A stretch of DNA of 64,000 bases from Nitrosopumilus sp. (GTDB taxonomy: Archaea > Thermoproteota > Nitrososphaeria > Nitrososphaerales > Nitrosopumilaceae), in NCBI GenBank assembly GCA_965218695.1, contig OZ244651.1, forward strand, positions 1,472,001-1,536,000, in the 5' to 3' direction. This document shows positions 1 through 64,000 of the stretch, in pieces. A program made the position numbers and the translations under genes. Below the pieces are notes generated by a model. The model searched no databases. It had not been told where the DNA came from and was given only the letters and a program-made list of their open reading frames with translations. Position 1 is the stretch's first letter, and each line of letters opens with the position of its first letter.

Positions 1-178
1 TGTACCTGTCCGAAAAACTGATGCACGACAGGCCCCCCAGCATGGCCACGTAGATACGTGAATATATGGAAACATTGTGTCCAATGTTGCGTTTCAGGTG
101 GCGTTTGTTTGGTCGCAATATGTCATCTGGAACGCACTTTCATAGATCTGTTTCGGTTCCAGCCTAATCGGGTTCATT
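1..178 (-). pseudogene. possible frameshifted N-terminus of an ISH3-like transposase (runs off window edge)
   Basis: Minus strand reads MNPIRLEPKQIYESAFQM, then in another frame DILRPNKRHLKRNIGHNVSIYSRIYVAMLGG; loosely parallels the N-termini of the two ISH3-like transposases in this window (NPRIYQDV...HNAIY). Confidence 0.25.
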
Positions 179-412
179 TGGTGCACATTTGACTTAACTG
201 CAATGGTGCATAGGCATATATTCATGAGCCCCAAACAAGAGTTCCACAATATATGCATTTTTCAACTCCTAGCCTGTCGAACGCGCACCAACCCGACCCA
301 GCCACCGCGCGCGGTGGGCCGGCCCCTGATCGTGCCTTTGCCCATGAGTCAGATCACCGGCTTTCCAGATAGCCTCATGCCACCATGACGTGCCAGAGCC
401 GAAATATCCTAA

Positions 413-826
413 GTGGTAAAAAGCATTACAAAATCAGGCTACCAAATACTTAATTTGTTTGAAGTGGATGAGTCTGTATTGGTTGAAGACGACACGGGCA
501 GGGCAATCTACGAGTTGCGGCAAAGGATTCGGCGGATTCAAGAAGAACTGGACCAGATGGACGGTCCGGTATCGGACATTCCAGAACTGATAAACTCGAC
601 AAACATACTGCGTGCAAACGAGCAGCTCACAAGGGTCGGCAGTAAGAAGTCAGAGTTGTTGGAAGCATATGGGCAGTACACGCAGGTTCTGACAGATGCC
701 ATAATGACTATCATTACGACGCAGAACAAAATAGCAGAGATTCGAAAAAAACAGGCATCGGCAGTCCGGACAAGAAGGGCAGGGCCAAAAACCGGGCGCC
801 GCAAAAAAGCCACCTCAAAAAACTAA
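413..826 (+). CDS. hypothetical coiled-coil protein with basic C-terminal tail
   Basis: 137-aa ORF with heptad-like helices (IYELRQRIRRIQEELDQM) and K/R-rich end; true start may be slightly downstream. Confidence 0.7.
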   Translation: MVKSITKSGYQILNLFEVDESVLVEDDTGRAIYELRQRIRRIQEELDQMDGPVSDIPELINSTNILRANEQLTRVGSKKSELLEAYGQYTQVLTDAIMTIITTQNKIAEIRKKQASAVRTRRAGPKTGRRKKATSKN

Positions 827-1100
827 TTTTCAAGAGTTGGGGGTTTGCCACTGCAGCGCCAACGCACGAGCAGGGCGTGATGATCCATTACAATCGACGG
901 CAGGGGCAGATAGGCCGCAGTATGGAACCGACGCATGGTCCGCCTACAAAAATACGATGCATGTTTGCCAATACGCGTTCCGGATGAATGGCAATGCGTG
1001 TTTTTTCACATTTTGAGCATGTTTTGGCATCTGTTCCAGGACGTCAGAGCGCATCCCGGATGGCATGCAATGAACATAATTTTATTAGCAAGATCGTGTA

Positions 1101-1589
1101 ATGGTGGACATGTCCGAGCCAGGTAATGCTAACAGGCCCGTCATCATACTTGCAAGGTGGTCAGACAGGTTCATCGCGTGGCTGATTGACGCCGTGATTC
1201 TGATGATTCTTGCATCAGCGCTGCTGATTGGGATGTCAGAGGCACAGGATTATGGTGCAGGAAATAATGAAATGTCAGACATAACAAACTATGCCGTCTC
1301 GGGCGCCGTCTTTTTTGCGTATTTTATAGCCCTGGAATACAGGACAGGTCAGACCATAGGAAAAAAGGTTCTCAACATAAGGCTGGTCGGGATGGACGGT
1401 GAGAAGCCGGGTTTGGCCGGAGTCGCACTCAGCAGCCTGGGAAAGGCATTCATCTTGCCGCTTGACGTCGTCGTCGGATGGATCGTCACCAACGACAAGA
1501 GGCAGAGGATATGCAACAAGCTCGGAGACACCATTGTCGTAAAAATCAAGGAATCGGAATATTCTGATCTAAAGTACGTAAAGGACTAG
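1101..1589 (+). CDS. RDD family membrane protein
   Basis: RFIAWLID motif, two TM segments, GQTIGKKVLNIRLV, C-terminal KRQRICNKLGDTIVV. Confidence 0.9.
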   Translation: MVDMSEPGNANRPVIILARWSDRFIAWLIDAVILMILASALLIGMSEAQDYGAGNNEMSDITNYAVSGAVFFAYFIALEYRTGQTIGKKVLNIRLVGMDGEKPGLAGVALSSLGKAFILPLDVVVGWIVTNDKRQRICNKLGDTIVVKIKESEYSDLKYVKD

Positions 1590-1754
1590 AAAAGATCCGC
1601 GGGGGCGCAAAAATATGCCCGACTGCAGCCAGCATGCAGGATGCGCGGCTGCCAAGTTGCAGACACGGATGCATAGCATCCGCTAGCCTGTGATTTAAAA
1701 ATAAAATCATCGTACAAGTCGTGTATGTGTTCCACTTGATGAATCGAAGATGAT

Positions 1755-1787
1755 TCATCGTGCATAGTCTCTATGTAAGTGGCTGAA
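1755..1787 (-). other. 3' arm of 23S pre-rRNA processing stem (bulge-helix-bulge-like)
   Basis: TCATCGTGCATAGTC..TGTAAGTGGCTGAA is complementary to 4774-4806; 4-bp TGTA/TACA helix flanked by 3-nt bulges. Confidence 0.8.
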
Positions 1788-4772
<2,985 letters not shown>

Positions 4773-4773
4773 A

Positions 4774-4906
4774 TTCAGCCACATATTACACGACTATGCA
4801 CGATGATCATCGCAAGTCTCCCGGCGGAGAACCTGCTACATCCTTCATACACCACTTTCATGATGCATTGCATTTGATGCTTCGATGTGAAGATTTGTGC
4901 ATCCGT
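4774..4906 (-). other. 16S-23S spacer without tRNA; holds 23S 5' processing arm (4774-4806) and 16S 3' processing arm (4887-4906)
   Basis: 4887-4906 GTGAAGATTTGTGCATCCGT is complementary to 6436-6456; no cloverleaf visible. Confidence 0.8.
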
Positions 4907-4922
4907 ACACATTCCTTGTCTA

Positions 4923-6393
<1,471 letters not shown>

Positions 6394-6754
6394 CTGAATT
6401 ATTATTATTTTGGTACGTATGTACCGTTGGAATTGACGGATGCACATAATCTTCACTTCTCAGATATTGATCGCTTGATCAAATCCTCATTTCTGTATGC
6501 GTAACTGGAGGCCCATGAATCACAAATTGGCACAATGCCAAGCTTCATCACAAGCGCCGCCTATTGCGTTACGTATGCAGAAGTATGAAAACGCAGAATC
6601 CATATAAACCATGCGTAGAACCTGTCCTGGCCGGTACAAACCCAAAAAGATGCAGCATTTCACACATGACACACCGTCGCTGCACCCCAAGGCACATTGC
6701 GGGCATGTCAATTTGGATAACAGTTAAAATGATAGCAGCGTCCACCGAGCAATA

Positions 6755-8068
6755 TTGCAAGATTATGTCTCTGAGTACAGAGAAAAGACAAGAGTATCTG
6801 CCAAGCTATTTTCAAAGTCAGTCAGGCTTCACGTAAACGGCGTATCCCACGACATCAGGCATTACGAGCCGTACCCGTTTGTCACCAGATCGTCTGCAGG
6901 CTCCGGTCTTGTGGATGTGGACGGCAACACGTATACTGACTATTGGATGGGTCACTGGAGCCTGATTCTGGGGCATGCCAACGACAGGATTGCAGAGACG
7001 CTAAGCGAGCAGATTTCCCACGGCTGGATGTACGGGGCGGTAAACGAGCAGACCATAAGACTCTCGGAACTGATCTCAAAGGCGGTTACCGTGTCTGAGA
7101 AGATTCGTTATGTGTCGTCAGGAACCGAGGCGACCATGTATGCAGTCAGGCTTGCACGCTCGGCAACGGGGAGAAGCGTGATTGCAAAGATCGACGGCGG
7201 ATGGCACGGGTACGCCTCGGATCTGCTCAAGAATGTGAGTTGGCCGTTTGCAGAACCGGAGAGCGCCGGGATGGTCGACGGGACAAAGATCGTATCCATC
7301 CCATACAACAACCTGGAGGAATCACTGAGTATCCTGAGGGAATGCGCAGGGGATCTGGCAGGAGTCATAATCGAACCAATACTTGGGGGCGGGGGATGCA
7401 TTCCCGCATCTGAGGACTATCTTGCAGGAATTGAGGAGTTTGTCCACAAAAACGGCTCGCTGTTCATACTGGACGAGATTGTTACCGGTTTCAGGTTCAG
7501 GTATGGATGCCTGTATCCTACGATGGGGCTTGATCCTGACATAGTGACTCTGGGAAAGATTGCCGGGGGCGGAATGTCGATAGGCATCATATGCGGCAAG
7601 GACGAGATCATGAGGCATGCAGACGCCACGGGGAAGAAAAAGTCTGAGAGAAGCTATGTCGGGGGCGGTACGTTCTCTGCAAACCCCATTTCCATGACTG
7701 CAGGGTATGAGACACTAAACCATCTGAGAACAAAAAGATCAGTATACTCAAAAATCAACGCCCTTGGCGAAACGACCAGAACGGAGCTTGCAAGAATATT
7801 TGATGGTAGGGCAGTGGTAACCGGGAAAGGATCCTTTCTCATGACACACTTTCCGAAGGACGGCGCAGTCACGATTACAGACGGGCTGCAGGCTGCCAGA
7901 TGCGACTGGCAGATGCTTCACGATTATCACTTTAAGATGATTGCGCACGACGGGATATTTTTTCTTCCAGGAAAGCTGGGTGCGATATCAGATGCGCACA
8001 CCAAAGACGACATCAAAAGAATGGTTCTTGCATCAGAAGACTTTGTGTGTGAACTTCCTGCGTCCTGA
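6755..8068 (+). CDS. hemL: class-III PLP aminotransferase, glutamate-1-semialdehyde 2,1-aminomutase-like
   Basis: [53 protein letters not shown] (PLP lysine), GTFSANP; linkage to the rRNA operon is typical of marine Thaumarchaeota. Confidence 0.85.
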
Positions 8069-8122
8069 CTTGTTTGACACTCCAGAGACTTGGAGGTGGA
8101 TTCAGGCCCCCCACGCGTGTTC

Positions 8123-8581
8123 CTAGATTGTGCCCGAGACCACGCTCTTAAAGTCAGACTCGTACCATACAGTCTCATACGCGGCGTTTCTTCCAGGCAG
8201 TATGTTTATGGCAATGTGGGAGAATGTCTCCCCGGGAGTCTCTGAGCCGTGTGTATGAAGTGTCTGCTTTGGGATCCGCACCACGTCGCCTTCCCTGAGT
8301 TCAATCCTCTGGGTTCTCTGGATTCCAAAGCTGTCCGTGCCGCCGGCTCCATTACGCTCAAAGATCTCAAGGCTGCCAGTGCCGGCAGTTGCAATCAGCA
8401 CCTGCGGCCCGTTGTGCACATGGAGTTTTGTCCTTGAACCATCCTCAAAGTGTACGTGATAGATGTCCTGCTCCTCGGATCCTATCTTATCTGAGAGAAC
8501 CTTCATCCAAGTTTTGGCAGTAAACCAGTCCGGATTTATCTCTCTCCGGTCTCCAGTCCCATGTATGTTTGATTTGTTCAT
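8123..8581 (-). CDS. cupin domain protein
   Basis: HFEDGSRTKLHVH..Q, GDVVRIPKQTLHTHG cupin motifs 1 and 2. Confidence 0.88.
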   Translation of the reverse strand: MNKSNIHGTGDRREINPDWFTAKTWMKVLSDKIGSEEQDIYHVHFEDGSRTKLHVHNGPQVLIATAGTGSLEIFERNGAGGTDSFGIQRTQRIELREGDVVRIPKQTLHTHGSETPGETFSHIAINILPGRNAAYETVWYESDFKSVVSGTI

Positions 8582-8940
8582 ATTCGATCTAGGATCTTTT
8601 TCTTCTTTTCATTAAACTCGTCATCGGTGAGTATTCCGGTATCCCGCAGACTGGCCAGCCTTTCAAGCAGGTCCAGATCGTTTGCCGGGTCGGACCCCAC
8701 ATCACTCACGCGTGAAACCCCGGCGTTGATCTTTTGAATTCCTTTCTTTTGTAGCTCAACTCCCTCTTTTTTTGCCCGGCTGTGAATCTCCTTGGATGCC
8801 TTGGATGCCTGCCTGGCAGTCATCGATCCCATCTCGACTGCATCGTCAAGAATCTTGTCGGCAGACTTGACGCCGTTCTGCAGGGCCAAATCCGCCTTTT
8901 TCAGAAACTTGTCAATGTATCCGCTCTTTTTTGTTGACAT
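8578..8940 (-). CDS. SHOCT-domain protein
   Basis: C-terminal LERLASLRDTGILTDDEFNEKKKKIL fits the SHOCT consensus; start taken at MSTKK. Confidence 0.8.
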   Translation of the reverse strand: MSTKKSGYIDKFLKKADLALQNGVKSADKILDDAVEMGSMTARQASKASKEIHSRAKKEGVELQKKGIQKINAGVSRVSDVGSDPANDLDLLERLASLRDTGILTDDEFNEKKKKILDRI

Positions 8941-9367
8941 GTGCGTGTTGATCCCCCTTTGTTCTATTATTTCTTTCTGCATGGGGATTCTGAAAAATCA
9001 TCTGGTGGTCAAAGCGGCCATGTCAGACATCGCACACAGGCGCCACAACTTGACAGCTACTGTCAATCTTCGGGAGCACGTCACAGGACACGATCATAGT
9101 GTAGTGGAAACAGGGAGGAGGATGTTGCTTGGCAAGACAGACACGCATCACACCAGAATGCTGTTTGGGATGCCGGTATGGGAATGACGGTTCTGGCCAC
9201 CAGACAGGACAGGAGTCGGTTGTCGCCACATACGGGGACTGCCTGTATTGCATGGCCGGGCAGTCAGGCTGGCAGCGCGCGTTTGTCAGATCCCGCGCGG
9301 CGTCTGAAAAATCTCAGAAAGATTCGATAACGCCAAGTCGCACCGCAAAACATGTTTAAAGTCAGGA

Positions 9368-10090
9368 TTGCATTACTTTATCGTACTTGAAAGAATCCCC
9401 GACACAAAGACAGTCGTACTGAGAATGAGCATCAGTGAGACAGAAGCAATGGAAATGGTGGAACAGAAAAAGGCAGGCCAGTTTGGCTCAATGCTTTCAA
9501 GAGCCAAAAAAGAGGAGATTGGTGTAGGTCTGCCGGAGATATACTACGAATGCATGCTGAGAGTTGCAGGAAGGTATGCGGCCAACTACTACATAAAGAA
9601 GGTTCATGCCATCACCGTGGCCTCAAATGTCAGAGATGTGGTCCTAGGGGGCACGGTATTTCCCGTCAACACAAAATCAAAATTTGGAAAGATCATCTCA
9701 GGAAAACACGGAAAGAACAAGGTTGAGCTGGAACTAGGAGAGCACGTCTTCATCGAGGAGGAGGACGAACTGACATTTGATCATCATGGAATGGAGACAG
9801 AATTTCCGTTCAAGATAGGCTCCAATACGGTTGAGAGTTATCCAAGCAGCATACTCGAAAACAGCAAGATAGCCGTCAGGGATACCAAGCTGACACGCGA
9901 TAAAGCAGTCCAGATACTTGAGCAGTCACTCAAGAGGGGCATAGACGATGAGGCACAGAATATTCAGGAGGAGTTTGTCCTGGACGGCATTACCAAGGTG
10001 TACGTCCCAATCTTTGAGGCCAGGCTGAGCGGACCGAACAAGAGGGAGAAAATAATTCGGATCGACGCCGTACGAAAGAAGATAGTGTGA
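9368..10090 (+). CDS. conserved hypothetical protein
   Basis: 240-aa ORF with natural composition, ending VYVPIFEARL...IRIDAVRKKIV; converges on the TPR gene. Confidence 0.75.
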   Translation: MHYFIVLERIPDTKTVVLRMSISETEAMEMVEQKKAGQFGSMLSRAKKEEIGVGLPEIYYECMLRVAGRYAANYYIKKVHAITVASNVRDVVLGGTVFPVNTKSKFGKIISGKHGKNKVELELGEHVFIEEEDELTFDHHGMETEFPFKIGSNTVESYPSSILENSKIAVRDTKLTRDKAVQILEQSLKRGIDDEAQNIQEEFVLDGITKVYVPIFEARLSGPNKREKIIRIDAVRKKIV

Positions 10091-10096
10091 CTGGCG

Positions 10097-10918
10097 TCAC
10101 ATCTTTACGAGCCTTCTGAACTGCTCGTCGTCGTAAAACCTTTGAAATGTCTTCTCCTCCTTTGCCCAGGCGCGAATCGTCTTGGGGTTCTTTGATACGG
10201 CCTGCCTCAGCAGGTTCATGGATTCAGAGTACCGGCCAATCTCCGCCAGGCTTCTGGACTTTGCATAGATGATGTTTACGTTGTCGCCGTACTTGGATAG
10301 GATCCTATCGAAGATGCCTACTGCCTTCGCATGCTTTCCAAGCTCTGCAAGCTCGATGCCCACATGGAAGAATGCATCCGTGTGGGACGGATTCTTTTTG
10401 TGAACCCTCTCAAAGCAGTTCAGCGCCTCCTCGTGCCTCTTGAGCTTGCCTAGGATGATCCCCTTGTAGAACAGCGCGTTTGTCTTTCTTGGGGCGATGG
10501 ATATTGCCTTTTCCAGTACGGTTATTGCCTCCTCGTGCAGCCGCAGCTTGTCAAGCAGCACCCCCTTGTTGAAGTATGATGCAGCATGCCGGGGGTCTGC
10601 GGCAATTGCACGATCATAGTACTCTGCAGCGCCCTGGGTATCGCCTAGTTCTGCAAGTGCAATTCCCTTGTTGTTTAGGGCCTGGGCGTCGTCTGGGTTG
10701 ATCCTCAAAAGTAGGTCAAAACACGTAACGGCATCGCTGTACTTTTTAATCTGGTTTAGCGCAAGGCCCTTGTTGTACAGCGCCGCTGCATTCTCAGAAT
10801 CCTGCTTTAGAACCTTGTTGAACAACGGGATGGCGCCCTTTGGAAGGTTCTGATTCATAAGTGACATTGCAGTATGCATCAGATCCTCCGGATGCTCTTT
10901 TGAGCCAAACAGCCCCAT
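10097..10918 (-). CDS. tetratricopeptide repeat protein
   Basis: Repeated ALYNKGLAL / ALNNKGIAL / SYFNKGVLL / ALFYKGIIL 34-aa units. Confidence 0.93.
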   Translation of the reverse strand: MGLFGSKEHPEDLMHTAMSLMNQNLPKGAIPLFNKVLKQDSENAAALYNKGLALNQIKKYSDAVTCFDLLLRINPDDAQALNNKGIALAELGDTQGAAEYYDRAIAADPRHAASYFNKGVLLDKLRLHEEAITVLEKAISIAPRKTNALFYKGIILGKLKRHEEALNCFERVHKKNPSHTDAFFHVGIELAELGKHAKAVGIFDRILSKYGDNVNIIYAKSRSLAEIGRYSESMNLLRQAVSKNPKTIRAWAKEEKTFQRFYDDEQFRRLVKM

Positions 10919-10957
10919 AACCTTATACCGTCACGCAATGGCTAATGAAAGTTTGGT

Positions 10958-11077
10958 TTACCGTAATGACTTGAATCTCTTTATTGCCTCTTTTGCCATC
11001 TCTTCTTGCTCCTCTGCGGTCGTATCGGTGGGGTCTTCAGTTGCATATGCTTCGCTGTCTTCCATGGATATTGACAT
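10958..11077 (-). CDS. small acidic hypothetical protein (39 aa)
   Basis: MSISMEDSEAYATEDPTDTTAEEQEEMAKEAIKRFKSLR; protein-like composition. Confidence 0.5.
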   Translation of the reverse strand: MSISMEDSEAYATEDPTDTTAEEQEEMAKEAIKRFKSLR

Positions 11078-11248
11078 AATCGGCACGATAAAAACATGCT
11101 TCTTGCCACTCGAGATGTGGATGATTGCACGTCTTTCAGGACAATGCCGGGGAGGACGTGGGATCAGACATGGCCTGCTGGCTGGACAGCCAAACATGTC
11201 CGGAAATATAGATAATTATTTTTAACGTAGAGTATACCTATACCAACA

Positions 11249-11914
11249 GTGAACACAAACCAGGCCCTCAGACTGCTGAACGTGGACAAGGACTCTTCAG
11301 ACGAGGAGATCAAGTCGGCATATAGGAAGATGGCACTTGAGTTTCATCCGGACAGAAACAGGAACGACAACGAGGGTGCCGAATTTAAAAAGATCACAGA
11401 GGCGTATGCCTTTCTAAAAAAGAATCACCGTGCAAGCAAGCCACCCGGCACAAAGCCGAGGGCAAGGGGTGCAAGAGCCAGGTGGGGGGCAGCCCAGGAG
11501 AAGGAGGAGGATCAAAAGATTCCCGAGCAGGACTGGGGCAAGCACACTAGGGGATTCGAGGAGGCAGAACCGGACGTCTGGAAAGAGTATGAGAATAACT
11601 TTTGGAAGGAGTACAACGCCAAGGTACGGCCTGACGGCAGAAACGGCGAGTATGAGAAGGCAAGAGAGCCCAACGCACAGCCGAATCTCTTTGTGGATGT
11701 CGACAAGAGCAAGTGCATAGGCTGCTGCAGCTGCGAGACCATAGCGCCCAGCGTCTTTGAGATAGACAAGGAGAGCATGATGAACCCCAAGTCACGGGTG
11801 ATCAACCAGCGCGGGGCAGGCGTAAACAAGATAATGAGCGCCGCCGAGACGTGTCCTACAAAGGCAATCATCGTGGAGAACTGTGACACCAGGGAGAGAA
11901 TGTTCCCCTATTGA
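11249..11914 (+). CDS. DnaJ-ferredoxin fusion (J domain + 4Fe-4S ferredoxin)
   Basis: J domain with HPD (EFHPDRN); C-terminal CIGCCSC...AAETCP. Confidence 0.92.
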
Positions 11915-12324
11915 TTATCCTGTAGCATCTTGCATATTCCATCAGATTCTGACTCGGAGATGCTCAACGGCGGTCCAAACATGCTGTGTATGGGACCTGC
12001 AGAGTCGTCGGCATTCCTTGGAACCAGATGGACGTGTACGTGCGGTATCTCCTGGCCGGCATCCCTGCCGTTATGGATTGCGACCAGGGTGGAGCCGGAT
12101 ATCGAGCCAACCCTGGATGCCATCTTGCGCACCAGCAGGAACAGATCGGTAGTCTCCCGGACGCTCATGTCCTGAATCCTCTGCCTGTGCACCCTTGGCA
12201 TCACAAGCACGTGGCCCCTGGCAAGAGGGAATGCGTCCAGCATGGATACAGAGTCTGCAGTCTCCAGTACGACCCTGGCCGGAATTTCCCCGGATACTAT
12301 CCTACAGAAGATACAGTCCATCAA
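11908..12324 (-). CDS. hit: HIT family hydrolase
   Basis: [22 protein letters not shown] histidine triad. Confidence 0.95.
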
Positions 12325-12359
12325 GCCAAGTACGGATCCTGAAGATATTAAACCACCGG

Positions 12360-12638
12360 TTACGGCTCGACTATGCTGGCCCAGGCAAGACCCTGGCCGT
12401 ACTTTACAGTTGCACTGTCCCCGGACGCAAGGGTGCAGTCCTCTATGGTCTTTGGAATGTCATCGCTGGTCTCCACATAGCAGACGCCGCCGCCGTTTGT
12501 CAGTATTGTAACATCCTCGTACACGTCCTCGCGAATCAGATTCCAGAAGGGAAACACCGCGGTGGCAAGGACAATCCCTGCAGCCACAATCGCGCCGCCA
12601 AACACAAGACCGCCCTTTTGGCTGGAAGTCAGTTCCAT
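12360..12638 (-). CDS. small membrane-anchored hypothetical protein
   Basis: N-terminal TM helix followed by a beta-rich domain with two Cys. Confidence 0.75.
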   Translation of the reverse strand: MELTSSQKGGLVFGGAIVAAGIVLATAVFPFWNLIREDVYEDVTILTNGGGVCYVETSDDIPKTIEDCTLASGDSATVKYGQGLAWASIVEP

Positions 12639-12639
12639 C

Positions 12640-12804
12640 CTACCACGTACCGCCTTCGCCCAGATTGGTGTCCATCTTTTTGGCAGGAACGTTTCCGTGT
12701 GCCTTTTTCATGTGCCTCTTGAGGCGCTCCGGGTTGTAAAGCTCTGTGCCGCAGGTGCCGCACTTTGTCTGACTCTGATTCTTTTCACGCTTGAACAGAC
12801 CCAT
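12640..12804 (-). CDS. small C2H2 zinc-finger protein (54 aa, absent from the ORF track)
   Basis: Hand translation MGLFKREKNQSQTKCGTCGTELYNPERLKRHMKKAHGNVPAKKMDTNLGEGGTW*; CxxC-x12-H-x4-H. Confidence 0.8.
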   Translation of the reverse strand: MGLFKREKNQSQTKCGTCGTELYNPERLKRHMKKAHGNVPAKKMDTNLGEGGTW

Positions 12805-12858
12805 CACTTTGTGAATATTTGGGATACATTATAAAGGATACCTTGCTCGCAGGATGAT

Positions 12859-13998
12859 ATGGAAATTAGGAACATTACGGTCCTTGGATCCGGTGTCATG
12901 GGACACGGAATCGCCCAAGTCTCGGCAGCTGCAGGATACAACATAGTGCTGCGGGACATCAAGGAGGAGTTTCTGGACAGGGCCATGGGAAAGATAAGGT
13001 GGAGCCTGGACAAGATGGCATCCAAGGGGAGAATCTCAAGAGAGGAGAAAGATGCCATCCTGGGCAGGATCACCCCAGTCGTGGATTTGAACGAGGCAGT
13101 AGTCAATGCAGAGATGGTAATCGAGGTGGTTCCAGAGATTATGGATTTAAAGAAAAAGGTCTACGCAGAGCTTGACAGGACAGCCTCGCCGGAGGTCGTC
13201 TTTGCATCAAACACAAGCACGCTGCCAATCACCGAGATTGCGTCCACCACGTCCCGCCAGGACAGGTTCATCGGCATTCACTTCTTCAACCCACCGCAGC
13301 TGATGAAGCTGGTGGAGGTGATTCCAGGCGAAAAGACATCGGATGCAGTCACGGAGATGACCCTGGAGTATGTAAAGTCTGTAAACAAGCAGGCCGTGCT
13401 GTGCAGGAGGGATGTTCCCGGATTCATAGTCAACAGGCTGTTCATTCCGATGGTACACGAGGCATGCTATCTGATGGACAGGACAGGTGCCACGCTTGCA
13501 GAGATCGACTCGGCAGTCAAGTTCAAAATGGGATTCCCTATGGGGATATTCGAGCTTGCCGACTTTACAGGAATGGACGTAATCCACAAGGCAACCACAG
13601 AGATGCACATGCGCGACAAAAAGGTGATCAACCCGCATCCGCTGGTCGGAAGGATGTTTGAGGAGAAGAGGTTGGGGCAAAAGTCAGGAGAGGGATACTA
13701 CAAGTATTCCGAGGACAACTACGAGCGCATCGCACTATCAGAGGAATTGGCAGGCAGGTGCAATCCAATCCAGCTGGTGGCAAACATCCTAAACAATGCC
13801 GCATGGCTTGTCACGAACGGCGCAAGCGACATAGAGGAGATTGAAAAAGCCGCGCGGCTTGGGCTGGGACTAAAAAAACCCCTCTTTGAGACTGCAAGGG
13901 AGATGGGCATGAGTACCATCGTAGACGAGCTGAACAGGCTTGCAGGCTTGCATGGCGAATTTTACAGGCCGGATCCGCTGCTCGTATCTATGACGTGA
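12859..13998 (+). CDS. hbd: 3-hydroxyacyl-CoA (3-hydroxybutyryl-CoA) dehydrogenase
   Basis: GSGVMGHGIA Rossmann motif, ASNTSTLPIT, GIHFFNPPQLMKLVE, PGFIVNR; this step occurs in the 3HP/4HB cycle. Confidence 0.92.
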   Translation: MEIRNITVLGSGVMGHGIAQVSAAAGYNIVLRDIKEEFLDRAMGKIRWSLDKMASKGRISREEKDAILGRITPVVDLNEAVVNAEMVIEVVPEIMDLKKKVYAELDRTASPEVVFASNTSTLPITEIASTTSRQDRFIGIHFFNPPQLMKLVEVIPGEKTSDAVTEMTLEYVKSVNKQAVLCRRDVPGFIVNRLFIPMVHEACYLMDRTGATLAEIDSAVKFKMGFPMGIFELADFTGMDVIHKATTEMHMRDKKVINPHPLVGRMFEEKRLGQKSGEGYYKYSEDNYERIALSEELAGRCNPIQLVANILNNAAWLVTNGASDIEEIEKAARLGLGLKKPLFETAREMGMSTIVDELNRLAGLHGEFYRPDPLLVSMT

Positions 13999-14497
13999 TC
14001 ATGCCAAGGATCAGCCGTACTGCATCAGCCGGGGTGTCGGCACCGACGATCCGAACGTGTCTTCTGTGATCCAAGAACCCGTCAATGTACCGCTCGGCAG
14101 GACCGCCAAGATTCCGTATTGCCACCATCGGTTTTTTGTTCATGTCAGCTGCGCACATCTCTGACAGCGTTCCGGTACCGCCGCCGACTATGATGATGCC
14201 GTCAGATGACAGGGCCGTCAGAAAGTCACGGGTCATGCCCATGCCGGTGGGAACCACAATGTCGCAAAACTCATTGGCGTGCGAAAAATCATCCTGGGGG
14301 ATTATGCCTACCGTGATGCCGCCTGCATCCCTTGCGCCCTGCGAGGCGGCACTCATTACGCCGTCCAGACCGCCGGTGATCAGCACGGAGCCGGACTTGG
14401 CAATCTCGGCACCCACCCCGTATGCGGCCTTTTCATGCTCCGGGGTGCATCCGTTCCTTCCGTGCCCTATGACAGTTATCTGGCGCATTCTTGCCAT
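13988..14497 (-). CDS. LOG/TIGR00725 family Rossmann-fold protein
   Basis: ITGGLDGVMSAASQGA, TVGIIP, GGGTGTLSE. Confidence 0.9.
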   Translation of the reverse strand: MARMRQITVIGHGRNGCTPEHEKAAYGVGAEIAKSGSVLITGGLDGVMSAASQGARDAGGITVGIIPQDDFSHANEFCDIVVPTGMGMTRDFLTALSSDGIIIVGGGTGTLSEMCAADMNKKPMVAIRNLGGPAERYIDGFLDHRRHVRIVGADTPADAVRLILGMITS

Positions 14498-14586
14498 GGC
14501 AAGAATTGTGCGCGTTCTTTTAAATATTTTTTAGATGCCGGGCAATTCCATTGCACAAATGCCAAGCCGTTCATTGATTAAACGCA

Positions 14587-15243
14587 TTACCGGGACAGGC
14601 ATGAGGCAGACGGATCAGGCCTCCACTCCACTATTATCGTGCCTTGCATCCAAGGGCCGGGAACTCCCGCGTATTCGTACACGCCTGCCGTCTCGAACCT
14701 GTGCGAGAATTCGGCGCCTGGCAGGAGTGCGCTAAAATTAAAGGCAGCGGCCAACCCATCCTCGGTTTGCACCATGCCGGCGACACCGTGCGCCGTCTCG
14801 TCCATGTTTTTCCACACGACTGTATCGCCCACATCAATTGTAACCACGCGCGGCACAAAGTAACATTCGCTTGTCTCTTCGCATCCAATAACGTGGGACC
14901 CTAGTGAGATGGTGATGACGGTGACGGCGTTTGCCATATCGCCTGCCATCCCCACCACCAGACCCGTTGACGAGGGATCCGCCACTGTCTTGGGCGCCAT
15001 GGCAGGCGGCTTGGCTACCAGCGCAAACCCCCTCTCCAGCAGCGCCCCTGTCGATTCTGCAAAGACGCATGCGGGCATGCCGGATGGCGTCGTCATCAGC
15101 ACGCGTTCTCCGGCACACGTTACCTCGCTTATCGGGACGCCGTCTTGCGCCTGCCTGAGCGGCGTCAGGGCCTCTGTCGCGTACGCGGTGCCAGAAGCTG
15201 CAAGCACCATCAGCACCAACCCCAGCGTCGCGATTCCCAGCAT
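14587..15243 (-). CDS. secreted cupredoxin (plastocyanin/azurin-like) domain protein with degenerate Cu site
   Basis: Signal peptide; N-terminal PLRQ..GVP..EVTC...PACV...LLERG module; GCEETSECYFVP, GDTVVWKN..AHGV, GVYEYAGVPGPWMQGTIIV. Confidence 0.85.
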   Translation of the reverse strand: MLGIATLGLVLMVLAASGTAYATEALTPLRQAQDGVPISEVTCAGERVLMTTPSGMPACVFAESTGALLERGFALVAKPPAMAPKTVADPSSTGLVVGMAGDMANAVTVITISLGSHVIGCEETSECYFVPRVVTIDVGDTVVWKNMDETAHGVAGMVQTEDGLAAAFNFSALLPGAEFSHRFETAGVYEYAGVPGPWMQGTIIVEWRPDPSASCLSR

Positions 15244-15339
15244 TCACGTGGAGTTAAGTCAGACGGTACTAAAGTGATCTGCGGCGTAATTTGTAAAATC
15301 GTGAGTAAAGGATATAGATGATGCCACAATACACCCACC

Positions 15340-15459
15340 ATGGAACGTTCAATGCCGGTGTGTTTTACCAAGAAACAGCACCAGATGATCGAAGAGTTTG
15401 CCAAAAGGAATGGAATGCTAAACACCAGCCAGGCTCTTGAGAAGCTCCTCGGCGCATAG
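15340..15459 (+). CDS. small ribbon-helix-helix-like protein (39 aa, absent from the ORF track)
   Basis: MERSMPVCFTKKQHQMIEEFAKRNGMLNTSQALEKLLGA*; beta-helix-helix pattern. Confidence 0.55.
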   Translation: MERSMPVCFTKKQHQMIEEFAKRNGMLNTSQALEKLLGA

Positions 15460-16289
15460 AGCCCAGGCTTTACATCACTATTTTAGGGTGTGTCCTAGAG
15501 GCATATACCCCCGGATGACAAAAGATATGGATCGGCGGATCACGGCATCGCCTAATGACTACAAAGAAACGCGACCAACGACAGTACGATTTGGTTCAGC
15601 AGTACCTGTCGGGCCTCATGCTGAATACCGTGCTGGGAATAATCAAGAATCTTGGGGATCCGTACGCCGTCAGGCCCGGCCTGGGCGGCATGACGGCATA
15701 CCCGCCTGGCGCCATGGCAGCTGTCTGCATCATGCTTGAGGCACAGCGCACGACCTACCGTAAGATGGTCGGCATCCTCCGAAACAATAGCGCCATGGCA
15801 GCCAAGATGGGCCTAGAGAAAATTCCCTCCAAGAGCACGATAGCACGCGCCTACGGCCTGATCCCGGAATGGTACCTGGCAGAGGCACACCGGATTGCCA
15901 TCAGGGAGGTGGAGGCAGGCTCCCTGGCAGCAGACGGTACCGGATACTCGTACCTGCGGTTTGTCAGGTGGTTTGACGTCAGGACCGACAGTTTTCGTAC
16001 CAGAAAGGGATGGGTCAAACTGCACGCAATCGTGGACATACGCACCAGGGTGATAATCGACTGCATGGTGACTGACAGCGCAGTGGCAGACATAAACGGG
16101 CTGTACGCGATGCTCGGCAGGTTAGGCCGGGGCACCGGCGACTTTTGCCTGGATTCTGCATACCTGGCAAGGCTCATGTGCAACATGATATCTGCGATGG
16201 GAATGGTGCCCCGCATCAAGCCAAAATCCAACACCATACGCAACGCCAGGGGAAGCCAGTCGTGGCGCGAGATGGTAAGCCTGTACATG

Positions 16290-17461
16290 AGACATAATCC
16301 GTAATTAGAAATTGTACATATTTTCCTATACTGTGTAGGTTTTTTGACTCCTATCAGGTTGCTTCCCGGACTAGGAGAACCCTGAGGTTGGCAAATCCGC
16401 AGACGATGTCATTGACGGTGTCGTATTTTTTCAGGCGGTTTCGGTAGACACCGCTCATTATGCGAAACCGTTTGACCCTGCGGATGGCGTGCTCCACATA
16501 CACCCGTGCCTTTGAGTGCTTTTTGTTGAATTCCTTCTGCTCGGGGGACAATTCTGCGCCTTTTTGCTTCTTGTACGGCACTACTGCATCCCGGTCAGGA
16601 AATTCTTTGTTGATCCCCTGGTATCCGTTGTCCAGGATCTCTCTGACTTTGATCCTTTCCTTGTCCTTGCTCCCGTCCTTGCGTGGAAGGTTGTCAGGGA
16701 ATGTCGGGTGTTTCTTCTTGAATACTGCAAAGTCGTGGATCCTGCCCGGGGAATGCCGGGTCTTGTGAAGGATGAGGCCGTCCGTGGCCGACGTGTACTG
16801 GACCTTGGACGTGTGCCTGTGTGCCTTGCCCGAGTAGTGGGACCGTTCCATGTCCTTGCGTCCGGGACGCTGTATCTGCTGCTCGGAGGCATCAATCAGG
16901 GCAGTCAGGCCAGGAATGATCTCCTCAAGATCGTCAAGCGTCTTGGTGGCCTTGATGTTGGCGTAGATCTTTGACGGAAGCGGAACGCACTGCCGGATCG
17001 ACGGCTCCAGTGCCCCCATGCTGCGGGACACACTGGCCTGACCCACATGGAACGTCAGGGCAAGAAGATCCTGCGTAGCGTATGTCCTGTAATAAAACAG
17101 GACCAGAAGAAACCTGTTTTTCAGATCCAGTTTCCACCTGCGTCCGGCACCAATGCCGCGCACCCTGCTTCTTTTGGCGAGTCGCTTTTGCTCTGCCTTG
17201 GGGTATTTTTTTGCCAGCCGCCCTGCCACCAAATTAAATTCGGAGACTGTCAGTCCAGTGCACCGGATGAACAGTTTGGGCTTTTTTGCTAATTTGTCGT
17301 ATAATGACATGCTTTGACATTGGCAATCAGAATAAAACACGGCTGACGTATAGTTTTGATCATCGGGCAAGTTCGAATTGACATGCAATTCCATGCAGTC
17401 AGCCAGATTTGTCCTGCAATGCGTCCAATCTCGTGATTATGCCCAATTACGGATGATGTCT
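16290..17461 (-). mobile_element. nested IS5-family element (DDE_Tnp_4 type)
   Basis: 17-bp IRs AGACATAATCCGTAATT / AATTACGGATGATGTCT (1 mismatch); 3-bp TSD ATG. Confidence 0.92.
16354..17310 (-). CDS. IS5-family transposase (HTH + DDE_Tnp_4)
   Basis: ALIDASEQQIQRP, YSGK, ILDNGYQG, RVYVEHAIRRVKRF; start taken at MSLYDKL. Confidence 0.92.
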   Translation of the reverse strand: MSLYDKLAKKPKLFIRCTGLTVSEFNLVAGRLAKKYPKAEQKRLAKRSRVRGIGAGRRWKLDLKNRFLLVLFYYRTYATQDLLALTFHVGQASVSRSMGALEPSIRQCVPLPSKIYANIKATKTLDDLEEIIPGLTALIDASEQQIQRPGRKDMERSHYSGKAHRHTSKVQYTSATDGLILHKTRHSPGRIHDFAVFKKKHPTFPDNLPRKDGSKDKERIKVREILDNGYQGINKEFPDRDAVVPYKKQKGAELSPEQKEFNKKHSKARVYVEHAIRRVKRFRIMSGVYRNRLKKYDTVNDIVCGFANLRVLLVREAT

Positions 17462-17918
17462 ATGGATGAACGGGACAGGTTTGACTCGGAATACCACCAG
17501 CGCAGCATCATCGAGGCAGTCTTTGCCGCCCTCAAGAAGATGTACGGGGGCAGCACCAGGTGCCGAAAACACGAGAACCGGACAAGGGAGACTGCGATCC
17601 GTGTCATGTGCTACAACATCGAGCTCGTGGCCAGATTGCAGGCAAAAGACGGCAGGCTCACACAGGATCAAATCGCGACACTTGCAGCATAGCTGGCGCG
17701 TTTCACCACGCGCTTCCTAGCGGAGCCTCCGCACCGTGTCTTGGATTTGGGGGATTTTATGGGTTGTGGAGGATCGATGGTGCGGCACTGTTGGCGTCGA
17801 CGGGTTCTGGCACCAATCGTGTCTTTGGCATTCTGGTACATGGGATGGCATTTTTTATTACTAGGACACACCCACTATTTTATTTACATTTATAGAATAT
17901 GCGTCACCAGGGTAACGT

Positions 17919-18329
17919 ATGGGACTGTTTGGCAGGGCGCCATCGTTTTGTACCGTATGCAACAAGCAGCTGACCCACAAGCACAAGCCAAAGAGGGAAT
18001 GGAATATCAAGGGACCGCTGTGCGGCGACTGTCATTTTGAAAAATCAAAGGAATACTACGAGGGAAAGATGAGGCAGCCCTGCGTCATGTGCAGCAAGAC
18101 AAGAAAGATTACAGACCTGTGGGAGCCCCGGTGGCAGTGGGACATGGAGGGCCTGCTGTGCAAGGAGTGTTTTGACAAAAAGGAGGAGACGTTCGGGGTA
18201 AAGAAGAACTTTTGTTCCCTGTGCAGTGCAAAGATGGGACTCATACGGTACAACCCCAAGGGCGAATGGAAGATTGAGGGCCAGCTCTGCAGGATGTGCT
18301 GGGACAAAAAGAAGGCAGAGATGGGGTAG
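17919..18329 (+). CDS. Cys-rich multi-zinc-ribbon protein
   Basis: Three repeats of CxxC...P..W...G.LC..C. Confidence 0.85.
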   Translation: MGLFGRAPSFCTVCNKQLTHKHKPKREWNIKGPLCGDCHFEKSKEYYEGKMRQPCVMCSKTRKITDLWEPRWQWDMEGLLCKECFDKKEETFGVKKNFCSLCSAKMGLIRYNPKGEWKIEGQLCRMCWDKKKAEMG

Positions 18330-18524
18330 ATGGGACTCTTCAAAAGACTCGGGTGCGATGCCTGCGGGGCCAAGTTCTCAAAGGAGGAGGAGTTGATGAA
18401 TCACAAGCAGATAGTGCACGGAGATTCAGAGTACGACTGCAAGGAATGCAACGCGTTCTTCTCAAACATGGAGGACATGAGAACACACCTTCAGAGAAAC
18501 CACAGTTACAAGAGAGACAGATGA
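18330..18524 (+). CDS. double C2H2 zinc-finger protein
   Basis: CDACGAKF...LMNHKQIVH and CKECNAFF...MRTHLQRNH. Confidence 0.88.
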   Translation: MGLFKRLGCDACGAKFSKEEELMNHKQIVHGDSEYDCKECNAFFSNMEDMRTHLQRNHSYKRDR

Positions 18525-18713
18525 TTACACGGCACTTACCGTCTTGACCACAGGAGGCCTTACCTTTACAAACACCCTGAATCCACAGATGCATTTGATC
18601 TCAGGCAGCCTGGACAGCTCCGTGTTTGAGACGCTGGTGCCGCAGCGAAGACACGAATAGTTTACATCAAATATCTCAATTGGATCCTCGGCCGTCGAAT
18701 TCTCTTCTGCCAT
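18525..18713 (-). CDS. rpo12: RNA polymerase subunit Rpo12 (RpoP)
   Basis: YSCLRCG...IKCICGFRVFVKVRPP. Confidence 0.9.
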   Translation of the reverse strand: MAEENSTAEDPIEIFDVNYSCLRCGTSVSNTELSRLPEIKCICGFRVFVKVRPPVVKTVSAV

Positions 18714-18748
18714 ACGAATCATCAAAACATCCATAATTTAAGGATAGA

Positions 18749-19057
18749 TCATGTGAGGGACATCTCAATGTAGACATCGTCAGGAATCTTTAGCCTCATC
18801 AGCTGTCGGATTGCCTTGTCGTCTGCATTGATGTTGATGATTCTCCGATGTATTCTCATCTCCCATTTCTCGTAGGTCTCAGTGCCGTTCCCGCATGGTG
18901 ATTTTCGCGTAGCTACGTGGAGCCTCTTGACGGGGAGCGGTGTGGGTCCCTTTACCTTGACGCCGGTCTTCTTGCTGATTCCCATTATTTCGCCACACAC
19001 GCCATCAAGTTTGATCAGATTGGTCGATGTGAGTTTTACGCGGGCAGTCTGTGGCAT
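18749..19057 (-). CDS. rpsJ: 30S ribosomal protein S10
   Basis: GPTPLP, RKSPCGNG, WEMRIHRRII. Confidence 0.97.
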   Translation of the reverse strand: MPQTARVKLTSTNLIKLDGVCGEIMGISKKTGVKVKGPTPLPVKRLHVATRKSPCGNGTETYEKWEMRIHRRIININADDKAIRQLMRLKIPDDVYIEMSLT

Positions 19058-19066
19058 AAGATCCAC

Positions 19067-20365
19067 CTATGGTTGGTACTCTTCAGTGATTTCCTTTACA
19101 ATTCCTGCAGCAATGGTTGCGCCCATATCCCTCAGGGCGAACCTGCCCATCTCAGGGAAGTCCTTGAATGTTTCAATGCAGGTAGGCCTCACCGGTCTGA
19201 TCTTGACGATGGCAGAGTCGCCTACCTTGAGGAACTTGGGGTTCTCTTCGTCTACTGCCCCTGTTGCAGGGTTGATCTTTTGGAGGAATTCAGTAACGGT
19301 CGCTGCCACCTGTGAAGTGTGCGCGTGCATCACCGGAGTGTAACCGGGTGCGATTGCCGTCGGATGGTGAATGACGATTATCTGCGCCTTGAATTCCTTT
19401 GCAACCTTTGGTGGTGCATCCGGAGTTCCAAGCACGTCGCCCCTCTTGATGTCCTTCTTTTCAATGCCTCGCAGATTAAAGCCGATGTTATCGCCTGCCT
19501 CTGCAGATGGCATCATCTGGTGGTGAGTCTCAATGGACTTGATCTCGCCTACTGAGCCGGACGGCATGACAATAATCTTGCCTCCAGTCTTCATGGTGCC
19601 GGTCTCGACCCTGCCGACGGGGACTGTGCCTACGCCGGTAATCGTATAAACGTCCTGGATTGGAACGCGCAAGGGCTTGCCGATGGGCTTTTCTGCCATT
19701 ATAAATCCATCAAATGCTTCAAGCAGAGTCTTGCCCTTGTACCAAGGCATGTTTTCAGATCTCTTAACCAGGTTGTCACCCTTCCATCCGGATACTGGGA
19801 TGAATGGTACGTTTTCCAGTTTGTAGCCTACGGAACGTACCAGCTTTTCGCCTTTCTCCTTGGCTGCCTTGTAGGATTCCTCAGAGTAGCTGCTGCTGTC
19901 CATCTTGTTGATTGCGACGATCAGCTGGTTTACTCCCAGCGTCTTGAGCAAGAATGCATGCTCCCTTGCCTGTCCGCCTGCAGCGATTGCAGTGTCTGTC
20001 TCACCCTCTTTTGCAGAGAGTACCAGAACTGCCGCGTCAGCCTCTGAGGCTCCGGTGATCATGTTCTTGATGAAATCCCGGTGTCCGGGTGCGTCAATCA
20101 AGGTGAAAAAGTACTTTGAGGACTCAAATTTCTGAAAAGCAAGATCGATGGTAATGCCTCTCTCTCGCTCATCTTTGATATTATCCATAACCCATGCATA
20201 CTTGAAGCTGTCACCCTTTCCGGTCTTTTCCGACTCGGCAGCATGTGATGCAATGGTTCTCTCGTCTACAACTCCGAGATCCATCAAGAAATGACCCATG
20301 GTTGTGGATTTTCCGTTATCAATATGACCTGTAATAATCAGGTTTAGGTGGGGTTTGTCTGCCAT
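19067..20365 (-). CDS. tuf: elongation factor EF-1alpha
   Basis: GHIDNGKST, RERGITID, DAPGH, NKMD, GRFALRDMG. Confidence 0.98.
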   Translation of the reverse strand: MADKPHLNLIITGHIDNGKSTTMGHFLMDLGVVDERTIASHAAESEKTGKGDSFKYAWVMDNIKDERERGITIDLAFQKFESSKYFFTLIDAPGHRDFIKNMITGASEADAAVLVLSAKEGETDTAIAAGGQAREHAFLLKTLGVNQLIVAINKMDSSSYSEESYKAAKEKGEKLVRSVGYKLENVPFIPVSGWKGDNLVKRSENMPWYKGKTLLEAFDGFIMAEKPIGKPLRVPIQDVYTITGVGTVPVGRVETGTMKTGGKIIVMPSGSVGEIKSIETHHQMMPSAEAGDNIGFNLRGIEKKDIKRGDVLGTPDAPPKVAKEFKAQIIVIHHPTAIAPGYTPVMHAHTSQVAATVTEFLQKINPATGAVDEENPKFLKVGDSAIVKIRPVRPTCIETFKDFPEMGRFALRDMGATIAAGIVKEITEEYQP

Positions 20366-20417
20366 GTAATGAGCCACTTCGAGGGGATTTATTACTGTTA
20401 TGGATTGGGATTTGCAT

Positions 20418-21551
20418 TACGTTGTACAAAAAGTAGTTCCTCCCCTAGCCAATGGAGCCGGCGTGTTTGGAAGCAAGATCAGCCTGGTGTTGAGTGGAAG
20501 CAAGGGTGTGTGGGCAAGAACGATGTACTCCAATCGGTGGCGGCATATGGGAACCCGGAGAGTACGCATCATGAAAAAGCTGGACGAATCGAAGGTAAGG
20601 TGGATACTTTCGGAGAAGGACAAGGGATCCACCAATTCATGCATCTCCAAGGCCATGGGTGTGTCGCCGCGGTGGATAAGGAGGCTGTATTCCAGGTACA
20701 AGGGACAGGAACGCAGCAGCGTGGCATATCCGATGCACACGGGCAGGCCCGCATGCGGCCTTCCTGGCCGGAAGGAACACTCCGCGGTACTGTGCGCCAA
20801 GGGCAATGACCACGTCGGGGCCGTGCGCCTGCACGGGCGCATAAGGGACGTCACCGGAATAAATATTCCATACAACCGCATACACATGGTATTGCGTGAC
20901 GAGGATCTGGCTGCCAGACAGCCCAACAAGAGCAAGCGCCGCAAGTGGATCCGCTTTGAGCGCACCTACTCCAACTCGATGTGGCACACCGACTACAAGC
21001 TGCTTGACGACGGCAGGTGGTTCCTGTGTTACGAGGACGACGCCTCGCGGTTCGTGACTGCGTACGGCACGTTTGAGCGCGCAACGGCAGAAAACGCCCT
21101 GTCGGTATTGGACGAGGCGATAAGAAACCACGGCAAGCCTGCATCCATAATGACTGACCGCGGATCCCAGTTCTACGCCACCGCATCAGAGGCAAAGAAA
21201 AAGGGTGCATCCGAGTTCGAAAAGAGGCTGGCAGAGCTTGGCATCAAGCAGATTCTGGCAGGCGTGAGGCACCCGCAGACCAACGGCAAGCTGGAGAGGC
21301 TGCACGGGGAGATCCAGCGGAAGCTGCCCGAATTTGAGGCGATAATGATGCGCAAGAGCGACCCGGTGGACCTCTTCATGCAGTGGTACAATTACGACAG
21401 GCCGCACATGTCACTTGGCCTAGACGGGGAGGAGACGCCAGCCCAGGCGTTTGTGCGCAAGATGCCACCCAAAGGAGAGATAGTAATAGACGAGCAGACA
21501 GGGGAGGAGTATCATGTGGAGTAAGGGAGGAACTACTTTTCGTATTCCACA
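20418..21551 (+). mobile_element. IS481-family element
   Basis: 16-bp perfect subterminal IR AAAAGTAGTTCCTCCC / GGGAGGAACTACTTTT; 15-bp direct repeat GATTGGGATTTGCAT at 20403 and 21552. Confidence 0.88.
20571..21524 (+). CDS. IS481-family transposase (HTH + integrase core)
   Basis: WHTDYK, YEDDASR, MTDRGSQF, PQTNGKLERLH, YNYDRPHMSL; start taken at MKKLDESK. Confidence 0.92.
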   Translation: MKKLDESKVRWILSEKDKGSTNSCISKAMGVSPRWIRRLYSRYKGQERSSVAYPMHTGRPACGLPGRKEHSAVLCAKGNDHVGAVRLHGRIRDVTGINIPYNRIHMVLRDEDLAARQPNKSKRRKWIRFERTYSNSMWHTDYKLLDDGRWFLCYEDDASRFVTAYGTFERATAENALSVLDEAIRNHGKPASIMTDRGSQFYATASEAKKKGASEFEKRLAELGIKQILAGVRHPQTNGKLERLHGEIQRKLPEFEAIMMRKSDPVDLFMQWYNYDRPHMSLGLDGEETPAQAFVRKMPPKGEIVIDEQTGEEYHVE

Positions 21552-21816
21552 GATTGGGATTTGCATACCCTCATGCACATGCCTAGAAATTGATCGGAAT
21601 ATGAATCCATTTAGACCAGGGAATACTGCCGCGCATCGCAGTGGAATCATTCATCAAGGATCCAGACTGGAAGACACTCAAGCCGCCTCCATGTGAAGAC
21701 GAAATACCCGCAATAGCAATCACGGTCTAAATTATTTGGAGGGACCTGTAGGTATGCGGGGACCTGAGCATGTACAAGCATGCACGGCAAAAAAAATAAA
21801 GGGAGTGGTTGTGGGT

Positions 21817-22515
21817 CTATACCGGCGTGAGCGATACCGTTCTACCTAGTAGGTGGCCTGCACCGTCGGTTTCGTCGCTGGATACGAGATTAACTGTAAA
21901 CTCGCTGCCATCCTTTCTTAGCATGTATATCCTGGACTCGTAGCGGTGTCCTGCTCTCCAGTTCTCCATGTTTGCGTTCATGTGACCCTTGCTTCTGACT
22001 GCTGTGTGCTCGTACATGCTGATTCCGATAACCTCATCTCTGGCGTATCCGAGTCTGTCCAAGTACGACTGATTACAGTCTACTATAATACCAATGTAGT
22101 CTATAGAACTGCGCATGACGTTGTGATCTTCGTAGTTGTATCTGGCGCCAACATTGTATGCATCCTGAAGATTCTTGATGTCTGAAACTTCGTGCATGGT
22201 TGCGTCCCTTCCTACTACCTGGCCATTTTCACATCTGTTGTGTATGGTGAGTATTACGTCGACGGTCCTGCCATTCTTTGCCTCCAGTTGTATTCTTTTG
22301 GCAACGTTCGTTTTGTGGTCTCTCTCCCATGCGGCAAACGACGCTTTCAGTTCTTTGCGAGTCTTTGCCGGCGTGTGATCTAAAAGCGATGTGCCGATGA
22401 CCTCGTCCCTGGTGTATCCGAGTTTGTCCAGATATCTCTGGCCACAATCTACAATTACCCCATTCATGTCTACAGAGCGAAACATTTGTGGTATTTCTGC
22501 GTTTATCATTTTCAT
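21817..22515 (-). CDS. tandem PAS-domain protein
   Basis: Two internal repeats: G.IVDC.Q.YLD.LGY.RDEVIG.S...HT ... KNG/KDG. Confidence 0.88.
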   Translation of the reverse strand: MKMINAEIPQMFRSVDMNGVIVDCGQRYLDKLGYTRDEVIGTSLLDHTPAKTRKELKASFAAWERDHKTNVAKRIQLEAKNGRTVDVILTIHNRCENGQVVGRDATMHEVSDIKNLQDAYNVGARYNYEDHNVMRSSIDYIGIIVDCNQSYLDRLGYARDEVIGISMYEHTAVRSKGHMNANMENWRAGHRYESRIYMLRKDGSEFTVNLVSSDETDGAGHLLGRTVSLTPV

Positions 22516-23048
22516 TATCTAGGGCATGGCGTGTAATTATTTAGCAATTGATAATAGTCTGCGGCATGCCTTTGAGTAACCCGCCCTGCTTGGCCGCCTG
22601 ACACCATACTGAGGTTTTGTCGGATTGCACACTTGCATAGACTCGCCATGCCCCTGTAGACGGTGTTTGAGGACTGTATGCATCAGGCCTGCCAGACATG
22701 GCAGGCGGCAATTACATAAAATCTGTCAAAAATCATGAATAATTTCAGAATATATCCGGAATTTTTTACAACGGCGGCCTGAACCGGCGCACTCTTGAAA
22801 AAATACGACATATTCAAAGCCGTGTAATTTTTCATGTTTTGTATGCGCATAACGATACCACACATCACAGGCACATCAGACCCGGCTAAACCAGTCACGT
22901 GGTGTCGCACCATACGGACAAATTCCATCTGCAGGTATGAGGCCATGCAGGTTTACGCCCGGCCACACGCATGCCCTGCACCACGCCAGTCTGCAGGCAA
23001 CGCCAGAATGAATGGTTTGTTAAAAGCACATAAATCAAAGGTGTAAAA

Positions 23049-24194
23049 ATGAAGAGCATGAAGATTACAGTCTCTGCCATCAAGGCAGACGTGGGCGGGA
23101 TCGGAGGCCACACCAGACCCAGCGACGGGCTGATAGATGCAGTAAGAAAGACCGTCAAGGGTTCGGGGAACCTGCTCATCGATCACTACATAGGATATTG
23201 TGGGGATGACGTGCACATCATAATGTCCCACACGCACGGGACAGACAGCCAGCAGATTCACAAGCTTGCATGGGATGCGTTCATGGCCGGAACCACGGTT
23301 GCAAAAGAAGAGGGGCTTTATGGTGCCGGACAGGATCTTCTCAGGGATTCATTTTCAGGAAACGTAAAGGGAATGGGTCCTGGCGTGGCAGAGATGGAGT
23401 TTGAGGAGAGGCAGAACGAGGCATTTACCGTCTTTGCAGCAGACAAGACAGAGCCCGGCGCATTCAACTATCCCATATACAGAATGTTCGTAGACGCGCT
23501 GAGCAACACTGGACTAATTGTAAACAAGAGCCTGGCAGGCGGAGTAAAGATGAGGATAATGGACGTGGAGAAGGGCAGGATTGCAGAACTGGAGCTTTGG
23601 CAGGACAAGCCAACCATAGAGGCCGCACTCATGTATCCCGGGAGATACGTCGTCGATTCTGTAACCACCAAGGACGGGGAACCCATCCTTGCAGCATCCA
23701 CTGACAGGCTGCACAACATTGCCGGAACTTACGTTGGAAAGGACGATCCCATCTGCATGGTCAGAACACAAAAGAGGTTCCCTGCCACCGAAGAGGTGGG
23801 AAGCGTCTTTAACAATCCCCACTATGTCGCAGGAAACACCCGGGGAAGCCACAACATGCCACTCATGCCTGTAAGGCTAAACTCTGCTGCAACGATCAAC
23901 TTTTGCATTCCAATAGTGGAGGCGCTGGTATTTAGCATGCATAATGGAAGGTTTACGGGTCCGTTTGATGGGTTCTCGACTCCGGACTGGGATCTTATCA
24001 GGGAGATTGCAACAAAGAAGGCAATGGCGATCAGAAGCCAGGGGTTCATTCACCCGGCCACTCTTGTTCCGTCGGAACTAGAGTATGCAGAGGGGTACAA
24101 GGCAAGAATGGACATCCTGGAAGAAAAGATGGTGCAGATGGATGCAGTCATATCATCTGACGGCAAGAAGGAAGGATACGAGGATCCGGACTAG
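23049..24194 (+). CDS. fbp: fructose-1,6-bisphosphate aldolase/phosphatase
   Basis: IKADVGG..GH, GLYGAGQDLL, FSGNVKGMGPGVAE, DKTEPGAFN, YVGKDDP, RGSH. Confidence 0.97.
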   Translation: MKSMKITVSAIKADVGGIGGHTRPSDGLIDAVRKTVKGSGNLLIDHYIGYCGDDVHIIMSHTHGTDSQQIHKLAWDAFMAGTTVAKEEGLYGAGQDLLRDSFSGNVKGMGPGVAEMEFEERQNEAFTVFAADKTEPGAFNYPIYRMFVDALSNTGLIVNKSLAGGVKMRIMDVEKGRIAELELWQDKPTIEAALMYPGRYVVDSVTTKDGEPILAASTDRLHNIAGTYVGKDDPICMVRTQKRFPATEEVGSVFNNPHYVAGNTRGSHNMPLMPVRLNSAATINFCIPIVEALVFSMHNGRFTGPFDGFSTPDWDLIREIATKKAMAIRSQGFIHPATLVPSELEYAEGYKARMDILEEKMVQMDAVISSDGKKEGYEDPD

Positions 24195-24275
24195 CATGCC
24201 TTTTGCGGCATTGCACACCGCGGCAAGTCCTCTGCCACACATGGAAGAAAAACAGATTAACGCATTCTCCAAAAA

Positions 24276-25577
24276 ATGGTTATGAACCTGCTCACAATCG
24301 GAGGCACAGATCCCTCGTCGGGTGCGGGAATTCAAAGCGACATCAAGACGTTTTTGGTACTGGGCGCATACGGGTTGACTGCAATCACGGCAATCACTTC
24401 CCAGAACACGTCAGGTTTTGGGAGAGTCAGGCCACTCCCAGGCAGTGCCCTAAAGGAACAGCTGGAGGCAGTCATGTCAGATTTCAGGATCGACGGGATA
24501 AAGATTGGAATGGTGTATGACACGGGAATAATAAAGATGCTGCACCGCATGCTTGGGGGACTGGAGGTTCCCATAGTGGTGGATCCTGTCATCGTCTCAA
24601 CGACCGGCGGAAGGCTGCTCAAAGAGTCTGCCGTGGAAGACTTTCGGAGACTCGTAGTTCCCCTTGCCACAGTCATCACTCCAAACATCTCAGAGGCAGA
24701 GACGCTTGCAGGAGTAAGGATTGGTCCGGAGAATACGCCAGAGAAGGTGGCAGGAATCATCCACAGTATGGGCGCAGGGGGAGTCATAATCACAGGGATC
24801 AAGACCGGCGGCAACACCATATCGGACCTCGTCATGGACGGCACCAAGAGCAGTCTGGTTCCGGGCCGCATGATTGCCGGGACAAACCACGGCAGCGGAT
24901 GCAACTATTCTGCAGCCATGCTGGTGTCGCTTGCAGAGGGGAACACCGTCGCAGAGTCTGCAAGGCAGGCCAAGAAGTTTGCCACGGATTCAATCAGAAA
25001 CGCAATGCATACGGAAGGGACGATTCCGGTGACCGTTCAGGCCGAGGATGCGATTCGCAGCCGCCTGTCAGGTGCAATCCACGGGTTTGTCAGGATCAGG
25101 GACATCTGCAAAAGCATCCCCGAGTGTCAGACAAACTTTGTGTACGCCAAAAGGAACCCAAAGACCGTGGGAGATATCCTTGGCATCTCTGGGAGGATCG
25201 TCAGGGCGGGGGACAGGGCAGTTCTTGCAGGACATCTCAAGTACGGCGGCTCAAAGCACGTGGCAACGGCACTTTACGCGGCAGGCAGAAAGTTCCCACG
25301 GATTCGCTCTGCGATAAATCTGAGGTATCGCGACTCTGCCATACTCAGGGCCAAGAGGGCGGGCATGACAGTATCCCATTATGACAGGAGCCGGGAGCCC
25401 AAAGACGTAAGCGCCACGGGATCCAGCGTGGCATGGGGGATCGGGCGTGCCATCAGGGGCCTTGACGGCCCGCCGGACGTGGTCTTCCACAAGGGTGGCT
25501 ACGGAAAGGAGCCCATGATCATAGTCTTTGGAACGGATCCGGACGACGTCCTGAAGAAGATCCGCAGCATCGTCTAG
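24276..25577 (+). CDS. thiD: bifunctional HMP kinase / thiamine-phosphate synthase ThiDN
   Basis: GTDPSSGAGIQSDIKT, VITPN..EA, HGSGCNYSAA; C-terminal ThiN part IPECQTNFVYA, YGGSKHVA, GGYGKEPM. Confidence 0.93.
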   Translation: MVMNLLTIGGTDPSSGAGIQSDIKTFLVLGAYGLTAITAITSQNTSGFGRVRPLPGSALKEQLEAVMSDFRIDGIKIGMVYDTGIIKMLHRMLGGLEVPIVVDPVIVSTTGGRLLKESAVEDFRRLVVPLATVITPNISEAETLAGVRIGPENTPEKVAGIIHSMGAGGVIITGIKTGGNTISDLVMDGTKSSLVPGRMIAGTNHGSGCNYSAAMLVSLAEGNTVAESARQAKKFATDSIRNAMHTEGTIPVTVQAEDAIRSRLSGAIHGFVRIRDICKSIPECQTNFVYAKRNPKTVGDILGISGRIVRAGDRAVLAGHLKYGGSKHVATALYAAGRKFPRIRSAINLRYRDSAILRAKRAGMTVSHYDRSREPKDVSATGSSVAWGIGRAIRGLDGPPDVVFHKGGYGKEPMIIVFGTDPDDVLKKIRSIV

Positions 25578-25637
25578 GCCTGCGCCGGAATCCACCCTTG
25601 AGCATAAATAAATACACACGTTGCCAAAGCATAATCT

Positions 25638-26339
25638 GTGAAGGCAGTAATTCTGGCAGGTGGCCTGGGCACGAGGCTGCAGCCGTACACCACGTTTCTT
25701 CCAAAACCGATGCTTCCGCTGGGGGAGAAGCCGATCCTAGAGCACATAATAGACTGGGTCGCAGGGCACGACATAAGATCAATCGTATTGTGCGTAAGCT
25801 ATCTCAAGAAGACCATCCAGGACTACTTTGAGGACGGTCAGAGATTTGGGGTGGAGGTCAAGTATGCATCATCGAATAGGCCGCTTGCCACTGCAGGCCA
25901 GCTAAAGACTGCCGAGAGCCTCGTGGATGAAACCTTCGTGTGCATGTACGGCGACTCGATCTTTGACTTTAATCTGGGAGACATGGTATCCCATCACAAC
26001 ATGAGAAAGGCGTTTGTAACCATGGGCCTTAGCGAGTTCAGGACAAACCTTCCATACGGGGTGATCAGGACTTCAGATACTGGAGGCGTGCTTGGGTGGG
26101 ACGAAAAGCCCGAGATCAGCGCGACAGTAAACATGGGATGCTACGTAATGGAGCCAGAAGTGTTTGGGATGATACCGGGTGACGCGCCGTGCGGAATGGA
26201 CGAGATCATCAGGAGGGCCATCGGGGAGAAGAGGCAGGTGGAGAGCTTTATGGCCAAGGACGGATTCACGGACATTGGAGACAGGGCCTCATACAAGAGG
26301 ATACACAGGGAGTACATTGCAAGACTTGGCAGAATCTGA
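25638..26339 (+). CDS. sugar-phosphate nucleotidyltransferase
   Basis: KAVILAGGLGTRLQPYT..PKPMLP. Confidence 0.92.
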   Translation: MKAVILAGGLGTRLQPYTTFLPKPMLPLGEKPILEHIIDWVAGHDIRSIVLCVSYLKKTIQDYFEDGQRFGVEVKYASSNRPLATAGQLKTAESLVDETFVCMYGDSIFDFNLGDMVSHHNMRKAFVTMGLSEFRTNLPYGVIRTSDTGGVLGWDEKPEISATVNMGCYVMEPEVFGMIPGDAPCGMDEIIRRAIGEKRQVESFMAKDGFTDIGDRASYKRIHREYIARLGRI

Positions 26340-26772
26340 CAGCATACGCATAAGGGAGCTGGAGGTAAAAGACATCGCATGCGGGTTTCTTGCCACGCTT
26401 GATGCACTGAGACCGGCAAGCGGCATGGATGTGGACAGGGCCAAGGAGATCCTCGGGAGGATTGACCAGAATCAGAATCACATCATAGTGGTCGCAGAGA
26501 GTGGAGGGACCGTGGTGGGCACGGGCACGCTTTTAATTGAGCCAAAATTCATTCATGACGGCGGGCTGGCAGGACACATCGAGGATGTCGCAGTGCACAG
26601 TGATTTTCAGGGACGCGGGATAGGCAGGATGATCATAATGCACCTTCTCAAGATTGCAGGAGACAGGGGATGCTACAAGACCGTCCTTGACTGTACCGAG
26701 GATGTCAGGCCGTTCTACGAGGAACTCGGGTTCAGACGCGTGGCAGACCAGCTAAGGGTGGATCACCCCTAA
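26326..26772 (+). CDS. GNAT acetyltransferase, glucosamine-6-phosphate N-acetyltransferase (GNA1-like)
   Basis: LIEPKFIHDGG..GHIEDVAV, QGRGIG, GCYKTVLDC, FYEELGF; start inferred at TTG overlapping the upstream gene. Confidence 0.85.
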   Translation: MAESDSIRIRELEVKDIACGFLATLDALRPASGMDVDRAKEILGRIDQNQNHIIVVAESGGTVVGTGTLLIEPKFIHDGGLAGHIEDVAVHSDFQGRGIGRMIIMHLLKIAGDRGCYKTVLDCTEDVRPFYEELGFRRVADQLRVDHP

Positions 26773-27209
26773 AAGTACTCCTTTTTGGGACGGATCTTTT
26801 TGAGCTTCAGCAGGTAGGTGCCAAAGAGCATCACGGGTATGGACAGTACCATGAACAGCAACGGGGTATACACTACGGAGTCTGTCCTGTGCACGTCGCC
26901 TATCCTTCCAGTCAGCATGCTGCACACGTACATTCCCACAAGCAGCACGGCTCCGCCTGCAATTATCATGGCGCCTATAGGCCTTGAGCCATAGTGCCTT
27001 GACATGATGAATGATACTGCTGCAAGTATTCCTGCGGGGGCAGCGCCGATGGATGCAAACTGGATAAGCTTTGGATCCGCCTCAAAGAACTGCACAAGCT
27101 CAAGATCCCGCGGGATGTCGGCCATAAAGTTATAGATTGAGATCATCTCGCCGGCAAACATTCCAAACAGTGCAAGGCTGCCTACTGCGAGCCATTTCTC
27201 AAGAGCCAT
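26769..27209 (-). CDS. membrane protein (4 TM)
   Basis: Four hydrophobic segments and a basic C-terminus; start taken at MALEKW. Confidence 0.8.
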   Translation of the reverse strand: MALEKWLAVGSLALFGMFAGEMISIYNFMADIPRDLELVQFFEADPKLIQFASIGAAPAGILAAVSFIMSRHYGSRPIGAMIIAGGAVLLVGMYVCSMLTGRIGDVHRTDSVVYTPLLFMVLSIPVMLFGTYLLKLKKIRPKKEYF

Positions 27210-27317
27210 GGCTCTCACGTACCGTGATTGATAAATAAACCATTCAAGTTGCATTGCCGCTGATGCGGCGTCGTCCCGGATTGGACATGTAAGAGTCCAT
27301 CATCATACTCCCCATCC

Positions 27318-28328
27318 TCATGATATCCCCACCAGTGCAGAAAACTCCTCCCTGCACGCAGCGCCAAGACGCTTTGCTGCATCCTCAGGCGAGACATCGT
27401 TTAGGAAGATGCCGTATCCCCTTTCCAGTCCGGACCACTGCCGGGTAACAGGATACACCTCTATGTGCCAGTGGATCTGCCGGGTGTTCTTCTTCTCAGG
27501 CGAGAGATGAAACACCATGTTGAACGAGACGTCCTTGACTACGCGCGTTAGCCCTCCCAGGGTGGATCTGATTATCAGGGAGAGATCGTTGATCTCCTTT
27601 TGGGTTATCTTGGAGAAGAGCGTGGTGTGTTTTTTGGGAGATATCCAGAACTCGTACGGATAGGACGACGACCATGGGCAATACGCGATGAACCCGTCTG
27701 TCTGCAGTATCTGCCGGGGGCCTCCGGTCTCATCGGTTATGATCTTGCACATCGGGCAGACGCCGTTCTCGTTTTGCATCCGGTGGTATGACTCAGCCTC
27801 GCCCCCGATCACGGGCGGAATGGTGGAGAATGTAAGCATGTTCAGGTGCGGGTGCCTGGTGTGGCTCCCGGAGAGGGGCCCGTGGTCTGCATAGATTGCA
27901 ACATACCTTACCCCCTTTTGGGCATACAGCCACTTCAGCCTGTCCTGCACCACCACCAGTATGTTGGACCACTGGTCCACGTCGATGGTTGCAAACGTAT
28001 CATCAGGATTCGGGGATGCGACCACGACGTAGTGGTACCCGTATGCAGGCTCGCTGTAGAACACCCCGTCGCCGTACAGGTTCTCAGCATCCACGGACAT
28101 GATGGGGTTGCTGCTAGGAACGACCCTGACGGACCAGCCCTGAACATACTCGCCCTCGCTGTCCTGAAGACGCCGCAGCATTCCGTCCTTTGCGACAAGG
28201 GACAGGACAGACGGGTTTGTGGCAGTCTCGTTTCCAGGCGAGTATGCAGTGTTGTCCTGGTTGGTATCGTCCGAATTGGAGATTATCATAAAGCGCTCAG
28301 ATACGTAATCCTTGCGCATGTTTCCCAT
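27318..28328 (-). CDS. galT: galactose-1-phosphate uridylyltransferase family protein
   Basis: WSVRVVP, AYGYHYVVV, SG..HPH motif, CPMC, HWHIEVYP, GLERG. Confidence 0.88.
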   Translation of the reverse strand: MGNMRKDYVSERFMIISNSDDTNQDNTAYSPGNETATNPSVLSLVAKDGMLRRLQDSEGEYVQGWSVRVVPSSNPIMSVDAENLYGDGVFYSEPAYGYHYVVVASPNPDDTFATIDVDQWSNILVVVQDRLKWLYAQKGVRYVAIYADHGPLSGSHTRHPHLNMLTFSTIPPVIGGEAESYHRMQNENGVCPMCKIITDETGGPRQILQTDGFIAYCPWSSSYPYEFWISPKKHTTLFSKITQKEINDLSLIIRSTLGGLTRVVKDVSFNMVFHLSPEKKNTRQIHWHIEVYPVTRQWSGLERGYGIFLNDVSPEDAAKRLGAACREEFSALVGIS

Positions 28329-28521
28329 AACGGTACTGCAATCTAAAACAGTTAAAATGTTTGCTAAACTGCATCCCGTGATAAACCGTGCAATGCAGGA
28401 AAAGTGCGTACGGATTGGCAGTAAGCCGCCCTGAACATGCTCGCCATGAATGGGGAGGGGCCCAAATGATTACGCTGGAAGATTTAAAGTAGAGCGACAA
28501 ACCGGGACAGACGGGGTATTC

Positions 28522-29811
28522 ATGGATAACTCGGATGTTCACTTGATTTACATTCTGCTGGACGGGGTTGGGGATCTCCCTCACCCGGATCTTGACGGAA
28601 GAACGCCGCTGGAGGCTGCGCACACCCCAATCCTCGACAGGATTGCCTCCAACGGCTCAATAGGCCAGGTAATCTCAGTCGGAAGGGGGATTGCCCCAGA
28701 ATCAGACATTGCAGTCTTTAACATGCTGGGATACAAGTTCAGCCACTCAGACTATGTAGGGCGGGGCGTAATCGAGGCAATAGGAATCGGAATCAACTTC
28801 AAGGACGGGGACCTTGCGCTGCGGGGGAACTATTCGACATTGGATGAGGACGGAATAATCGTAGACCGGAGGGCAGGAAGGCACATCAACAGGGAGGATG
28901 CAGACGGAATCGCAAGGGAGATCGAAGAGGGGGTGAAATTTTCCGAACCCGGAATCTCGGTGGCAGTCGCCCCCACAATAGGACACAGGGTGACAGTCAG
29001 GATAAGGAGGGAGTCGCGCATGCTGTCCTCAAAGATTACCAACACGGATCCGGCCTACAGCAACATCGGAGGAATGGGGGTGGCAAAGGCCGTCGGGGAC
29101 TTTTTGAAGGTTGAAAGGTGCCTGCCTCTTGACGGAACAGAGTCTGCCAGGTCTACTGCAGGAATCGTAAACGAGTTCTCTGAAAAGTCAATCGGCATTA
29201 TGAGGAAGAGTCAGATAAACAGAGACAGGCAGGCACAGGACAGGAAACAGCTCAGATGCATCCTGCTCAGGGATGCCGGAAACAGGTATCCCAACGTCAT
29301 GCCCATCAATGAAAAATACGGCATGAACTTTTCGTGCATAGTGGACATGCCAGTGGAGATCGGAATCTCCAAGGTCCTTAAGATGAAGGCCTTTGAGGCA
29401 GGTGGGCTGACAGACTATGAGGAGAAGGCAAGGGTTGCAGCAGAGGCCATGAAGACCCAGAATGCAATATACGTGCACCTCAAGGGTCCTGACGAATTTG
29501 GTCACGACGGGGACGCAGCGGGCAAGACCAGAAACATTGAGGAGATCGACCGGAGGTTCTTCAAGACGCTTGTCGAGGAGATAGACACAAGCAAGGTCAC
29601 CATAGTCATATCTGCAGACCACTCAACGCCGTGCATCAACAAGGGGCACAGCGACGACCCGGTTCCAATACTCGTCTCAGGGGATCACATCAGAAACGAC
29701 GGAACCACAAGAATGACTGAGAGGCAGGCCAAGGCCGGAAGCATCGGCCTTCTTCAGGGGGCCGACGTACTAGGGACGGCCCTAGGGCTTGTCAAATCTC
29801 AAAGAGGGTAA
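28522..29811 (+). CDS. apgM: cofactor-independent phosphoglycerate mutase (archaeal)
   Basis: LLDGVGD, TPLEAA, HLKGPDEFGHDG, SADHSTP, HSDDPVP. Confidence 0.93.
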   Translation: MDNSDVHLIYILLDGVGDLPHPDLDGRTPLEAAHTPILDRIASNGSIGQVISVGRGIAPESDIAVFNMLGYKFSHSDYVGRGVIEAIGIGINFKDGDLALRGNYSTLDEDGIIVDRRAGRHINREDADGIAREIEEGVKFSEPGISVAVAPTIGHRVTVRIRRESRMLSSKITNTDPAYSNIGGMGVAKAVGDFLKVERCLPLDGTESARSTAGIVNEFSEKSIGIMRKSQINRDRQAQDRKQLRCILLRDAGNRYPNVMPINEKYGMNFSCIVDMPVEIGISKVLKMKAFEAGGLTDYEEKARVAAEAMKTQNAIYVHLKGPDEFGHDGDAAGKTRNIEEIDRRFFKTLVEEIDTSKVTIVISADHSTPCINKGHSDDPVPILVSGDHIRNDGTTRMTERQAKAGSIGLLQGADVLGTALGLVKSQRG

Positions 29812-30352
29812 GGCGGTTTGCCTGCTGCATGTCAAGTGCGTTCTTTCGCATACGGTCAATGTCTATGGAATGGTATGCTGACGGGGAGGTGCCCAGCTTC
29901 TCCAGCACCCTGCGCAGCATTCCGATTCCAATGCGGTGCTCGTCCTTTTGGCCGTGTGCAAACGCAACTGCCATCAGAATGATTCCCTGAACCAGCTCCT
30001 TCTCCCGGCCAAAACACTTCTTCCAGACGCCCTCAAAGGCCTCGTGGCTCTCCCAGAACCTTTCGTTGTTAAAGTAGAATATGCCGTCACGTATTCCCTG
30101 CTCCTTGTCAATCTCCTCCTCAAAGACGTGTCGGATGTTGTCCACGGGGCCTATCGGGGACAGCTTCTCAACCAGCGTGTCAAGATCGTCCTCGTCTACT
30201 GAAACGTCCAGCTCTACAAACCTGTTGGCAACCCTTGCGACCCGTACGGATGCATTCATCTCGGATGCCAGATCCCGGGCCAGGTATACCACCTTGCGGG
30301 AGTCCTCTGAGGAGTATCCGGTGTTCTTCAAGTGAAGCATGTAGCGTTCCAT
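29792..30352 (-). CDS. DUF309 domain protein
   Basis: FNNERFWESHEAFEGVW...QGII. Confidence 0.87.
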   Translation of the reverse strand: MERYMLHLKNTGYSSEDSRKVVYLARDLASEMNASVRVARVANRFVELDVSVDEDDLDTLVEKLSPIGPVDNIRHVFEEEIDKEQGIRDGIFYFNNERFWESHEAFEGVWKKCFGREKELVQGIILMAVAFAHGQKDEHRIGIGMLRRVLEKLGTSPSAYHSIDIDRMRKNALDMQQANRLTLFEI

Positions 30353-30641
30353 GTGTACTGTGGTATGGTGATTTCTTAAATTTCTTACCAAACACGATGC
30401 GTGCTGGGGTCACATACACACGAGTCCGGGCATGCCCCATGCCCGGGCGTGTACCGGTTTCTTCAGATAACCCAAGTGTGATTATGGCGCGACAGGATCA
30501 AGTGGTGATTCAGGCGACATGATGCTTAGCAAGAGGCTCCATGCTCTTGTTTGTATTGAAAGTTTACCAGGATGAGTTCACATTTGGGTTATCTGGTTAT
30601 TCAATCAAGGTTTATATGAAATAGGCAGAGACCTTGGATAC

Positions 30642-30950
30642 ATGTCCGTTGTGGAGTCCGTTGCAGATGTCGACAATACGTTCCTCTCCAGGAGGGAGAT
30701 TACATGCAATTTTACGGGACTTGCAGGCAAACTCAAAAAGCTCGAGGCAGCAGAGATGGTTACCAAAAAGTTCAGCCTGGACGGAAAGGTGGTAATCCCA
30801 ATGAGGCTAAAGACCCAGCTAGGAAAGCCCACAATCACGGGAATCTTTCATGTGTATGATGACGAGGAGCTCGCAAAGAGATACACCAATCCAAAGATTC
30901 TGGCAAGGCTGGACAGGATCAAGGCAGTGGAATCCAAGGAGTCAGAATAA
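30642..30950 (+). CDS. rps24e: 30S ribosomal protein S24e
   Basis: NTFLSRRE, HVYDDEE; followed by S27ae. Confidence 0.85.
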   Translation: MSVVESVADVDNTFLSRREITCNFTGLAGKLKKLEAAEMVTKKFSLDGKVVIPMRLKTQLGKPTITGIFHVYDDEELAKRYTNPKILARLDRIKAVESKESE

Positions 30951-31123
30951 TGGCAGGAAAAAAGGGCATCAGTCCAAGTGTTTCATCGTACTACAAGATA
31001 GAAAATGACGCCATATCAAGGACAAGGAAGAACTGTTCCAGGTGCGGAAGGGGGATATTCATGTCCGAGCACAAGGACAGACACACCTGTGGAAAGTGCG
31101 GCCTGACCGAATTCAAGCAATAA
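30950..31123 (+). CDS. rps27ae: 30S ribosomal protein S27ae (absent from the ORF track)
   Basis: Hand translation ...YYKIE...KNCSRCGRGIFMSEHKDRHTCGKCGLTEF; TAATG overlap with rps24e. Confidence 0.95.
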   Translation: MAGKKGISPSVSSYYKIENDAISRTRKNCSRCGRGIFMSEHKDRHTCGKCGLTEFKQ

Positions 31124-31128
31124 TAGTC

Positions 31129-31146
31129 AGTAGTAGTAGTAGTAGT
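31129..31146. repeat. (AGT)6 microsatellite
   Basis: AGTAGTAGTAGTAGTAGT between convergent stop codons. Confidence 0.8.
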
Positions 31147-31147
31147 G

Positions 31148-31855
31148 CTAATAGAGCCTCTTTGTGCGTATCTTGGAACTCTTCTCTTCAAGCTGCTGTA
31201 TCTTTAAGAGAAGGTCGGGATCGATGCTGATGCTGGAGAGGGACTCGGCAGACAGCTTTACGTTGTTTGCATCCAGCGAGATGTTGAACTTTGGAAGATC
31301 CTTGTCAATCCAGAACTTGGTCACCTTGTCTTCAAGCTTGTAGTCGCGAAAGCCTGCAGGAAACTTCTTTGTGATGTGGTTGAGCAGCGTCCTGTCCTCA
31401 AAGACCGTCCTGGGCTCGATGAGCCTCGTCTCGTCGGCATACACGTTCTCAAACAGGTTTCCGGAGACCTCGTCTGAGAGCAGCCGCATCTTTGAGATCC
31501 GCTGCATCAGCTCAAGGTAGTGCAGGAACTCGTGTGCCAGAACAGCATGAACCGTGCCCCGCAGGCCGTATGCGACAAGCGGGGCGGATATCTGAATGAC
31601 CACCTCAAAGTGCTCCTTGTACATTATTGGGATTGTTCTTGCAAACAGGATCCCGTACTCGAACCGGTTCAGGCCAGGAGAGGATACCACCAGGGACGGC
31701 TCCACGTATGCAACCGGGTACTTTATCCCGGAGGATCTTTCAATGCGGTTTATTCCCGCAACCACGATTGGAAAGCGTTCGGCCACTAGCCTGAAGACCT
31801 TGTAGGGGATGACTCCCTTGGAATGTGCATCTTTGAGGCGTATTAGCGGATCCAA
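31148..31855 (-). CDS. conserved hypothetical protein with HExxH motif
   Basis: VLAHEFLHYL zincin-like motif. Confidence 0.78.
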   Translation of the reverse strand: MDPLIRLKDAHSKGVIPYKVFRLVAERFPIVVAGINRIERSSGIKYPVAYVEPSLVVSSPGLNRFEYGILFARTIPIMYKEHFEVVIQISAPLVAYGLRGTVHAVLAHEFLHYLELMQRISKMRLLSDEVSGNLFENVYADETRLIEPRTVFEDRTLLNHITKKFPAGFRDYKLEDKVTKFWIDKDLPKFNISLDANNVKLSAESLSSISIDPDLLLKIQQLEEKSSKIRTKRLY

Positions 31856-32033
31856 TATTCATCACTTGGCAATCACAGGCTGTGCGGGTATTATTATCAT
31901 GTCCTGTCAGGATCTGGGTTTCCCTGTAGTCTTCTTTTTGCGCGTAGCAGCCAGTTGGTCTGCATGTCTTTGGTGCTTATTTTTTTTTCTCGGTGGCATG
32001 TCATTTGGGACACGTGGTGTTAGTTAATTGTTA

Positions 32034-33179
32034 TCATTGGGGCGGCAACAGCATGATGTCAAGAAAGTCAAACGTGTCGCACCTGCACGAGGTTTCCAGC
32101 GTTTGGGAGACGCCCGGAGACACGTCGTCTCCCAGGACAAATCGCTTGACGGGCAACCCCCCCTCTGCCCGGACAGTCATGGTAAAGCCGGTCGCAGAGG
32201 TCTTTCGGTACTGCAGGGATTTGATCCTCTTCTCGGAACGTTTTCCTGACTTGTCGTAGACTACCACGGGACGTCTTGGAATCTCCCGGAGTCTTCTGAG
32301 GAGCTTCGAGTCGACATGGTCTGCCGTCACCTTCATCCTGATTATAGACTCGAATGCGACAGGCCTTGCCGGCGGCCTGCCGACCACCCGGAACCCGTCT
32401 ACGGATACAGAATCAGACCGCACATGGACAGACTCCGGACTCCGTCGGAGTGGGTTCTTTACCCGTATGAAGAACGGCCTTCCTCCCCCCAGCACCAAGC
32501 TGGACCTGTCCTCTCCGCCTATCCACGTAAACTTGGCAGTGGTGCCCCCCATACCCTCAAAGATGCCCCTGGAGATCATCCCCTCCACGCTGTCAAACTC
32601 GGATATTCCGTGAAGGCTGCAGGTCCGGCACCCCCTCCCGGAGCAGTTCTGGCAGGGCCTTTGTTTCTGGGGAATCCCCCTGACTCTCTTGACGTATCGC
32701 CCGTACAGCGTGACCGGCCTTGAGCGTATGCTGCACGACTCGTCCTTCAGATTCAGCGTGATGGTGACGTCCGGATTCAGGCACTCGGACCTCTTCTGCG
32801 TCCTTCTGGAGAAGGTCCTTGAGAGATTCCTGGTAACGCCTGTCTTTATGCCGTCTGCCCCCTTCAGCCGGTACCGGGACCGGATATGATCATCCCGGTC
32901 CATCATGGACGGCCTGAGAATCGCGCCCAGGCAGAACGTTGAAAATGAATAACGCGACGAGGCCTCAGTCATCATGTCTAAAAGACCGTCCATGTGATCA
33001 AACAGGCCCCGGCAGATATGGCACCTAGAGCCCGAATCCCGGTTTAGCCTCCTTCCAAGAAGTCGGTCAGAGGACAGGTGCATCCGTTTTGAGAAGAGCC
33101 TACCCAGGCAGTAATCACACAGGTCATACTCCCTCAGTATTATGCCGGCAGTAGATGCGGCCTGCTGATAGTCAGACAT
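32034..33179 (-). CDS. pus10: tRNA pseudouridine(54/55) synthase Pus10-like
   Basis: LCDYCLGR, GRYVK..RGIPQ, GGED..S.VLG.GRPF, AEGGLPVKRFV. Confidence 0.9.
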   Translation of the reverse strand: MSDYQQAASTAGIILREYDLCDYCLGRLFSKRMHLSSDRLLGRRLNRDSGSRCHICRGLFDHMDGLLDMMTEASSRYSFSTFCLGAILRPSMMDRDDHIRSRYRLKGADGIKTGVTRNLSRTFSRRTQKRSECLNPDVTITLNLKDESCSIRSRPVTLYGRYVKRVRGIPQKQRPCQNCSGRGCRTCSLHGISEFDSVEGMISRGIFEGMGGTTAKFTWIGGEDRSSLVLGGGRPFFIRVKNPLRRSPESVHVRSDSVSVDGFRVVGRPPARPVAFESIIRMKVTADHVDSKLLRRLREIPRRPVVVYDKSGKRSEKRIKSLQYRKTSATGFTMTVRAEGGLPVKRFVLGDDVSPGVSQTLETSCRCDTFDFLDIMLLPPQ

Positions 33180-33199
33180 GTCGTCATGGTGCCTTGGGG

Positions 33200-34528
33200 C
33201 TATCCCAACCCCATTCGTCTAAGCGTACCCTGCATCTGGCGCCCCCTGGAGGCCTTCATCAGGTTCTTGGAAAGATTGTAGTTTTTGAGGAGATTGTTGA
33301 CGTCCCCTTCGGGCCATCCGGAACCATGGGAGATCCTCTTGACTCGGGATCGTTTGATCAGATCCGGGTTCGCCTTTTCCTGTTCGGTCATGCTCTGAAT
33401 TATATAGCGCCATTTTACAACGTTGGTCTCCATCTGGCTTACACGATCACCCTTTGCCATATCTGCAAACCCCGGCATGTTTTCAATGATCCCCTTCAGG
33501 GAGCCGGCCTTGGTAATCTCCTCCAGCTGGTAAAAAAAGTCATCCATGTTCATCTTTCCGCTGGTGATCCTCTTCATCCTCACGTCGTCCCCTTCAGACT
33601 CCAGTCGTTTTGCCAGGTCCAGAATTGCCTTGATGTCCCCCATTCCAAGAAGGCGTCCGATAAATCTGGTCGGGGAGAACTTTTGGAGATCGTCTATCTT
33701 TTCTCCGGTACCGACGTACATCACGCGTGCGCCGGTTGCAGCAGAGGCTGCAAGCGCCCCCCCACCCTTTGCAGAGCTGTCCAGTTTTGTGACAATCACG
33801 CCGCCCACAGGAATCGTCTTGTGAAACGCCTCTGCCTGGCTGTAGCACCGCCGTCCGATGGTACCGTCTATTACAAGCAGCGCCAGATCCGGATCGGCGA
33901 CATCCTTGATTCTGGTCATCTCGTCAAGCAGATCCCGCTCCTCCTTGTGGCGGCCGGCAGTATCGATAAGAATGATCTCCAAGGGCTGTCCTGCAAAATG
34001 CTTCAGCCCCTTCCGGACAATGTCAGGAGAGTCCTTGTTCTTCTCATCGCCATACACGTCCACGTTGGATTTTTGGCACATTGTCCTGAGCTGGGCCAAC
34101 GCGCCAGGCCTGTAGGTGTCAGCCCCGATCACCCCCACCTTGTACCCCTGCCGGGTCAGGAACCGGGCAAGTTTTGAGGCGGTAGTGGTCTTGCCGCTGC
34201 CCTGGATTCCAAGCAGGATTATCTTGTTCTGTCTTCCCGGTTTGAAATCAAACTCAGACTCGTTTCCCAGCAGGCCCGAAAGCTCGTCATAGAGAATCTT
34301 GACTATGTGATCCTTTCGCGACAGGCCCGGGGGCGGTGTCTCGTGCAGCGCGCGATCCTCAAGACGCGCCGTAACATCCAGAACCAGCTTGTAATCGACA
34401 TCCGAGTGTATCAGAGCCCTTTGCACATCCATTGCAAGATCCTTTATGAGATCATCGTCTATGCCAGATGAGCGGACAACCTTCCGGATTGCAGCACCCA
34501 GGCTATCCCTTAGTCCGTCAAGCATCAT
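33200..34528 (-). CDS. srp54: signal recognition particle protein SRP54
   Basis: GIQGSGKTT, DTAGR, TKLD, Met-rich M domain (IIQSMT..EK, SRVKRISHGSG). Confidence 0.97.
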   Translation of the reverse strand: MMLDGLRDSLGAAIRKVVRSSGIDDDLIKDLAMDVQRALIHSDVDYKLVLDVTARLEDRALHETPPPGLSRKDHIVKILYDELSGLLGNESEFDFKPGRQNKIILLGIQGSGKTTTASKLARFLTRQGYKVGVIGADTYRPGALAQLRTMCQKSNVDVYGDEKNKDSPDIVRKGLKHFAGQPLEIILIDTAGRHKEERDLLDEMTRIKDVADPDLALLVIDGTIGRRCYSQAEAFHKTIPVGGVIVTKLDSSAKGGGALAASAATGARVMYVGTGEKIDDLQKFSPTRFIGRLLGMGDIKAILDLAKRLESEGDDVRMKRITSGKMNMDDFFYQLEEITKAGSLKGIIENMPGFADMAKGDRVSQMETNVVKWRYIIQSMTEQEKANPDLIKRSRVKRISHGSGWPEGDVNNLLKNYNLSKNLMKASRGRQMQGTLRRMGLG

Positions 34529-35207
34529 AGTTCAATTCCGCATCAGCTATTTCAAACCTTCCTCGGTACCCATCCCATATCTTTTGTGCATGGTTGATTC
34601 GGACTGGGTGTGAGAACAGCGGACAGTCCGTCACAAACGTCTCTGCCTCTCCCCCCTCAAAGTTCATGTTGAAGCCAAACCGCTTGGAGAGATCCGCCAA
34701 GAGTGCAATGTCGGGGCCGGATATGGTCCTGCCCAGCCAGTCGTCATCCAGTCCGTCAGATGAGACTGCAGTTATGATAAAGACTAGGTCTGAATCCAGC
34801 AGATCCCGCATGTATCTCTCCGGGGGAATTCCCCATACGGGCGAGACAAGACTCAGATTGTGATTCCTGCAGAGTGACTCAAACTTCTCCCTTTGAAACC
34901 TGCTCATTATCCCCCCATGGACCACCCCCTGTATGCCAAACATCGCCTTGGCATCCTCCAAAAGTCCTCCCAGCGCCTCCACCTCCGCATCCGTCTGGAC
35001 AGACGCGGAGCGGGCACACATCTGCGGCATATTCATGGACTCTGCCTGCAGCCGCGTCCACGACAGGCTGGGATGGTGCAGCAGATGGCTGTCTTCGGAT
35101 TCCGGAAGAACGGTCAGCAGGCATGCCACGTCATGCCCCTGTCTTCGCGCCAGGTGTATGGCGTAGACGCTGTCCTTTCCTCCGGTGAACAGGGATGCCA
35201 GTTTCAT
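34518..35207 (-). CDS. dph6: diphthine-ammonia ligase
   Basis: LFTGGKDS PP-loop, EGGEAETFV.DCPLF. Confidence 0.9.
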   Translation of the reverse strand: MKLASLFTGGKDSVYAIHLARRQGHDVACLLTVLPESEDSHLLHHPSLSWTRLQAESMNMPQMCARSASVQTDAEVEALGGLLEDAKAMFGIQGVVHGGIMSRFQREKFESLCRNHNLSLVSPVWGIPPERYMRDLLDSDLVFIITAVSSDGLDDDWLGRTISGPDIALLADLSKRFGFNMNFEGGEAETFVTDCPLFSHPVRINHAQKIWDGYRGRFEIADAELNYDA

Positions 35208-35301
35208 GATCCCAGAATCATCCCGTATTGAATGGGTACCTCATCACTCATAATCCTCATCAACACTCAGATGGCTTTTCCGCTCATCATCAGCACCCGT
35301 T

Positions 35302-35712
35302 CTAGTTCTTGATGCGCATGATTTTAGTCTTGTCCATTACAACCCAGTACTCTACATTCTGGCCGTTGTCCAGGTTCCCCCGTACGTCGGCATCCACCAA
35401 GGTCACGTCGATGGTCTCAAAGGTCTCAGAGTCCATCACCTGCACAATATCGCCGTTAATCGAGATTATCTGGCCCAGCCTCTTGTTGATCATCGGGACG
35501 TGTATCTGCATGCTGACGGGGCCCACATGGGGTCGCTTCTGTCCGTCAAATATGCCCTCCCCTACAATCCGGGCCTTGGCCGCGCCGTGCTTGCCGGGTT
35601 TTGACGTGTCATACTCGACTATTCTGCATGGTTCCCCGCTTGGCTGATCAGAGTGCGGCAACAGTATGTAGGATCCAATCTTCAGGGAGCCTAGATCAGA
35701 AGGCTTACTCAT
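35302..35712 (-). CDS. eif5a: translation factor aIF-5A
   Basis: SKPGKHGAAK hypusine motif. Confidence 0.97.
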   Translation of the reverse strand: MSKPSDLGSLKIGSYILLPHSDQPSGEPCRIVEYDTSKPGKHGAAKARIVGEGIFDGQKRPHVGPVSMQIHVPMINKRLGQIISINGDIVQVMDSETFETIDVTLVDADVRGNLDNGQNVEYWVVMDKTKIMRIKN

Positions 35713-35747
35713 AAAGAGAACAGCTTTGAGTCGAATATTTAACCTTT

Positions 35748-36362
35748 CTACTTTAGCTGCTCAAGGATCGAGAGGCTCATCATGTTGGTCATCAGTACCC
35801 CCTTCCTGTTGGCATCCCTTCTCGTATGCTCGCAGTACTTTTTGAGGCTCTGATGGCTCTTCTCGCTTGCAACCTCGACTACCACTATATTTTCAGAGTA
35901 TGGAAACGTAAACTTTGACGGAACCAAACAGAACGTCTCCATGCTTCCAAGCGCGGCCGACGTGATCTTCTCCCTCTTGAGCAGAATGTTTGCGATGTCC
36001 TGAAGGCCGTCATAATCCTGGCCGTACTCCAGGTAGTAGACTGAGATAAAGCCTGTGTCGCCTTCGACATCCCTCTGAAAGAGATCCTCATTGACATGGA
36101 ATACAAACGATGTCTTGTCCTGGTTGTGTCTTGTCAGATCGATTGAGATCTGCATGCTGTCCTTGAATTTGGCCAAAAGGTAGTGATTGGTCGAATCAGA
36201 AAAGTATGGCTTGCTTTCGTTGGAGAATGTGGATGTGGCAAAGAACAGTTTTTCGATGTTTGCCGAGTTGATCCACGATTCGCTGAGTTCAGTTGATCGG
36301 CGTGTGTGAAGGTACGGGGCGCAGACATATCCAAAATGGGCCAGTTTTTGTTCAGACGCCAT
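35748..36362 (-). CDS. conserved hypothetical protein
   Basis: 204-aa ORF co-oriented with aIF-5A; start uncertain. Confidence 0.7.
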   Translation of the reverse strand: MASEQKLAHFGYVCAPYLHTRRSTELSESWINSANIEKLFFATSTFSNESKPYFSDSTNHYLLAKFKDSMQISIDLTRHNQDKTSFVFHVNEDLFQRDVEGDTGFISVYYLEYGQDYDGLQDIANILLKREKITSAALGSMETFCLVPSKFTFPYSENIVVVEVASEKSHQSLKKYCEHTRRDANRKGVLMTNMMSLSILEQLK

Positions 36363-36746
36363 ATAATTTGGGAATTTTGAAGATATTTATGCTTATTCGT
36401 AGAGTGATGAATACGCACAAAAGCAGACACAGGCCGTATCGGCCTGCCTTTTTCCGAGGCTCCGGCAGCCTTCATGGACGTGATTCCCATCAGAACCCCT
36501 TTCATGGCAGGGTGCAGCCGCCCGAATACCTGCATCCTTTGACGGCATCTCCTAGAGCCATGCACTCCGGAGGATGCTGCTCAGGCCGGAGCGTGTCGGG
36601 GGCAGTGAGTCTCTGCATCTCCTCCGAATCCGCATGCAGCCATGCCTGCGCGTACCAGACGAGGGCAACCATGGCATACGTCGCGGCGGCGGATTCTGTC
36701 AGTTCGGGACTTTTGGTGTAGACGAAGGCAGTTGTAGTAGAGTAGT

Positions 36747-38038
36747 CAGTCTTCCCAGAAGTACCTGAAAACAGCCCAAAATCAAAACAGATCAATTAGG
36801 GCAATCTCAGAAGGTCATCGAACTACCAATGAACCAACTGAGACGCGACTTGCTTAACAACCCACGCATATATCAAGATGTTCTGGACACGGTAGGGGCA
36901 GGCATGTCCCCGTGCATCATGGTCTCACACAGGCACAATGCCATCTACGGCACCGAGGATTTTCACAGAAGCATGGCAGGCGCATGTGCGCACGGCAGGC
37001 AGGTGGCCGGATGCACCAGGTCCTCCAAGAGAATCGGCGGTGCAGACGGGGACTCACGCCCAAGTGATGAGTGGATGCGCGATGCGGCATCCCGGACGCG
37101 TGGCAGCGACGTCTACAAATGCTTTGCCAAGACAGTCGTCCTGCAGCTTGACCAGATGCGCAAGATGAGACTGCTCAAGAAAGACCAGGAGATTGACTTG
37201 GCAATCGACATGCACCTGATACCCAGATACGACAAGAGCTACGGGGCAGAACTGGTGCGCTCAAAGGCCAAGGACGGGACACACGTCTTTGAGAGGTACA
37301 TCACGATACAGTCCACGGTTCAGAACCTTCGCCTCGTGTTAGGCGTCCTGAACATGCCGTCACTTGAGGATACTGCCGATTTCGTGCGTAAAATCATCGG
37401 CTCTGCACGGGACGTGGGGGCCTGCATCGGAATGGCGATGCTGGACAGGGGGTTCTTTACGGCAGACGTAATGGGGACGCTTGGGGACATGGGCATCAAA
37501 TATCTGATACCATGCAAGAATACGGATACTGTGGTGGATGCCATCGCAGAGTTTGCTACAGGCAGGCGCGGCCGCGTCTCCAAATCCGTCATCGTCGGGG
37601 GAGATGGCAGGGAGGTGTCGTATACGATGACCATCACAGAAAGGAAGAAGAGGAAGAAAAGAAAGGACGACGACGAGCTGCTGCCGCACGAGAAATACAT
37701 CGGGTTTGCCACCAACGTCCCCGACGTGGATCCGGACTCGTACGGGAACAGGTGGGGCATAGAGACTGGATACCGGATGATAGAAAACACAAGGGCCAAG
37801 ACGCACAGCAAGAACCCGATGGCGCGACTTTTGTGCTTTGTGTACTCTGTAGCCGTCTTTAACGCTTGGGTAATGGCAAACGCAACGCTGATGCACGTTA
37901 CCGGGATTTATCCCACGGATCCCCCGATCACCCAACAGGATCTCAGGGACATGCTGCTGTTGCTGATCGTATTTGGCTACAAAGAGCCGCCGGAGCCCCC
38001 GCCGCCGGTGCTACCCTGAGCTACTTCTGGGAAGACTG
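36747..38038 (+). mobile_element. ISH3-family (IS4-like) element
   Basis: 17-bp perfect IRs CAGTCTTCCCAGAAGTA / TACTTCTGGGAAGACTG; AGTAGT on both flanks (candidate TSD). Confidence 0.9.
36829..38019 (+). CDS. ISH3-family transposase
   Basis: LAIDMHLIPRY, MLDRGFF, GFATN, RWGIETGY. Confidence 0.92.
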   Translation: MNQLRRDLLNNPRIYQDVLDTVGAGMSPCIMVSHRHNAIYGTEDFHRSMAGACAHGRQVAGCTRSSKRIGGADGDSRPSDEWMRDAASRTRGSDVYKCFAKTVVLQLDQMRKMRLLKKDQEIDLAIDMHLIPRYDKSYGAELVRSKAKDGTHVFERYITIQSTVQNLRLVLGVLNMPSLEDTADFVRKIIGSARDVGACIGMAMLDRGFFTADVMGTLGDMGIKYLIPCKNTDTVVDAIAEFATGRRGRVSKSVIVGGDGREVSYTMTITERKKRKKRKDDDELLPHEKYIGFATNVPDVDPDSYGNRWGIETGYRMIENTRAKTHSKNPMARLLCFVYSVAVFNAWVMANATLMHVTGIYPTDPPITQQDLRDMLLLLIVFGYKEPPEPPPPVLP

Positions 38039-38085
38039 AGTAGTAGTAGATAGTTTTTTAATAGCATTGATTCTTGTAAATTTGT

Positions 38086-38209
38086 CCCAAGCTAGCTCAG
38101 CCTGGTAGAGCTTCCGGCTGTAGTTGTCGGCTTCAGATGGCTGACCAGATAACAGCACATCAGGCATACAGAAACCGGGTTGTCGAAGGTTCAATTCCTT
38201 CGCTTGGGA
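38086..38209 (+). tRNA. tRNA-Tyr(GTA) with 50-nt intron (38124-38173)
   Basis: Acceptor CCCAAGC/GCTTGGG (C1-G72), D arm GCTC/GAGC, anticodon GTA at 38120, T arm GAAGG-TTCAATT-CCTTC; BHB with central CTGT/ACAG helix; TTTTTAATA box upstream. Confidence 0.93.
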
Positions 38210-38344
38210 CTCACATATTTGGAACAACGGGTACACGGCCATCCCACGGAATGCCGTCTCCGGACACAACATGTGGGTGTGCCGGAATATGCATGAAAAT
38301 AATAAAAAGATAGACTGAATTAAGAGATTCTAAAAACTTGTCGC

Positions 38345-38536
38345 CTACTCTGATTTTTTGACTTTTTGTGCTGCAGGTCCTTTTCTGCCTTCGCCCACTT
38401 CAAACTCGACTTTATCGCCTTCGTTGATAAATCCGTCAACGTCTGATTTGTGAACAAACAGATCGTCGCCTGATTCTCTCTCGATAAAACCAAAGCCCTT
38501 AGTACGGTTAAACCACTTTACGGTGCCTTGTTCCAT
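38345..38536 (-). CDS. cspA: cold-shock protein
   Basis: GTVKWFN..KGFGFI, DLFVH (RNP1/RNP2). Confidence 0.96.
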
Positions 38537-38852
38537 TTGACTTAGGAGAAATTCATGCTACATATTAAGTAGCTCATCAGGATCAGATTCAAGTCCGATA
38601 CAGGCACAAACGTGCGGAATTATGTGGGCATTTACTCCTACCCGGAATTGGGACAGAGGTATCTACGGGCCAGACGGTGACTTCTGATTGCCGGTTAGTG
38701 GAGCGGCAGGCAGGTACCCTGGCCAAACCCGAAAGGATTTCCATGATGCATGCATGCATGCAGTCTTCCTTGGTGGTTTTGAGACTACATGCCCTGGCCC
38801 ACCTACTGTTCCCCAATGGGATGTCTTCAGGCGCATCCTGTTTTGGGATGCA

Positions 38853-39164
38853 TCAAAAGTCCTTGGGGATGTGGTTGTTTGCCTTCAGCCACTCCACCTG
38901 CGGGAGCGTGAACCTCCAGACGATGTCACCCTTCTCAGCCTCGTTAAAGTCCCAAGGCGCTATGATCACAATGTCGTTGTCCCTTATCCAGACCCGCCTC
39001 TTGAGCTTGCCCCTTATCCTGCCCCGGCGGGTGATATTGTCAGTACACTTGATAAGAACATTCTCTCCTCCAAGCATCTTCAAAACCCTTCCAAACATCT
39101 CCCCTTCCTCGGGAAGACGAATCTCCTTTAAAGCACTCTCGCTCTTGACCTGTCGCTTGCCCAT
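38853..39164 (-). CDS. eif1a: translation initiation factor aIF-1A
   Basis: RLPEEGE, RIRGKLKRRVWI, KGDIVWR. Confidence 0.95.
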   Translation of the reverse strand: MGKRQVKSESALKEIRLPEEGEMFGRVLKMLGGENVLIKCTDNITRRGRIRGKLKRRVWIRDNDIVIIAPWDFNEAEKGDIVWRFTLPQVEWLKANNHIPKDF

Positions 39165-39256
39165 GACATTTAACAGGGCAGTAAGCATATAACTTGTGGC
39201 ATTCCGGCGTGGCCTGCATGCAAGGGGTTTTATTTCGTCATCCGAATGACTGACTT

Positions 39257-39817
39257 GTGGAATTCAGATGCGTGCAGGAGTGCTCGCAGTGCTGTATCGA
39301 AAGGGAGTACTATCCAAGCAGAAGGTTTGGAAAGATAGGCGTCCTGATACTCCCAGAAGAGAAGGAGAGAATCCAGAGCCTGGCAGCGGAGATGGGTATT
39401 AAAGTCAGCATTCTGCCAAGAATCGGAATATCAAACACGGATGATCCGGCGACGATAGAGGTTCTGGCATACCAGATGATGGGAAGGCACGATGACGGCA
39501 ACATGTGCCCGTTTCTGGATACGGAGAGCGGGGCAAAGTCGCCTCACATGGGACACCCGTGCAGGATTTACGCCCGCAGGCCGCTTGCATGCATGGCCTA
39601 CCCGCTAAACGAACCGGACCCCATAACACTTGATGAAAAGTGCAAGTTCTGCAAGGAGCACGGAGACGCGGATCAGAACCTGGAATCCGAGATGGAGGCG
39701 CTCCTGAAGATAAGGAGCGGCATGGAGACGCGTGCGCCGTTTGTCTGGCGGTTTGCCACAGGAGTCGGGGAGCCAGATGTAGAGATCCTGAAGCAGGGCT
39801 GGATCATGGAGGGATGA
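39257..39817 (+). CDS. YkgJ-family cysteine-cluster protein
   Basis: FRC..CSQCC, CPFL, CRIYARRPLACMAYP. Confidence 0.9.
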   Translation: MEFRCVQECSQCCIEREYYPSRRFGKIGVLILPEEKERIQSLAAEMGIKVSILPRIGISNTDDPATIEVLAYQMMGRHDDGNMCPFLDTESGAKSPHMGHPCRIYARRPLACMAYPLNEPDPITLDEKCKFCKEHGDADQNLESEMEALLKIRSGMETRAPFVWRFATGVGEPDVEILKQGWIMEG

Positions 39818-39981
39818 CGGCTGGTTGCTGTATGGGCAGCAGGCGCCTGCTACCGGCAGACAGATGCCCACGCCATGCAGATATGTGCATGTGTCGCAGG
39901 TCGGGCTTGTTCATGGCCTGAAACCTGTCCAGTCATTATGATGCGTGCCTTGCGCCACGCCACGCCACCTGCCGTGCAGTC

Positions 39982-41040
39982 TCAGGATGCAGGATTGATT
40001 ACGGCACGGCCGATGATGTTTCGGGCCTTGAGGTCATTCATTGCATTGTTGACATCGTCAAGGGAGTACCGCTTAGAGATGACAGGATTGATTACCCCCT
40101 TTCTTGCAAGATCAAGGAGTTCCACCATGTCGTTGTAGCTCCCAGTGTATGCCCCCTGGATGGTGATTGATTTTAGCGGAATCGTCACAAGGGACAGCTC
40201 GATGGAGCCGCCAAACAGCCCAACCAGGACAAGGTTGCCCCTCTTGCGCAACACAGACAGGGACATCTTTACGGTGGAAGGGGCGTTGACAAAATCAACG
40301 ACGCCGTCTGCACCCTTTTCATTGCATATTGAGATGATCTCCTTGGAGACGTCCGTATTCTTGGAGTTCAGGGTGTAGTCTGCGCCTAGCTTCCTGGCCA
40401 GTTCCAGTTTCTGATCGCCATAATCGACACATATGATCTTGGCATCGGTGATGGCCTTTGCGATCTGCACCCCCATCAGCCCGAGCCCGCCTATTCCAAC
40501 AAGCACCAGAAACTCGAGGGGTTTCTGACTCACCTTCTTTATGGCAGTGTATGCCGTAAGTGCAGAACATGCAATGGAGGTTGCAGAATCAGGATCAACG
40601 CCGTCAAGCTTTGCAAGGTACTTGTAGTCTGAAACCAGAACATGGTCAGAGTATCCCCCATCTTGAAACACCCCCATGGATCTTGGCGCATCGCACAGAT
40701 TTTCATTGCCGGCAAGACACGCAGGGCACTGCAGGCACCCCATCCATGGAAATACCAGAACCAGATCCCCGTTTGATACGCCGGAGACGTCACTGCCCAC
40801 GGCATCAACTGTTCCGACTATCTCATGACCCGGCGTTACAGGATACTTTACGCCCCTGTCAGTAACCTTCATGAACTGACCGTCTCCGAGATCGTATCCC
40901 CCCTCCCACAGGTGCAGGTCGCTGTGGCAGACGCCTACCGACCTGACTTTGAGCAGAACCTGACGGCCTTTGGGCTGCGGAGTCTCGAACTCAGAAAGCG
41001 TGAGAGGCTCCTGGGGAGCCGTAATACGAGCGGATTTCAT
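39982..41040 (-). CDS. adh: zinc-dependent alcohol dehydrogenase
   Basis: GVCHSDLH, GHEIVG, CLQCPAC...C, GIGGLG. Confidence 0.93.
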   Translation of the reverse strand: MKSARITAPQEPLTLSEFETPQPKGRQVLLKVRSVGVCHSDLHLWEGGYDLGDGQFMKVTDRGVKYPVTPGHEIVGTVDAVGSDVSGVSNGDLVLVFPWMGCLQCPACLAGNENLCDAPRSMGVFQDGGYSDHVLVSDYKYLAKLDGVDPDSATSIACSALTAYTAIKKVSQKPLEFLVLVGIGGLGLMGVQIAKAITDAKIICVDYGDQKLELARKLGADYTLNSKNTDVSKEIISICNEKGADGVVDFVNAPSTVKMSLSVLRKRGNLVLVGLFGGSIELSLVTIPLKSITIQGAYTGSYNDMVELLDLARKGVINPVISKRYSLDDVNNAMNDLKARNIIGRAVINPAS

Positions 41041-41134
41041 AGAATTACCTTTTGCAGCAACAATATAAGAGTTGACTGAAGATTGGAAAAAAATAGAGCA
41101 GCTACATATTATTGAGCATCTGCCAACGTATGGT

Positions 41135-41806
41135 GTGAGCAGCCCCGGGATCCCCAACAACATATCACAGGATCCAGTCAACATACTGTTCAGTCCGTCG
41201 TCGGTTGCCAGAAAGGACGTCTGGGAGATCGACCTGATTCAGATACTGGACATGCTGGTAAAGATCCTCGAAAGGACAGGAAGGAAGGACCTGAAGGTTG
41301 CAGGAATGGCCGCCCTGTCCTCATCGCTCATCTACAGGATGAAGGTCGAGAGCATCTTTGCGCTGCAAAAGGCGGCGATGGAAAAAAAGCCCATACGCCA
41401 GAGAACGGATGTGGACATAGAGCTCATAGACATGCCATACAGGCACGAGTCAACCTATCCAGTCTCGCTTGATGATCTGCTGGGCCTGCTCCAGAACCTC
41501 ATCGGCACGATTGCAAATCCGCAGTCAAGGAAGAGGCTGAACGTGGAGCCGGCAGAGCCGCCTGACTTTCAGGAATACTTTATCCCGCTTGAGAGCATTA
41601 TTGAAAAGTACGAGGACATGGTGATGAGGAAGATCGAGCCTGCGGGGTTTGGGATGCTTCAGGAGATCATTGCAGACCTTGACGAGATTGATTCCATCAG
41701 ATGCTTCTTTGCCATACTGTTTCTGGCAAGGGACAGAAAGGCGGACCTGGAACAGGTGGGGGACGACATCAAGATTATGGCGATAAGGAGGGAGGCTGCG
41801 GGCTGA
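41135..41806 (+). CDS. scpA: kleisin ScpA
   Basis: DVWEIDL, C-terminal FFAILFLA...LEQ...DI; adjacent to scpB; start uncertain. Confidence 0.87.
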   Translation: MSSPGIPNNISQDPVNILFSPSSVARKDVWEIDLIQILDMLVKILERTGRKDLKVAGMAALSSSLIYRMKVESIFALQKAAMEKKPIRQRTDVDIELIDMPYRHESTYPVSLDDLLGLLQNLIGTIANPQSRKRLNVEPAEPPDFQEYFIPLESIIEKYEDMVMRKIEPAGFGMLQEIIADLDEIDSIRCFFAILFLARDRKADLEQVGDDIKIMAIRREAAG

Positions 41807-41839
41807 CGGCATGCGGGTTCCAAAGGGGCAGGATAAGAA

Positions 41840-42409
41840 TTGGTAAGGGTTGAGGATGCAGGCACGGCCACGGCAAGGATAGAGGCGGCCCTGTACTCTG
41901 CAGGAAGGCCCTTGAAGGTGGAGGAGATCGTCAGGGCATCAGGCACGGAGTCCAAGATAAAAACGCTGGATCTGCTAGGCAAGATCATGAAAAAGACAAG
42001 GACCGCGTTCAAGGCGCTTGAGATAGTCATGCTTCCTGACGGATCATACGTGTTTCAGCTAAAACCCGAATACAGCTCCACCGTAAAGAGATATGCATCG
42101 AAGCCCATCCTTCCGAATGCCACCCTAAAGACGCTGTCATACATTGCCTACAGCCAGCCGATCTCATCCAAGCAGCTGACAGAGACGAGGGGGACCGGGG
42201 TGTATGCGCACCTCAAGGAACTGCGGCAGCTGAATTTTGTCGACAGCCAGAAGGTCGGCAGGCTGAGAATCTATACGACATCGATAAAGTTCCAGAAATA
42301 CTTTGGGATTCAGGGTGATGTTGAGAGCCTAAAGCAGCGGCTCTTCTCCAAGATAAAAAATCCGGCAGACATGGTACAGACGAAACCTGCCGAGATCTCC
42401 CAGAAGTAG
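41840..42409 (+). CDS. scpB: SMC-Scp complex subunit ScpB
   Basis: IEAALYSAG.PL, LKTLSYIAYSQPI, RG, YTTS.KFQKYFG. Confidence 0.93.
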   Translation: MVRVEDAGTATARIEAALYSAGRPLKVEEIVRASGTESKIKTLDLLGKIMKKTRTAFKALEIVMLPDGSYVFQLKPEYSSTVKRYASKPILPNATLKTLSYIAYSQPISSKQLTETRGTGVYAHLKELRQLNFVDSQKVGRLRIYTTSIKFQKYFGIQGDVESLKQRLFSKIKNPADMVQTKPAEISQK

Positions 42410-42410
42410 G

Positions 42411-42462
42411 CTTTCTCTCTCCTCCCTCCCTCCATCCCTCCCCCCTTCTCCCCCGTCTGCCC
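42411..42462. repeat. polypyrimidine/polypurine tract with G-quadruplex potential (minus strand)
   Basis: CTTTCTCTCTCCTCCCTCCCTCCATCCCTCCCCCCTTCTCCCCC, with at least five C3+ runs. Confidence 0.6.
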
Positions 42463-42601
42463 AAGACATGCCATGTCCCTGAATCCTGCCGGGAGTCTTT
42501 GGATGCGAAATGGCCGTTGCCTGATGTTCATCCTCGTGCATGCACCAGTCGGCAGATTCGCCTGCGTTTTGTATAAATTAGAGTGACTGGAATGTGCAAT
42601 C

Positions 42602-42985
42602 GTGAGAAAGTCAGTAGAGAACCTAGCAACCAGCAAGACCACGGGCGGCAGAAGGCATCCGCTCCGAATCAGGAGAAAGTACGAGATAGACAGGTATCCA
42701 AACGAGGCAGTCAACGGGGCTCAGGTAACGATAACGCGAAGGGTTCGCGGAAACAACAGAAAGACGGCCCTAAAGTCAATCGACTTTGTCAATCTGGCAA
42801 CAGGCGATGCCAAGGTGATAAAGACAAAGATTCTCAAGGTCCTGGACAATTCCACTAACAATGATTACAAGAGAAGGGGCATCATTACAAAGGGTGCCGT
42901 ATTAGAGACGCTGGAAGGCAGATGCAGGGTGGTCTCCAAGCCGGGCCAGAACGGCATGGTCAATGCGGTTTTGATGAAGGAATAA
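42602..42985 (+). CDS. rps8e: 30S ribosomal protein S8e
   Basis: KTTGGR, RVRGNN.K, RRGIITKGA, SKPGQNG.VNAVL. Confidence 0.96.
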   Translation: MRKSVENLATSKTTGGRRHPLRIRRKYEIDRYPNEAVNGAQVTITRRVRGNNRKTALKSIDFVNLATGDAKVIKTKILKVLDNSTNNDYKRRGIITKGAVLETLEGRCRVVSKPGQNGMVNAVLMKE

Positions 42986-42986
42986 G

Positions 42987-43289
42987 ATGAAGAGTTACGA
43001 GCACGTCGTAGTGTGGTTGGATTATTTTAACAAGAACTTCAAGAGATCAAGGGGGAGAAAGATGGGGCTGGACAAGTGCGTGTTTGATCCCTCGCTGAAG
43101 GAGCTGATGGATGCGGCAACATCTGCGGGGTTCGAGATAACAGAGCAAAACGAGAGGGCAAGGTTTCCCAGAAGGCCGTTTGTCAGATCAGGGTATGTGG
43201 TGGTGCCAAAGCAGTCTGCTGCCAAGACAGTAATTCTTGACAAGATTGCAAAAAAAATGATCGCCAAAAGAGCCAAACGTTCAAAATAA
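42987..43289 (+). CDS. srp19: signal recognition particle protein SRP19
   Basis: VWLDYF...RSRGRK, P...EL..AA, FPR...GYVVV. Confidence 0.9.
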   Translation: MKSYEHVVVWLDYFNKNFKRSRGRKMGLDKCVFDPSLKELMDAATSAGFEITEQNERARFPRRPFVRSGYVVVPKQSAAKTVILDKIAKKMIAKRAKRSK

Positions 43290-43362
43290 TTCAGATCTAG
43301 CTTTTTGCTAAAAAAAAGCTGATCGAGTCATCTGATAAGACAGTAGTGGTTAATCTCTTAAA

Positions 43363-43626
43363 TTGCAGGAGATAGGCGAGGTATTGCACTTGGCCGGAAG
43401 CGGCAGGGTGATCATCCAGCTCACAGAGAGGGTTTCTGAAGGACAGATACTCTGCGACAGGAACGGAACCAAGGTTGCAAAGGTAATGGAGATGATTGGT
43501 CCCGTGGACAAACCACTTGCATCTGCAACCCCGCTGACAAACAACATCAAAAAGTACAACGGCAGGAGCGTCTATGCACCAGCCATATCCCCTGACAATA
43601 CGCAAAACAGGAGAAAAAGAAGATGA
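43363..43626 (+). CDS. gar1: H/ACA RNP protein Gar1
   Basis: IGEVLH..SG, KVMEMIGPVDKP; upstream of tfb. Confidence 0.85.
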   Translation: MQEIGEVLHLAGSGRVIIQLTERVSEGQILCDRNGTKVAKVMEMIGPVDKPLASATPLTNNIKKYNGRSVYAPAISPDNTQNRRKRR

Positions 43627-44579
43627 ACATACTGGAAAAACAAAATTGTCCCGAATGCCAGTCGGCATTAGTTGACGACATGCAAAACGGCGAGATAATC
43701 TGTTCAGGTTGCGGCGTGGTAGTCGACGATCAGATTGCAGATTATGGGCCAGAGACAGTCAGTGCGAATCTGGAAGACAAGATGAGGCTTGCAAGGGCCA
43801 CAGGTCAGACAACGTACTCCCAGCACGATCTCGGGATATCAACTGCCATCTCGATCAGTCCAAAGGACTTTAGCGGCAAGTCAATCGACTACAAGGTCGC
43901 ATCCCAGATGCACACCCTTAGAAAATGGCAGCAGAGGGTAAGGGTATCGTCGCCCAGAGAGAGGAGGCTTGCAAACGTCCTGACCAAGATGAACGAGATC
44001 TGCGACAGCATCAACCTTCCAAAGAATGTGCTGGAGACGGCCTCGATGATCTACAGGAACATGGACGGGCGCATAGAGGTAAAGGGCAAGTCGATAATCA
44101 GCATCTCGGCTGCCACCATCTACATGGCATGCAAGCAGTGTGACGTGGTACGATCGCTTGAGGAGATCTGCAGAGGGATATGCACCCCAAAGGAGGTCAA
44201 ATCAAAGACAAAGCTTGCAGCAAGGTACTACAGGACCATGGTGATGGAGATGGGACAGGTGACGGCCCCGGTCGTATCCATGGACAAGTACATCTCAAAG
44301 ATAGCCAACATGACGCGAACCGAGGTAAGGGTTGTGAGGCTTGCGCTGGAGATCTCAGAGAAGGCCAGGAACAGCAGCATCACAGACGGAAAGGATCCAA
44401 ACGGAATCGCCGCAGCATATCTGTATGTGTCCTCAGTACTGCTTGGACAGAACATACTTCAAAAGGATGTCTCGACCATTGCAGGGGTTACAGAAGTCAC
44501 CATCAGGAACAGGTGCAAGGAGATTCTTACAAACCACAAATTCAGGATCTCCCTGAGGCCATCGCTGACAAAATGCTGA
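43623..44579 (+). CDS. tfb: transcription factor B
   Basis: CPEC...GEIICSGCGVV zinc ribbon, LRKWQ.R, GKDP.GIAAA, VTEVTIRNR. Confidence 0.96.
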   Translation: MNILEKQNCPECQSALVDDMQNGEIICSGCGVVVDDQIADYGPETVSANLEDKMRLARATGQTTYSQHDLGISTAISISPKDFSGKSIDYKVASQMHTLRKWQQRVRVSSPRERRLANVLTKMNEICDSINLPKNVLETASMIYRNMDGRIEVKGKSIISISAATIYMACKQCDVVRSLEEICRGICTPKEVKSKTKLAARYYRTMVMEMGQVTAPVVSMDKYISKIANMTRTEVRVVRLALEISEKARNSSITDGKDPNGIAAAYLYVSSVLLGQNILQKDVSTIAGVTEVTIRNRCKEILTNHKFRISLRPSLTKC

Positions 44580-44670
44580 CACTCACTCGCTCACCCACCA
44601 CCCCCTTTTTTCTCGTTAGGATCAGCTAAATTTCGTCTGTATTATATATAGATGCAAAACAACGCCGGAT

Positions 44671-45441
44671 ATGGCCGTTTTAGAGATAAGAGATCTTCAT
44701 GTAAAGAGGGACGGAAAGGAGATTCTGAAGGGAGTCAACCTGAAGACACGTCCCGGAGAGGTACATGCCATAATGGGGCCAAACGGCTCAGGAAAGAGCA
44801 CGCTGGCATACACGCTGCTTGCGCATCCAAAATACGAGGTCACCAAGGGCGACATTCTGCTGGACGGGCAGAGCATTCTGGATATGACGGCAGACAAGAG
44901 GGCCAAAAAGGGACTCTTTTTAGGATTCCAGTATCCGACAGAGGTCTCGGGGGTAGGGTTCTCACACTTTTTGAGAACCGCGTACAACTCACTGAGCAAG
45001 GCGCTGGAGGGCGACGACAGGGAGGTCTTCATAACAGTCAGGGAGTTTCAAAGATACCTCAAGGAAAACATGGAGAAGGTGGGACTAAATGAGGAGTTTC
45101 TCTCAAGGTATCTCAACGAGGGATTTTCAGGCGGCGAGAAGAAACGTGCAGAGGTCCTGCAGATGGCAGTCCTAAAGCCAAAGATATCCCTGCTTGACGA
45201 GCCTGACTCGGGTCTTGATATTGACGCAGTCCAGGCAGTGGCAAAGGCAATCAGCCAGGTGTCCGGAAAGGATGCAACGATCATAGTCATCACACACTAT
45301 GCCAGGATTCTAAAGTTTCTTGACAAGCTGGACTATGTGCACGTGTTTGCAAACGGGCAGGTGCTCAAGACAGGCGATGCTTCCCTTGCCGACAAGCTTG
45401 AGATGGACGGCTACGACTGGGTCATAGAGCAGGCAGCATGA
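44671..45441 (+). CDS. sufC: Fe-S cluster assembly ATPase SufC
   Basis: MGPNGSGKST, FQYP, NEGFSGGEKKR, LDEPDSGLDID. Confidence 0.96.
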   Translation: MAVLEIRDLHVKRDGKEILKGVNLKTRPGEVHAIMGPNGSGKSTLAYTLLAHPKYEVTKGDILLDGQSILDMTADKRAKKGLFLGFQYPTEVSGVGFSHFLRTAYNSLSKALEGDDREVFITVREFQRYLKENMEKVGLNEEFLSRYLNEGFSGGEKKRAEVLQMAVLKPKISLLDEPDSGLDIDAVQAVAKAISQVSGKDATIIVITHYARILKFLDKLDYVHVFANGQVLKTGDASLADKLEMDGYDWVIEQAA

Positions 45442-45496
45442 GTAAACCTGCAGAGCCGGTTTTTGTTTAAATAGGGTCATTTAATCTGGTGAGTAC

Positions 45497-46168
45497 ATGT
45501 CAGGCCAAAGACAGTTCTATTTCAGCTTCTCATTCTTCAAGATCGACCCCAAGTGGAGGTGGATGGCGGACCTTGCCAAGGAGGAGTCTGCAAAGGAGGT
45601 ACAAGCCGTCCTGAGGAACTCCGGCATAAGATACAGGACGTACTCGAACCTGGGACTGAGGGACGATGTGGACATCCTGTTCTGGTTCATGGCAGAGTCA
45701 GTTGCAGAGATTCAGTCTGCCGTAGAGAGGCTGTACAAGACGGTGTTTGGAAAGTACATCATCCCGTCAAGAACGTACCTGTCATGTACCAGGCCTTCGA
45801 TCTACGCAAGCAGCGAGGCGGCGCACGGCTTTGTCGCGGGGGAAGAGGCAAGGAGCCACGTCATAGTGTACCCGTTTACCAAGACTAGGGAGTGGTACCT
45901 GCTGCCGCAGCAGAAGAGGCAGGAGATCATGGACGAGCACATCGCAGTGAGCAGAAGGTACCCGCAGGTGGTGCTGAACACGACGTACTCCTTTGGAATC
46001 CACGACGAGGACTTTATGCTGGCATTTGAGATGGACAACATCAGGGACTTTCAGGACTTGATCATGGAGCTGAGGGAGACGCAGGTCTCAAGGTACGTCC
46101 AAAACGACATCCCCATGATCGTGTGTGTCAAAAAGGAGATCGTGCCGCTGATCTCCAGTCTCGGATAG
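45497..46168 (+). CDS. chlorite dismutase / coproheme decarboxylase (ChdC-like) family protein
   Basis: YPFTK..EWY.L...RQEIMDEH, TTYSFGIHDEDF. Confidence 0.85.
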   Translation: MSGQRQFYFSFSFFKIDPKWRWMADLAKEESAKEVQAVLRNSGIRYRTYSNLGLRDDVDILFWFMAESVAEIQSAVERLYKTVFGKYIIPSRTYLSCTRPSIYASSEAAHGFVAGEEARSHVIVYPFTKTREWYLLPQQKRQEIMDEHIAVSRRYPQVVLNTTYSFGIHDEDFMLAFEMDNIRDFQDLIMELRETQVSRYVQNDIPMIVCVKKEIVPLISSLG

Positions 46169-46352
46169 GGCCGGAACAGATTCTGGGGCCAGACGGACAT
46201 GGCGTTGCAGTCCATCCCCGTCATGCGGATCAGGTACTCCGGATTCACGCACGGATCCCCAGGCAGGAAGAATTCCGGATAGACATAAATGAAGAGATCA
46301 ACGGTTCAAATGCAGCTTTGGCAGACATGATGCTATCAGGAGAGAGCGCGGC

Positions 46353-47351
46353 ATGAGGTACAACAGGCTCGGCAGGACCGATATCCGCGTATCGGAGGTA
46401 GGATTTGGCGCATGGGCCATTGCCCTTGACTGGTGGGGCAAAAAGATAGAAGAAGACGAGGCAGAAAGAATGCTCAAAAAGGCGTACGACGTCGGAATCA
46501 ACCTCTTTGAGACAGGGGACATGTATGGGAGCGGAAAGAGCGAGAGGATAATCGGCCGGGTCTTCAAGGACATGAGGGACGAGGTCGTGATATCTACAAA
46601 GTATGGCTACGACTTTGAGGGCGTAAAGCAGATAGGGCACAGCGAGCTTCCCCAAAAGTTTGACGAGGAATTTACCAGGAGGGCGCTGAGGGGCAGCCTC
46701 GAGAGGCTGCAGACGGATCATCTTGACATGTACGGGCTGCACAATCCAAAGATGAACCACATAAGGGACGATTCCATATTCGACGTGCTTGACGGTCTTG
46801 TTGCAGACGGAACCATCGGGACGTATCAGGCGGCCCTTGGCCCTGCAATCGGCTGGACGCAGGAGGGCATGGAGGCGATGGACAGGCCAAACCTCGGCGC
46901 GGTTCAGACAGTCTACAACATTCTTGAGCAGACGCCGGGAAACGAGCTGATGGAAAAGGCCGCAGAGAAGGATATCGGGATTCTGGTCAGGGTTCCGGAG
47001 GCATCGGGAATACTTACCGGCAAGGTAAATGCAGATACAAAGATTGACGAAAAGGATCACAGGTCAGTCAGGAAGGGGGAGTGGATCAAGGCATCGCTGG
47101 AGAAGGTTGAGCAGATCAGGCCGATTGCCAGAAGGAACGGACTGAGCGTAATGGAGCTTGCAATCAAGTTCATCATGACAAAGAAGGGATTCACGTCGGT
47201 GTTTCCAACCATGGTGAGCGAGGAGGAGGTCACCACATATGCGGCAATGGCAGACGGTCTGTACATACCGGAGCAGGACATGGCAGAGATTGACAGGATT
47301 TACAACACGTGGCCCCCGTACGATCTAAAGGCGACGCAGGCAGCAGTCTGA
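46353..47351 (+). CDS. aldo/keto reductase
   Basis: LGRTDIRVSEVGFG, ETGDMYG.G.SE, STKYG, SLERLQTDHLD, QTVYNIL. Confidence 0.93.
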   Translation: MRYNRLGRTDIRVSEVGFGAWAIALDWWGKKIEEDEAERMLKKAYDVGINLFETGDMYGSGKSERIIGRVFKDMRDEVVISTKYGYDFEGVKQIGHSELPQKFDEEFTRRALRGSLERLQTDHLDMYGLHNPKMNHIRDDSIFDVLDGLVADGTIGTYQAALGPAIGWTQEGMEAMDRPNLGAVQTVYNILEQTPGNELMEKAAEKDIGILVRVPEASGILTGKVNADTKIDEKDHRSVRKGEWIKASLEKVEQIRPIARRNGLSVMELAIKFIMTKKGFTSVFPTMVSEEEVTTYAAMADGLYIPEQDMAEIDRIYNTWPPYDLKATQAAV

Positions 47352-47441
47352 GTGGCAGGCTGCAAAGTGCCATGTGAATTATGCAGGGAGACAGCATTTG
47401 GACGGTAGCGGTGCCTGCGTCCGTGCTCAGTCAGATGGCAT

Positions 47442-48521
47442 CTATTGGGAGATGATGCCTGCAGGCTGCTGCTGCTGCTGCTGCTGCTGCGGCTCCAGAC
47501 AGAAGGACTCCTCAACAAAGTATTCAACGCGCGTCTTTTTGAATTCGCGCGAGCTGAACAGAATTCGGTAGTCATCCACGTGAATCTGCTTCTGGATCGT
47601 CCTTGCCATCTCGTTTGCCTCTTCATGAGTCTTGCAGTGGATCATTGAAAACACGTTGTATGGCCAGTCGGGATACGTGGGCCTCTGGTAGCAGTGGCTG
47701 ACCTGTGGAAATGCGCCAAGGTTCTCGCCCACGTCAGATATGCGGGATTCTGGAACCTTCCAGACTATCATCCCGTTTGCGGTAAATCCGATCTGCCTGT
47801 GCCTGAGGATTGCGGCAAACCTGCGCATGACGCCTATGCCCTCATAGTATCGCATTCTCTCGAACAGCTCATCCTCGGTGATCCCAAGGATCTCAGCAGA
47901 CTTTACAAACGGCTCGTCAATTATATCCATGTCATTTTGCATCTCGCGCACAAAATTCTTGTCCTCCTCGGTGGGCTCAAACGGTACGTCCCTTACCTCC
48001 TTTTTGCCTTCGCTGGGGGCCACCTTGTGTTTCTTTTCATCGACCATGTCCAGCTTGACTCCAATCTTGAACAGCTTCAGCGTCGGAAGCATTCTTACCT
48101 TTTTTATCCCCTCCAGTACGCTGAATTTTTCAACCTCGGACTTTAGGTCAGAGCCCGGAGGGACTGCAAGCGTAAACCACAGGTTGAACTGATGGTCCCG
48201 CTCATAGTTGTGGCTCACGCCAGGATGCGTGTTGATCATGGACGCGACATGCTCCAGCCGGTCAGGATCGATCTCCATTGCGACTAGCGAACTGGTGTAT
48301 CCCAGCTTCCTTGTGTCAAAGATGGCACTAAGCTGGCGCAGTACGCCGGCCTGCTTGAGACGTATGAGCCGCTCCTTAACGTTTTTGGGGGTCGTGTCAA
48401 ACTTGCGGGCAATTGCATCAAACGGCCTGGTAACAAGGGGGAATGTCCATTGAATCTCGTTGAGCAGTTCCCGGTCAAGGTCGTCCATGGATGTCATCAA
48501 GTCAGTGACATGGATGTTCAA
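47442..48521 (-). CDS. fused siroheme decarboxylase AhbAB (Lrp/AsnC-like) with C-terminal polyQ
   Basis: Two halves: FPLVTRPF..VSHNYER..FNLWFT and VSHCYQRP..WPYNVFSMIH; next to sirC/hemA/hemB; start may be 48497. Confidence 0.9.
   Translation of the reverse strand: MNIHVTDLMTSMDDLDRELLNEIQWTFPLVTRPFDAIARKFDTTPKNVKERLIRLKQAGVLRQLSAIFDTRKLGYTSSLVAMEIDPDRLEHVASMINTHPGVSHNYERDHQFNLWFTLAVPPGSDLKSEVEKFSVLEGIKKVRMLPTLKLFKIGVKLDMVDEKKHKVAPSEGKKEVRDVPFEPTEEDKNFVREMQNDMDIIDEPFVKSAEILGITEDELFERMRYYEGIGVMRRFAAILRHRQIGFTANGMIVWKVPESRISDVGENLGAFPQVSHCYQRPTYPDWPYNVFSMIHCKTHEEANEMARTIQKQIHVDDYRILFSSREFKKTRVEYFVEESFCLEPQQQQQQQQPAGIISQ
47466..47489 (-). repeat. (CAG)8 trinucleotide repeat encoding polyQ
   Basis: CTG x8 on the plus strand, giving PQQQQQQQQP. 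Confidence 0.9.
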
Positions 48522-48619
48522 TTAAAAATGTAGCTGGGGCCTGGAAACCGTTTTTTGTGCGCCACGCCGGAGCGTGCGCCGGTCCAATGTATAAATAGAA
48601 ATCCAAGCCTTGTTGATCG

Positions 48620-49282
48620 ATGATAGTGGATCTTGATCTGCGCGGCAGAACGGTCCTTGTAGTCGGCGGCGGAAGGCAGGCGCAGAAGAGGCTTGGGCAT
48701 CTTCTTGGCGAGGAATGCAACATCATACTGGTCAGCGCGGATGTCACCTCCCAGATAGGCAGGTGGGGGGAGTCAAAAGAGATCACGATCAAAAAACAGC
48801 AGATCACGGATACAGGGTTCATCTCAGATATAAGGCCGGACGTCATAATCACTACCACGGACAGCACGGAGACAAACCAGATGATCATCAGATATGCCAA
48901 AAGGAACGGGATCACCGCATACAGTTCCGACAATCCAGAGGAGAGCGACTTTGCAAATCCGGCCATAATCGACTTTGAGGGGGCAGTCCAGGTCGCCATA
49001 TTCACAGGAGGCCAGAGTCCGGCAATGTCAAAGAGGATCAGGGAAAGGCTCGAGGGGGCACTCGGGGGAATAATCAAAAAGGAGGATGTCGCGCAGATAA
49101 GGCTCCAAAAGACCATGAGGGCAATGGCCAAGGACGCAATACCTGACCAGGCCCGGAGAAGGGAGCGCCTGAAGGAGATCATGGACGATGATGCCATTGG
49201 GCAGTTGATAAAAGACGGCCGAATCAAGAGGGCCGAAGAGAGGGCAGCAGCGATGCTCGGGGGCGGGGGCGGCCTGAAATGA
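48620..49282 (+). CDS. sirC: precorrin-2 dehydrogenase (SirC/Met8, CysG N-terminal type)
   Basis: VLVVGGG..A.KR, DNPEESDFANPA, AIFTGGQSP. Confidence 0.9.
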   Translation: MIVDLDLRGRTVLVVGGGRQAQKRLGHLLGEECNIILVSADVTSQIGRWGESKEITIKKQQITDTGFISDIRPDVIITTTDSTETNQMIIRYAKRNGITAYSSDNPEESDFANPAIIDFEGAVQVAIFTGGQSPAMSKRIRERLEGALGGIIKKEDVAQIRLQKTMRAMAKDAIPDQARRRERLKEIMDDDAIGQLIKDGRIKRAEERAAAMLGGGGGLK

Positions 49283-50547
49283 GCCAAAACATAATCAATG
49301 CACGGGTAACCTTTCACAACTCCCCAATCCACATTCTTGAGCAGTTTACAATCACCGACATTGAAGATGCGTATAAGCAGTTCAGGGCACGCTCGGGACT
49401 AGAAGAGTGCGTAATCATTCAGACATGCAACAGGATAGAGCTGTTTGCAAAGTCAGGATCATGCGATCCTGAGGCCATCAAGAACACGTGGGCCACGCTT
49501 GCAGGACTGGAAAGGGAGATCTTCGAGAAGAACATGGAGTGTGTTGAGAATCAGGAGGCCATCCACCACCTGCTAAAGCTGACATCCGGACTCGACTCCA
49601 TGGTGCTAGGCGAGGAGCAGATACTGGGACAGGTAAAGAATGCAATCACCACTGCAAGAGAGATGAGGGCATCGGGCCAGCACCTCAACACCCTGTTTGA
49701 CAAGGCAATCAGAATCGGCACCAGGATCAGAAACTCCAGCGGAATCGGAAAGGGCGGCATCTCGGTGGGCTCCATGGCAGTAAGGCTTGCAGAGGAGAAC
49801 ATTGACGAGATGAAGACCAAGAGGATCCTGCTCATAGGGACAGGCGAGGTGTCCACGCTTGTCGCAAAGTCGCTGAACAGGCGCGGGTACGCCTTTGACG
49901 TCACAAGCAGGACCGTCAAGAGATCCGAGACATTCTGCAAGACGATGGGCGGGGCGCCTGCAAGGTTCGAGGACGTGCTCTCGGGATTTGACAAGTATGA
50001 CGTGCTGTTTGTTGCAACAACTGCACCGTACCTTCTGGTGACGCACCAGAGAATCGCACAGGCAATGGCAGATGGCAACGGGGGAATGATGATCCTGGAC
50101 CTGTCAAACCCCAGGACAGTCGACGAGAAGGTGGCCACCATACGGGGCGTGAAACTTATGAACCTGGATCAGATTGCAGAGATGATCGAAAAGAACCTAA
50201 ATGCAAGGACGAACAAGGCAAAGGCAGTCGAGGACATAATCAGCGGCGAGGTGCCCGTGCTGGAGGCCAGCATGAAGCGGCTGGAGGCAGAGCCACTGGT
50301 AAAGGACGTCTTCAAGAGCATAGACGGGCTGAGGGAGAAGGAGCTCCAAAAGGCACTCCAGATCCTCAATGAGAAGGACGAGGACAAGATAAGAATAATC
50401 GATGACCTCACGAGATCCATAGTGGAAAGCATAGTCTCTACCCCGATGAACAACATCAGAAGGGCCTCAGAGCAGGGCAGGTTAGAGATGGTAAGGGTGG
50501 CAGGCAGGCTGTTTGATTACAAGACCGGAGAACAGCAGTCCGATTAG
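49279..50547 (+). CDS. hemA: glutamyl-tRNA reductase
   Basis: QTCNRIE, SGLDSMVLGEEQILGQV, IGTGE, DLSNPR. Confidence 0.96.
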   Translation: MSQNIINARVTFHNSPIHILEQFTITDIEDAYKQFRARSGLEECVIIQTCNRIELFAKSGSCDPEAIKNTWATLAGLEREIFEKNMECVENQEAIHHLLKLTSGLDSMVLGEEQILGQVKNAITTAREMRASGQHLNTLFDKAIRIGTRIRNSSGIGKGGISVGSMAVRLAEENIDEMKTKRILLIGTGEVSTLVAKSLNRRGYAFDVTSRTVKRSETFCKTMGGAPARFEDVLSGFDKYDVLFVATTAPYLLVTHQRIAQAMADGNGGMMILDLSNPRTVDEKVATIRGVKLMNLDQIAEMIEKNLNARTNKAKAVEDIISGEVPVLEASMKRLEAEPLVKDVFKSIDGLREKELQKALQILNEKDEDKIRIIDDLTRSIVESIVSTPMNNIRRASEQGRLEMVRVAGRLFDYKTGEQQSD

Positions 50548-50578
50548 GATTTATATCTTGGCGAAGGGTGATTCCGGC

Positions 50579-51559
50579 ATGTCATTTCCCGTCAGACGCC
50601 TCCGCCGGCTGCGTACATCCGAAAGGATGAGGGAGCTGGTTCGACAGACCACACTCTCTCCGAGGAACCTGATCTGTCCTGTATTTGTTCAGGAGGATCT
50701 AAAGGCCAGAACCAGCATAAAGTCCATGCCGGACATGCAGAGGCTTCCCCTAGACGAGGTAAGCGACGAGGTTGGCATCATCAGGGATCTGGGAATTCCC
50801 GCAATCATGCTCTTCGGGGTGCCGAAACAAAAAGACGGTGCAGGTTCGTCTGCCTTTGACGATGACGGGATCGTCCAAAGGGCGATATCCCGGATCAGGG
50901 AGAACTTTGGAGATAAAATGGTCATAATGACAGACGTATGCCTCTGCCAGTTTACATCCACAGGACACTGCGGGATAATACGGGAAAACAAGATAGACAA
51001 CGATTCAAGCATCGATACCCTTGCAAGAATAGCCGTCAGCCATGGCACGGCAGGGGCAGATACGGTCTCGCCTTCTGCCATGATGGACGGGCAGGTTGCC
51101 GCAATAAGAGCGGCCCTTGAGGACGTGGGACTCAGGAATGTCTCAATAATGTCACATGCAGCCAAGCACCGTTCAAACTTTTATTCGCCGTTCAGAGAGG
51201 CTGCAGAATGCGCGCCAAAATTCGGGGACAGGAGAACGTACCAGGTGCCATACACCAACGCCAGGGAGGCAATGATGGAGGTTGAATCAGACATAGACGA
51301 GGGGGCAGACATTGTAATGATAAAACCGGCGATGGCCTATCTGGATCTGATTGCAGAGACTAGAAGAAGGTTTGATGTTCCGGTATCGGCATACAGCGTC
51401 TCAGGCGAGTATGCGATGGTCAAGGCCGCATCACACATGGGATACATGGATGAGAAGAGCATTACAGAGGAGATCCTGTACTCGATAAGAAGGGCGGGTG
51501 CAGACATGATAGTAACATACTTTGCAAAGTCGGCTGCATCATTCCTTCAGGAATCATGA
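50579..51559 (+). CDS. hemB: porphobilinogen synthase
   Basis: RLRRLR, DVCLCQFTSTGHCG, SPSAMMDG, MIKPAMAYLD, AYSVSGEY. Confidence 0.97.
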   Translation: MSFPVRRLRRLRTSERMRELVRQTTLSPRNLICPVFVQEDLKARTSIKSMPDMQRLPLDEVSDEVGIIRDLGIPAIMLFGVPKQKDGAGSSAFDDDGIVQRAISRIRENFGDKMVIMTDVCLCQFTSTGHCGIIRENKIDNDSSIDTLARIAVSHGTAGADTVSPSAMMDGQVAAIRAALEDVGLRNVSIMSHAAKHRSNFYSPFREAAECAPKFGDRRTYQVPYTNAREAMMEVESDIDEGADIVMIKPAMAYLDLIAETRRRFDVPVSAYSVSGEYAMVKAASHMGYMDEKSITEEILYSIRRAGADMIVTYFAKSAASFLQES

Positions 51560-51870
51560 GAAACGACGAACGCTTTGAGATAGAACGGGCCTTTGACATC
51601 CTGCCGCACGCGGTAGGCTCAAGCTGGGCTGTAATATGGTTCAGAATGAAGGGGATCAAAAGGCCCACAAGGGAGGAGTACAGGGAGAGAACCGTCGGTT
51701 ATTTAAAAAAAATGGAGCCTGTCTTTGAGGCATACCCAGATGATGAGAAGGGGTTTGGCGACATACTCAGGTACATCAGGTTCAGAAAGAAGGCAGAATA
51801 CGACAAAATAATGGAGGGCAAAAACAAGGAGGTTGAAAAGAGATACGACAGGTATGTCGACTATGGGTGA
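51556..51870 (+). CDS. conserved hypothetical protein
   Basis: 104-aa ORF with ATGA overlap with hemB. Confidence 0.78.
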   Translation: MRNDERFEIERAFDILPHAVGSSWAVIWFRMKGIKRPTREEYRERTVGYLKKMEPVFEAYPDDEKGFGDILRYIRFRKKAEYDKIMEGKNKEVEKRYDRYVDYG

Positions 51871-52490
51871 ATCTCCCCATCCAGATGTCCAAGATACTCC
51901 CGGAGCAGCCTGGTTCTCTTTTGGGCCTCTGTTCGGCCGGACTCGGTGTTCATCATGGACTCCAGTTTGAGCAGTTTTTGAAAAAAGTGATCAACTGTCC
52001 ATGCCGCATCATCCGGGGAGCGCTCCCTGCAGAAGGGATCGTCAGGATTATACAGTGTTCTTCCAAGCGCGCCCCCGGTGGAGAAGACCCTGGCAATTCC
52101 GATGGCCCCGAGCGCGTCCAGTCTGTCTGCATCCTGGAGTATCATTGCCTCAGGGGTCCGGGGGGACGCACCCCGCGAAAAGCTGTGATCATGGACTGCC
52201 TCTGAGACTGCCTTGGCATCATCAACAGAAAAGCCGTGTCGCAGCAGCAGCGCCGCAGACACCCGGGCGCTCTCCAGTGAGGAGGACTCTGAACGCCTGT
52301 CAGACTTGGGGTACGAGACCACGTCGTGCAACAGCGCAGCACACAGCACCAACCGGTCATCGGCACCCTCCATCCTGCAGATCATGCGGGCATTCCTGCA
52401 GACCCTCATGACATGCTCAAAATCGTGTGCCGGATCATGCCCGGCCATCATCCCCCTTACCTCGTCGATCATCTTCCCGGGAATACGCAT
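51861..52490 (-). CDS. HD-domain phosphohydrolase
   Basis: HDFEHVMRV, ALLHD, QDADRLDALGAIGIAR. Confidence 0.93.
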   Translation of the reverse strand: MRIPGKMIDEVRGMMAGHDPAHDFEHVMRVCRNARMICRMEGADDRLVLCAALLHDVVSYPKSDRRSESSSLESARVSAALLLRHGFSVDDAKAVSEAVHDHSFSRGASPRTPEAMILQDADRLDALGAIGIARVFSTGGALGRTLYNPDDPFCRERSPDDAAWTVDHFFQKLLKLESMMNTESGRTEAQKRTRLLREYLGHLDGEIHP

Positions 52491-53111
52491 TTAGAACCTC
52501 CAGATTCGGGGCTTGACAAATTTTAGTCGCCTCTGGGTCAGCAGGACGGTCCAGTTTATCGAGGCAAACAGTACGATCATGCAGACTCCGACCCCGTCGA
52601 TCAGCAGTATTCCGACAAGCCTGTCCTCAAATATCTCCAGAAACGGTTTCAGGACGGCGTTTCCAAAGTATATCATTACGATGTAGGACAGCGTGCGTCC
52701 AAACCAGAACCCTATGTATATCCCCACGTTCCGTGCGCGCATCAGGCCGTATGTAATGAACAGCATGTTGCTTGGGAGCGGGGTTGCGCCAAACAGAAAG
52801 GATGCAGTCAGGTAGCCGAACCTTTTCGATTTGAGGGCCCCTCCGATGACATCAAGGTTGGTCCTTTGTTCCCGGCCTACGAACCTTCTGAAGAGACCGC
52901 TGAGCCTCATCAGGGCCAGCCGGCCTATCGTGGCACCTGTCGCACCCACCATGGCAAGAACCACAACATTCAGACTCGGGTCAAGAAGGTAAAAGGACGT
53001 CAGCACTATCCAGGTGGGAGGCATCAGAATTGGCGAGACGTTGACTCCGATCAGGACCAGAAATATGCCAAGATATGAAAATTCCCCAAAGAACTCAAAG
53101 ATGTCAGTCAT
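52491..53111 (-). CDS. DedA/VTT-like membrane protein
   Basis: Multiple TM segments; PILMPP, GATIG, ATPLPS motifs. Confidence 0.8.
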   Translation of the reverse strand: MTDIFEFFGEFSYLGIFLVLIGVNVSPILMPPTWIVLTSFYLLDPSLNVVVLAMVGATGATIGRLALMRLSGLFRRFVGREQRTNLDVIGGALKSKRFGYLTASFLFGATPLPSNMLFITYGLMRARNVGIYIGFWFGRTLSYIVMIYFGNAVLKPFLEIFEDRLVGILLIDGVGVCMIVLFASINWTVLLTQRRLKFVKPRIWRF

Positions 53112-53289
53112 CTGTTTTTATGTGTGACTTTTTGTTTCTAAACCCTTGGTTTGCATCCAATATGAAAAACCCATTATACTGCCTAAAAACTAGAAAAATT
53201 GCATTTTACGATCGGCGACGGATCGCGTATTGGCGCAAATGGATCAATTGTACATCAGATTTATAAGAACTCACATGTATTTCCAAAAC

Positions 53290-53412
53290 ATGTCTGAGAT
53301 TGTCTGGAAATGTTTTAGGTGCGGTCTGACGTTCAGGGCCGAGGATCTTGCCCAGGTGCACGAAAGAATCTCCAGACACCACATAACCAAGATAAAGGGG
53401 CTTGTTGCCTGA
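53290..53412 (+). CDS. small C2H2-type zinc-finger protein
   Basis: MSEIVWKCFRCGLTF...AQVHERISRH. Confidence 0.7.
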   Translation: MSEIVWKCFRCGLTFRAEDLAQVHERISRHHITKIKGLVA

Positions 53413-53431
53413 ACACGGTTCTGTGTAAAGG

Positions 53432-53530
53432 TGCAGAGAGTGGGATTTGAACCCACGAACTCCTGAGAGAAGGGATTTCCTATTGAAGATCTTGAGTCCC
53501 TCTCGGTTGACCGGGCTTCGATATCTCTGC
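53432..53530 (-). tRNA. tRNA-Leu(CAA) with 14-nt intron (about 53477-53490)
   Basis: Acceptor GCAGAGA/TCTCTGC, anticodon arm AGGGA-CTCAAG[14 nt]A-TCCCT, long variable arm, GTGGG-TTCAAAT-CCCAC; 85 nt after intron removal. Confidence 0.9.
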
Positions 53531-53733
53531 AAGAAAGATGGGGTGCAGCCGGTATTTTTTAATTGCTATTAAGGGTTGGAACCAAACGGCCAAGACGAGG
53601 ATTCATGCCCGGGCAGGAAGTGGCCTGCCATGTCTTGCGGTACAGGTATCCAAACTTGCTGGTGCTGTGTGTTGGCAATGCGTCCAACTGATGCCTCACA
53701 AAAGCTTATAATCGTATGAATAACACCCGATAC

Positions 53734-54048
53734 ATGACAGAATTCACACCGATTTCACAAGTAAAAAAGATGCGAAACGGAATCAATGCCAAAGCCACGG
53801 TGAAAAGCAAGGGAGACGCAAGGACGGTAAACCTTAGAGCCGGAGGGACAGTTGATGTCTGCGATGCGATAATATCTGACGGCGAGGGTGAAGACAACCA
53901 GATGAAACTCACGTTGTGGGGCGACGACATCAAGGCGGTAAATGTCGGCGATACCGTTGTCATTACAAACGGGTATACCAACGAGTTCAGAGGAGACGTT
54001 TCCCTGACAAAAGGAAAGTTCGGTCAGATGGATGTTAATCCTCAATAG
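53734..54048 (+). CDS. ssb: single OB-fold ssDNA-binding protein (SSB/RPA)
   Basis: LTLWGDD, VGDTVVITNGY.NEFRG..SL..GKFG. Confidence 0.9.
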   Translation: MTEFTPISQVKKMRNGINAKATVKSKGDARTVNLRAGGTVDVCDAIISDGEGEDNQMKLTLWGDDIKAVNVGDTVVITNGYTNEFRGDVSLTKGKFGQMDVNPQ

Positions 54049-54644
54049 TTTTTATTAGTACCTTGATTATTTTTCCAATCAACCAGTGTTATGACTACCC
54101 CGGCCACCGAGACAATCAGGCCCAGTATCAACAGGATTCCGGCATAGGCGATGGGCAGCAGAACTGTTGTTAGCGGGGAGTCAGGGTCGGAGAATGTGGA
54201 ATTTTCAGGATCCTCAGAAAACATTGCCATAACATGCACGCCCCTATCCCCAAGATTCTGGATCTCAAAGTTGAGGGTGTCGGACTGTTCGATTGCCAGC
54301 GCCTCAAACAGGACAAACTCGTTTTGGGCAAATGTGCCATAGTCATCACCAAAGATGTTGGAGACTTTAATCGACAGCCGGTCACCGGGTTGATAATCGG
54401 TTATCTGTATTCCCCACAGTAAAATCACATCAGAGGAACGCATGCTGTATGACGTATGAGCCAAATCGCCCGGATTAATCTGAATCTCGTCAGAAACCTT
54501 GTCAAATATGTCCTCATACATCAGTGAAATTGGTTGGACGCCGGGTCCGGTTATGACTGAAGACGTGATGGACATGAGAGCAAGAAGGGTGATTCCGATT
54601 ACGGCCAGACCGGCTGCAAGTATTATCGGACCTCGTCTTCGCAT
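54042..54644 (-). CDS. membrane protein (N- and C-terminal TM)
   Basis: Two hydrophobic anchors around an acidic beta-rich domain. Confidence 0.78.
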   Translation of the reverse strand: MRRRGPIILAAGLAVIGITLLALMSITSSVITGPGVQPISLMYEDIFDKVSDEIQINPGDLAHTSYSMRSSDVILLWGIQITDYQPGDRLSIKVSNIFGDDYGTFAQNEFVLFEALAIEQSDTLNFEIQNLGDRGVHVMAMFSEDPENSTFSDPDSPLTTVLLPIAYAGILLILGLIVSVAGVVITLVDWKNNQGTNKNY

Positions 54645-54705
54645 TACAAAGCAGACATGACCGACCCACATTAATGTTATAGATGCTCAACAGGCACAGA
54701 CATGG

Positions 54706-55905
54706 TTATTTTTTCTTGCCAGGTTTGGTTTTGGCCGGTTTAGATGCAAGAGTCGGTTTGGCAGATTTTTTGGATTTTGCCTTTGCGGTTTTTTTGGCCG
54801 GTTTGGGTTCTGGCTTGTCATGAGTTTTTGCAGGTATTTTGGGCTTAGGAGTCTGCTTGGGCGGATTTTTAATTTTTTTGGATTTTACCGTCTTTTTTAC
54901 GGTTTTTTTGGCGGATTTAGGTGCGGGTGGCTTTTTGGGCTTGGCGGATTTAGGTGCGGGTGGCTTTTTGGGCTTGGCGGATTTAGGTGCGGGTGGCTTT
55001 TTGGGCTTGGCGGATTTAGGTGCGGGTGGCTTTTTGGGCTTGGCGGATTTAGGTGCGGGTGGCTTTTTGGGCTTGGCGGATTTAGGTGCGGGTGGCTTTT
55101 TGGGCTTGGCGGATTTAGGTGCGGGTGGCTTTTTGGGCTTGGCGGATTTAGGTGCGGGTGGCTTTTTGGGCTTGGCGGATTTAGGTGCGGGTGGCTTTTT
55201 GGGCTTGGCGGATTTAGGTGCGGGTGGCTTTTTGGGTTTGGTTAGTTTCTTGGATGACGCTGCCCCGGTTTTTTTAGCGAGGGCATTCTGAAGTCTTAGC
55301 GTTTCCTGTTTCAATGCCTGTTCTGCAGATGTCACTACCCGGGCCTGCTTTTTCAGTTCTCTTGCAAGACTTCTTGCCATGCGGCGGGAATCGGTCGCGG
55401 TCTTTTCCAGGGAATTCTTCAGCTGTGCATGTTTTTGAATTTTAGAGAAGGATTTGGATTTTATTTTGGAATATTGGGCGATTTCCCGTACCACTTTTCT
55501 TGCAGTTTGTTCCCGGCTATTAATCTCAGAGACGAGATCCTGAACATGCCTGGTAAGCTGCTGCAGTCTATCGTCGGCATCCTGCTTTCCGTCAGAATCA
55601 TCAGCAGATGCCGCCTTTTGTTCAACCACAATGATCTCGTTTTTTTCCATGGACAGCCGCTGTTTGGCACCATCTACCAGCCGTCCAATACTGTCCATCT
55701 GGGAGTTTTTTTGAGCAAGAGTAGTGGAGATGTCAGATGTGTGTTCGTCTTCTACATCCATCTTCTTTTCAAGCAGTGCGATACGGGCAGACAGCCTTTT
55801 TTCGACAGAACGAATCTTATTTAGATCATTGCGGACTTTTCTCTCCAAGGCTACCGATTCCTTTGTTCTTTGATACAATTTTGCTAGTTTATCCAGGGAT
55901 GCCAT
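54706..55905 (-). CDS. coiled-coil protein with histone-H1-like Lys/Pro/Ala-rich tail
   Basis: About 210 aa coiled coil, then (KPKKPPAPKSA)x10 and a K-rich end. Confidence 0.85.
   Translation of the reverse strand: MASLDKLAKLYQRTKESVALERKVRNDLNKIRSVEKRLSARIALLEKKMDVEDEHTSDISTTLAQKNSQMDSIGRLVDGAKQRLSMEKNEIIVVEQKAASADDSDGKQDADDRLQQLTRHVQDLVSEINSREQTARKVVREIAQYSKIKSKSFSKIQKHAQLKNSLEKTATDSRRMARSLARELKKQARVVTSAEQALKQETLRLQNALAKKTGAASSKKLTKPKKPPAPKSAKPKKPPAPKSAKPKKPPAPKSAKPKKPPAPKSAKPKKPPAPKSAKPKKPPAPKSAKPKKPPAPKSAKPKKPPAPKSAKPKKPPAPKSAKPKKPPAPKSAKKTVKKTVKSKKIKNPPKQTPKPKIPAKTHDKPEPKPAKKTAKAKSKKSAKPTLASKPAKTKPGKKK
54908..55237. repeat. 33-bp tandem repeat x10 (in-frame VNTR)
   Basis: Unit TTGGCGGATTTAGGTGCGGGTGGCTTTTTGGGC, essentially identical copies with no spacers. 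Confidence 0.97.
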
Positions 55906-55960
55906 TCAATCTACCAACGATGCAGAGTATGACGTTGTTTATATAGTTAGACCTTATGCA

Positions 55961-57197
55961 GGGCGTTGTCCACATCTTCCTCAAAAAAGCAGCGTTACGC
56001 TTAAAGATCATTAGCGTCAGACATCCGAAAAGTTTTGGATCACCGATCCTGCCCACAATTAATGAATTCCAATAGAAAAAAGAGGAAAGCAAAGAACAGA
56101 GACAAGGAAGACAAGAAGAAATGGGTGCGCCCGAAAGGCTACAGCAAAAAATACGAGATGCGAAGGAGTGGGGAGGGGAAACGAGTGTCAATCGGAATCC
56201 TTGCCCTTACCACCATCCTGTACGAGATCTGCAAGCCCAAGTCCGACAAGGACCGGCGCATGATCTCCTACTTGATCTGCCTCATGGACAAGGAGTTTCG
56301 CGGCAACTCGTACCGGGAACACGTCTCGTACCTCGAGGCAAACCCAGGTTCACTGCACGTCTGCGGCTTAAAAGCCGTTCCGTCCAAATCGTGCCTGCAT
56401 GCGGCAGCCAAGAGGCTGGCAGAAAAGCAGAAGATTCTGATGGAAGTGATCCTGGGACAGGCAGGGAGTGACGCTCACGGTCCGCTCCTTGGGGACGCAA
56501 GCGGATTTTCCATCAACATCTACGCCGACTGGGAGGATGCCAAGAAGGGCATCATACCCAGGCGTCAGTTCGTCAAGCTGCACATACTGGTAGCCCCGCA
56601 CGGAAGGATCGCCGCATGCATGGTGACGCCCGGACTTGCCCACGACTCGCCGATATTCCGGAAGATGTTTGCCCGCACGCCAGACGGCGACGGGCACGTC
56701 ATGCTGGATTCGGCGTATGACGCGCACGCAAACTGCAAGATGATCTACGACAGCGGCAGAAAACCGGTGATCTGGCCCCGCAAGAACCACACCGCAAAGG
56801 GCTTCAATCCCAGGGCAGAGATGCTCCGCTGGTTCAGGCGGGATCGGGAAGGGTTCGAGAAGGTGTACCACCAGCGCAGTCTTGTCGAGTCCGTGTTCTC
56901 ATCCATGAAGGAGAGGTTCGGTTCCGTCGTGGCCGCAAAGACGTTTCCCATGCAGAGACTCCAGATAATCCTGCGAAGCATCTGCTACAACCTGATAGCA
57001 TAGGGGTCCCGGTAGGGGCAGAATGCCGGTTTCCGGTTCCAGCGGATGCCATGCACCACTAGATGAAAACGGCTCAAAAACGACCAACCGCAAGCCTGCC
57101 GACACCAGAAACCCCTTCAGAGTCCAGGTTTGGGATGCCAAAATGAACCAAAAATAGTGTGAAATAGAGCAGGATTATCAAAAGGTGGACAACGCCC
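55961..57197 (+). mobile_element. IS5-family element (ISH1/IS903-like)
   Basis: 13-bp IRs GGGCGTTGTCCAC / GTGGACAACGCCC; TSD CTTATGCA (8 bp, or 10 bp if the termini are GG). Confidence 0.92.
56035..57003 (+). CDS. IS5-family transposase
   Basis: GDASGFS, FVKLHI, MLDSAYD, YHQRSLVESVFS; homologous to the split transposase at 15555. Confidence 0.92.
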   Translation: MDHRSCPQLMNSNRKKRKAKNRDKEDKKKWVRPKGYSKKYEMRRSGEGKRVSIGILALTTILYEICKPKSDKDRRMISYLICLMDKEFRGNSYREHVSYLEANPGSLHVCGLKAVPSKSCLHAAAKRLAEKQKILMEVILGQAGSDAHGPLLGDASGFSINIYADWEDAKKGIIPRRQFVKLHILVAPHGRIAACMVTPGLAHDSPIFRKMFARTPDGDGHVMLDSAYDAHANCKMIYDSGRKPVIWPRKNHTAKGFNPRAEMLRWFRRDREGFEKVYHQRSLVESVFSSMKERFGSVVAAKTFPMQRLQIILRSICYNLIA

Positions 57198-57214
57198 CTT
57201 ATGCAGGATGCAAC

Positions 57215-57370
57215 TGGTTAGGTTCACGACTGGATTTTGAGATCAACAGACAGCGAACCTAACCTTTTACATGCAGGATCGGTGCGCAGACACGCGCCTT
57301 TCTGCATTGAGCAAACACCGACTAGTCGTACTGCCCCGCCAGGGGGTTCTTCCATCATCGCTTCACATGC
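57215..57370 (-). ncRNA. putative TnpB omegaRNA/reRNA scaffold
   Basis: Three consecutive minus-strand hairpins (about 57334-57346, 57271-57307, 57216-57264), two with G-U pairs that work only on the minus strand, ending at the element terminus. Confidence 0.5.
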
Positions 57371-57614
57371 GCCCAGTCTGGCTCGCGTGCTGGACGTATT
57401 TGCCGTACATCCCGTCGCCTTTCAGCGTGCGGTATAGTGCATTCTGGAACTCCTTGCGCGTGCGCAGACCCATCTTGTGACTAAGCCGTACTGTCTCGTT
57501 TACGATCGAACGGAACTCGGCAAACATGTGGCTGAATTCTGCACTGAGCGTGGAGTGGACCCCTGTCTTTAGGATCGTTTTTTGCAACATTTTCTGCACA
57601 TTCTTTGCCCTCAT
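57363..57614 (-). pseudogene. tnpB: internally deleted TnpB/Cas12f-like nuclease (N-terminal WED/REC part)
   Basis: MFAEFRSIVNETVRLSHKMGL...FQNALYRTLK...YGKYVQHA resembles TnpB REC helices; a shifted frame continues GACEAMMEEP (C-tail-like); no RuvC or zinc finger. Confidence 0.6.
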
Positions 57615-58456
57615 TATCTGTTTGCTACCTCCTTTGGATTTATCGCCTCCCAGCGTTGGGCAAATTCGTCTGGCGGCACGTATCCCAGGGCAGAGTGTAT
57701 CCTGTGCCTGTTGTAGTCGGCAAGCGCATCAAACAGGGCCACCTCGGCCTGTCCTGCATCCTTGAACTCGAGCGGCCAGATGTATTCTTTTTTGAGCGTC
57801 TTGTGGAACGACTCTATGTGGCCGTTCTGTTGCGGCGTGTTGACGTAGATGTACTCCAGCCTGGCGCCAAGCACGTCAATGGATTTCCTAAAGTCCCTGC
57901 TGGTGTACTGGGAACCGTTGTCAACCCTTATGGTCAGCTTGGAGGGATCCAAGTCGTGTGCTGCCACGGCGTTGGTGATTGACATGATGGCTGCATGCCG
58001 GGTGGCACGCGTGTCAAAGGCGAATCCCAACCACTGTCTGGTAAAGACGTCAAGGACGTTGAAGGAATAGCACCACCCGTCCCGTCCGCACCATATGTAT
58101 GACATGTCTGCCTCCCAGAACCGGCCGGGTTCGGTCGGCCTGGGCAGTCTCTTGTTTGAGCGGATTATCTCCGACTTGCGCATTTGGGGCACGGTCCATC
58201 CCAGTTTTCGGTATATTCGGGACACCTTTTTGCGGTTTACCGGAATTCCAGACTGTCTAGAAATCTGGGCTGCCATCCTGCGCGTCCCATACGTGGGTCT
58301 TGCACGGGCAATCTCCATGATCTCAGATTTCATGGCATCGTCGATTGCCACGACCCTTGGCTTTTTGGAATAATACCATGCAGTCCGGGACACGCCGCAG
58401 TATGAAAGGGATTTTGTCAGGCTGATGCTCTTGCATGCCTCCCTTGCTGCCGTCAT
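57614..58456 (-). CDS. IS3-family transposase OrfB (integrase core)
   Basis: YGTRRM, VNRKKV.RI, WEADMSY, RVDNGSQY, NGHIESF..TLKKE, YNRHRIHSALGY. Confidence 0.93.
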   Translation of the reverse strand: MTAAREACKSISLTKSLSYCGVSRTAWYYSKKPRVVAIDDAMKSEIMEIARARPTYGTRRMAAQISRQSGIPVNRKKVSRIYRKLGWTVPQMRKSEIIRSNKRLPRPTEPGRFWEADMSYIWCGRDGWCYSFNVLDVFTRQWLGFAFDTRATRHAAIMSITNAVAAHDLDPSKLTIRVDNGSQYTSRDFRKSIDVLGARLEYIYVNTPQQNGHIESFHKTLKKEYIWPLEFKDAGQAEVALFDALADYNRHRIHSALGYVPPDEFAQRWEAINPKEVANR

Positions 58457-58749
58457 TCTCTGCCTCCCTCCAACGTTTTTTTTAGTGCCTCGTTGGCCAC
58501 GGCGTACTCGCCGATGATCCTCTTGAGGGTCTCTACTTCCCGGGTGTGCTTCTTGAGGGCTCTGGCCGTGCCGGATCTTGCCACGGCATCCTTGCCACCC
58601 TCCAAGAACTGTTCCTTCCACATGTACAAGGTTCTTGGGGCCAGGTTGTGCTCGCGGCACAATTCTGCAGCCTTGGTCTCCGGATTGAATGTCTGCAACA
58701 CGATGCGGATCTTTTCGTTCGTGCTCCACCTTGTCTTCTTGTCAGCCAT
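58453..58749 (-). CDS. IS3-family transposase OrfA (HTH + leucine zipper)
   Basis: EKIRIV, AELCREHNL...LYMWK..F, EVETLKRIIGE; A8 slippery run at 58476-58483 leads -1 into orfB. Confidence 0.92.
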   Translation of the reverse strand: MADKKTRWSTNEKIRIVLQTFNPETKAAELCREHNLAPRTLYMWKEQFLEGGKDAVARSGTARALKKHTREVETLKRIIGEYAVANEALKKTLEGGRE

Positions 58750-59617
58750 GTTGTTCCCCCCTTGGCACGGCTAAAAAGTGTGCAATGCTGATCGTTCCTA
58801 TTCTAGCGGGGACCGGACCAGAGCGTGTGCGGCTGCCAGACGGACAGCACGTGGTGGACGGACATACTGTACATATACCGTATTTTACCTTAAAGATATG
58901 CAAACAGTTCGATCACGTGCAACTTCTTTTGAACCGGCCTTTGTAAAACTCCAAATTTTACTAAAACTGCAAAATCATGTTTTCTAAAAATTTGGAGATT
59001 GTGTATAAGATCTGTTATAAGTTGACTTTTCAGTTAGGAAAAATAACGGGACACGATTCACTGATATGTCTTTTGAGACTAAAATCCGTGTATCAGGGCC
59101 TATTTATGAAAAATCACAAAATTCACAACAGCGGGTTTGGGACAGGCTGCATGGCATTATGCAAATCATCCATGGGTGCCTGTCTTCTGCTAAATTTCAG
59201 GCATCCTGCACGCCTTGGACTGCAACTGGAATTGGGTTATTCCCGGGGGGGTCGTTGTCATTCCAAGCAGGTGCCCTCTGACTAGCCGGTAAAACCCACG
59301 CCGCGCACTTCACATATCATGCCCGTCATCAAAACCCCTCCGGCGCTCCCCTCAGCCAGGCTCTCCCGCCGGATCCTGCGTGTCTTTGCAGACACCACAG
59401 ATACCATCCTGCAGGTATCATCATGATGGTCAGCATCATGCACGATGATGGCAGACAGAATCCCTGTTGCCCATTCCCAGAGGTTTTACAAGCCGGATAC
59501 GGCTTCCCCGTCCGGATGTTTCCTATCTGTCAGACTGCAATCTGCCTCGCAGGCCATCCCTGTTGCGAGTACCGGCTGTTTTTGAAAGAATATTAGTCAA
59601 TGTACTCCAGCAGGATC

Positions 59618-59929
59618 ATGGATTTTCATCCAAGGGATCTCCCCATATCCAAGACATACGACATAACGGACGAAAGTGGCGTTTCCGATGCGGTAGATGA
59701 CATGGTAAGGCTGGGATTCAGAGGCAAGAATGACGGATTCAGAGTTTTGATGCCAAAGGAGTCAAAGACTGCAAAAAGAATCGGATACATGGTAACTACC
59801 GGGGTGACACACGGACTAAGAAAGAGAAACGAGATCAGGAATGTCAGATACTGGACATACCACCACGACGAGGATCATTACGCAATAGTTCTGATAAGCG
59901 GCTCTGTCCTGGAATCATTGGGTCTTTGA
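59618..59929 (+). CDS. conserved hypothetical protein
   Basis: MDFHPRDLP...RYWTYHHDEDHYAIV; overlaps the convergent PAP2 gene. Confidence 0.78.
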   Translation: MDFHPRDLPISKTYDITDESGVSDAVDDMVRLGFRGKNDGFRVLMPKESKTAKRIGYMVTTGVTHGLRKRNEIRNVRYWTYHHDEDHYAIVLISGSVLESLGL

Positions 59930-60598
59930 TCTCTCGAAGATTTTGTACAGCCTTGTCCTGTGGGCCAGCACGCCTGCCAGCATGATGCCAATGACTGCCC
60001 CGCCAATAACATCCATCGGATAGTGCTGCAGGACGTAAATTCTGCTGACAGATACCATTGCAGGGTACAGGAACATCAGGTATGCCCCGCGCGGAAACCG
60101 CTCAGACAGGGCATATCCGAGAATTATCGCAAATACCATGGATCTTGCTGCATGCCCGGACGGATACGAGGCGTTATACCCGCCCTCGCAAAACAGGGCA
60201 AACGTATCACGGCTGATATCTACAGGGAACGGCACGCCCTCAAAGTCATAGCCTGGCCGGTCCCGGTCAATGCCGCACTTGATATATCCGGTAAGAAGCG
60301 TGGATATCACTATCAGAATCATCAGGGTGATGCCTACCCTGCGGGTCTTTGGAATTATCAGCACCAGAATTCCAAACATCAGCATGTTAAAGACGTCCCC
60401 GCTCTCGGTAACGGACTGCATGATGATGTCAACTGTGGGATCCCCGACATTCTGAGAGAAAAACAGGGCCACGCTGTGATCAAAGCCGTCAGTCGCTCCA
60501 GAGTACACCGTGATGGCAAGAATCAGGGAGAGTACTGCCAATAGCACGAAGGAACGCGACCTGACTTCAAAGATCCAATCTTGCAACCAGTTACTCAT
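59915..60598 (-). CDS. PAP2-family phosphatase
   Basis: K.GIDRDRP, SYPSGH, SRIYVLQHYPMDV. Confidence 0.92.
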   Translation of the reverse strand: MSNWLQDWIFEVRSRSFVLLAVLSLILAITVYSGATDGFDHSVALFFSQNVGDPTVDIIMQSVTESGDVFNMLMFGILVLIIPKTRRVGITLMILIVISTLLTGYIKCGIDRDRPGYDFEGVPFPVDISRDTFALFCEGGYNASYPSGHAARSMVFAIILGYALSERFPRGAYLMFLYPAMVSVSRIYVLQHYPMDVIGGAVIGIMLAGVLAHRTRLYKIFERSKTQ

Positions 60599-60901
60599 CA
60601 GGCGGGTGCTGTTTTTAGTTTTTCCAATTGTTTCATGGACTTTTGGCAGTCCCGTCAGACTCCGACGGGAACATGTCAGGAATTTTTGCCTGCAGCGGAA
60701 TTTTGTAGGCACTGATGAAAGCATGTCATGTGCATGATCCCTTCTGGCCGTCACATCCTCATAATGCCGCCTCCGGAATTTGGGAGACATCACATCCGGG
60801 GCATACATGTCCAGAGCTCCCAGAGGCGGGCACATCTATCTGCAGAATTAATCATGCCCATGCACGGACAAGTCTCGGATCAGGGCGCATGCCTTTGGGA
60901 C

Positions 60902-62148
60902 CAGCTAAGCGAAAAGTGCCTCATCTGAGATCAGGTAGGCGGTTTGGACTGGCGTATGAGGAGTGATTCCAACTGCACCTTGAACGTGAGCATGGTCATG
61001 ACACTCTGCCTTTCGGTACCGTCAGAAAGCATTGCCCTGACGATTATCCATTCATTGTACAATGTTAGGGAATAGTAAAAACACAACATCCGCGATTCCA
61101 TGTCCGAAATCCGCGTCTTGGCCCTGCACTCCTCGATTTTACCGTACCCGGTCTCTATTCCCCATCTTTTGGCATAAGCCTCCGTCTTGATTGTGGGGTG
61201 GTTTGTTGCAAACCCGATGTATTTCTCTTCCGGGACATCAGGGTCTTTGGCGTTTTTTCTTTCAGTTATTATCATGGAATATTCGACGGAGCCCTGGTTG
61301 TTCTCAATCACGTTTGTTGAGATCCTTTCCCTCTTTCCTTGTGCAAAATCCTGCAGGGCTTCCACCACGTTGGGCGTGTTCCTGCACGGCATCAGGTACC
61401 TTACGCCGTTTGCCCGCAGCCTGCTTATCGTGTCGACTGAGAAGAATTCCCGGTCAAGCAGCGCCAGGCGGATCCTGATGCCCATCCCTGCCATGGTCTT
61501 GAGGACTGCATCCACGTAATCAGGCACGAATTCGAGCCTTTTGAGGTATGATGCTGCAAGGACCATGCGCATCTTGTCGTTTACGCACTGGGCTGTCATG
61601 TAACGCTCAAAATACGTGGTTCCGTTTTTGTATTTGGAACGGGTCAGCTCCCCTCCGGGTGCCCGGTCATAACGCGGTATGAGGTGCATGTCGATTGCGA
61701 TGTCCAGTCCTTCTTTTGGGAATTTGCCCAGTTTTTTGAATGTGTCAAGTTGCACTGCCACCATTTCTTCGAATGCGCGCTGAACCGTGCCCTGCTCCAT
61801 CCCCTTGATTGCCGATGCATGCCACCTGTCGGAGGGAGCGTCGCAGTGCGTGCGCTTTACCGCGTTTGCGCACCCGCCTACGGACGAATCCATGGTGGCT
61901 CCCCTCAGCATGCCGTGATTTAGATCGTCTGTTCCAAATACCGCATTGTACCTGTTTGACGTGTTGGCGCAGGCAAGCATGTTTTTCATGCCGCTTGCGA
62001 CATCTTGATATATTCTTGGATTGTTCAGTAGATCGCGGCCCTGCTTGGTTTTTTGTCTAGACAACAAAAACCATAGGGCCGTACCCTTATTGATCTGCTT
62101 GCATTCTTGTCAGATTTTGCCTAGATCAAAGCACATTTCGCTTAGCTG
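60902..62148 (-). mobile_element. ISH3-family element
   Basis: 18-bp IRs CAGCTAAGCGAAAAGTGC / GCACATTTCGCTTAGCTG (1 mismatch); no TSD seen. Confidence 0.88.
60931..62067 (-). CDS. ISH3-family transposase
   Basis: IAIDMHLIPRY, LLDREFF, GFATN, YAKRWGIETGY; paralog of 36829-38019. Confidence 0.92.
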   Translation of the reverse strand: MLSRQKTKQGRDLLNNPRIYQDVASGMKNMLACANTSNRYNAVFGTDDLNHGMLRGATMDSSVGGCANAVKRTHCDAPSDRWHASAIKGMEQGTVQRAFEEMVAVQLDTFKKLGKFPKEGLDIAIDMHLIPRYDRAPGGELTRSKYKNGTTYFERYMTAQCVNDKMRMVLAASYLKRLEFVPDYVDAVLKTMAGMGIRIRLALLDREFFSVDTISRLRANGVRYLMPCRNTPNVVEALQDFAQGKRERISTNVIENNQGSVEYSMIITERKNAKDPDVPEEKYIGFATNHPTIKTEAYAKRWGIETGYGKIEECRAKTRISDMESRMLCFYYSLTLYNEWIIVRAMLSDGTERQSVMTMLTFKVQLESLLIRQSKPPT

Positions 62149-62877
62149 AATGTGCCAGAATACTTTAAAACCATCACACAGTGGTGGGTTGATTCCAGAA
62201 TTACGGACGAGGAGTATATCAGGGCGGTAAATTATCTGGCAAACAAGCATATCATACCAACCCACTTCTCATCCGCAATTCCTATTAACTTGGTTGAAAG
62301 AATGCATGGATAGTTTTGCCGCAAGTACAATCTCCTGGCCTGCCAATGCGTGGATCACCGGCATTTCGGCCATCACGTGGATCATCTGATCCAGAAAATG
62401 CTCAGGTACTACCCAATGAAACATCCGCCGACAGGTAACACCGACAATATCGACACAAGAGGTAACAGAACCTGATGGAGTCGGGCCGTCTATCTTCGAG
62501 GTGGCTTTGGAAAAAACGTTGATCATGTGCGATGCCATCATAGTAATGTTCTATGGCCTCCTGGCTCTAATCCGATACCGGCGGCAGGTTCCTAATGTTT
62601 CTGAAAAGAGATCCTACAAGCATTTATGGCCATAATTGCCGTGGCTGCGCCAATGCCTGGCATGCATCTGATTGAAGGTGATATTGCCGGACACTGCCAT
62701 GACTAAAAATTACCGCTCTCCAATCATCTAAAGGAGCCGTTCACCGGAAAATGACCCCTTAATTGGTTCACACGGCTGCTAAAAATCCACATTAATGGAA
62801 CAGCAGAATATTCTGCGGATTACAGAATGCCAGACAAATAAGCATCATTTTGTATTCGCACTTGGCACCAGAATATT

Positions 62878-64000
62878 AGAAACTATGCGTAATCCCTCCA
62901 TTTCGCTGAATTAAACCGGAAAATGTTAAAAATTCTGATTTAATTCCCGTCATGTCAAGCGTGTGCGAACCCGTCCTGCCCGAAATGCGAAATAACGTGC
63001 GCAGCCTTGCAGCACCGCGATGTGCACGGAATTAATTGTTTGAAACGGCGCTGCCGGGGACGTTTGCCTGTTCCCAGTTTATTACCGGCCCCAGATTGCC
63101 GCCTGAAGGGGGTCCCTTCTCCAGGTAGTTCCACACGAGGTCCAGGTTTACAAGCCCTGTTATTATGTTAAATTCCCTGTTAAAGTCGCCAATCTTTCCC
63201 TTGTATGGCGCGGTAAGCCGGCCGTACCGCTTCAGCCTGCCAATGGAGTGCTCTACCTTTACCCGGGCGGAATTGATTTTGTGGTTGTGTTCTTTTTCCT
63301 CCTTTGTAAAGCGCTTGTGGTTCTTGGTCTTCTTGTGCGGCTGCAGGGTGTTTGTACCGGGCATATCCTTTGCGATTCCCTTGTAACCGCGGTCAGTAAG
63401 GGTGTGGACCCTGTCCTCTTCGGGGGTGTTCTCGTCGCACATGCGGTCCCACCACTTTCCAAATGGCAGCGGGCTCTCCCTGAGAAGCGTGATGTCGTGG
63501 ACGGATCCCACGGTGCTGTCGGATATGGCGACTATCACCCCGTTTTCGTTTATGCACACGGTGGTATTGAGGGTGAACTTTTTCTTCTTGCCAGAATACA
63601 TCATGCTTCTCATCTGTTTTTCGTCCGGCCTCTGTATGGGGCAGTGCGTGCCGTCGATCATCATGATGCCCCCGTCAGGTCCGGAAATTATTTTTTTGAG
63701 ATCCTCTTTTGTCTCCGTGTCTGCCATCTCCTTTGAGATGTTGGCAGCAGTGGGCAGCGCCACGTCAAGCACCTCGTCTAGTACATCGATATACCGGGAC
63801 ACGGTTGCCTGGTCTATTCCAAAGAATGCCGCAAGCACGCCCTGCGTGGGGTTGCCCTTTTTGTACATCAGTGACATGAGCAGCGCGTGCCTTGGGTACA
63901 GCTTGCAGCGGTTCCCGGGATCCGATGCCCTCGTCTCGTCATTCCTGAAGAGTGGGGATTTGCCGCTTTGCCTTATCCACGCCTCGGCCCTGTCAAGTAT
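62878..64000 (-). mobile_element. IS5-family (DDE_Tnp_4 type) element, partial
   Basis: Candidate end AGAAACTATGCGTAAT resembles the IR of the nested element (AGACATAATCCGTAAT); the other end lies outside the window. Confidence 0.6.
63032..64000 (-). CDS. IS5-family transposase (5'-partial)
   Basis: MIDGTHCPIQRP, YSGKKK, LTDRGYKG, RVKVEHSIGRLK; frame open to the window edge. Confidence 0.92.
   Translation of the reverse strand: MLDRAEAWIRQSGKSPLFRNDETRASDPGNRCKLYPRHALLMSLMYKKGNPTQGVLAAFFGIDQATVSRYIDVLDEVLDVALPTAANISKEMADTETKEDLKKIISGPDGGIMMIDGTHCPIQRPDEKQMRSMMYSGKKKKFTLNTTVCINENGVIVAISDSTVGSVHDITLLRESPLPFGKWWDRMCDENTPEEDRVHTLTDRGYKGIAKDMPGTNTLQPHKKTKNHKRFTKEEKEHNHKINSARVKVEHSIGRLKRYGRLTAPYKGKIGDFNREFNIITGLVNLDLVWNYLEKGPPSGGNLGPVINWEQANVPGSAVSNN

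Follow-up and report, generated by a model that had tools for sequence, protein, structure and literature searches.

The closest described counterpart of the locus analysed here is the TnpB omegaRNA (OMEGA) of elements of the IS200/IS605 type, of which ISDra2 is an example. As in that system, a structured RNA is predicted on the tnpB strand, overlapping the 3' end of tnpB and extending as far as the right end of the element. The adjoining flank would likewise supply the guide, and the structure covaries among homologs. Compared to intact omegaRNA systems, the copy in the window (the whole stretch of 64,000 nucleotides that was analysed, taken from a Nitrosopumilus sp. genome) is truncated, interrupted and without its protein. 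A further difference concerns the host element. While IS200/IS605 elements have neither terminal inverted repeats nor target duplications according to PMC13565253, the host element here has terminal inverted repeats, and two sister elements are flanked by 8-bp target duplications.

TnpBs located inside the inverted repeats of DDE transposons, as well as solo TnpBs with the same ends, are described by Altae-Tran et al. 2023 (PMC10691335). The associations of TnpB are summarised in PMC13565253 as ISL2, IS630 and IS1031, of which ISL2 and IS1031 are groups of the IS5 family. Like the elements in PMC10691335, the element studied here features a solo tnpB within inverted repeats, with the 3' end of tnpB at most 250 bp from the end of the element. 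Its ends resemble those of resident DDE_Tnp_4 (IS5-family) insertion sequences (ISs) and have TA outside both, which is a likeness to the DDE-carried TnpBs; unlike those, it has no transposase in cis.

Similarities were also found to the IS1341-type remnants of Haloquadratum, as presented in PMC3119063. An internal deletion has removed the tnpB 'core' and left the terminal parts, most copies are pseudogenes, and small non-coding repeats lie inside other mobile elements, although lineage and sequences are different here. The same paper reports that the small MITEs of Haloquadratum target other mobile elements.

Boundaries and nested insertions of the TnpB element

The interval 57215-57370 of the window is very probably a composite of pieces from two unrelated mobile elements, namely the right end of a decayed TnpB element and a 61-bp MITE (Table 1). 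The underlying TnpB-only (IS1341-like) element is bounded by inverted repeats and runs on the minus strand from 59012 to 55950. Repeat families were defined by BLAST of positions 57000-57700 against the organism's own 2.63-Mb genome (G000). Positions 57278-57388 and 57384-57548 match one paralogous locus (G000:C1:926036-927241) with identities of 95% and 90%, respectively. The stretch 58821-58900 matches the same locus, where it directly adjoins the match to 57384-57548. Based on BLAST and pairwise alignments, the window pieces 59013-58821, 57552-57384 and 57393-57271 are contiguous on the paralog (G000:C1:925920-927241).

A TnpB gene (Pfam Cas12f1-like_TNB, E 1e-19) is present in the paralog, split into two overlapping frames; relatives have single open frames of 358-407 codons. 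In tblastn comparisons, tnpB codons 1-18 of the window show 78% identity to residues 1-18 of the N-terminal ORF of the paralog, and the N-terminal fragment shows 69% identity over residues 4-73. The piece 57393-57271 aligns to the last ~39 codons and the downstream end of the paralog tnpB, on the same strand as the N-terminal fragment upstream. Positions 926280-927118 of the paralog are missing, which corresponds to an internal tnpB deletion of about 845 bp in the window. An ORF of 83 codons (57363..57614) is a chimera of the IS3 end, the tnpB fragment and an out-of-frame tail, and yielded no Pfam match.

Table 1 Features of the decayed TnpB locus, predicted helices of its right end, and two sister elements (window positions unless a locus is named)
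Feature	Position	Strand	Remarks
TnpB left end: inverted repeat GATCTTATACACAATC..., 5' region, tnpB codons 1-18 (58874-58821)	58821..59012	-	aligns to G000:C1:925920-926117
IS3-like insertion sequence within tnpB	57556..58820	-	absent from the paralog, where the flanks are contiguous
IS3-like orfA	58453..58749	-	
IS3-like orfB	57614..58729	-	Pfam rve, rve_3, HTH_21
tnpB N-terminal fragment, ~residues 19-73	57384..57552	-	90% DNA identity to paralog 926115-926279
tnpB 3' tail and right end, putative omegaRNA scaffold remnant	57271..57393	-	95% identity to paralog 927124-927234
Helix P1	57374-57368 with 57317-57309	-	
Helix P4 (CGAU/GUCG)	57360-57357 with 57322-57319	-	
Helix P3 (CCCC/GGGG, hairpin of the sequence-only reading)	57345-57342 with 57337-57334	-	
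Helix P5 (AUGCAG/CUGCAU)	57307-57302 with 57276-57271	-	
Helix P6 (GGCGCG/CGCACC)	57298-57293 with 57286-57281	-	
61-bp MITE, 18-bp imperfect inverted repeats (12-bp stem of the sequence-only reading)	57210..57270	.	5 other genomic copies, 95-98% identity
13-nt island of TnpB right-end sequence between MITE and IS	57197..57209	-	composed of the duplicated target sites of both insertions
1235-bp IS4/IS5-like IS, inverted repeat GGCGTTGTCCAC	55962..57196	+	seven other genomic copies
Transposase of the 1235-bp IS	56035..57003	+	Pfam DDE_Tnp_1
Last 12 nt of the TnpB right end, ...CUGCAUAAGGUC (RNA sense), cut off by the IS	55950..55961	-	matches paralog end ...GCATAAGGTC, followed by TA
Sister TnpB-only element, 1338 bp	L084:291-1628 (G000:C1:765674-767011)		8-bp duplication CTTGCATG
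Sister TnpB-only element, 1328 bp	L085:1471-2798 (G000:C1:825049-826376)		8-bp duplication TATCAAAA (plus strand)

The IS3-like element has the ends TGG...CCA and is flanked by a direct repeat of either 3 bp (CTC) or 7 bp (CACGCTC; 58827-58821 and 57552-57546). Since the paralog lacks the stretch 57556-58820, this stretch is an insertion, and the interval 57215-57370 lies outside the IS3-like element. An earlier, sequence-only reading had made that element the host: it was thought to reach 57215, its degenerate right inverted repeat was to double as the last omegaRNA stem, and a guide taken from the flank was to start with GUUGCAUCCUGCAUAAG. An IS3 element with a TnpB-style guide RNA and its own inverted repeat as final stem would be striking, and three hairpins at the claimed coordinates, a very stable 12-bp stem and a tnpB fragment just upstream on the same strand are in line with it. 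However, comparison with the paralog confines the IS3-like insert to 58820-57556, and the sequence from 57552 to 57271 belongs to the TnpB element. In addition, orfB of the IS3 family is a DDE/rve transposase and not TnpB, the stem is part of a 61-bp repeat that occurs at five further sites, all unrelated and each flanked by a distinct target duplication, and the supposed guide consists of the MITE end and a duplicated target. This model is hardly credible.

The 12-bp stem as such is present, with ggttaggttcac (57216-57227) pairing with gcgaacctaacc (57253-57264). Instead of being the final stem of an RNA, it consists of the inverted repeats of a 61-bp MITE that inserted independently and duplicated 9 bp of its target (ATGCAGGAT, at 57201-57209 and 57271-57279). 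Position 57215, from which the stem had been placed 1 nt away, is the end of no element and lies inside the MITE. By BLAST, 57212-57270 matches five other places in the genome at 95-98% identity. All six near-identical copies are flanked by their own, differing direct repeats of 8-9 bp, and a seventh, divergent copy by a repeat of 7 bp. The copies begin with GTAACTGGTTAGGTTCAC (GC for GT in the window copy) and end with GCGAACCTAACCTTTTAC; a contig of run X1 has a T at the MITE position 57211. The repeat is thus short and non-coding, has inverted repeats and dispersed copies, and is accompanied by a target-site duplication at each of them, as is typical for a MITE. The six target duplications have no common motif and demonstrate no preference for mobile-element targets. 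An autonomous parent was not found among five candidate sites checked, none of which had both a partner repeat and a transposase. Two 93-bp relatives, at G000:C1:2161465-2161557 and 2270193-2270285, resemble the MITE in their inverted repeats (GTAACTGnTTAGGTTC...) but differ in the core.

One of the pairs in the 12-bp stem is G-U when read on the minus strand but A-C, and hence a mismatch, on the plus strand, an asymmetry that had been taken to favour an RNA in the sense of tnpB. The same difference occurs in all six near-identical MITE copies; it is fixed between the inverted repeats of the MITE and therefore uninformative on the strand of tnpB.

The end of the 1235-bp IS (57000-57196) has seven further genomic copies at identities of at least 99% (BLAST), and direct repeats of 9-10 bp were observed at 8/8 copies examined. 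In the window, the duplication is 10 bp long (CCTTATGCAG, at 55952-55961 and 57197-57206) and consists of TnpB right-end sequence. Just left of it, ...TAGA is found at 55948-55951. Joined to the duplicated target, these bases restore the end sequence seen in the paralog, so that the true right end is at 55950, beyond the 1235-bp IS, and not at 57215. The ...GGTC end that is missing from the main right-end piece sits at 55950-55953. A TA (55949-55948) is located next to the right end, and the original flank, from which the guide would be taken, starts there. What had been proposed as the guide is composed of the MITE end, the duplicated target and right-end sequence, and not of flanking DNA. 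An RNA role therefore does not account for the degenerate inverted repeat.

Both the MITE and the 1235-bp IS are inserted within the last 20 bp of the TnpB element. Their target sites overlap by six bases (57201-57206; 55952-55961) inside its 20-bp terminal repeat. Contigs from four DNA or unknown-type runs, belonging to two studies, feature the same arrangement of IS end, MITE and right end, and a MITE-free joint was absent from the contigs of those four runs. A 399-codon ORF that follows shortly after the original TnpB flank (window 54706-55905, minus strand) contains eleven tandem copies of PKKPPAPKSAK; its N-terminal half is coiled-coil-like and rich in lysine and glutamate.

Several events account for the arrangement. 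The gene tnpB received an IS3-like element near its 5' end and lost about 845 bp, the MITE entered 10 nt from the TnpB boundary, where its inverted repeats form the strong 12-bp stem, and the 1235-bp IS4/IS5-like element was inserted 3 nt further out, either before or after the MITE. The scaffold is not continuous with the boundary in the window, as the MITE and the 1235-bp IS precede the last 10-12 nt; the paralog form is uninterrupted. Neither is there an intact cognate TnpB: the window tnpB is deleted and interrupted by the IS3-like element, the only close paralog is frameshifted, and the other copies are 3' fragments. The RNA module of the window is probably dead, with its scaffold cut before the last 10 nt and its original guide 1.3 kb away. 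The locus would accordingly represent a pseudogenised TnpB element with nested insertions, i.e. non-functional transposon debris. Pseudogenised TnpB elements with nested insertions are common in IS-rich archaeal genomes.

Structure of the right end

When examined at the level of individual hairpins, CCCC (57334-57337) and GGGGG (57342-57346) are present as the sequence-only reading had listed them. The same applies to atgcag (57271-57276) and ctgcat (57302-57307), which flank gcgca-gaca-cgcgc (57284-57297). Its proposal of a TnpB-type RNA scaffold remnant holds for the minus strand and the piece 57393-57271, which contains two of the three hairpins, but not for the 12-bp stem, which lies outside in the MITE. 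In intact relatives, the region would encode an omegaRNA scaffold with a long composite stem (P1-P4-P2-P3). The terminal stem P5 would enclose the hairpin P6, and a short single-stranded tail would end at the transposon boundary, with the guide then following from the flank.

For the whole 186-nt stretch 57195-57380, the fold z-score is -1.75 on the minus strand, where 9 of 200 shuffles did at least as well, and -1.77 on the plus strand (11 of 200). These near-equal, weak values indicate neither a strong fold signal nor a strand preference. The folding check proposed earlier thus gave a split result. The 61-nt MITE block 57210-57270 was found to beat its shuffles (z -7.29 minus, -4.61 plus; 0/200 as good), while neither the whole stretch nor the right-end remnant did. 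For the remnant 57271-57393 (123 nt), z-scores of +0.75 (minus) and -0.26 (plus) were obtained, which makes it no more stable than shuffles, and the intact paralog end (z +0.60) likewise folds no better. The MITE stem is the only thermodynamically unusual hairpin among the three.

That the genuine right end folds no better than shuffles on either strand would also fit a reading in which conservation of TnpB 3' ends reflects C-terminal coding and transposase binding at the inverted-repeat DNA, with incidental hairpins and no scaffold at all. The open tnpB frame of the paralog passes through the region and overlaps part of the scaffold, so some of the conservation could stem from coding, and the last 20 nt are an inverted repeat common to DDE_Tnp_4 ISs and to MITEs of other genomes. 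Evidence against this reading comes from the wider family. Of 401 genomes sampled from the order, 88 contain TnpB homologs (E<=1e-20), and many 3' ends of these homologs share the motifs GAAGCGATG and AGTCGATG. An alignment of 15 divergent TnpB 3' ends (A2), from which the window's subfamily and G077 were left out, yields a structure of 26 pairs in five helices. Of its 370 cells, 88.4% are paired, compared to 26-41% when the partners are slid by 1-3 columns; the values by helix are 98% (P1), 91% (Pa), 95% (P4), 75% (P2) and 78% (P3).

Compensatory changes on both sides were observed in 18/26 pairs of A2, and the observed covariation score was reached by 0/500 column shuffles, a type of test that is inflated by kinship among the sequences and, in this case, by a structure drawn from the sequences it was counted on. 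Given the slid-partner control and the large number of double changes, the self-derived structure is unlikely to be the cause. One pair in P1 occurs as GC, CG, AU and GU, and the number of distinct pair types per position is hard to obtain without RNA constraint. P3 keeps its position between lineages although its sequence is entirely different. The covariation among homologous ends that the earlier reading had called for is thus present in the 15 distant TnpB 3' ends, and neither coding nor protein binding predicts it. The absence of any scaffold is therefore very unlikely, and the family RNA probably serves as a TnpB guide scaffold.

A covariance model (R1) was built from A2. Searched at E<=10, the 64-kb window contains a single match to it, located on the minus strand at 57390-57304 (20.2 bits, E 0.0035). 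With the whole genome as search space, the match of the window copy is weak (E 0.14). In the alignment to R1, P1, P4 and P3 form, P2 does not and Pa is cut by the tnpB deletion. As a model derived from distant TnpB 3' ends matches the minus strand of the window, the sequence-only reading was right about the strand and about a TnpB-type RNA. Across the whole genome, R1 finds seven strong sites (65-88 bits), the paralog (26.6 bits, E 0.003), the window copy and the copy h1594 (17.6 bits). Searches of Rfam 15 with permissive E-values gave no match for 56500-59500 or for three loci with intact or paralogous ends. A by-product of the analysis is therefore a well-covarying structure model of ~100 nt for the 3'-end RNA of the TnpB family that has no Rfam 15 match.

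Transcription of the remnant or of the MITE hairpin in a secondary role would be conceivable, either as terminator or stabiliser of the chimeric ORF 57363..57614 or as an RNA loaded in trans by intact, ~45%-identical TnpBs. The genome's other TnpB copies indeed have open frames of 358-407 codons, each with a strong R1 match, and the nested arrangement is unchanged on contigs from the runs of two studies. However, the scaffold is broken by an insertion 10 nt short of its end, so that any guide of the window copy would be MITE sequence, and the copy scores 20 bits in comparison with 65-88 bits for intact family members. Such a role is judged to be highly improbable, and we regard the window copy as a remnant that is probably non-functional.

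Within the window's own subfamily, eight sequences were aligned (A3). The hairpin GGUGCG/CGCACC is 90.5% paired and has two compensated pairs, each in one sequence. The register GCGCG/UGCGC of the sequence-only reading is 87.9% paired with no compensated pair; GGUGCG/CGCACC is preferred, both being possible. The outer stem AUGC/GCAU is formed in six of seven informative sequences, and the two extra pairs that extend it to AUGCAG/CUGCAU in two of the seven only, the window copy and h312. No compensatory change is seen among subfamily members for P3 (CCCC/GGGG), which is disrupted in h1594, and P2 of the family model does not form. A model-guided subfamily alignment (A4) was discarded, as noise matches with E>1 swamped it, and no counts were taken from it.

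In the wider family, a helix of 4-7 bp lies beside the conserved tail in 18/18 sequences (window copy and G077 left out), formed by differing sequences. Its two strands come from the stretches directly downstream of P1 and directly upstream of the tail. As shuffles of the individual sequences were mostly non-significant, the terminal stem P5 of the wider family is considered suggestive of a scaffold helix.

Inverted repeats, candidate vehicles and relatives

The ends of the paralog are inverted repeats (13/20 positions), each bordered by TA on the outside. A set of about 20 resident ISs (1.47-1.56 kb) has GATTACGCATA...TCTA in common with these ends; the ISs are also flanked by TA, encode a DDE_Tnp_4 transposase and have the ends TAGAnnnnATGCGTAATCC. 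Examples of these ISs are L098:1-1550 (G000:C1:354183-355732) and window 62877-64000, the latter running off the right edge. The window TnpB element is flanked by CA on the left and TA on the right, the paralog by TA on both sides, and no clear target duplication beyond TA was found around either of them. The idea that an inverted repeat doubles as the last RNA stem holds for the repeat of the true TnpB element, which contains the GCAU 3' arm, but not for the repeat to which it had been attached. Judging from the similarity of the ends, the TnpB element may have been mobilised in trans by the resident DDE_Tnp_4 ISs.

Two TnpB-only sister elements of a 45%-identical group (Table 1) have inverted repeats of 24 bp (21/24 match) and perfect 8-bp duplications. 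These characteristics indicate DDE-type insertion and not the single-strand transposition of IS200/IS605. They are clear examples of solo TnpBs flanked by inverted repeats and duplicated targets, and are relevant to the question of how DDE transposons carry OMEGA modules. A tentative reading, to which we would give somewhat less than even chances, is that the module of TnpB and guide RNA in this lineage was captured by at least two DDE-type vehicles. One would have IS5-family/DDE_Tnp_4-like inverted repeats and TA, and would include the window copy and the paralog; the other would be characterised by 24-bp inverted repeats together with 8-bp duplications. The last stem and the tail would be provided by the inverted repeat in either case, so that a single sequence would serve both as transposase site and as 3' end of the RNA and would be constrained by both functions. 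The elements would be mobilised in trans by resident ISs.

Five more remnants of the subfamily in the genome consist of the right end only. As no left end lies within 2 kb of them, they are truncated remnants and not miniatures with left and right ends. G415, a genome of the same genus, contains one subfamily fragment (77% protein identity). When the paralog TnpB was searched against other genome contigs, one locus was found, in Paenibacillus (31% identical), which was unsuitable for a comparison of ends. The right end of the paralog, used as a DNA query against 201 genomes of the family, matched in five; outside the window's own genome, the matches cover only 22-37 nt. Those in G080 and G097 were rejected as TnpB right ends, being MITEs of ~80 bp with a shared terminal repeat. 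The inverted repeats of these MITEs (L033, L037, L040 and L042 in G080; L035 and L038 in G097) are identical to the right end of the paralog over 21-24 nt. Likewise, 16 metagenome-contig matches to a degenerate 22-nt right-end pattern were dismissed as chance matches, since by inspection 0/16 had neighbouring scaffold motifs. In a first-look search, G080 yielded 190 candidates for the ~80-bp MITEs. The right-end remnant h301 (L028:1545-1601 onward; G000:C1 ~301.1 kb) breaks off within the 3' hairpin, at a long (CTGC)n microsatellite.
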